The notes beneath the pieces are model-generated. The model saw only the letters and a program-made list of their open reading frames with translations, had not been told where the DNA came from and did not search any database. A stretch of 32,000 nt of DNA from Nitrosomonas europaea. GTDB taxonomy: Bacteria > Pseudomonadota > Gammaproteobacteria > Burkholderiales > Nitrosomonadaceae. Shown here piece by piece: positions 1 to 32,000 of the stretch. The stretch is from positions 1-32,000 of the forward strand of contig NZ_FUWK01000003.1 of NCBI RefSeq assembly GCF_900167395.1, read 5' to 3'. Position 1 is the first letter of the stretch. Each line of letters begins with the position of its first letter. The position numbers were made by a program, and so were the translations under genes.

Positions 1-224
1 ACAGCTTCCATTCCCTGTTTTTCCGCCTGTTCAACAATGGCATTACTGTCATAGCCACGATCTGCCAGCAGATGATCTGCATCAATCCCTTCGATCAGGC
101 GGCCAGCCTGCGTGCAATCAGCAGTGGTACCTTGTGTAACAAGGATTCTGACCGGCATACCATGCGCATCCACGGCCAGATGTATCTTGGTGTTGAGCCC
201 CCTTTTGTCCGATTCATATCCTGA
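1..224 (-). CDS. IS5-family transposase, downstream -1 frame (DDE portion), 3'-partial at window edge
   Basis: My own translation of the -1 frame is open from about 224 (just after a TAA) to position 1. It reads KRGLNTKIHLAVDAHGMPVRILVTQGTTADCTQAGRLIEGIDADHLLADRGYDSNAIVEQAEKQGMEA, typical of the IS5-family catalytic region. Confidence 0.7.
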
Positions 225-568
225 TTACCTCCTCTGGCTCCACTGGCGTGTGGATGAACTTTACAGTGACTGGCATCCATTATCAGCCATTCATAATCTG
301 GATCATCAATCAGGATTTCCAGCAATTTTTCCCAGATACCTTTGTCACGCCAGCGAATGAAACGGCGATGAGTATTACTCCAACCCCCGTAGTCCGGCGG
401 TAAGTTCCTCCATGGGGCTCCTGTCCGTATAATCCAGAAAACAGCATTGATAAACTGACGATTATCTGTGGCTACCCCTCCCCATGCCCCTTCTCGGCCT
501 GGTAAATGCCCCTCAAGTAGCGACCATATCCTATCTGAAATATCATGCCTGCGATGTGAATGTGTCAT
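95..568 (-). CDS. IS5-family transposase, upstream frame (OrfA portion)
   Basis: The 157-aa ORF has the typical IS5/IS1031-type N-terminus: DRIWSLLEGHLPG, NRQFINAVFWIIRTGAPWRNLP, RRFIRWRDKGIWEKL. After the A4G5 run at 198-206 this frame decays into non-homologous sequence. Confidence 0.85.
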   Translation of the reverse strand: MTHSHRRHDISDRIWSLLEGHLPGREGAWGGVATDNRQFINAVFWIIRTGAPWRNLPPDYGGWSNTHRRFIRWRDKGIWEKLLEILIDDPDYEWLIMDASHCKVHPHASGARGGNQDMNRTKGGSTPRYIWPWMRMVCRSESLLHKVPLLIARRLAA

Positions 569-613
569 GCGAGCCCCTTTAATTTCTTAAAAGAATCTCA
601 TATTTCTTATCTC

Positions 614-1129
614 ATGACTACACTATCTAAAGATGGATACAGCAAAATCCTTACAGAAAAACTGACAGGAAGAAACAATGCCAGGCCTGCTTTGGATAAG
701 GCACTGAAACTTCTCAGGCCGGGGGATATGCTGGTGGTCTGGAAGCTGGATCGCTTGGGGCGATCCCTCAAGGATTTGATCAATATTCTTCAGGTACCGG
801 AAACGCGCAAGATCGGTTTTAGGTCGATTACCGATGGCATAGATACGGAAACGGCGACTGGATGGTTACTATTTCATGTGATTGGTGTGATTGCGGAATA
901 TGAATGTGTTCAGATTTCTGAACGGACCAAAGTCGATCTTCAGGCAGCCCGGCGGTGTGGTAAACGTCTTGGTCGCCCACTCGCGATCAAGGAGGCGCAG
1001 ATCAGACTGGCACAACAATTATCTGCAACTGGTATATTGAGTACTGCTGAAATCGCTGCCCGGCTGAATGTCGGGAGAACGACACTTTGGCGGGCGATGA
1101 AACGGGAAAGAGAGTATCGGGATTTTTAG
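614..1129 (+). pseudogene. Serine recombinase (resolvase/invertase family), 5'-truncated remnant
   Basis: Contains RPALDKALKLLRPGDMLVVWKLDRLGRS, the FHVIGVIAEYE..ISERT core and a C-terminal HTH (GRTTLWRAMK). It lacks about 23 N-terminal residues, including the GY.RVST.DQ catalytic-serine motif. The conserved E-R is replaced (AEYECVQ). Homology starts right at the IS junction. Confidence 0.75.
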
Positions 1130-1292
1130 CAGCTTTACTCATAGTGTAGTCCTCTGCCAGTGCTATCGGTTTCGCCTACAGAAGAATCATCGCAAAATAT
1201 GTTGTTTTTTTCTATCCTCAAATGGCTGAATGAGAAAGGATCTTTCTACGCAAGGTAGAAAGGGCTTTATCACCTGAGCAGATTTTACTGGG

Positions 1293-1505
1293 TTATTGCA
1301 CTTGGCGAACTTCTCTCCGATATTCCAATCTCATAGTAAATGGTGTTTGTGTCAGTCTGTTATCTGAATCAAGTTCTTTTGCAACCTGTTTATCAATCGA
1401 TATTGCGTCGTTGAATCCTGTATCGTTCTCAGGCTGTTTGATTGGAAGGCGTTGACTTACTGCCGGCAGTATTCCTGGGGAATAATTGTTCTGATCAAGG
1501 ATCAT
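1293..1505 (-). CDS. Hypothetical small protein (70 aa)
   Basis: ORF only. I see no recognisable motif and no clear Shine-Dalgarno. It is divergent from the HTH gene. Confidence 0.25.
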   Translation of the reverse strand: MILDQNNYSPGILPAVSQRLPIKQPENDTGFNDAISIDKQVAKELDSDNRLTQTPFTMRLEYRREVRQVQ

Positions 1506-1642
1506 GCTAAAAGGATAAAGAAGCGGGTAAAAATATCCTTGATGAATGAATAGATGAGCTTAAGCTAAACCATTTTATGACGATAACAAAAATATGATGT
1601 TGCACTGAATAACCATCTTATATTTTTGATATTCAATAAAAA

Positions 1643-1930
1643 ATGAAACTTTTTAAGAGCATACCTAACCCGAAAGAAATTCGTCAGAAACTGGGATTGA
1701 ATCAGCATGAGTTCTGGAGCAAGGTGGGCGTCACCCAGAGCGGCGGTTCGCGCTATGAAAGCGGACGGGAAATGCCGAAAGCAGTGAGAGAGTTATTGAG
1801 GCTGGTCCATATCGAACATATCGATCTGACTAAAATAAAACGGGATGATCTGATCGTTGCGGCAATGCTGAAGGCTCAGTATCCCGATTTGTATAAAAAT
1901 CTCAAGAAATCAGCCAAACAATTGAAATGA
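1643..1930 (+). CDS. XRE/MqsA-type helix-turn-helix DNA-binding protein (95 aa)
   Basis: The HTH core IRQKLGLNQHEFWSKVGVTQSGGSRYESGREMPKAVRELLRL resembles the Cro/C1-MqsA C-terminal HTH class. An AT-rich upstream region is present. Confidence 0.7.
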   Translation: MKLFKSIPNPKEIRQKLGLNQHEFWSKVGVTQSGGSRYESGREMPKAVRELLRLVHIEHIDLTKIKRDDLIVAAMLKAQYPDLYKNLKKSAKQLK

Positions 1931-1958
1931 ATCTGATATTTTCAAACAACTGCTGTTG

Positions 1959-2906
1959 TTAAAAGGCAGTTCTTACAGGTATCCCAAGTGCCCGGATTTT
2001 GTCGGCGAAGGTTTTTATCCAGTCCGGATCGGCTTTCGATAGGTCGGGTGCTTCGGGTTGTAAAGCCGGGCGTGCCAGGGTGTACAGTAACACTCCCCGA
2101 ATTTGGGTTCCTTCCTGCAAAAGAGTGCGGATAAAGCCGATATAGGCATCGGTTTCATGGGTATCCGGGTGTACACCTTTCAGTTTGAATACGCAGGTCT
2201 GCAGCCATGTCGGGCAAAGTGATGCAGCTGTTTGCAGATTGTCGCGCATACGTTGCAGACTTGCTCGGGTGTTGTTGATGCGCAGGCGGCCGGTTTGCGT
2301 AACGCTGTCCAGCTTGAACCAGACTTCACCATTGAGCCCTGCCATCAGATGCAACCCCTTTTGTACATACATGCGGTTGATCAGACTTCCATTGGTGATG
2401 AGCACCAGTTTGAGTTCTTCCGGTAGAGGGAAATCAGCTTTTACTCTGCCGATGATTTCGATGATCTGTTCAAATTCCCGTGCGCTGGTCGGTTCACCAT
2501 TTCCAGATAAGGCGATGTCTTTGATGACTCTGGTTTCAGGTGGGACTTTCTCCTGCATGAAGTTTCCATAAACCAGTTCGTGCAGAAAATCACGCAGCTC
2601 CTGCTCCAGTCTGACCAGATCGATGACTGGCGCAGTGCCGCGTTTGAGATCGGGTACCTGGCAGTAAATGCAGCGCCAGTTGCATGCGTTGTTGGGGTTG
2701 AGATTGATGCCGATGGATACGCCACCTGCACGGCGGGAAACGACCGGATAAACGTAGGTCAGTCCGGCGCTGTCACGGCTGTGATCATCCTGGCTCAATC
2801 GTCCGGCAGAAGGTGACAATGCTATAATTTCCGGGATGTTGATTACACGAAAATTCGAATTCGATGCGGGCCATCGTATATCCACGCATCTGAGCCAATG
2901 CCGCAA
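1959..2906 (-). CDS. Radical SAM protein, non-QueE type (COG0731-like Fe-S oxidoreductase)
   Basis: CxxxCxxC cluster motif NNACNWRCIYCQVPD, plus SGNGEPT and ITNGSL motifs. The start is uncertain. ATG 2906 overlaps queD head-to-head by 71 bp. The in-frame TTG at 2819 (residue L30) gives a more usual N-terminus. Confidence 0.8.
   Translation of the reverse strand: MRHWLRCVDIRWPASNSNFRVINIPEIIALSPSAGRLSQDDHSRDSAGLTYVYPVVSRRAGGVSIGINLNPNNACNWRCIYCQVPDLKRGTAPVIDLVRLEQELRDFLHELVYGNFMQEKVPPETRVIKDIALSGNGEPTSAREFEQIIEIIGRVKADFPLPEELKLVLITNGSLINRMYVQKGLHLMAGLNGEVWFKLDSVTQTGRLRINNTRASLQRMRDNLQTAASLCPTWLQTCVFKLKGVHPDTHETDAYIGFIRTLLQEGTQIRGVLLYTLARPALQPEAPDLSKADPDWIKTFADKIRALGIPVRTAF
2820..2828 (+). promoter_or_regulatory. 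Extended -10 promoter element TGCTATAAT ending 7 nt before the queD ATG
   Basis: Perfect TGnTATAAT at 2820-2828. The queD ATG is at 2836, so the predicted transcription start coincides with the start codon. Confidence 0.4.
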
Positions 2907-3318
2907 TCTGCACGGGCACCGTTATGTACTGGAAGTTACGATTGCAGGGGGTATTATCGCTGATGCCGGGGTGCCGGAGCAAGGCATGGTTATGGATTTC
3001 TCCGATGTCAAACGCGTTATCAGAGAAGCTTTGGTGGATCGGTGGGATCATGCCTTTCTGGTTTATGCTGGTGATACTCGCGTGCTGGAATTTCTGCAAT
3101 CGCTGGAAAATCATAAAACGGTTGTTTTGGAAGTGCAGCCCACGGCGGAGAATCTCGCCCTGATTGCTTTCGATATATTGCGCCACACATTCCGGAACAG
3201 ATACGCTGGCAGGCTGGAGCTGGAACATGTGCGTCTGTTCGAGACCCCCAACTGCTGGGCGGATGTGGATAAAGCTGTTTTCAAATCTGCAACAGTCGAC
3301 AGGATCGCGGAATCATAG
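2836..3318 (+). CDS. queD: 6-carboxy-5,6,7,8-tetrahydropterin synthase / PTPS family (QueD-like)
   Basis: N-terminus MLITRKFEFDAGHR, C-x3-HGH motif (CRNLHGHRY), MVMDFSDVK and WDHAFLV motifs. Confidence 0.85.
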   Translation: MLITRKFEFDAGHRISTHLSQCRNLHGHRYVLEVTIAGGIIADAGVPEQGMVMDFSDVKRVIREALVDRWDHAFLVYAGDTRVLEFLQSLENHKTVVLEVQPTAENLALIAFDILRHTFRNRYAGRLELEHVRLFETPNCWADVDKAVFKSATVDRIAES

Positions 3319-3388
3319 ACGGAAGCGTTTATATTTTCCTGATACTATTTTTAATTATAAAACCAGATAGCGTTAGTTTTTAAATCCT

Positions 3389-4153
3389 ATGTTTGTCGAT
3401 TCTCATTGTCACCTTGATTTTCCTGATCTCGCCAGCAGCCTGGATGAGTTGCTGGTGAACATGCAAATCAGCCAGGTCACTCATGCGCTATGCGTTGGCG
3501 TCAATCTGGAAAATTTTCCGCGTGTGCTCGCTCTGGCTGAATCACACTCGAATCTCTTTGCTTCGGTGGGTGTGCATCCCGATTATGAAGATACAGCAGA
3601 GCCAGCGGTGGAGCAGCTGCTGAAGCTGGCGGATCATGCAAAGGTCGTTGCGCTGGGGGAAACCGGTCTGGATTATTTCCGGCTGAAGGGCGATCTCGAA
3701 TGGCAGCGTGAGCGATTCCGGCGACATATCCGTGCTGCCAGGCGGTGCGGTAAACCCCTGATCATTCATACCCGTGCTGCTGCAGAAGATACACTGCGCA
3801 TCATGGAAGAAGAGGGAGCAGCCAGCGTCGGGGGCGTCATGCATTGCTTTACCGAGTCCTGGGAAATCGCCAGACGTGCGCTTGATTTGAATTTTTACAT
3901 TTCGTTTTCCGGGATCGTGACGTTCAAGAATGCGGCAATCATCAAAGAGGTGGCGAAAAAAGTGCCCGCTGACAGGATGTTGATCGAAACGGATTCACCC
4001 TATCTTGCCCCTGTTCCTCACCGGGGTGAAACCAATCAGCCGGCGTTCGTCCGGCATGTTGCCGAGGAAATTGCCCGTTTGCGTGAAACGACGCTTGCCG
4101 AAATTGCTGCGGTAACGACAAATAACTTCTTCAACTTATTCAAGGTGGTTTGA
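3389..4153 (+). CDS. TatD-family metal-dependent hydrolase/DNase (YcfH-like)
   Basis: MFVDSHCHLDF start, GVHP, GETGLDY, PLIIHTR, MHCF and IETDSPYLAPVPHRG motifs. Confidence 0.9.
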   Translation: MFVDSHCHLDFPDLASSLDELLVNMQISQVTHALCVGVNLENFPRVLALAESHSNLFASVGVHPDYEDTAEPAVEQLLKLADHAKVVALGETGLDYFRLKGDLEWQRERFRRHIRAARRCGKPLIIHTRAAAEDTLRIMEEEGAASVGGVMHCFTESWEIARRALDLNFYISFSGIVTFKNAAIIKEVAKKVPADRMLIETDSPYLAPVPHRGETNQPAFVRHVAEEIARLRETTLAEIAAVTTNNFFNLFKVV

Positions 4154-4154
4154 G

Positions 4155-4814
4155 ATGAACAGATCCCTGTGGACACAATGGAGTATTGCATCAGTCATCG
4201 TTCTGTTTTGTGCCTTTTGTCTCTATTCACCTGCCCATGCCGGGGTTGATGAGGACTTGGTTCGAGCGGTCGAAGACAATAAGACTCACCGTGTCAGGGA
4301 TTTGCTGACGAAAGGAGCCAGCCCGGATGCGCGCGATTTGCAAAGTGAAACGGCCCTGATGCTGGCGGCCAGAAATAAAAATCCGGAAATGGGTGGATTG
4401 CTGCTGGAGGCTGGTGCAAATCCAGATCTTCGCAACAAATATGGTGAGACGGCTACCATGCTGGCGTGCTATTACGGGCAGTTGGATCTGGTCAAGCGGC
4501 TATACGCAAAAGGTGCCAAAATTGACCACGATGGATGGAATCCGCTGATCTACGCTGCCAGTAAGGGTTATAAGGAAATCGTTGAGTTTCTGCTGAATTA
4601 CGGAGTGAGGATCGATGCTGCGACCGATAACGGCACGACGGCACTGATGATGGCTGTACGTGGCAATCATTACGATACCGTCGAGCTGCTGCTGAAACAC
4701 GGTGCAAATGCGCTGATCCGAAATGAAGCTGATGGTACAGCCCTGGGCTGGGCCAGAAAACAGGGCCATACCAGCATCGTGCAGTTGCTGACGCGTAACG
4801 GGACAGCAGATTGA
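4155..4814 (+). CDS. Secreted ankyrin-repeat protein
   Basis: N-terminal signal peptide ending PAHA-GVDE, followed by about 5 ankyrin repeats (G..PD/N..D..G.TALM.A). The start is 1 nt after the tatD-family stop. Confidence 0.85.
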   Translation: MNRSLWTQWSIASVIVLFCAFCLYSPAHAGVDEDLVRAVEDNKTHRVRDLLTKGASPDARDLQSETALMLAARNKNPEMGGLLLEAGANPDLRNKYGETATMLACYYGQLDLVKRLYAKGAKIDHDGWNPLIYAASKGYKEIVEFLLNYGVRIDAATDNGTTALMMAVRGNHYDTVELLLKHGANALIRNEADGTALGWARKQGHTSIVQLLTRNGTAD

Positions 4815-4878
4815 GTGTTTACTGAGGTAAGGTGGTTTGGTCGCAAGTCAGTACTGCAGCACTGTTCCGTCGAGAGTA

Positions 4879-5925
4879 TCAGGTGATCGCATAGGGGAGA
4901 GGCAGTATCGTCAACTGCGGGCCATTCGGTGTTTTCCAGTGGATGGAGCCGGCTTCCATGCTGCTGGTCTGAATGACGGCCAGAACATCAACTCCTCCCG
5001 CAGGTACAGGTGCGGCGTTAGCAATCATCCCGCATGCCTGATCACCAGTATCCGTACCAAATAAACTATCGCCGGCTGCAATATTCTGGCAAGAATCTGC
5101 ATCCAGGTGAGCCAGGTACATACGGCGCTTTACTTTGCCGAGATATTCGGTGCGAGCGACGATCTCCTGGCCGGGGTAGCATCCTTTCTTGAAACTGACT
5201 CCGCCAATGATATCCAGATTGATCATTTGCGGGATGAACTGCTCCTGAGTAGCATTGAAGATAGCGGGGATTCCTTCACGGATTTCCAGCCAGTCCCAGA
5301 TTGCCGCACCTGCACAATGTGCTTGTTTGTTCAGCTGTTCCCACAATGAAGGTGCCTGGATTGAAGTTGTCATGATTTCAAACCGGTTTTCACTGTGACA
5401 AATGATCTGCCCGTCCGGAATGGAGGTTACAGCCAATGGCGCAGGTGAAATGGTCGTATCTGGCAGCATGTTTTGCAACGATAGCAGCGCATTCTTACCA
5501 GCAATACCAATACGAATGAGATCATCGGTGTTGTCCTGAATCGATACTTTTGCCCGTAACACAAACATTTTCAGGCGTCTGGTAATCGTTTCCACTCGCT
5601 CTGCCGGGAGCTGCATCAGATAACTGTTATCGGAATCCTGCCATAACAGGAAACTGCCCAGCAAACGGCCTTTGGGCGTGCAATAGCCGCCGTGACTGGC
5701 TTGTGTGGAATCAACCGAGCGGACATCACAACTCAACTGCCCCTGCAGAAAATTTTGTGCATCCTCACCAGAAAAACGGATCAGGCCAAAGTGAGAGAGA
5801 TCGATCAATACCGGGCCTGATGCCGCTTGTGCCAGTTCGGCAGCAGGTTGTCCAAAATGTAATACCCGATTTTGTTCGATATGGGCATTACGGTGGGTCA
5901 GAAATGTAAACCAGTCGGAATTCAT
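4879..5925 (-). CDS. ygfZ: Folate-binding Fe-S cluster repair / tRNA-modification protein YgfZ (CAF17 family)
   Basis: Signature KGCYPGQEIVAR and a GcvT-like N-terminal region; 348 aa. Confidence 0.85.
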   Translation of the reverse strand: MNSDWFTFLTHRNAHIEQNRVLHFGQPAAELAQAASGPVLIDLSHFGLIRFSGEDAQNFLQGQLSCDVRSVDSTQASHGGYCTPKGRLLGSFLLWQDSDNSYLMQLPAERVETITRRLKMFVLRAKVSIQDNTDDLIRIGIAGKNALLSLQNMLPDTTISPAPLAVTSIPDGQIICHSENRFEIMTTSIQAPSLWEQLNKQAHCAGAAIWDWLEIREGIPAIFNATQEQFIPQMINLDIIGGVSFKKGCYPGQEIVARTEYLGKVKRRMYLAHLDADSCQNIAAGDSLFGTDTGDQACGMIANAAPVPAGGVDVLAVIQTSSMEAGSIHWKTPNGPQLTILPLPYAIT

Positions 5926-5971
5926 GGATAAGCGGAAAAAGCATTACATTGGGTGATCCGGTAACCAGTCG

Positions 5972-6427
5972 ATGAATGAACTTTCAATCCAGTTGCAACC
6001 TTCCAGCCGACTGGCCGTGCTGCTGAGTCTCGCGCATTGTACGGCAGCCGGCGTATTCTGGCCATTGGCACTGCCTGTGGTAGTGAAGCTTATCATTACC
6101 CTGTTGTTGGCAGGCAGCCTCTATTATTACTTGCGGCGCTATGCATGGCTCACATCACCACGATCCATCGTCGCACTGCATTTGACGGGCAGAAACAGCT
6201 GCAGAATGAAAACTCATGCAGATGAATACATTGATACCGTTGTCGATACCAGTACTTTTGTTGCCTCTTACATGACTGTGCTCTACCTGCAGAAGGAACG
6301 AACCAGGCGCTATTATACGGTGGTTATCCTGCCGGACAGCATCGATGCAAACAGCTTCAGACGACTGCGTGTCTGGCTGCGATGGAAATGGCAGGATAGC
6401 TCTTCTGATGGAAGAAAACGGGGGTGA
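5972..6427 (+). CDS. YgfX/CptA-like inner-membrane protein (DUF1434)
   Basis: Layout matches E. coli YgfX as I remember it: N-terminal L.PSSRL, then two TM helices, then a C-terminal D-S-I-D..FRRLRVWLR motif. Adjacent to ygfZ, as in E. coli. Confidence 0.6.
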   Translation: MNELSIQLQPSSRLAVLLSLAHCTAAGVFWPLALPVVVKLIITLLLAGSLYYYLRRYAWLTSPRSIVALHLTGRNSCRMKTHADEYIDTVVDTSTFVASYMTVLYLQKERTRRYYTVVILPDSIDANSFRRLRVWLRWKWQDSSSDGRKRG

Positions 6428-6674
6428 TTGAGCTATGGTAAATAAAGCTGCCAATCTGTAATCTGCCGGCTGAGCTTATTTTCTGAATGCTGTTGAAAAC
6501 AGTGATCCGAGTGAAAGTTCCTTAGTATAATCCTGAGAGTCCCGGCCATCTGTCAGGCAGGATTCGTAACCTGCTGAAAATAAACCATTATCTCATTGTT
6601 TTTCATGTACATATTTGGCGAGTGCGCAGCAAGCCGGGCAGTATACTCAACACGGTTTTCAGGATGATCCGGTG

Positions 6675-7841
6675 ATGAAATTCGATATTGTAGTGATCGG
6701 AGGTGGGCTGGCAGGAGCCAGTCTGCTGGCTGCTCTCAAAGGTAGCGGGCTCAGACTGGCGCTGATCGAGTCACGGCCGCCTGCGCCATTGCCCGACGAT
6801 GATAGCTGGGATGCACGGGTGTATGCGATCAGCCCAGGCAGTGTGGAGTTCTTGCAGTCCTCCGGTATCTGGCAACGAATGAATGCAGCGCGTATTACGC
6901 CTGTCCATGAAATGCGGGTGCATGGAGACGATAATGCGGCCAGAATCGATTTCAGCGCTTATGAAAGTGGTGTGCCGGAACTGGCCTGTATCATCGAGAA
7001 TCGGCAGTTGCAGCATGCCGTTTGGGAAGAATTGGCTGGTGCGGAAAATGTACAGATTTTTTGTCCCGCACAGTGTGACTCACTTGCCTGGCAAGATTCT
7101 CATGTCGAACTGACTTTGGCAGATGGCACGGTTTTGCAGACAGCTTTGCTGATCGGTGCAGATGGTATCAATTCCCGGGTGCGTGAGCAGGCAGGAATCG
7201 GGGTTGACCGTCATAGTTATTATCAGACGGGCGTGGTTGCCAATTTCGAGACGGAGCGGGTGCATCATCACATTGCGTATCAGTGGTTTCGCCGTGATGG
7301 CATTCTCGCACTTCTGCCATTGCCGGGGAAACGAGTTTCCATGGTCTGGTCGGCGAATACGGCACTTGCAGATGAACTGCTCAATCTGTCCGCCGAGGCG
7401 TTATGCGACCGGGTTGCCCGGGCAGCGGAGTATGAGCTGGGGAGCATGCGGCTCGTTACCGCGCCACTCGGGTTTCCGTTGAACTTCGTACATGCCAGAT
7501 CACTCATTAAACCAAGACTGGCCTTGATCGGTGATGCGGCGCATGGCATTCACCCGCTTGCCGGCCAGGGAGTGAATCTCGGATTGCGCGATGTTCGTGA
7601 ACTGGCTCGCCTGCAGCGGCAGTTTGGTGGAATAGGGGACTGTGGTGAATTTTCTTTGCTGCGTTGTTATGAGCGCAATCGCAAGGAGGATATTCTCGCC
7701 ATGGGATGGGTGACGGATGGACTGCAGAAACTATTTGGCAGTGAGGATGCAGCAATCATGCGCATCAGGAATGTGGGGCTCGGGATTACCAACCGTCTGC
7801 CACTTCTGAAAAACAGGTTGATGCGCCATGCGCTGAGCTGA
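6675..7841 (+). CDS. UbiH/UbiF/VisC/COQ6-family FAD-dependent ubiquinone-biosynthesis hydroxylase
   Basis: FAD fingerprint MKFDIVVIGGGLAGASLL, plus GADGINSRVR and LIGDAAHGIHPLAGQGVNLGLRD. ATG 6675 is preferred over the TTG at 6615 in the ORF track. Confidence 0.85.
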   Translation: MKFDIVVIGGGLAGASLLAALKGSGLRLALIESRPPAPLPDDDSWDARVYAISPGSVEFLQSSGIWQRMNAARITPVHEMRVHGDDNAARIDFSAYESGVPELACIIENRQLQHAVWEELAGAENVQIFCPAQCDSLAWQDSHVELTLADGTVLQTALLIGADGINSRVREQAGIGVDRHSYYQTGVVANFETERVHHHIAYQWFRRDGILALLPLPGKRVSMVWSANTALADELLNLSAEALCDRVARAAEYELGSMRLVTAPLGFPLNFVHARSLIKPRLALIGDAAHGIHPLAGQGVNLGLRDVRELARLQRQFGGIGDCGEFSLLRCYERNRKEDILAMGWVTDGLQKLFGSEDAAIMRIRNVGLGITNRLPLLKNRLMRHALS

Positions 7842-7884
7842 TGAATCTTTTTATGGATATTGGATTTTATACTGGAGAAATGGT

Positions 7885-8598
7885 ATGCATTTGTTTTTAC
7901 GTTCATTGATTCTGCCGGGCCTGTTTTTTGCCGGAATCGTCCTGGCAGATAGTGCTGATCTGAAAGAGACCATTCAGGCCCATTTTCCGGAAAGCAAAAT
8001 TGAGAGTGTGACCCAGACCCCTTATCTGGGGTTATATGAGGTCGTGATCGACGGAGAAGTGTTTTATACAGATAAGAAGGCAGATTATTTCTTTATGGGG
8101 CATGTGGTCGATGCCAAACGACGGGTTAGTCTGACCAGCGAGCGTATGCAGCAGATCCGCGATGCGCGGCGGATCGCAATCGATACCCTGCCGCTGGAGC
8201 ATGCGATGAAAACAGTCAAGGGAAACGGGAAACGCATGCTGATCGTATATTCCGATCCGAACTGCCCTTACTGTAAAAGGCTGGAAAAAGAGCTGGTCAA
8301 TGTGACGGATGTCACCATCCATACCCTGCTTTATCCCATTCTCAACGGCTCCATGACAACGGCTGAAGCAATCTGGTGTTCTGAAGATCGGGTCAAGGCG
8401 TGGGATGATTTCATGCTGCGATCAGTTGCTCCAGCCGGCAAGGACTGTCAAACACCTCTGCAAAAATTGCTGGAATCAGGCCGGGAAAACAGGGTTACAG
8501 GAACACCTACCCTAATTTTTGCTGATGGTTCGGTGGTACCCGGGTTTATTCCGCAGCAGGAAATCGAAAAACGGCTGGATCAGGCGGCAAGTAAATAA
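7885..8598 (+). CDS. dsbC: Periplasmic thiol:disulfide interchange protein DsbC/DsbG family
   Basis: Signal peptide, thioredoxin motif SDPNCPYCKRLE, and C-terminal GTPTLIF. GGAG lies 8 nt upstream of the ATG. Confidence 0.85.
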   Translation: MHLFLRSLILPGLFFAGIVLADSADLKETIQAHFPESKIESVTQTPYLGLYEVVIDGEVFYTDKKADYFFMGHVVDAKRRVSLTSERMQQIRDARRIAIDTLPLEHAMKTVKGNGKRMLIVYSDPNCPYCKRLEKELVNVTDVTIHTLLYPILNGSMTTAEAIWCSEDRVKAWDDFMLRSVAPAGKDCQTPLQKLLESGRENRVTGTPTLIFADGSVVPGFIPQQEIEKRLDQAASK

Positions 8599-8631
8599 CC
8601 TGGTATCCGACCCGCTTACTGTTTTCTGCCG

Positions 8632-9882
8632 TTATTCCCGGTATTGTTTTGGGAGCAAAACCCACATCTGAGCCTGCTGTTTCATCTTCCCGGCCTGAAC
8701 CTGGGCTTCCGGGCTGTGCCCCCAGAAAAAATCGGCACGTACTCCGCCTTTGATGGCGCTACCGGTGTCCTGGGCGATCATCAGCCGATTGAGCGGCTGT
8801 GCTGTATTGGGCCAGGTGGTGGAAAGGTAAACCGGTGCGCCCAGCGGGACGCTTTCCGGATCAATGGCCAAGCTTCTGCCGGCAGTCAAAGGTACTCCCA
8901 GCGCGCCAACCGGCCCGGTGAGATCAGGCGGCAGTTCACGAAAGAAAATGTAACGTGCATTCTGCTGGAGCAGCGGTTTCAGTTTGGCAGGATTTTGCCG
9001 ACCCCATTGCTTGATGGCTTGCATGGATACCTTCCAGGCAGGCAGCTCGCCCCGATCGATCAATATTTTTCCGATGGAGCGGTAGGGGTATCCATTATGA
9101 TCGGCAAAGCCGATTTTTACAGTCTTGCCATCTTCCAGCACGACACGGCCGGACCCCTGTATCTGGAGAAAGAACAGTTCCACTTCATCTTCAACCCATA
9201 ACAGCTCCTTTCCTTTCAGCAGGTTGCGGTTGTTCTCGATTTCGGCACGGGTGTAGTAGGGGATGATTTTTCGTCCCTGCAGGCGACCGCGTAACGAGGT
9301 CTGACCCGCTCCGGATTGTGTGTCTTTCAGTTCGATCGTCAGCAGATTGTCCGGTGCAGAATAAATCGGGTAACGGAAACGGCTGGAGTATTTGCGGCTG
9401 CCTTTGAGCAGTGGCTCGTAATAGCCTGTTGCTAACCCGGTAGTAGTGCCGTCCGGGTTGGTCACCTGATAGGGGGCAAAGTGGTTTTCAACAAAGTTCC
9501 TGATGGCTCGTTCACTGGTAGGCCGGAGGGTAGTGGCTTGTGCGCATACTTCCTGCCAGGATGGGCGCCGTTCGAGCGATTTGCAGCTTTGTATGAAAGT
9601 ATTCCATGCCGGAATCAGGTTTTCGTGTTGCCAACCCGGCAGCATCGACCAGCTGGCAGCCTTGAGTGACTTCTTTTCTACTTTGTTTCCCATATCCAGA
9701 GCAGGTTGTGCCGGTTGTGGATCAGTGGGAATGGCAGCTACCTTTGCCGGGGGGGTAGCAGGCCGGGTGGTAATGCTCGTTTCAGTTTTGCAGCTTGTCA
9801 GGCCGAATGAAATCGAGACCAGCAGGGCGGTAAATTGGGTTTTCAGCAGATATCGGTTAAAGTAGCTGCTTTGTAAAAACAT
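8632..9882 (-). CDS. mltA: Membrane-bound lytic murein transglycosylase A (lipoprotein)
   Basis: Start chosen at M73 of the long ORF, giving a lipobox (FGLTS-C). MltA and 3D-domain motifs are present (YYEP, FFLQIQGSG, AQDTGSAIKGGVRADFFWG). Confidence 0.85.
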   Translation of the reverse strand: MFLQSSYFNRYLLKTQFTALLVSISFGLTSCKTETSITTRPATPPAKVAAIPTDPQPAQPALDMGNKVEKKSLKAASWSMLPGWQHENLIPAWNTFIQSCKSLERRPSWQEVCAQATTLRPTSERAIRNFVENHFAPYQVTNPDGTTTGLATGYYEPLLKGSRKYSSRFRYPIYSAPDNLLTIELKDTQSGAGQTSLRGRLQGRKIIPYYTRAEIENNRNLLKGKELLWVEDEVELFFLQIQGSGRVVLEDGKTVKIGFADHNGYPYRSIGKILIDRGELPAWKVSMQAIKQWGRQNPAKLKPLLQQNARYIFFRELPPDLTGPVGALGVPLTAGRSLAIDPESVPLGAPVYLSTTWPNTAQPLNRLMIAQDTGSAIKGGVRADFFWGHSPEAQVQAGKMKQQAQMWVLLPKQYRE

Positions 9883-10094
9883 TTTATCCGGAAAGAATAT
9901 GTGGGTTTTGGCACTTGAAGGAGCATTGGCGCTGGGATTGTTTATTTTTCTCATCTGGTGGACGCTTCCCCGTAAAAAAAGCAAGAAGTTGGATGATAAG
10001 GATGAAAACCGGTAGGTCGTACTTTCTGTATCGTTTGAGAACGGTAGGCCATTTTTGTTCATGATTTCTGTGCCTGATACATGCCGGTATACAG

Positions 10095-10841
10095 TCATAC
10101 CGGATTCTCCACTTCGATGAAATGATGTGCAATACTGAATTTCTGCGAGAGATGCTCACCCAGCGCCTGTATCCCGTAACGCTCGGTGGCGTGATGTCCT
10201 GCTGAAATAAAGGCCGTGCCGGATTCTCTGGCGGTATGTACATTCTGCTCGGAAATCTCACCAGTGATGAATATATCCACGCCCAGTCTGATCGCTTCCT
10301 CGAAATAGCTTTGTGCTGCTCCGGTACACCAGGCGACACGCCGGACGGGTTTGAGTGGATCGCCAATGATCAGCGGTTTACGGCCGAGCACCGAGTTTAG
10401 CAGGTTGCTTAGCTCATCGAGGCTGACTGATTCCGGAAAATGCCCGTAAGCGGCGATATTCTGTTCGCCGAAGCGACCTGCCTCCACTATTCCAAGTTTT
10501 TTTCCAAGCTGTGTATTGTTGCCCAGTTCAGTATGCGCATCCAGCGGCAAATGGTAGGCATAAAGGTTGATGTCATGTTTGATCAATGTGGCGATACGAT
10601 GACGCTTCATGCCGCGCAGACAGGCATCTTCCCCGCGCCAGAAGTAACCGTGGTGCACGATGATTGCATCTGCACGCAAACCCACTGCTGCCTGTATCAA
10701 GGCTTGTGAGGCGGTTACGCCACTGACGAGCGTTTGTATCGAAGTACGCCCTTCCACCTGCAAACCATTGGGACAATAGTCACGAAACTGCTGAATGCCG
10801 AGCAAGTCATTCAGATAATTCTCCAGCATATTTTGATGCAT
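10095..10841 (-). CDS. Nif3-family dinuclear-metal-centre protein (YbgI / GTP cyclohydrolase 1 type 2 homolog)
   Basis: MHQNMLENYLNDLL...DYCPNGLQVEG parallels the E. coli YbgI N-terminus. Also AIIVHHGYFW, LYAYHLPLDAH and SAGHHATERYG. The start at 10841 is M99 of the tracked ORF. Confidence 0.85.
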   Translation of the reverse strand: MHQNMLENYLNDLLGIQQFRDYCPNGLQVEGRTSIQTLVSGVTASQALIQAAVGLRADAIIVHHGYFWRGEDACLRGMKRHRIATLIKHDINLYAYHLPLDAHTELGNNTQLGKKLGIVEAGRFGEQNIAAYGHFPESVSLDELSNLLNSVLGRKPLIIGDPLKPVRRVAWCTGAAQSYFEEAIRLGVDIFITGEISEQNVHTARESGTAFISAGHHATERYGIQALGEHLSQKFSIAHHFIEVENPV

Positions 10842-10878
10842 AATACCTTTTCTGTTTATTTGGGATGCAGGATTTTCC

Positions 10879-12012
10879 ATGCAAAGACTCTGGCTGATTT
10901 TTACACAAACTGTAACTGTCCTCCTTGCCGTTTTTTTCGTTGTTTCGACTTTGCGTCCCGAGTTGCTGCCGTGGACTCCACGCGGGAAGCTCGCGACCAT
11001 CCGTGAAGCAACCAGGGCAAATGTCGAACAAGCGCTGAGTGCTGGCGGATTCCATACAGCGGCGGAAGTGGCAATGCCTTCCGTGGTGAATATTTTTACC
11101 AGCAAGGAAGTCAGAGCGCCTTCCCATCCATTCATGGATGACCCTTTCTTCCAACGGTTCTTTGGTGACCGTTTTGGCCCGAGAACCGAGCGCAGCCTCG
11201 GATCAGGAGTTATCGTCAGTCCTGAAGGCTATATTCTCACGAACCATCATGTGGTGGAAGCGGCCAGCGAGATTCAGGTCGCACTGATGGATGGAAGAAA
11301 CGCTGAGGCGCGCATCATCGGATCAGATCCTGAAAGCGATCTGGCTGTGCTGAAAATTGATTTGGGTGAACTGCCCAGTATTACTTTCGGTGAATCCGAA
11401 AAGGCCAGGGTGGGGGATATCGTACTGGCAATCGGTAATCCATTTGGAGTGGGGCAAACGATGACCATGGGGATTATCGGTGCGCTGGGGCGCTCTCAGG
11501 TGGGCATCAATACATTCGAGAACTTTATTCAGACCGATGCGGCAATCAATCCCGGTAATTCGGGAGGAGCGCTGACTGATACTTCCGGCAATCTGATCGG
11601 GATCAATACAGCGATTTATTCACGTTCCGGCGGTTCGCTCGGGATCGGATTCGCCATTCCGGTGGATGCTGCCAAACAGATCATGCAGCAGATCATCGAA
11701 ACGGGTGGTGTGGTACGCGGCTGGCTGGGGGTGAGCATGCAGGATCTTACTCCGGAGCTGGCTGAATCGTTCGGCTTGAAGAAAGCAGGAGGTGCACTGA
11801 TTGCCGGTGTGCTCAAAAACGGGCCGGCCGATGATGCCGGGATCAAACCCGGGGATGTTCTGGTGGCGGTAAATGGCAAACCCATCTTTAACTCGTCTGA
11901 AATGCTGAATATGGTGGCATCACTTGCGCCTGGCAAATCGGCTACCCTCACCATCCTGCGCCATGGAGGCCAGCAGGATATCCAGGTACGTATCGGTAAA
12001 CGTCCCAGCTGA
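10879..12012 (+). CDS. Membrane-anchored DegS/AlgW-type periplasmic serine endoprotease (single PDZ)
   Basis: N-terminal TM anchor. Catalytic triad context TNHHVV / DLAVLK / GNSGGAL. One PDZ domain (GALIAGVLKNGPADDAGIKPGDVLVAVNG). Confidence 0.85.
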   Translation: MQRLWLIFTQTVTVLLAVFFVVSTLRPELLPWTPRGKLATIREATRANVEQALSAGGFHTAAEVAMPSVVNIFTSKEVRAPSHPFMDDPFFQRFFGDRFGPRTERSLGSGVIVSPEGYILTNHHVVEAASEIQVALMDGRNAEARIIGSDPESDLAVLKIDLGELPSITFGESEKARVGDIVLAIGNPFGVGQTMTMGIIGALGRSQVGINTFENFIQTDAAINPGNSGGALTDTSGNLIGINTAIYSRSGGSLGIGFAIPVDAAKQIMQQIIETGGVVRGWLGVSMQDLTPELAESFGLKKAGGALIAGVLKNGPADDAGIKPGDVLVAVNGKPIFNSSEMLNMVASLAPGKSATLTILRHGGQQDIQVRIGKRPS

Positions 12013-12019
12013 TTTATAG

Positions 12020-13672
12020 ATGGATATCTGGTTTGCCGTGACAAGGCTGCCTGTCACGGTGGTGCGGTGGATTGATGTCAATTTGCTAGCTTTGGGCAGG
12101 GAGATGCGGTTCTCTTATCTGCCACCCCTGATGGTTTATCTGGCAGCCGGTATTTCCAGCCTGACCGGGATCGTTGGTACTTTCTACGTCAAGGAAAGGC
12201 TGGGGTTGTCAGCAGAATTTCTGGCAGCACTCGGCTTCTGGATGGCATTGCCCTGGGCGCTGAAAATGCCGCTGGGTCATCTGGTGGATCTGATGTGGCG
12301 CTGGAAGAGTCTGCTGGTCTATCTGGGAGCAGGATTGATCGCGACCAGTCTGCTCATCATGATCGGGTTGCTCGGGCATGATGAGGCCATGCGTGAATTT
12401 GCGCCACTGGCGCAATGGTATGTACTGGCGTCCCTGCTGGCACCTCTCGGTTATGTGCTGCAGGATGTGGTGGCCGACGCCATGACCGTGGAAGCCGTAC
12501 CACGAGTTGAGCCGGATGGTCGGCTGATCGGTCTGGAAGAACGTAAGCAGATGCATATCACGATGCAGACGCTGGGTCGTGTTGCCATTATTGGTGGCGG
12601 CGTCTTGGTTGCAGTCGCAAATGTCGTTCTCATGAAAGACGTTGCTTCCTTCTCGGATGCGGACAAGACTGCAGCCTATCTGACTGTTTATCAGCTTGCG
12701 CTCGTGATTCCATTTGTATCCGTCTGTGGAATCTGGCTGGCAGGGTGGCTGAAATGGCGTGAGCTGAAACGGCATGCTGCCCGGGGGCTGGATCGCAATG
12801 AAATCGATATTCTGCTGGGGGTGCATAACGATGCGCCTCCTGCCAACTGGTGGATACTCGGTGGTGGGCTGGCTTTTACCGTTGTTTCCCTGGGAGTCGG
12901 GCTCGTGCAGGTTTCCTATGCCGAGGAAATCATATTCTGCCTGTCGATGGCGATTGTGCTGTTTCTGATCCGGCAGCTGACTGCCGAGCTGGAAAACGAT
13001 GCGCGTAACGTTCTGGTAGGAACTGCTTTGCTGGTATTTGTGTTCCGTGCCATGCCCGCACCAGGTGCAGGTTCGACCTGGTGGATGATCGATGAGCTGG
13101 GTTTCGATCAGCAGTTTATGGCGACACTTTCCTTGATCGGTTCAGTATTGACGCTTGCAGGTATGTTTATCTTCAGGCGTTTCATGGCTGAACGATCGAT
13201 GGCTTATGTCATTGGTACACTGACTATTGCCGGTACCGTTTTGTCACTGCCGGTTATTTCCATGTATTTCGGTTTACACGAATGGACTTCGGCGCATACG
13301 GGTGGAGTCGTCGATGCCCGCTTTATCGCGGTGATCGATACTGCTCTCGAATCGCCACTGGGGCAGATATCGATGATTCCGATGCTGGCCTGGATTGCCA
13401 ATTCTGCACCTGAAAAACTCAAGGCGACTTTTTTTGCCGTCATGGCATCTTTTACCAATCTGGCTTTATCTGCTTCACAGTTGGCAACCAAATATATCAA
13501 TCAGGTGTTTACGGTCACTCGTGAGGTCAAAGATACGAAAACCGGTGAAATACTGGTTTCTGCTGATTACAGTGAGTTGGGTACTTTGCTGATTACCGTG
13601 TCGGTTTTAGGCTTCGTACTGCCCATGCTGATTGTGATAATGATCAGGTACACCCGTTTGCGCAGTGCCTGA
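12020..13672 (+). CDS. Polytopic membrane transporter (about 12 TM), BT1/folate-biopterin-like MFS type
   Basis: 550-aa hydrophobic ORF with repeated TM segments. The family call comes from general resemblance only. The start is uncertain; an alternative ATG lies near 12098. Confidence 0.6.
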   Translation: MDIWFAVTRLPVTVVRWIDVNLLALGREMRFSYLPPLMVYLAAGISSLTGIVGTFYVKERLGLSAEFLAALGFWMALPWALKMPLGHLVDLMWRWKSLLVYLGAGLIATSLLIMIGLLGHDEAMREFAPLAQWYVLASLLAPLGYVLQDVVADAMTVEAVPRVEPDGRLIGLEERKQMHITMQTLGRVAIIGGGVLVAVANVVLMKDVASFSDADKTAAYLTVYQLALVIPFVSVCGIWLAGWLKWRELKRHAARGLDRNEIDILLGVHNDAPPANWWILGGGLAFTVVSLGVGLVQVSYAEEIIFCLSMAIVLFLIRQLTAELENDARNVLVGTALLVFVFRAMPAPGAGSTWWMIDELGFDQQFMATLSLIGSVLTLAGMFIFRRFMAERSMAYVIGTLTIAGTVLSLPVISMYFGLHEWTSAHTGGVVDARFIAVIDTALESPLGQISMIPMLAWIANSAPEKLKATFFAVMASFTNLALSASQLATKYINQVFTVTREVKDTKTGEILVSADYSELGTLLITVSVLGFVLPMLIVIMIRYTRLRSA

Positions 13673-13729
13673 GATGGATGATAGATGGGTACCAATTATT
13701 GATTCAGGCATTTCTTGTAGGAGGTGTTG

Positions 13730-14176
13730 ATGTATCAGAAAATTCTGGTTCCGGTTGATGGCAGCATTACTTCCAATTCTGCTTTGCAGGAGGCAGTCAA
13801 ACTGGCGAAGCGGTTAGATGCTTGTCTTGAACTCGTATATGTTTACGAGGATGCAATCTATCTGGTCGATGAGAACTACTTCAATTACGAGGAACTGCAA
13901 AAAACGATCCACAGCAGCAGCGAGAAAATACTTGCCGAAGCTGCCGCAGTGGTCAGCGCATCCGGTATTCCAGTCGAAACCAGATTGGTTCAATCGAACA
14001 ATGAGCGGATCGCCAGTCTTCTGGTGAAAGAAGCGGAACGCTGGCAGGCAGAACTGATTGTAATCGGTACACACGGCCATTCGGGCTTCAGCCGGTTGCT
14101 GCTTGGTAGTGTGGCTGAGGGAGTGGTACGGATGGCATCGATTCCCGTGTTATTGATTCGCGGCGCCAGGGATTGA
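13730..14176 (+). CDS. Universal stress protein (UspA family)
   Basis: YQKILVPVDGS and the C-terminal GTHGHSGFSRLLLGSVAEGVVRMASIPVLLIR. AGGAGG at 13719-13724 lies 5 nt before ATG 13730. Confidence 0.85.
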   Translation: MYQKILVPVDGSITSNSALQEAVKLAKRLDACLELVYVYEDAIYLVDENYFNYEELQKTIHSSSEKILAEAAAVVSASGIPVETRLVQSNNERIASLLVKEAERWQAELIVIGTHGHSGFSRLLLGSVAEGVVRMASIPVLLIRGARD

Positions 14177-14208
14177 GGAAAATTTTCGCAGATTATCCTG
14201 ACTCGATC

Positions 14209-16401
14209 TCAGAGTGTCAGCGGATCGACATCCAGGTGCCAGCGTATTCTGCTGTGGACTGGTAATGCAGTGATACGCTGATGCCAGTCACCTAGAAATG
14301 TTTGCAAATGCCTGCGTGAGCGGGCCTGAATCAGCAGTTGAGCACGTTCCAGCCCCTTGAGCCGTGTCATGTGAGCGGGAACCGGGTCGAAAAGCTGGAT
14401 ATGAGGGTAATTCTCCGTAACGGCTGCGAGTGCAGCTGCCTGTCGTAAAAATTCCAGAGCATCTGTTAATACTGGTGCTTCTGCGCGCAATACCGCCAGG
14501 TAAACAAACGGGGGGAAACCGGCGGATCTACGTTCTTTCAGATGAGCCTGTGCGTACGCTGCGTAATCTTGCCGTATCAATGCTTGATAGAGCGGATGTT
14601 GTGGAAATTCAGTCTGAATCAGAACGCTGCCGGGCACATTTGCCCGGCCGGCACGCCCTGCCACCTGTATCAACTGTGCAAAAAGGTGTTCTTCGGCACG
14701 AAAGTCGGTACTGTAAAGTGATGCATCGGCATTGAGCGCGCATACCAGCGCGAGATTCGGAAAATCATGTCCTTTTGCGAGTAACTGGGTGCCGACCAGA
14801 ATATCCGCTTCTCCCCGGTGAATGCGATCGAGCATCTGCTGCCAGGCGCCTTTGTGGCGAATACTGTCGCGATCGACACGCAAGATGCGTGCTTCCGGGA
14901 AATGTCTGATTAGGGCTGCCTCGACCCGTTGTGTTCCGTGACCAAACGGCAGGACATCAGGATCTCCACATTGCGGGCATGCCGGTGAGACGGGTTGCTG
15001 GTCACCGCAATAGTGGCAGCGCAGTTGCCGGTCACGCAAATGGACGACCAGACGGCTGGAGCAGCGTTTGCAGGTTGCAATCCAGCGGCAGGATTTACAG
15101 AGCAATACCGGAGAATAGCCACGCCGGTTGATGAACACCAGGCTTTGCTGTTTTCTGGCAAGGCAGTGGCGCAGTGCATCGAGTACTGGTTCCGACAATC
15201 CTTCCTGAGCTGGAATGACACGTAAATCGATGCAGCGAATGGTTGGCAGTGCAGCCTGGCTGATTGCCCGTGAGTGCAGTTGCAGCAACCTGTAGCGGCC
15301 GGTGCGAGCCTGGTGATAGCTTTCCAGAGAAGGAGTGGCTGAGCCAAGAATGACGGGTATATTGGCCTGCCTGGCCCGGTAAATTGCCAGATCACGTGCA
15401 GAGTAACGCAATCCATCCTGCTGTTTGAAAGAATGATCCTGTTCTTCATCGACGATAATCAGGCTCAATTCAGGCATCGGGGTAAAGATTGCCAGGCGTG
15501 TGCCCAGAACGATTCCGGCTTTTCCCCGTTGTGCCTGCAGCCAGCCTTGCAAGCGTTCACTGTTATTCAATCCACTATGCAGGCTGACCAGTGTTGTTCC
15601 CGGGAAGCGTTTCCTGAAAACTGCTTCCAGTTGCGGGGTGAGATTGATTTCGGGAACCAGAATCAGAACCTGCTTTTGTTGTGCCAGTAATGAAGCAGTC
15701 ACCTGCAGGTAGACTTCCGTTTTGCCACTACCAGTAATGCCGTTGAGTAACCAGGGTGTAAACGTTCCGGTTCTGTCAAGGATTTCGGATATGGCCTGCG
15801 CTTGTTCAGCGGTTGGAGCAGGGGAAGATGCCGTACTGAATACAGCTTTTTCCGGCAAGGCAGTGAATTGTTCTACCCAGCCCAGATCCTTGAATTCATG
15901 CAACAGCTTGCGGGAATGCGATGACATGGCCTTACAGATTTCAGCAGTAATGATTCCATGTTCGGACAGTAAGGAGATCAACTGGCGTTTTGCCTTTGCC
16001 CGAATCGGGAGATCGGCAAGGGTGATGGATTTGCCCGTATCGGTCAATCTCCAGCTCGGGGGCTGCTCTTTCCCGGTATGTTTGAACTTCCGCAGTAATA
16101 CGGGTAAGCCATTCATGACGACCTGTCCGATCGGGTGATGGTAATAACGACTGCAGAACTCGAATAACCCGAGCAATGGTTGAGGCAGGGGAGGGGTTTG
16201 ACGGTCGATCTGACCGGCGTATTTCAGTTTGCCTTCCGGGACGGACGAGGTCTCGCAGACAGAGATGATAATCCCGGAAATTTGCCGGCTACTGAAAGGA
16301 ACACGTACGCACCGGCCGATATCTGCTGTGTCTGCATCCGGGGCGAGATAATCGAACAGCCGGTCAATCGGAACATCGAGCGCAACACGGATGATTACCA
16401 T
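14209..16401 (-). CDS. priA: Primosomal replication-restart helicase PriA
   Basis: N-terminal VALDVPIDRLFDY, Walker A GITGSGKTEVY, DEEQD box, and a Cys-rich zinc region CKSC..CKRC..CHYC..CPQC; 730 aa. Confidence 0.95.
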   Translation of the reverse strand: MVIIRVALDVPIDRLFDYLAPDADTADIGRCVRVPFSSRQISGIIISVCETSSVPEGKLKYAGQIDRQTPPLPQPLLGLFEFCSRYYHHPIGQVVMNGLPVLLRKFKHTGKEQPPSWRLTDTGKSITLADLPIRAKAKRQLISLLSEHGIITAEICKAMSSHSRKLLHEFKDLGWVEQFTALPEKAVFSTASSPAPTAEQAQAISEILDRTGTFTPWLLNGITGSGKTEVYLQVTASLLAQQKQVLILVPEINLTPQLEAVFRKRFPGTTLVSLHSGLNNSERLQGWLQAQRGKAGIVLGTRLAIFTPMPELSLIIVDEEQDHSFKQQDGLRYSARDLAIYRARQANIPVILGSATPSLESYHQARTGRYRLLQLHSRAISQAALPTIRCIDLRVIPAQEGLSEPVLDALRHCLARKQQSLVFINRRGYSPVLLCKSCRWIATCKRCSSRLVVHLRDRQLRCHYCGDQQPVSPACPQCGDPDVLPFGHGTQRVEAALIRHFPEARILRVDRDSIRHKGAWQQMLDRIHRGEADILVGTQLLAKGHDFPNLALVCALNADASLYSTDFRAEEHLFAQLIQVAGRAGRANVPGSVLIQTEFPQHPLYQALIRQDYAAYAQAHLKERRSAGFPPFVYLAVLRAEAPVLTDALEFLRQAAALAAVTENYPHIQLFDPVPAHMTRLKGLERAQLLIQARSRRHLQTFLGDWHQRITALPVHSRIRWHLDVDPLTL

Positions 16402-16420
16402 ACCGGAGATGCCCGGGCTT

Positions 16421-16466
16421 AATTTACCGGAAGAACATCGTGATCAGAATATTCTTCCGGTAAATT
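16421..16466. repeat. Perfect 15-bp inverted repeat (AATTTACCGGAAGAA / TTCTTCCGGTAAATT) with a 16-nt loop
   Basis: Read directly. It sits between the lipoprotein stop (16487) and the priA start (16401). No U-tract follows on either strand. Confidence 0.7.
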
Positions 16467-16486
16467 GATGTTTCTCAGAAATACTG

Positions 16487-17869
16487 TCAGTTGGAGAGGC
16501 GTTGTAATGTGATGGGCGCCAATCTTTCTCCAGAGAGTGTTGCGTTTTGTGCGCCAGTATCAATTTTGAAGGTGATCGGTTTTCCACTGTACTCCGACAA
16601 GCCCGCGCAGCCGGCCGTATTGTAGGTAAAGCTGGATAATTTGAGTGTGCCGCTGGCTGCATCAAATGCATAAGTGGCCAGCTCGACTCCGGGTTTTGCG
16701 CACGCAGCCGGCGTGGATTGTGTAGCACTGCCGACCGGGTCAACCAGCATGTAGCGGTTATCGGGGAAAAACAGGAAGACAGGCGATTTGATCGAATCCT
16801 TGTCCATTGTCCAGGCACCAACGATACTCTGGGAGTTATCCATTTTATGGTAACGAATTTCCTGCACCGTAGTTTCGGCTACTTCATCATCAGAACTGAG
16901 CTCAATCGGTTTCGAGATATGGAACAATTCACCGAACAGACTTGCCTGTTCTCTTTCGCGTTGCACAATGACGATATCGGAGATGATCAGCTCATTTCCG
17001 TTGGTATAAACACGCCAGTTGGGGCGAGGATGAGACAGTCCTGACTGAAGATCGGTATCAACTTCGGGTGTGCTGACGAGTTTGAAGCCTCGTTCATCGT
17101 ATTCGGTCGCTTTGGCTGTTCCGTACTCGACACCGGCGGTAAATACCAGTTTGCTGCCGCACGCACGGTTTGCGTCACATGAATCGTCCGGTGTGGCAAT
17201 CCCATGCAGATATTCTCCGCTGCCATCGGTTGAAAAGCGGAAAAAGTTTAAACTGGTGTCATCCTGGTTCACCCAGAGATGGCCGCCCAGCAGGTTGACT
17301 GCCTGCGACAGAAAATGTGCATTGGCCTCATCCGCTGTTTTAATGCTGCCAGCTATGCCAGCGGCTTCCCGTGCAGTAGCGAGTGCAGGAGAAGAGGGAA
17401 AGGTGCCGGGATCTGCTTTCAGATCAAGTGAAGCATCCAGGGCATCAGCCGCAGTTTTGGGTATGGAAATACCGTTTGCGAGGTTGTTGTCAGCATCGAG
17501 TGATTGGAACAGAACCAGCAGATTGAGCAGTTTATTCCGGTCACCCGCAGCCAGTTCGATCGGCGTGGTGAGCCCTGTTCCGGGAATCTTGCCGAGATTC
17601 AGTTTGCCGATATGAAATTCGATACTGTCACCATGATTGAACTTGTAAAGTCCGGTTACATCAGTCACACCTGATGCACCTGATGAGGCAGAGTAGGACA
17701 CCCCCTCTACTGCCGAATCGGCCAGTATCCCGGTAGCGGGCCCTTGTGCCTGTGCAACCGGTTTTTTATTCGATGTGGCTTCCTGCTGGCTGTCACAAGC
17801 TGTCAGAGTTAATGCGAACAGGCTTGTGATGAGCAGTTGAATGGTTGTTTGCTTGTTATCTGTTTTCAT
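16487..17869 (-). CDS. Lipoprotein of unknown function (460 aa)
   Basis: Signal peptide plus lipobox (LTLTA-C), then a Ser/Gly/Asp-rich extracytoplasmic protein. I recognise no catalytic motif. Confidence 0.75.
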   Translation of the reverse strand: MKTDNKQTTIQLLITSLFALTLTACDSQQEATSNKKPVAQAQGPATGILADSAVEGVSYSASSGASGVTDVTGLYKFNHGDSIEFHIGKLNLGKIPGTGLTTPIELAAGDRNKLLNLLVLFQSLDADNNLANGISIPKTAADALDASLDLKADPGTFPSSPALATAREAAGIAGSIKTADEANAHFLSQAVNLLGGHLWVNQDDTSLNFFRFSTDGSGEYLHGIATPDDSCDANRACGSKLVFTAGVEYGTAKATEYDERGFKLVSTPEVDTDLQSGLSHPRPNWRVYTNGNELIISDIVIVQREREQASLFGELFHISKPIELSSDDEVAETTVQEIRYHKMDNSQSIVGAWTMDKDSIKSPVFLFFPDNRYMLVDPVGSATQSTPAACAKPGVELATYAFDAASGTLKLSSFTYNTAGCAGLSEYSGKPITFKIDTGAQNATLSGERLAPITLQRLSN

Positions 17870-18255
17870 TTCATTGAAGTGGTGCGAGTTAGATCATTTG
17901 TGACATGACAATCCGCTCGTTGGTGGCATATTACAATTGTAATCCTGTAATAGAAGAGGATAATGCGCCACTTTAACGGTTTTTGCAGATTGTGAACCTG
18001 ATATCAGCGCCTGATTATAGTCGATGAGTAAAGTAGTGTGGTTTAAATCTTGAAGTGGCAGGTTCGCAGTCCGTTTGGCATCATCATACCCGCGGCAGGG
18101 GCATCTACGGGCGAGGGATGTTCTTTTGCCATTGCGGTTTGATTTTGTGGAAAAAGATCATATTCACTGCTAAGGTATTCTGTCGCGACAAAATTTAATT
18201 CTTTCCCGGTTGGTTCTGATATTTATTCCTGACTGAGAGGTGGTACTGAAAATAT

Positions 18256-19362
18256 ATGTCCAGCTTTGTACAAACTCCTGATACTGCTGTTGCACAACCG
18301 CAACTTTCTGTTGACTGGTACTTAGATCCGCGGATCTTCGAGCTGGAAAAACAGCTGTTGTTTGACCAGGGGCCCGGGTATGTCGGGCACGAATTGATGG
18401 TGCCGGAGATGGGTGATTACTATGTGCCGGCCACACAAAACAATGCCAGAATCCTGGTTCGTAACGAGAATGGTATCGAACTGCTGTCGAATATTTGTCG
18501 CCATCGTCAGGCAACCATTCTGGAGGGACGGGGCAGTTCCAGAAATATAGTGTGCCCGATTCACCGCTGGACTTATGCAATGGATGGCAAATTGCTGGGA
18601 GCACCACATTTCAGTAAGAATCCTTGCCTGAATCTGGGTAAAACGATTTTGCAGCGTTGGAACGGGATGATTTTTGCCGGCAAGCGTGACATTAACCGGG
18701 ATCTTGCAGGGATGGGCTCACGTAACGAGCTGGATTTCTCAGGGTATGTACTGGATCGTGTTCAGATAGACCACTATCAGTGCAACTGGAAAACCTTCAT
18801 CGAGGTTTATCTGGAAGATTACCATGTCGATCCCTTTCATCCGGGGTTGGGCCATTTTGTGAATACCAGACAGCTTGAATGGGAATTCGGTGATTGGTAC
18901 AGCGTGCAGACCGTTGGTGTGAATCCTGATTTCAGTCACGCCGGTTCCGAGGTTTACCAGAAATGGCACGCACAGGTGTTGCAACAGAATAATCAGCAGA
19001 TTCCCCGTCATGGTGCGATCTGGCTGCTTTATTATCCTAATGTCATGCTTGAATGGTATCCGAATACACTCGTTGTCAGCACGCTGCTGCCAACCGGAAT
19101 AGAGCAGTGCATGAATATCGTCGAATTTTATTATCCGGAAGAAATCGCCCTGTTTGAACGCGAGTTTGTGGAAAGAGAGCAAGCTGCCTACCGGGAGACA
19201 GCCAGAGAAGATGATGAAATCTGCAGGCGAATTACGGCAGGCCGGCGCGCGCTGTATGAGCAGGGGGTGAACGAAACAGGTCCATATCAGCAACCGATGG
19301 AAGCAGGAATGGAGCATTTCCACCGCTTCCTCCGCCGTGAAATCGAGTCTCATCTGTACTGA
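18256..19362 (+). CDS. Rieske [2Fe-2S] non-heme-iron oxygenase, alpha-subunit type
   Basis: Rieske motif CRHR-x17-CPIHRW. Mononuclear-iron motif EDYHVDPFHPG. Confidence 0.85.
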   Translation: MSSFVQTPDTAVAQPQLSVDWYLDPRIFELEKQLLFDQGPGYVGHELMVPEMGDYYVPATQNNARILVRNENGIELLSNICRHRQATILEGRGSSRNIVCPIHRWTYAMDGKLLGAPHFSKNPCLNLGKTILQRWNGMIFAGKRDINRDLAGMGSRNELDFSGYVLDRVQIDHYQCNWKTFIEVYLEDYHVDPFHPGLGHFVNTRQLEWEFGDWYSVQTVGVNPDFSHAGSEVYQKWHAQVLQQNNQQIPRHGAIWLLYYPNVMLEWYPNTLVVSTLLPTGIEQCMNIVEFYYPEEIALFEREFVEREQAAYRETAREDDEICRRITAGRRALYEQGVNETGPYQQPMEAGMEHFHRFLRREIESHLY

Positions 19363-19382
19363 GCCGGAGTTTTGCAACCAGA

Positions 19383-20249
19383 ATGGCCTCATTATGGATG
19401 CTGGTGGCAGGCTTTATGTTCGCCTGTATGGGAGTGCTGGTCAAACTTGCTGCCGCATTCTTTTCCAATACCGAACTGGTATTTTACCGTTCGCTGGTGG
19501 GGGTGATTACAACTTTTCTGGTCATGCGTGCTTATGGCATGCCCCTCGTGACGGAACACTGGAAGAGCCATTGCTGGCGTGGATTATCCGGATTGGGTGG
19601 AGTGTTGCTGTTTTTTTACTGTATTTTGCAGTTGCCACTGGCGACCGCGATTTCGTTGAATAACACCTGGCCCCTTTTTCTGGCATTTCTGGCCATGATA
19701 TTACTGAAAGAGGAATTCAGCTGGTTGCTGGCGGGGGCGTTGGTAGTGGGTTTCATTGGAGTCATCTTCCTGCTCAGACCCACTCTGGCGGAAGGTCAAT
19801 GGTATCTGGCGCTGATCGGTATTGGCTCCGGCCTGTTTGCAGGCATTGCGCACTTCCATGTCAGGCAGTTGAGTGAGCTGGGTGAATCCGACTGGCTCAC
19901 CGTGTTTTACTTTACACTGGTATGTACGGTTGCCACCGGTTTATGGCTGACATTTACCGCGTTCAGCGCGGTCAGTCTGCAAAGTCTGACACTGGCGCTG
20001 GGTATCGGAGTCACGGCAACTCTGGCGCAGCTGGCTATTTCCCGTGCGCACCGGGGGAGCAATATTCTCATTGTCGGAGTACTTTCCTATAGTTCAGTGC
20101 TGTTCGCAGGATTGATGGATCTGTTCTTCTGGGATGCACGCCTGCCTGTTTCTGCCTGGGTGGGAATGGGACTGATCATACTGGGGGGATTGCTGAGTAT
20201 CCGGGGAATACCGGTGCGCAATTCGAGCATCGTTACGCTGGATGACTGA
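19383..20249 (+). CDS. DMT-superfamily (EamA/RhaT-like) transporter
   Basis: About 10 TM segments in two internally repeated halves; 288 aa. Confidence 0.75.
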   Translation: MASLWMLVAGFMFACMGVLVKLAAAFFSNTELVFYRSLVGVITTFLVMRAYGMPLVTEHWKSHCWRGLSGLGGVLLFFYCILQLPLATAISLNNTWPLFLAFLAMILLKEEFSWLLAGALVVGFIGVIFLLRPTLAEGQWYLALIGIGSGLFAGIAHFHVRQLSELGESDWLTVFYFTLVCTVATGLWLTFTAFSAVSLQSLTLALGIGVTATLAQLAISRAHRGSNILIVGVLSYSSVLFAGLMDLFFWDARLPVSAWVGMGLIILGGLLSIRGIPVRNSSIVTLDD

Positions 20250-20339
20250 TATTCTGTGAAATGGGGTGCCGGAATATCGGGTGACGCCAGCACTGTTGTT
20301 TGTCTATGATTAACATTCATCACTTGGAGCTTATGATCG

Positions 20340-20684
20340 ATGATCAATATTGAAGAAACCGGCAATCTTATTGTGGTCGCTGTTATCGGGGAATTTACCC
20401 TGGATGATTTCAGACAATTTGAAGATCAGGTGCTCTACCAGTTTCACTTCAACGGGGAAGCCAATTTACTGCTGGATTTGCGTGACATGGTGTCCTATTC
20501 GGTGGATGTCGCATGGAAGGAAATCAGGTTCATGCGTGAGCATGGCAGTAAAATCAATCGAGTGGCAGTGGTGACTGACAGCCAGTGGCAGGTGTGGAGT
20601 GCATGGGTTTCCAATTTGTTTACCGATGCGGATGTCGTCGTGTTTTCTGATTATGATGAGGCATATGGCTGGGCCAGGATCTAA
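20340..20684 (+). CDS. STAS/SpoIIAA-like small protein (DUF3478-type)
   Basis: 114 aa. The pattern ..G.LIVVAVIGEFTLDDF...L.DLRD....SVDVAWKE..F...H..KI.RVAVV is typical of this family. GGAG lies upstream. Confidence 0.6.
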   Translation: MINIEETGNLIVVAVIGEFTLDDFRQFEDQVLYQFHFNGEANLLLDLRDMVSYSVDVAWKEIRFMREHGSKINRVAVVTDSQWQVWSAWVSNLFTDADVVVFSDYDEAYGWARI

Positions 20685-20731
20685 TCGGATAGAGATGTAG
20701 TATTCGGTTAGATAGGTGGAGAGTGGTTGAT

Positions 20732-21208
20732 ATGGATGATTTTGTGCTGGCAAGGGTGCTGCATGTACTGGGAGTCGTGCTGTGGATAGGCGGTGTCGCG
20801 ATGGTGACAAGTACGCTGTTGCCGGTAATCGCAAGAATGCCGCCGGTTTTTGACCGGATGGATATTTTTCACCGTATTGAGAAACGTTTTGCACGTCAGG
20901 CACGGTTCACCACGCTGCTGGTCGGGTTGACCGGCTTTTATATGATCCATGTTCTCGATGCCTGGCATCGCTTTACTGAGATTCGCTTCTGGTGGATGCA
21001 CGCCATGGTGCTGGTGTGGGGCATATTCACTCTGTTTTTGTTCGTGCTAGAACCGCGTGTGATGCATAAAAAAGTCAGCGAAAATGCGCAACAGGATCCT
21101 GAAGCTACGCTAGCCAGAATGCAGAGAATGCACTGGCTGCTACTGAGTCTCAGCCTGATTACCGCTGCTGGTGCCGTTGCGGGAAGTCACGGCTGGTCAT
21201 TTTTCTGA
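20732..21208 (+). CDS. Integral membrane protein, 4 TM, unknown function
   Basis: Hydrophobic ORF. ATG 20732 is preferred, with GGAG 10 nt upstream, over the GTG at 20723. Confidence 0.65.
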   Translation: MDDFVLARVLHVLGVVLWIGGVAMVTSTLLPVIARMPPVFDRMDIFHRIEKRFARQARFTTLLVGLTGFYMIHVLDAWHRFTEIRFWWMHAMVLVWGIFTLFLFVLEPRVMHKKVSENAQQDPEATLARMQRMHWLLLSLSLITAAGAVAGSHGWSFF

Positions 21209-21210
21209 GA

Positions 21211-21594
21211 ATGATGATCGACTATCTGATACTGAAACATCTGCACGTGACGTGCGTAGCCATCAGCTACACGTTATTCGTACTACGCGGAATATGGATG
21301 CTAAATGCTTCCTCCCGTTTACGGCAACGCTGGGTAAAGATTGCTCCGCATATCAATGACACGGTTTTGTTGCTAAGCGCTGTTGCACTGGCGGTTTTGA
21401 CTCATAGAAACCCGCTCGTCGAAACCTGGCTGGCCGCTAAAATCATCGGTCTGCTGCTCTATATCATGCTTGGCCTCGTTGCTTTCAGACTGGGTAAGAT
21501 ACGCCGGGCAAAAGTGATGGCTTGGATATTGGCACAGATTGTATTTGCCTATATCGTATCGGTTGCCCTGACAAAAAATCCTCTTTTGTTCTGA
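21211..21594 (+). CDS. SirB2/YchQ-family membrane protein
   Basis: LKHLHVTCVAISYTLFVLRG, IAPHINDTVLLLSAV and AKIIGLLLYIMLG are typical of the SirB2 family; 127 aa. Confidence 0.75.
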   Translation: MMIDYLILKHLHVTCVAISYTLFVLRGIWMLNASSRLRQRWVKIAPHINDTVLLLSAVALAVLTHRNPLVETWLAAKIIGLLLYIMLGLVAFRLGKIRRAKVMAWILAQIVFAYIVSVALTKNPLLF

Positions 21595-21691
21595 TATCGG
21601 GCTGGCAGTAACTGACAATACTGCAATCGTTGCGTGTTCGTGAATCCCCGGGCTGCTGCCATGGATTCAATCAGGTCTTTTCAGCCTGATT

Positions 21692-23110
21692 TCAGCTTAT
21701 CCGGAAATTTTTGAATTGCCAGGGATCGGAAGTATCCAGATCTTCCTCGAATAACGCCTGCCTGCCCTGAAGAGGTGTCCAGTCACTATATCGACCGGTC
21801 ACTTCTCCCAGATAAGGTGTGGCAACCTGCAGTACCCGTTCAAATGACATTTCATCCGGTTCGACGATTCCTGATGCCGGGTTTTCGATTGCCCAGACCG
21901 TTCCACCCAGTATTCCTGCTGCTACCTGCAGGCTGGTGGCATTGTTGTAAGGGGCAAGATCACGAGCTTGCTCGATCGATAGCATCGAACCATACCAGTA
22001 GATTCCCCGGGCGTGTCCCATCAATGCTACCCCGAGTGCATCAGTGCCCTGTTCGATGTCATGCATCAGCAGGCGTACATTATTCTGCAGCCTGAAATTG
22101 CTTCCGCTGAATTCATTGATCGACAGCATGGTGGCATCGGTGGGGTGGTAGGCGTAGTAAACGGTAGGGCGATAGTGAGCATCGTTCCCATTTTTAAGGG
22201 TAAAGTAATTCGCGATCGAAATAGATTCCGAGTGAGTGATCAGAAAGCCCTGATAAGTGCCGGTCAATGGTGTCCAGCCAAGAACCTGTGTGCGCATACC
22301 GGGGCGTTGCAGATAAATGGCGGCATCACAGCCGAAACGGTGGTGCCGGGCGTCTGCCGGTTCATATTTTTCGTGGCTTCCCCAACCCAGCTCGGCCGGT
22401 TGCTGTCCTTCTCCGATGAAACCGTCGATTGACCAGGTATTCACAAACTCGTTGATGTGCTTGAACGGTCTGGCGATCTGGGTATCTCTTTCGGCGCATT
22501 GCATGATTTTTATATCCAGTTTTTGTGCAAGCTGACCCCACTCGTCTTGTGTTCGGGGAACGGTGGTAATGCCTTCAATGTCGTGCGCAATATTCAGCAA
22601 AGCCCGCTTGACCCAATGAGAAATCAGACCAGGGTTGGCGCCATGGCAAAGTACTGCCGTCGTGCCGCCACCGAGTTTCTGGCGGAGTGCCAGTGCCTGT
22701 TCCCGAAAACCATAATTCGAGCGTTCTGAAGGAGAAATATGAATATTGGTATAACCGCCCGGCCATGGCTCTATACAGGCATCGAGATAGAGTATTTCCC
22801 GTTCATGGCAGTATTCGATCAGCGCAAGGCTTGAGACATTGACGGACAGATTGAGCAGAAAATCACCATGTTCTACTATCGAGTTCAGGATTTCTCTGTA
22901 ATTCCCGGGAGTAAGCGGGCAGACTTTGAAAGAAATCTGCTCCTTTTCCGCTTGTGCTCTTCCTGTATCGTCACCGGTAATGATTAGAATGCGTTCGCGC
23001 GGGAGGTCAAAATGCCTGAGTAATAACGGGAGGAAACCTTGTCCGACACTTCCAAAACCTATCAAAATGAATTTGCCTGCAGGTGCTGCGAATTTTTCAT
23101 ACCTGTCCAT
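21692..23110 (-). CDS. hss: Homospermidine synthase
   Basis: The 472-aa ORF is collinear with bacterial Hss as I remember it: IGFGS.G.G.LPL..RHF, NLSV..SSL, GGTTAV..HGANPG..SHWVK, AERDTQ, NTWS..GF..EG.QPAELGWG, SDPWQF near the C-terminus. Confidence 0.9.
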   Translation of the reverse strand: MDRYEKFAAPAGKFILIGFGSVGQGFLPLLLRHFDLPRERILIITGDDTGRAQAEKEQISFKVCPLTPGNYREILNSIVEHGDFLLNLSVNVSSLALIEYCHEREILYLDACIEPWPGGYTNIHISPSERSNYGFREQALALRQKLGGGTTAVLCHGANPGLISHWVKRALLNIAHDIEGITTVPRTQDEWGQLAQKLDIKIMQCAERDTQIARPFKHINEFVNTWSIDGFIGEGQQPAELGWGSHEKYEPADARHHRFGCDAAIYLQRPGMRTQVLGWTPLTGTYQGFLITHSESISIANYFTLKNGNDAHYRPTVYYAYHPTDATMLSINEFSGSNFRLQNNVRLLMHDIEQGTDALGVALMGHARGIYWYGSMLSIEQARDLAPYNNATSLQVAAGILGGTVWAIENPASGIVEPDEMSFERVLQVATPYLGEVTGRYSDWTPLQGRQALFEEDLDTSDPWQFKNFRIS

Positions 23111-23263
23111 CGATCAGATATTTTCCTCCCTGGTGATTTTGTTGCTGATACTGATTTATAATGATTGAAAAGCTCAGGATAGGCGGGCGTGGAGATAAAA
23201 AGCCGCTGCCAGAGGGTGAAAGGAGCAGATTGTATATATTAGTGATTTCAGGGGCAAATCAGG

Positions 23264-23479
23264 ATGGATTATTTCTACGAATCGGAACACACCAAATTTA
23301 TGCGGGAATTGTTTGCAAAACGACCCGAACTTATCGAAAAACAAAAAGAAGCGCGTGCAATCTGGTGGGATAAAGATGTGGATCGTGAAGCTTTGAAATG
23401 CTTCGAGGAAGCCGAAGTGCCACAGAGAAGCTACGTATATTTTTCGTGGCCAGATCAAGAACAAGAAACAGAAAAATAG
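23264..23479 (+). CDS. DUF3460-family small protein
   Basis: The 71-aa ORF YESEHTKFMRELFAKRPELIEKQKEARAIWWDK matches the conserved betaproteobacterial small-protein pattern. Confidence 0.6.
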   Translation: MDYFYESEHTKFMRELFAKRPELIEKQKEARAIWWDKDVDREALKCFEEAEVPQRSYVYFSWPDQEQETEK

Positions 23480-23513
23480 TTGCCTGCTTCCTGTGTTTTT
23501 CCGCGGCAGTACG

Positions 23514-23542
23514 TTCAAATGGCGGTTGGAAGGTAGTATAAT
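23514..23542 (+). promoter_or_regulatory. Candidate sigma70 promoter (TTCAAA-17 bp-TATAAT)
   Basis: -35 TTCAAA at 23514-23519 and a perfect -10 TATAAT at 23537-23542 with 17-bp spacing. It lies about 240 nt upstream of tRNA-Arg. Confidence 0.35.
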
Positions 23543-23781
23543 TGCGGCGGCCTGTTTTCTTACGGGTATTACAGTGTCCGTTGTTGTTTATCGGGCCGGA
23601 GTATTGATCGATCCGGAGCATGATTTTATCTGATGGTTTGAGATCGCTCACTCCGGTTCACTGTATCTGACGGTAATGTTTCAGATCAGTAACAAGATAT
23701 CCAGAGTCTTACATATTTACCCTGCCGTTTCTTAAACTTCTTTGATGGAACGAGAAATAGAGCGTCAGCAGGTTCTCCCAG

Positions 23782-23857
23782 GCGCCCATAGCTCAGTGGA
23801 TAGAGTACTGCCCTCCGAAGGCAGGGGTCACACGTTCGAATCGTGTTGGGCGCGCCA
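23782..23857 (+). tRNA. tRNA-Arg (anticodon CCG)
   Basis: Hand-folded cloverleaf. Acceptor GCGCCCA/TGGGCGC, D arm GCTC/GAGT, anticodon stem CTGCC/GGCAG with loop CTCCGAA, T arm ACACG-TTCGAAT-CGTGT, discriminator G, encoded CCA. Confidence 0.95.
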
Positions 23858-23972
23858 CTTGAACTGTTTGAGGGCAGTCGAGGTGTGCACCTCAATGGAC
23901 AGAAAAGCAACTGACTCCCATAACCTTACCCGCATCCGAGTATGAGATATCCTGAACCTTTCTGCCCGCCGT

Positions 23973-24428
23973 TCAAGGGATAGAAAGAGCGAGTGCCTTA
24001 TTCTTGTAGCGCTTGTCTTCGGTTACTTCTTCCCCGAACCACGGCGGTGGTATGAATGCCTGTGCGGCATCTTCTGAAAGGAACTCCACCTCAACCAGCA
24101 TCAGGGGTGACAGATGTCCGGCAAAGACATCGAGTTCGAAGAGCTGTCCATCGGGCAGCTTTCCACTGTACCGGGTTTTCTCTACACGCCGCCCCTCTGT
24201 GGCAGGCCACAGCATTTCGAACTGAGTCACATCGATCTGAATTTCATACTCCTGTCGGGATAATCCACCCTCGGATTTCAGCGTCATGAAATATTCTGTG
24301 CCTTGCTGACGCAAGCGCAGCTCGATTGAATCTGTGGGGGTGGTCAGATAGCCCTGACGGAGCGGAACAGCGTGCAATTCGCCGTCAGGGAAAGTTGCCA
24401 CGAGAAATTTGCGTTCGATCTCGGTCAC
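23973..24428 (-). CDS. CYTH-domain triphosphate tunnel metalloenzyme (inorganic triphosphatase, NeuTTM-like)
   Basis: GTG start. The ExExK signature is at the N-terminus (TEIERKFLV); 151 aa. K7/Y27/K51/K84 are each offset by one from the residues I recall being studied in NeuTTM. The start overlaps the ParA-like stop (GTGA). Confidence 0.9.
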   Translation of the reverse strand: MTEIERKFLVATFPDGELHAVPLRQGYLTTPTDSIELRLRQQGTEYFMTLKSEGGLSRQEYEIQIDVTQFEMLWPATEGRRVEKTRYSGKLPDGQLFELDVFAGHLSPLMLVEVEFLSEDAAQAFIPPPWFGEEVTEDKRYKNKALALSIP

Positions 24429-25174
24429 GGTACTATCCGCTCAAGAAGTTCATCAAACAGTGCCTGATACGCCTTACCTGCCGGACTGTCCGGTGCGGTC
24501 GCGAGAACAGGGGCCCGTACCACTCCCATCCGCTCGATTTCGGAGGCGAAGGGGATCTTTGCGGCCATGATTCGTTTGGGATAATTATGTGTCAGTTCAA
24601 CGATCATCTCCCCATGCAAGGTTTTGGTTCCCTGGATCATCGAGAAAAAGGCATGAATCTTTTCCATCGGCAGATCGTGTTCGCGGAAGAATTCCAGTAA
24701 CTGTTCGAAAGTACGTTGCGAAAGTGTCGTGGGAATCACTGGTGTCACGACCGCATCTGCCGCGCGGAAGATATTTTCCGACAGAATAGAGATGTTGGGA
24801 GGACAGTCGAGCAGCACGATATCGTAATCACCTTTTACCGCCTTCAGAGCCTTTTTCAGACGTGAACGTGCATCTTTCATCTTCGACAGAAAGACATCGA
24901 AATCGCGAAAGCTCATGTTCGCGGGCAGAATATCGAGATTGTCGTAATCGCTGCCGCGTATCGACTTGGTAAAATGTTCGACATCCTCGAAAAAACGTGC
25001 TTCTGTCAATTTTTTCGATGGTTTTACGCGAAAGTAAAACCCTGACGCACCTTGTGGATCAAGATCGCATAGCAGCGTCCTCCGGCCAGATGTTGCGAAG
25101 GCATAGGCAAGATTGACAGCGGTGGCAGTTTTCCCGACTCCGCCTTTGTTGGAATAACAGGCAACGATCTGCAT
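24425..25174 (-). CDS. Orphan ParA/MinD-family P-loop ATPase (249 aa)
   Basis: Deviant Walker A NKGGVGKT at aa 9-16, A' motif LLCDLDPQG, Walker B YDIVLLDCPP. No N-terminal HTH extension. The ATG overlaps the CHAD gene stop (TGATG). Confidence 0.9.
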   Translation of the reverse strand: MQIVACYSNKGGVGKTATAVNLAYAFATSGRRTLLCDLDPQGASGFYFRVKPSKKLTEARFFEDVEHFTKSIRGSDYDNLDILPANMSFRDFDVFLSKMKDARSRLKKALKAVKGDYDIVLLDCPPNISILSENIFRAADAVVTPVIPTTLSQRTFEQLLEFFREHDLPMEKIHAFFSMIQGTKTLHGEMIVELTHNYPKRIMAAKIPFASEIERMGVVRAPVLATAPDSPAGKAYQALFDELLERIVP

Positions 25175-26691
25175 CAGAACTCCTTTCTACTTTGGAACAG
25201 TGTGCGGAAAGACCGCTGCATGCGGTCGCTGCTGAAACGTACAAAGGCATTCGTGATTTTTTCACGCTCGGCGGATTGACGCTGGTACAGAATGGTAATC
25301 AGCGAACCAATGCTCTGAGTGATTTCAAGCTGATGCTGTTCGTCATTGAGGTCATCGACAAATGCCTGAAGGTTGATCTGTTGAACCACGCAGTCGTTGA
25401 ACAGGCCCAGTGAATCCTGAAGTCGTTTCAATGATTTCAGCAAGCTGTCAAATGGTTCTTGTGGGAAAACAGCACTGAAGAATTCCATCGGATAGCGTAG
25501 TTTCTTGCATTCGATGCGCAACTGATGGATTTCCTGGTCTGGAGTAGCGACATTTATAGTTGCGGCGAGGCGGCAGATCTTGCGATAGCGTTTCCAGATC
25601 AGTTCACAGGCGAAATCGTAGGAGGTGCGACTGGAATTAGGTCCCGGTTTCAGTTTACGCTTCTTCGAGAACAGTTTCGTGAGCGCCTTTATCTCTTTTT
25701 TGTAGCGACCGATCTTGAGATGGATCGCCAGGCGGGCCTGTTCGTCCGTACGCCTGCTGCGCATTAGCGAAAACATTGCATCCAGCCCGCTATGCATCGT
25801 GTGGGGCACGAGAGAGTAGAAAGATTCCTGCTCCAGCAGATAGACATCAAGATCACGAAGCGGCCCCGTAGGAGTCATTAGTGCGGAAAAGCGTATTTTG
25901 AGTTGGTGAGCCTGGTCAATGTCATAGACGCCCTTGAACAGGCTCAGTATCGAGCGGATCTTGCGCAGGGCGATACGGTAGTCATGCAGGAACTCAGTAT
26001 CGAGATCATGGATGATGCCGTATTCATTCATCCGGACGATGGAGAGATAGCTGTCGATCAGATTGGTCGCCGTATCGAAGGCAGTTTCCTCTTGATGGAT
26101 CTCGATTGTCGGCTTGGCGACGTAATCGACACAAGCGTGGTCGATCATCCGATAAAGGTTACCCGCGGTCAATGGTGTCCCGCCACTGGTGCGTATGTGC
26201 GCTGTCAGATCGTCCAGCGCTTGATCGTAGCCACGTAGCCCCTGTGGCGTAATCAGTACGACTGCTTTGCCACTGATTGGCATGAGTTCCCGCAGCCCGG
26301 CTCGTGTGTGGGTTTTGCCCTCATTGTCGATCAGCGAGAGTTTTCCATTTCTCATTGTGCCCGACGCTACGGTGAGCAGCGCCCGGAGTGGTGACAGGCC
26401 CGTCAGCGCTTCCTTTACCGGCCCTTCCTGAAATCCCGTGACAAATCGGGTATCCGGTCTGGCGTGCTGGCTCAGAATTATCCCTTCCGTTGTCAACAGT
26501 TCCACCTGCTCATCAATCACGAATAACAGCCTTTGCGATTTTCGCAGGCTTTGCTCAAAGCAATCGAGGATCGCAAAACTGTATTCGTTCTCGTCCCAGT
26601 CCAGTATCGGCACCAATCCCTGAATGTCGCTACCTGCCAAATTACTCAGTTGCTCGACCGACATATAGTAATTCGCGGACTTTGAATTCAT
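25174..26691 (-). CDS. CHAD-domain protein with an N-terminal degenerate CYTH-like domain (505 aa)
   Basis: The C-terminal ~290 aa carry repeated CHAD motifs: HDYRIALRKIRSILSLF and HQLRIECKKLRYPMEFF. The N-terminal ~200 aa are beta-rich and lack ExExK. The start codon is uncertain because GGA abuts the ATG. Confidence 0.85.
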   Translation of the reverse strand: MNSKSANYYMSVEQLSNLAGSDIQGLVPILDWDENEYSFAILDCFEQSLRKSQRLLFVIDEQVELLTTEGIILSQHARPDTRFVTGFQEGPVKEALTGLSPLRALLTVASGTMRNGKLSLIDNEGKTHTRAGLRELMPISGKAVVLITPQGLRGYDQALDDLTAHIRTSGGTPLTAGNLYRMIDHACVDYVAKPTIEIHQEETAFDTATNLIDSYLSIVRMNEYGIIHDLDTEFLHDYRIALRKIRSILSLFKGVYDIDQAHQLKIRFSALMTPTGPLRDLDVYLLEQESFYSLVPHTMHSGLDAMFSLMRSRRTDEQARLAIHLKIGRYKKEIKALTKLFSKKRKLKPGPNSSRTSYDFACELIWKRYRKICRLAATINVATPDQEIHQLRIECKKLRYPMEFFSAVFPQEPFDSLLKSLKRLQDSLGLFNDCVVQQINLQAFVDDLNDEQHQLEITQSIGSLITILYQRQSAEREKITNAFVRFSSDRMQRSFRTLFQSRKEF

Positions 26692-26819
26692 TCCTTTGGC
26701 TCGCTTGAACGATCCAAATCGTTTTCGATGAGTATTTCAATAATTTTTTGCATGCTTGTTTCTTCTATGATCACGATCATCCTGATCTCCACCATGGCTG
26801 GGATCCAATCATCCGATCC

Positions 26820-26839
26820 TGTGACGCCATGACGTCACA
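26820..26839. promoter_or_regulatory. 20-bp palindrome TGTGACG-N6-CGTCACA (candidate operator)
   Basis: 18 of 20 positions are self-complementary. It contains the perfect 8-mer TGACGTCA and directly abuts the candidate -10 of the CHAD operon promoter. Confidence 0.35.
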
Positions 26840-26870
26840 TTATGATATGTGTGTGACAGATATATGACGA
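26839..26870 (-). promoter_or_regulatory. Pho-box-like element plus -10 (candidate PhoB-dependent promoter of the CHAD-ParA-CYTH operon)
   Basis: The minus strand reads TCGTCAT-ATAT-CTGTCAC (26870-26853), a 16/18 match to CTGTCATAWAWCTGTCAY. CATAAT follows 8 nt downstream (26844-26839). Confidence 0.4.
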
Positions 26871-27170
26871 GTGGACGATACAAACTGGTTCATTTTTCGA
26901 TGCTTTTTTGATGCTGCCAATTGAAATCAATATCATTGGCGTAAATGCCGGTCTCCTCCATGATGAGGAGGTACCGGGGGAGAACTCATGATTTGAATTT
27001 TCTACAGTAGCAAAGAAGAGAATGCCGGCAAGCTATCTGGCAGATAATTTGCCGGCGGATGGTTTTCCGTGAAGGATTTTGACTTTCAATGGAACGAATA
27101 TGCCAGCGTAGCAACACTACACAATCTTGAAGATCTGGCAGCAGAACCCAAGAAGAGTGGTTCCAGCAAA

Positions 27171-27659
27171 TTATTTCGGCCTGTTCTCGATTCTAGTATA
27201 CCAGCCCTGATAGACTTCATCTGGCCACAGGGATTTGATCCAGACCAGAATGTCATCGACTTCCTGATCTGCCAGTATCCCTGCCCAGCCGGGCATACGC
27301 CCTTCCCCCGGAGGACCACCGTTCAGAATGAAGTTTTTCAGCTCCTCCGTGGAATGGTGCCAGGCATGTGCTGTTCCATCCAATGGCGGGGGCGGGTATC
27401 TGCCATTCTCCAGAGGCTTGCGCCAGTCTGGAGTACCTTCCGCATTTTGCCCATGGCATGCTGCACAATTTTTCCGGAAAAGAGCCTGTCCGCGTGCAAC
27501 CTGTTCGGGGTCAAAATTGCGCGTGACCTGTTCCGGAGATAAGTCTCTGCCCAGAATCTGATCGAGTGTCAGTGTATTACCAGTCTGCCCGGTATCGCGT
27601 TGTTCCGAGCAGGCGACAATGAGAAACAGGGATACGAGCAGTAGAACTCTTGCAGGCAT
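27171..27659 (-). CDS. Mono-heme c-type cytochrome, probable lipoprotein
   Basis: Lipobox LIVA-C, heme motif CAACHG, distal Met region GRMPGW. The ATG at 27659 lies just downstream of the DUF411 stop. Confidence 0.85.
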   Translation of the reverse strand: MPARVLLLVSLFLIVACSEQRDTGQTGNTLTLDQILGRDLSPEQVTRNFDPEQVARGQALFRKNCAACHGQNAEGTPDWRKPLENGRYPPPPLDGTAHAWHHSTEELKNFILNGGPPGEGRMPGWAGILADQEVDDILVWIKSLWPDEVYQGWYTRIENRPK

Positions 27660-27663
27660 CACG

Positions 27664-28191
27664 TTATTTGAGCCTTAACACTGAGTCGGTTGTGCTGTTT
27701 TCGGATGTTTTCTCTGCTGCCCCGGATTTTCCCGGGCCATATCGGTTATAAATTTCGGTTGCACTGCGCTTATCTCCAGGTTTCCTGATCAGCAATACGT
27801 TATAGGAATCGACACGTCCGGTTTCCATACCGGGAGAACCATGTGGCATGCCGGGCGCTGATAATCCGACTGCACGGGGGCGTTCTTTCAGAAGTTGCTT
27901 GATGTCATCCGCAGGGACATGTCCTTCTATGGCGTAGCCATTGACCAAAGCGGTGTGGCATGATCCGAGCTCGGGGAGGATGCCGGCTTCTGCCCTGGCT
28001 TCATCGTTACCAATGTCGTGGATGTTGACGGTAAACCCGTTGTCGCGCATGTGATCGACCCATTTGGCGCAACAGCCGCAAGTCGGACTTTTGTACACTT
28101 CCATGGTTGCTGCAGCTGCCATGCTGGCAGCTCCTGTTAATGCAGCCGTCAGTAAGGAACGGGTAAGGAATCTGTTAAATTGTATTTTCAT
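27664..28191 (-). CDS. copG: DUF411 / CopG-family periplasmic metal-binding protein
   Basis: Signal peptide, then the CxCC motif YKSPTCGCCAKW and GMPHGSPGME. The start at 28191 forms an ATGA overlap with the upstream stop. Confidence 0.8.
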   Translation of the reverse strand: MKIQFNRFLTRSLLTAALTGAASMAAAATMEVYKSPTCGCCAKWVDHMRDNGFTVNIHDIGNDEARAEAGILPELGSCHTALVNGYAIEGHVPADDIKQLLKERPRAVGLSAPGMPHGSPGMETGRVDSYNVLLIRKPGDKRSATEIYNRYGPGKSGAAEKTSENSTTDSVLRLK

Positions 28192-28640
28192 TTGCTCTCC
28201 ACAATAATTTTGCCTCGCATTCCTTTGAAATGACCAGGGACCGGACAAGCGAAGTCAATAGTCCCTGCTTGAGTGAAATGCCATATCAACTCTTTTTCTT
28301 CGCCAGGCTCGAGTATTATTTGATTAGGTTCAGTGTGTGCGCCATGGTCGTGCTGGCGCATCATTTTTTCATGCTCTCTGAGATGTTGCATGGTATCTAT
28401 CATCATTTCATGTTTCTTTTTTCCCGTATTTTTGACGATGAATCGGATGGTTTCGCCTTGTTTGATATTGATTTCAGAAGGTGAGAAGCGGTATTCGTAT
28501 GCTTCAAGTCTGATTGTACGTGTGACGTTTTCCTGAACACCTGGTTCACCGATTGCTGCATGGCTGTGGTTTGCTGTAGCATAAGCGCCAACAGATCCCA
28601 GACAAGAAAGCATGAGGAATACGATCAAAGTTTTTTTCAT
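28188..28640 (-). CDS. Periplasmic cupredoxin-fold copper-binding protein (CopI-like) with a His/Met-rich tract
   Basis: Signal peptide. Type-1 copper ligand pattern H(EMM)...FACPVPGHFKGM. His/Met-rich HEMMIDTMQHLREHEKMMRQHDHGAH. GGAGG lies 5 nt before ATG 28640. Confidence 0.8.
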   Translation of the reverse strand: MKKTLIVFLMLSCLGSVGAYATANHSHAAIGEPGVQENVTRTIRLEAYEYRFSPSEINIKQGETIRFIVKNTGKKKHEMMIDTMQHLREHEKMMRQHDHGAHTEPNQIILEPGEEKELIWHFTQAGTIDFACPVPGHFKGMRGKIIVESK

Positions 28641-28790
28641 ATGTTCCTCCATTGTGAGCAGAAGATCGGAATTACTGGTTGTTGTTTTATTTGACCATTA
28701 ATACTACACGAACATTTCTCTGCATTCTGATCCCGTTCATTTCCATTTATTTTTCATTTGCATTCTCCGCTAGGTATACCCGGAATCCAT

Positions 28791-29735
28791 ATGGTTACAG
28801 AAACACTTTCCAGAAAGGCTGATTATAACGCCAACAAGTTGCGTAAGCGGTTGCGGCGCCTCGTTGGAACTGCTATTGCCGATTTCAACATGATCGAGAA
28901 AGGTGATCGGGTCATGGTGTGCCTGTCCGGTGGTAAGGACAGCTACGCATTGCTGGATATTCTGCGCAATCTACAGGCACATGCACCATTGGATTTTGAG
29001 TTGATTGCTGTCAACCTGGATCAGAAGCAACCAGGTTTTCCTGAACATGTATTGCCGGGCTATCTGTCAGAAATAAATATGCCCTTTCGTATCGTGGAAC
29101 AGGATACTTACAGCGTTGTAAAGCGGGTGATTGCGGAAGGGAAAACAACCTGTAGCTTGTGTTCTCGTCTGCGCAGAGGTGTGCTTTACCGGGTGGCGAC
29201 CGAGCTGGGCGCCACCAAGATTGCGCTGGGGCACCATCGGGACGATATTCTGGAGACCTTTTTTCTGAACATGTTTTACGGAGGTAAGCTGAAAGCAATG
29301 CCTCCCAAACTGGTGAGCGATGATGGATGCCATGTGGTGATCCGGCCGCTGGCGTATTGTAAGGAAAAGGATTTGGCGGCTTATGCCTGGCATGCACAAT
29401 TTCCTATCATTCCCTGTAATTTGTGTGGTTCGCAGCCGAACCTGCAGCGACAGGTGATCAAGGAAATGATGCAGCAATGGGATAAAAAATATCCCGGCCG
29501 GCTTGAAACGATGTTTACTGCTTTACAGAATATTCAACTTTCACATTTGGCGGATACCAGCCGGTATGATTTTGTCGGACTCAAACCTCACGGTATTGCG
29601 ATTGAAGAAGGTGATAAAGCGTTTGATGAAGAGCCCCTTTCCGTTATTCCGGTCGATATGGATCATGACGATGATTCCACATTCGAACCGGAGAATGAGC
29701 ATGATGGCGGGGCTGTCCAAGGCGGGGTGATATAA
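28791..29735 (+). CDS. ttcA: tRNA 2-thiocytidine(32) synthetase TtcA
   Basis: PP-loop CLSGGKDS, Cys motifs [10 protein letters not shown] and CNLCGSQ, and [11 protein letters not shown] 28791 is preferred over the TTG at 28758. Confidence 0.9.
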
Positions 29736-29741
29736 GAATTA

Positions 29742-29770
29742 TCGATCGCTCCTGATCGACATTGTTTTTT
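29742..29770 (+). terminator. Possible intrinsic terminator after ttcA
   Basis: Stem TCGATC/GATCGA with a 6-nt loop (29742-29759), followed by CATTGTTTTTT. The stem is short. The T-run overlaps the lipA stop. Confidence 0.35.
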
Positions 29771-30713
29771 ATTCAATGCCAGCTTCGTGCGCCTGCTGAT
29801 CAGCATGGTAACTCGAACGCACCATCGGACCGCAAGCAGCATGGCTGAATCCCAGATTTGTAGCGATGCGCTCGAAGGTTTTGAAATCTTCGGGTGAAAC
29901 GTAACGCATGACGGGGTGGTGTCCTTTGCTGGGCTGCAGATATTGGCCAACAGTCAGCATATCAACCTGATGTGCGCGTAAATCGCGCATGACCTCGATG
30001 ATTTCTTCATCGGTTTCTCCCAGTCCAAGCATCAGACCGGACTTGGTCGGGATATGAGGGAAAGCTGCCTTGAAATCCTTGAGCAGCTGTAATGAATGCA
30101 TGTAATCTGCGCCCGGCCGGCATTGCTTATACAGGCGTGGTACGGTCTCCAGATTATGGTTCATCACGTCAGGCGGGCAGGCAGACAGTTTTTCCAGCGC
30201 CACTTCCAGTCTGCCGCGAAAATCGGGGACGAGAATCTCGATCCGTGTTTGTGGAGACTGGGTACGAATTGCGCGGATACAGTCTGCAAAGTGTTGCGCA
30301 CCGCCATCTCTGAGGTCATCACGGTCCACGCTGGTAATGACGACATAATTGAGCTTCAGTACCGCAATGGAATTGGCCAGGTGCATCGGCTCATCAGGAT
30401 CGGGCGCATGAGGCCGGCCGTGTGCCACATCACAAAACGGGCAGCGTCTGGTGCACAGATCACCGAGTATCATGAATGTTGCTGTGCCACGACCGAAGCA
30501 TTCCCCGATATTCGGGCAGGAGGCTTCCTCACAAACGGTATGTAATCTGTTTTCACGCAGCAGACGTTTTACTTCCAGATATTTCTGACTGTTGGATGAA
30601 CGTACACGAATCCAGGAAGGCTTGCGCAATAACTGTCCGGATTGTTCCAGATCGATTTTGACCGGGTTGCGTGCCGTTTTGGCGGCACCTCGTTGATGGG
30701 TGTCAGCGGCCAT
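29769..30713 (-). CDS. lipA: Lipoyl synthase
   Basis: [12 protein letters not shown] and radical-SAM CTRRCPFC motifs; 314 aa. Confidence 0.95.
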
Positions 30714-30732
30714 GAGTAATGGTTATCCTTTG

Positions 30733-31347
30733 TTAAACATCGGTTAGTTGATTAATGAAACTCTGTGCCAGTTTGGTGGCGAGCATCTCTTTGCAATCTG
30801 CTATGCCAAGGTCTTTTGCCTGCGTAACACGCAAACCACGATAGCCGCAGGGGTTGATCGCGGTGAAGGGCGTAAGATCCATATCGGCATTGAAGGCTAT
30901 GCCGTGATAGCAGGCTCCGCGTCTGATTTTCAGCCCCAAAGAGGCAATTTTGGCACCGTCGACGTAAACACCCGGCGCATTTTCATCGCCTTGTGCAACG
31001 ACATCATATTCGCTCAGCAAGTCTATCACGGCACCTTCCATTTTTCTGACCAGTTGTCTGATGTTCAGTCGCCAGCGATGCAAGTCCAGTAACAGGTAGA
31101 GAATGATCTGTCCCGGGCCGTGATAAGTGATTTGTCCGCCCCGGTCGGTTTTGATGACCGGGATCTGATTCGGGAAAAGCAGGTGTTCAGGTTTTCCGGC
31201 AATTCCCTGGGTGTAAACGGGCGGATGTTCCAGCAGCCAGATCTCATCCGGGGTTTCACAGGTGCGCTGGGCCGTAAAATTTTTCATGGCCTGCCAGGCA
31301 GTGAGGTACTCAGTGGTCCCCATATTTTTTACGGTAACGGTGAACAT
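30733..31347 (-). CDS. lipB: Octanoyltransferase (lipoyl(octanoyl) transferase)
   Basis: DRGGQITYHGPGQ and K.ASLG...R.G..YHG motifs. Located directly upstream of lipA. Confidence 0.9.
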   Translation of the reverse strand: MFTVTVKNMGTTEYLTAWQAMKNFTAQRTCETPDEIWLLEHPPVYTQGIAGKPEHLLFPNQIPVIKTDRGGQITYHGPGQIILYLLLDLHRWRLNIRQLVRKMEGAVIDLLSEYDVVAQGDENAPGVYVDGAKIASLGLKIRRGACYHGIAFNADMDLTPFTAINPCGYRGLRVTQAKDLGIADCKEMLATKLAQSFINQLTDV

Positions 31348-31467
31348 ATTGCCTGTTGCCCGGTTTATGATTCAGCCCGTGAAAAATCATTCAGAGCTGA
31401 GCGTTTATCTTCTTGCAGATCAATTTCATTGCAGCAATGAGCATGAAGATTATTGGTATTGAATTGC

Positions 31468-31611
31468 TTAGGAACCTCTGAAAAACTGCCTGCGTTGCTA
31501 TTTCTGCGTTAAAAATCGGCTTAAAATGCTCATTTATACGTATAAACTCCGCTTTTTCGCCGATTTTGCCTTGAACTGACTACCTCGTCGACGTTTTTCA
31601 GAGGTTCCTTA
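31468..31611. repeat. MITE-like 138-140-bp imperfect palindromic element flanked by TTA direct repeats
   Basis: Terminal IRs GGAACCTCTGAAAAAC (31471-31486) and GTTTTTCAGAGGTTCC (31593-31608). Internal mirrored AAAATCGGC/GCCGATTTT (31512-31520 and 31559-31567). Central perfect palindrome TTTATACGTATAAA (31533-31546). All share one symmetry centre at 31539/31540. TTA sits at 31468-31470 and 31609-31611. Confidence 0.7.
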
Positions 31612-31872
31612 GAGCAGCATGGTTACCATTGGATGATCATGCAGTGCCTGATAGAGAGAATCCAGTTGTGTGCGTGAAGTTGCCTGAATTGTGCAGGTCA
31701 GGCTCAGATAAGCACCATTTCTGCTGGAACGAACTTCAAGGGTGGTGTCATCAAAATCAGGTGCATAGGTTTTGACGATACTCAGAACAGACTGAGTGAA
31801 TCCCTGTTGTGACTTTCCCATGATTTTTATCGGAAAATCGCAAGGATATTCAATGAGTGATTCTTCTGTCAT
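31609..31872 (-). CDS. ybeD: YbeD-family protein (DUF493)
   Basis: IEYPCDFPIKIMG and the C-terminal L..LY..L......V.MLL pattern parallel E. coli YbeD. Syntenic with lipB and lipA. Confidence 0.85.
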   Translation of the reverse strand: MTEESLIEYPCDFPIKIMGKSQQGFTQSVLSIVKTYAPDFDDTTLEVRSSRNGAYLSLTCTIQATSRTQLDSLYQALHDHPMVTMLL

Positions 31873-31881
31873 GGGATTGTA

Positions 31882-32000
31882 TTACTGGCGTGGAGCATGC
31901 CCGCGCATGACTTCCAGCTTATATGCCTGATAGAGCCGATCCAGTTGCTGAAATACTGGCCCTGGGGTGCCATTACCGATCGGTTGTCCATCCAGCTGTG
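31882..32000 (-). CDS. Class IV aminotransferase (D-amino-acid / branched-chain type), C-terminal fragment; 5' end beyond the window
   Basis: My own translation of the minus strand gives QLDGQPIGNGTPGPVFQQLDRLYQAYKLEVMRGHAPRQ-stop. The G.GTPGPV...L...Y tail is typical of fold-type IV aminotransferases. Confidence 0.5.
   Translation of the reverse strand, partial: QLDGQPIGNGTPGPVFQQLDRLYQAYKLEVMRGHAPRQ

Follow-up and report, generated by a model that had tools for sequence, protein, structure and literature searches.

The ParA-like ATPase of Nitrosomonas europaea is encoded in a small gene cassette together with a CHAD protein and a CYTH triphosphatase, and the case for a functional link between this cassette and polyphosphate (polyP) is strong. 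As an ATP-driven organiser of polyP granules, the cassette is the first concrete candidate. It is compact (two to four genes), widely distributed and genetically tractable, and one of its components already counts with a crystal structure and enzymology.

Gene organization of the cassette

The window, meaning the whole 32-kb stretch of N. europaea DNA that was analysed, contains the following genes:

25174 to 26691, minus strand: CHAD-protein gene (505 aa; two domains, pseudo-CYTH and CHAD, in a YgiF-like architecture)
24425 to 25174, minus strand: ParA/MinD-family ATPase gene (249 aa; Pfam AAA_31/CbiA/ParA)
23973 to 24428, minus strand: CYTH enzyme gene, NE1496 or NeuTTM (151 aa; GTG start; specific inorganic triphosphatase)

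The three genes are translationally coupled. The stop codon of the CHAD gene and the start codon of the ATPase gene, one base apart, overlap in a TGATG at 25172-25176, and the ATPase and CYTH genes share the four bases GTGA at 24425-24428. An earlier note on this DNA had described three overlapping minus-strand open reading frames forming a co-translated unit, and all of these frames and both junctions were found where it had placed them. The motifs that it quoted (NKGGVGKT, DLDPQG, LLDCPP, and ExExK) were likewise located in the translations.

Conservation across genomes

The CHAD gene lies directly upstream of the ParA gene in 68 of 70 orthologous loci of other genomes, which are distributed over five lineages: Alpha-, Beta-, and Gammaproteobacteria, Desulfobacterota, and Verrucomicrobiota. 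Apart from CHAD, CYTH, and RHH, no gene family is present in more than eight flanks of these 70 loci, and the CHAD-ATPase arrangement is far beyond chance. The survey of gene neighborhoods suggested in the earlier note thus shows that the trio recurs well beyond a single lineage. The CYTH gene is found directly 3' of the ParA gene in half of the orthologous loci (35/70). Two of them (L050 and L051), together with two of the distant relatives sampled, have neither a CHAD nor a CYTH gene nearby. In Desulfobacterota, the orthologous loci adjoin genes for PPX or PPK1.

More distant relatives of the ATPase, with 36-50% identity, include many fusions of ParA to CYTH (ParA::CYTH), as well as PPK1-CHAD-ParA operons and neighbors encoding PPX and NUDIX proteins. 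The fusions account for at least 10 clusters among the 150 best representatives, and the fused CYTH domain holds either a canonical or a degenerate ExExK motif. Among 12 neighborhoods sampled from these relatives, the contexts observed at 38-46% identity comprise NUDIX-CHAD-ParA::CYTH and CHAD-ParA::CYTH, in which the fusion is present; PPK1-CHAD-ParA-PFK and PFK-PPK1-CHAD-ParA-CYTH, which include the kinase; and CHAD-ParA, ParA-CYTH, and RHH-ParA-CYTH::NUDIX. One relative of the ATPase carries an Ala/Lys/Pro-rich tail similar to those of histone H1 and AlgP. A conserved ppk-parA-CHAD group was given, without interpretation, for Acidithiobacillus in a 2024 paper. Due to the CYTH fusions, the PPK1-CHAD-ParA operons, and the PPX and NUDIX neighbors, the link to polyP is stronger than the earlier note could know.

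These data also bear on an alternative in which there is no functional unit and an orphan ParA-like gene has come to lie by chance between two polyP-related genes. The overlapping junctions, the domain fusions, and an adjacency kept in five lineages although the flanks are unrelated in other respects all speak against it. Synteny and fusions together already amount to its refutation in effect, and its probability is close to nil.

The CYTH enzyme

Over all of its 151 aa, the CYTH protein shows 100% identity to the structures 2FBL and 3TYP of NE1496 in the PDB, which identifies the window as N. europaea DNA. It matches Pfam CYTH (E=1.4e-10) and holds the ExExK motif as EIERK at aa 3-7, so that motif, fold, and the triphosphatase activity reported for the identical protein all place it among the CYTH/TTM enzymes. 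The PPPi-ase of N. europaea that the earlier note had mentioned is therefore exactly the product of this gene. A specific PPPase activity has been reported for NeuTTM, and from the time it was characterised its biological role has been described as unclear (PMC3440374). The cassette provides NeuTTM with its first physiological context.

The CHAD protein

The CHAD protein is divided into two domains:

26077 to 26691, minus strand: N-terminal domain (aa 1-205; CYTH/triphosphate-tunnel fold without ExExK, as predicted with AlphaFold2 and Foldseek)
25204 to 26058, minus strand: CHAD domain of the 'long' type (aa 212-496; Pfam and CtCHAD match)

The C-terminal domain matches Pfam CHAD over aa 212-439 (E=1.6e-55) and CtCHAD from Chlorobium (3E0S/6QV7; E about 3e-46). 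In CtCHAD, the polyP-contacting residues H253, R256, R260, R296, and R418/Y419 have been mutated (PMC6537752); they align with H236, R239, R243, R279, and R399/Y400 of the protein in the window. Judging from this alignment, the domain keeps every polyP-contacting residue validated in CtCHAD. The profile match and the conserved basic and histidine contacts assign it to the polyP-binding CHAD (PF05235) or 'phosin' proteins.

Sequence searches match the N-terminal domain to nothing in Pfam or the PDB. Its AlphaFold2 model (pLDDT 89, pTM 0.82) was compared with the PDB using Foldseek, and the best 38 matches are nearly all CYTH/TTM proteins, with a few chains of the Mediator head. The CYTH/TTM matches include ThTPase, class IV cyclases, SaTTM, and YgiF, with a probability of about 1 and TM scores of 0.3-0.5, and the domain as modelled thus has a CYTH fold. 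With this, the half of a large family of CHAD proteins that had no annotation is given a fold. At the sequence level, Pfam CYTH matches the domain in none of 33 members, and hhalign aligns it to CYTH only over a 21-column motif. Residues D43, R103, K126, G154, and Y155 are invariant among the members aligned. The first strand does not hold an ExExK motif; its sequence is YYMS in the window, against a consensus of xYxLP. The domain is probably catalytically degenerate, and it is treated here as a pseudo-enzyme or binding domain.

Partners of ParA proteins typically stimulate the ATPase through an N-terminus that is disordered and carries positive charge (PMC10241942). The first 30 aa of the CHAD protein have a mean net charge of -0.2, and the AlphaFold2 model is folded from residue 8. 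Since a folded pseudo-CYTH domain takes the place of a basic disordered N-terminus, the argument for an adaptor role of this protein comes from synteny alone.

The ParA-like ATPase

The ATPase (Pfam AAA_31, E=3.6e-39) holds the deviant Walker A motif NKGGVGKT at aa 9-16 (25127-25150), DLDPQG at aa 37, and LLDCPP at aa 121. Across 53 orthologues and 46 diverse relatives, residues K10, K15, D37, D39, and D121/D122 do not vary, and the signature lysine together with the Walker A' and Walker B aspartates puts the protein in the ParA/MinD deviant Walker A superfamily. As the earlier note had observed, it begins at the P-loop and lacks a MinD-type tail: its last helix is a normal, Soj-like one, and is not followed by an additional amphipathic C-terminal helix. 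The basic residues K172, K184, R215, R220, and R246 are conserved, with a D-R-R-K motif at K184 in the relatives; based on Soj/ParA mutants, these are presumably candidates for DNA binding. Within the cassette, the ATPase gene shows the highest conservation, with 82% identity between Nitrosomonas and Paracoccus.

The protein falls below the cut-off of every NCBIfam equivalog, reaching 89 bits against a cut-off of 180 for ParA_partition and scoring far below for RepA and SopA. The solved structures nearest to it are chromosomal ParA/Soj-type proteins (E 1e-20 to 1e-25); the matches to MinD (E 1e-4 to 1e-8) and McdA (E about 8e-7) are much weaker. In a neighbor-joining tree, which carries no support values, its clade stands apart from the branch of ParB-linked ParA/Soj proteins, and the phylogenetic placement that the earlier note had called for thus separates the two on both scores and tree. 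Neither the flanks in the window nor any related locus examined for its genes contains a ParB gene, in agreement with the absence of an adjacent ParB-like gene first reported for this locus.

Several identities were considered and rejected. A chromosomal or plasmid ParA of the ParABS type is at odds with the lack of a ParB nearby, the ParA_partition score, and the separate branch in the tree. An McdA identity was discarded on a similarity far weaker than that to ParA/Soj, and on the lack of McdB-like or carboxysome genes in the neighborhood. A search for anti-phage defence systems with PADLOC returned a single match, at the level of the ATPase P-loop (E=1e-6, 36 residues), and none for the CHAD and CYTH proteins.

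The RHH relic and its operator

Upstream of the CHAD gene, three further features were found:

26688 to 26795, minus strand: 35-aa open reading frame MVEIRMIVIIEETSMQKIIEILIENDLDRSSEPKE, a decayed RHH gene remnant whose stop codon overlaps the CHAD start codon (ATGA)
26820 to 26839, no strand assigned: palindrome TGTGACGTCATGGCGTCACA, an inverted repeat containing TGACGTCA at 26830-26837, putative relic RHH operator
26842 to 26870, minus strand: promoter-like site upstream of the cassette (-35 TCGTCA, 17 nt spacer, -10 TATCAT), predicted

The earlier note did not describe the relic and operator at 26688-26839, nor the separate N-terminal domain of the CHAD protein. In 31 of the 70 orthologous loci, the RHH gene is intact and encodes 53-66 aa (Pfam RHH_1/RHH_4); 66 loci could be scored, and the gene is absent in 35 of these. 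The ATPase, called an orphan in the earlier note, is one in Nitrosomonas, but about 45% of the orthologous loci carry this ParG/omega-like RHH gene. In the window, a tblastn search with intact RHH proteins matches only the region of the C-terminal helix (26709-26786), and the relic has neither the lysine-rich tail nor the DNA-binding beta-strand. The same region holds indels in a Nitrosomonas relative (L001), in which the sequence of the promoter-like site is kept. This site was found by consensus scan only, with 9/12 positions matched.

The sequence TGACGTCA occurs once in the 32-kb window, inside the palindrome. In relatives, TGACGTCA or ACGTCAT heptads are found upstream of the RHH gene at 1.56 per kb, versus 0.008 per kb elsewhere. 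Their presence tracks that of the RHH gene across loci, and one locus (L070) has five of them in tandem. The cassette predicts an RHH-operator pair.

ParG and omega are small RHH dimers with a flexible basic N-terminal tail, and the short iterated sites that they bind double as operator. The cassette might accordingly be read as a type Ib DNA-partition system (similar to ParF-ParG or delta-omega) that stabilises a plasmid or genomic island, with the CHAD and CYTH genes as passengers. The RHH proteins of the relatives, with a basic, disordered, lysine-rich tail of ~15 aa (mean net charge +2.7) and a weak match to Pfam ParG, fit this explanation, and so do the iterated heptads, the patchy distribution of the cassette, its high identity across phyla, and its presence on Paracoccus megaplasmids. 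However, CHAD-ParA stays intact in the more than half of the orthologous loci that lack the RHH gene, including the window; the CHAD gene separates RHH from ParA, with overlapping stop and start codons; and the clade of the ATPase includes fusions to CYTH and has links with PPK1 and PPX. The heptads form a single short operator overlapping the promoter, which is typical of autoregulation. Moreover, the flanks contain no conserved replication, mobility, or integrase genes, most loci are chromosomal, and the Paracoccus plasmid examined has its own replicon type. A type Ib system is thus very unlikely, and the cassette in the window, with a 35-aa relic without its DNA-binding strand and a single palindrome, was not classified as one.

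Proposed mechanism

The earlier note proposed that the genes form a module positioning polyP granules. The synteny, the grouping of the ATPase, and the link to polyP favor this proposal, whereas its description of the ATPase as an orphan does not extend beyond Nitrosomonas and the N-terminus of the CHAD protein is not that of a usual partner. Nucleoid-based positioning of granules, with the CHAD protein as putative adaptor, is plausible from the sequences, with chances that are about even.

According to this proposal, the cassette would be a self-contained, horizontally mobile unit tying a ParA-type ATPase to polyP. The CHAD protein would coat the granules, and the ATP-bound ParA dimer would bind a matrix, most likely the nucleoid, given that the closest solved relatives are chromosomal ParA/Soj proteins and that no membrane-targeting helix is present. 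The granule-bound CHAD protein, through its pseudo-CYTH domain, would then trigger ATP hydrolysis and release, as would, in cassettes with an RHH protein, the lysine-rich tail of the latter. The resulting diffusion-ratchet would space the granules and secure their inheritance, as McdAB does for carboxysomes. The CYTH enzyme would be an accessory at that site, where it would trim tripolyphosphate or short chain ends. The RHH protein would mainly act as an autorepressor on the promoter-overlapping TGACGTCA heptads, and its decay in Nitrosomonas probably frees the operon from this regulation.

Some observations count against positioning. Many CHAD proteins, such as YgiF from E. coli, work without a ParA neighbor, and AlphaFold2 gave no confident inter-domain arrangement for a natural ParA::CYTH fusion (pTM 0.62). 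A fusion between ATPase and CYTH is also unusual for a cargo adaptor and better suited to an effector, and the widespread fusions fit the recruitment of an effector about as well as the positioning of cargo.

The main rival to positioning is an ATP switch in the manner of MinD-MinC, where the ParA dimer would recruit, concentrate, or gate a CYTH-type phosphohydrolase (fused, adjacent, or paired with NUDIX) and the granules would not be moved. The CHAD/pseudo-CYTH protein would serve as granule anchor, recruitment would be to the surface of the granule or to its interface with the nucleoid, where polyP might itself be the polyanionic matrix, and the output would be polyP turnover or the control of granule size rather than position. 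In line with it, ParA::CYTH fusions with long flexible linkers make up a whole subclade, most systems have a CYTH fold (as pseudo-CYTH in the CHAD protein, as separate gene, or fused), NUDIX and a HAD-phosphatase fusion are also found, and the canonical partner peptide is missing from the CHAD protein. On the other hand, half of the orthologous loci consist of CHAD-ParA only and have no gene for an active CYTH in the vicinity; ExExK has been lost from some of the fused CYTH domains, implying that catalysis is not the universal output; and the closest solved homologues of the ATPase are nucleoid binders. To our knowledge, there is also no precedent for a ParA/MinD ATPase with polyP as its matrix. 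Such a switch is possible, though on the unlikely side.

A bolder idea, rather improbable at present, is that the ATPase uses the polyP granule instead of DNA or membrane as its ATP-dependent matrix, and that a tripolyphosphatase or pseudo-CYTH module tethered to it is thereby patterned over the surface of the granule. If true, ParA/MinD ATPases would have polyP as a third type of matrix, and an organelle made of inorganic polymer would be under energy-driven control in its size, number, and turnover.

Significance for polyP granule organization

The proteins that position polyP granules were described as unidentified in Caulobacter in a 2025 review, according to which the use of energy for granule localisation "remains to be seen" (PMC13052382), and a 2026 study considers the positioning mechanism undefined in most model organisms (PMC13081873). 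PolyP is not among the cargoes in the ParA/MinD cargo lists of 2023-2024. No description of a ParA/CHAD/CYTH system was found in reviews from 2023-2025 and a 2026 paper, and the earlier note was not aware of a characterised one either. The handling of polyP is relevant to stress survival and to the removal of phosphorus from wastewater, where Nitrosomonas and several other genera carrying the cassette live.

Comparison with known systems

The cassette resembles McdA-McdB in that a small ParA ATPase without N-terminal HTH is encoded beside a binder of a non-DNA cellular body made of protein or polymer, and the expected behavior is also similar, with a gradient of nucleoid-bound ATPase spacing the cargo (PMC13081873; PMC13052382). 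In contrast to McdB, the putative adaptor is a folded pseudo-CYTH and CHAD protein without a basic disordered N-terminus. Further components of the cassette are CYTH and NUDIX enzymes and, in many cases, a regulator of the RHH type, and its cargo would be a granule of inorganic polymer.

With ParF-ParG (TP228) and delta-omega (pSM19035) it shares the small ParA without HTH and, in relatives, the RHH protein and iterated sites. Unlike in those systems, the RHH gene is located upstream and parted from ParA by the CHAD gene, has been dispensable in evolution (absent in >50% of the loci and decayed in the window), and is found outside any replicon context, next to polyP-related partners.

YgiF from E. 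coli, which is among the Foldseek matches (5A60), has the same succession of a CYTH-fold domain and a CHAD domain. Binding of polyP by the CHAD domain (PMC6537752) and the PPPase activity of both YgiF and NeuTTM (PMC3440374) are documented. Contrary to YgiF, the N-terminal CYTH-fold domain of the cassette protein has no ExExK and no detectable sequence similarity to CYTH, its CHAD domain is of the 'long' pore-forming type found in CtCHAD, and the active CYTH enzyme is encoded by a separate gene, with the ATPase gene in between.

The ParA::CYTH fusions recall MinD-MinC, in which an ATP-dependent dimer brings an effector domain to a surface. Here, the ATPase lacks a membrane-targeting helix and matches MinD structures weakly, and the effector would be a phosphohydrolase. 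Finally, AlgP from Pseudomonas aeruginosa and PhaM/PhaF face the same problem, namely the even spacing and inheritance of granules (polyP, PHB) along the nucleoid; these proteins are passive DNA-binding tethers that work without an ATPase, whereas the cassette encodes one.

Organization of the cassette

The earlier note had described three overlapping minus-strand genes, and all three are present in the window with the junctions it had claimed: TGATG, in which one base is common to stop and start, and the 4-base overlap GTGA. Co-translation signals are present across the trio. The features discussed here are the following.

Cassette features and immediate surroundings in the window
27171-28652, minus strand: cupredoxin, DUF411 protein and cytochrome c genes, directly upstream of the cassette
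26820-26839: predicted operator palindrome TGTGACGTCATGGCGTCACA, containing the sole TGACGTCA in the 32 kb
26688-26795, minus strand: 35-aa ORF, C-terminal remnant of a ribbon-helix-helix (RHH) gene that is intact in relatives; its stop overlaps the CHAD start
25174-26691, minus strand: CHAD protein, 505 aa (ORF and Pfam)
24425-25174, minus strand: ParA-like ATPase, 249 aa (ORF and Pfam)
23973-24428, minus strand: CYTH protein, 151 aa, GTG start (ORF and Pfam)
23782-23857, plus strand: tRNA-Arg, anticodon CCG, converging on the cassette end; distance to the CYTH stop codon, 115 bases

Pfam assigns a CHAD domain to residues 212-439 of the 505-aa protein (E=1.6e-55), AAA_31/CbiA/ParA to the 249-aa ATPase (E=3.6e-39) and CYTH to the 151-aa protein (E=1.4e-10). 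The ATPase motifs reported earlier are located at residues 9-16 (NKGGVGKT), 37 (DLDPQG) and 121 (LLDCPP), and the protein indeed starts at its P-loop and lacks an additional C-terminal helix. Every residue of the CYTH protein agrees with PDB entries 2FBL/3TYP ('hypothetical protein NE1496'; 100% identity), and the protein is therefore NeuTTM, known from Nitrosomonas europaea as a specific inorganic triphosphatase (PMC3440374); the window accordingly derives from this species. The enzyme to which the earlier note had referred is thus encoded by the cassette itself, and a structure and an enzyme assay already exist for one member of the trio.

The cupredoxin-DUF411-cytochrome c neighbourhood is not conserved beside the cassette in other genomes, and the window flanks hold no ppk, ppx or parB gene. 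Integration often takes place at tRNA genes, and the cassette abuts one; a genomic island was nevertheless rejected, as GC content is unremarkable and the flanks lack mobility genes. An anti-phage defence system was rejected on a negative PADLOC result. Between a saccharopine-dehydrogenase-like gene and the tRNA lies an AT-rich stretch (23174-23700, GC about 0.44) whose only ORF encodes 71 aa (plus strand, 23264-23479).

Conservation of the cassette

Scanning a single genome for each species gave 76 loci, and 70 of these, which belong to Alpha-, Beta- and Gammaproteobacteria, Desulfobacterota and Verrucomicrobiota, have a full-length ATPase orthologue (52-96% identity). The CHAD gene is directly upstream of the ATPase gene in 65 of the 70, slightly farther upstream in two, fragmented in one and absent from two. 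The arrangement noted earlier in a single genome therefore extends well beyond one lineage, with CHAD and ATPase genes together in 68 of 70 loci and five lineages. CYTH lies directly downstream of the ATPase in half of the loci (35/70); loci with both RHH and CYTH, with either one alone and with neither all exist. No other flanking family occurs in more than 8 loci after all-against-all clustering of flanking ORFs, so the cassette is self-contained and sits in unrelated contexts. Its most conserved gene encodes the ATPase, whose 82% identity between Nitrosomonas and Paracoccus suggests lateral spread. The two loci where CHAD, CYTH and RHH are all absent nearby, both Burkholderiales MAGs (L050 5030-5776, L051 2172-2912), carry a 64%-identical ATPase; the gene for its partner may lie elsewhere or have disappeared.

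The RHH gene and its predicted operator

In 31 of the 70 loci CHAD is immediately preceded by a gene for an RHH protein of 53-66 aa, and in most cases the two genes overlap by ATGA. The protein consists of a lysine-rich tail followed by the ribbon-helix-helix, 'NTSLRL..KTLKALKIRAIEEDTSVQKIIETL'; in Pfam the Desulfobacter member scores above threshold for RHH_1/RHH_4, and there is a weak ParG match. Type Ib DNA partition by the cassette is very improbable, since the RHH gene is dispensable and replicon context is lacking.

Every intact RHH gene is preceded by the TGACGTCA palindrome and/or ACGTCAT heptads, with a TTGAC-like -35 element just before them; five tandem CACGTCAT heptads occur in a Janthinobacterium MAG (L070, 2555-4490). 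The octamer density is 1.56 per kb in RHH-upstream regions against 0.008 per kb in the remainder of the loci, and among loci without an intact RHH gene the octamer occurs only where a remnant exists. In the window the relic has lost the lysine tail and the DNA-binding strand, and the operator adjoins a promoter-like element; a second Nitrosomonas genome shows indels within the relic. The simplest reading of these sequences is that RHH would be an autorepressor, decayed in Nitrosomonas. CTGTCACACACATATCAT (26842-26859, minus strand) overlaps the predicted -10 element and resembles a Pho box, which in the E. coli consensus has paired 7-bp half-sites separated by 4 bp. The Janthinobacterium locus carries another CYTH-CHAD gene as well; it is canonical, its product begins METELKLL, and it lies on the opposite strand.

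Two domains in the CHAD protein

Residues 1-205 of the CHAD protein make up a conserved domain of their own. A PDB profile search and Pfam on 33 members gave no sequence match, hhalign against NeuTTM-type CYTH was negative, hhalign against the fused CYTH domains of distant relatives returned a 21-column FDT-motif match and nothing more, and a homologue search with the domain alone found 1 match. Its identity comes instead from the predicted fold. In the AlphaFold2 model (60 homologues; pLDDT 89, pTM 0.82), the best 38 Foldseek PDB matches are almost all CYTH/triphosphate-tunnel proteins, including thiamine triphosphatase, class IV cyclases, SaTTM, AtTTM3 and YgiF, with a few Mediator-head chains. 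The first strand lacks ExExK, and the sole CYTH echo is an 'LDxFDxxL' motif. On this model the architecture is YgiF-like, with the same CYTH-CHAD order; unlike YgiF, the cassette protein has a degenerate CYTH domain, probably non-catalytic.

The other half belongs to the long, pore-forming CHAD type and is nearest to CtCHAD from Chlorobium (3E0S/6QV7; E about 3e-46). H236, R239, R243, R279 and R399/Y400 align with CtCHAD H253, R256, R260, R296 and R418/Y419, mutation of which weakens polyphosphate (polyP) binding (PMC6537752). The conservation of these validated residues indicates that the CHAD domain should be able to bind polyP. A role of CHAD proteins in copper resistance has been proposed in a 2024 paper.

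Placement of the ATPase

The ATPase falls below every NCBIfam equivalog cut-off (for example, 89 bits against 180 for ParA_partition). The closest solved structures are 4PFS, a mycobacterial ParA-like protein (E=2e-25), and also 8RAY, cited in a study on ParA activation by ParB. Thermus and Helicobacter Soj structures match at 1e-20 to 1e-16, and MinD, McdA, ParF, P1 ParA and FleN far more weakly (1e-4 to 1e-9). A neighbour-joining tree was built from 143 sequences; it carries no support values, which makes its deep branching order unreliable. One clade of this tree contains the ATPase of the window together with the full set of 150 representatives. Five partition-locus ParA/Soj proteins, plasmid or chromosomal, lie outside it; four of them have an adjacent ParB. 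PolyP-linked contexts appear in at least three subclades, with orphans interspersed. A plasmid-partition identity was rejected: plasmid-borne orthologues (61-69% identity) are found on Paracoccus megaplasmids only, together with CHAD and CYTH, and no classic plasmid ParA exceeds 32% identity.

Distant relatives and the link to polyphosphate

Exhaustive searching across 1.84 billion cluster representatives gave 321 clusters at E<=1e-30. At least ten ParA::CYTH fusions of about 505-545 aa ('::' marks a fusion) are found among the best 150 (36-79% identity) of these 321. Their C-terminal CYTH domains form one homologous family, some with a canonical ExExK (ELEFK, EIEFK, EHEYK) and others with a degenerate motif. 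The AlphaFold2 model of one natural fusion, P0369, has two confident domains joined by a disordered linker (pTM 0.62) and thus gives no evidence of a fixed interface. An apparent CHAD::ParA fusion (P0288; locus order PPK1-CHAD-ParA-CYTH) was left out of the count: its junction of 85 aa is R/C/G-rich, only half of the CHAD domain is there, and it is probably a frameshift artefact. The long 'C-terminal extensions' of P0252, P0261, P0282, P0303 and P0338 are apparent GC-rich read-through and were disregarded.

Gene contexts of distant relatives (12 look-ups, a small sample; two short contigs were uninformative)
NUDIX-CHAD-ParA::CYTH
CHAD-ParA::CYTH, one-base overlap
PPK1-CHAD-ParA-PFK, seen again in the metagenome scan
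PFK-PPK1-CHAD-ParA-CYTH
CHAD-ParA
ParA-CYTH
RHH-ParA-CYTH::NUDIX
ParA fused to a degenerate CYTH; contig ends just upstream
Orphan ATPase (n=2)

A metagenome scan with the PPK1-linked relative as query found only 2 close loci, both PPK1-CHAD-ParA-PFK. Desulfobacter/Desulfobulbaceae cassettes adjoin a Ppx/GppA or PPK1 gene (L058 3254-4216, L060 1629-3563, L061 5424-7367, all minus strand), and a 2024 paper on CHAD proteins gives folD-ppk-parA-CHAD as conserved in Acidithiobacillus, without interpretation. The genomic bond of the ATPase with CHAD, CYTH and PPK1 is persistent. Together, the fusions, distant contexts, Desulfobacterota neighbours and Acidithiobacillus group argue strongly, and independently of the window, for a tie between this ATPase clade and polyP metabolism, and the cassette is very probably linked to polyP in function.

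Other associations accompany these genes. Phosphofructokinase is encoded beside ppk1-CHAD-parA in two subclades, before the operon or after it (L089 911-5911, L106 2917-7376, L091 789-6531), possibly in a PPi- or polyP-related role. A NUDIX hydrolase follows CYTH, precedes CHAD or is fused to CYTH (L082 7253-7651, L084 804-1241, L087 4752-5651), which suggests a further phosphoanhydride-cleaving accessory of the cassette. The 45%-identical ATPase P0259 (L096-L098, gene 4001-5029) has no CHAD or CYTH neighbour and carries a roughly 95-aa Ala/Lys/Pro/Ser-rich tail, resembling the histone-H1-like DNA-binding tail of AlgP, the Pseudomonas polyP-granule spacing protein. On a short contig, the 43%-identical P0255 (L100, gene 67-1752) is fused to a sucrose-6-phosphate-phosphatase-like HAD hydrolase.

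Proposed mechanism and known systems

That the cassette positions polyP granules is a proposal for and against which we see equal weight. The CHAD protein would mark the granules, and the ATP-bound ATPase dimer would bind the nucleoid, as its Soj-like sequence, lack of a membrane helix and conserved basic residues (K172, K184, R215, R220, R246) suggest. Meeting the granule-bound partner would set off ATP hydrolysis, and granules would thereby be spaced and inherited. The weak point of this model is the activating element. Known ParA partners have a basic, disordered N-terminus (PMC10241942); by comparison of N-terminal charge and fold, the CHAD protein has none. The RHH tail of relatives fits this partner type, being basic and disordered, and RHH is gone from more than half of the loci, the window included.

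The abundant ParA::CYTH fusions suggest the CYTH fold, in active or degenerate form, as the direct associate of the ATPase. They are also compatible with a different, less probable explanation, in which the ATPase would be a switch recruiting a phosphohydrolase effector, possibly on polyP itself, much as MinD recruits MinC.

Full-text searches, with older subscription papers beyond reach, turned up no account of polyP granules being handled by a ParA-type system. A 2023 multi-cargo study and a 2024 ParA/MinD review leave polyP and CHAD unmentioned; a 2025 review of granule localisation names only AlgP and chromosome segregation, with energy use unknown (PMC13052382), and a 2026 paper regards the mechanism as undefined for the majority of organisms (PMC13081873). 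An earlier passing mention of this gene neighbourhood is possible, and the Acidithiobacillus remark means that ppk-parA-CHAD adjacency had already been seen.

If granule positioning holds, the cassette would represent a ParA/MinD module whose cargo and partner types are new and which brings its own enzymes, applying to polyP granules the logic by which McdAB spaces carboxysomes and secures their inheritance.
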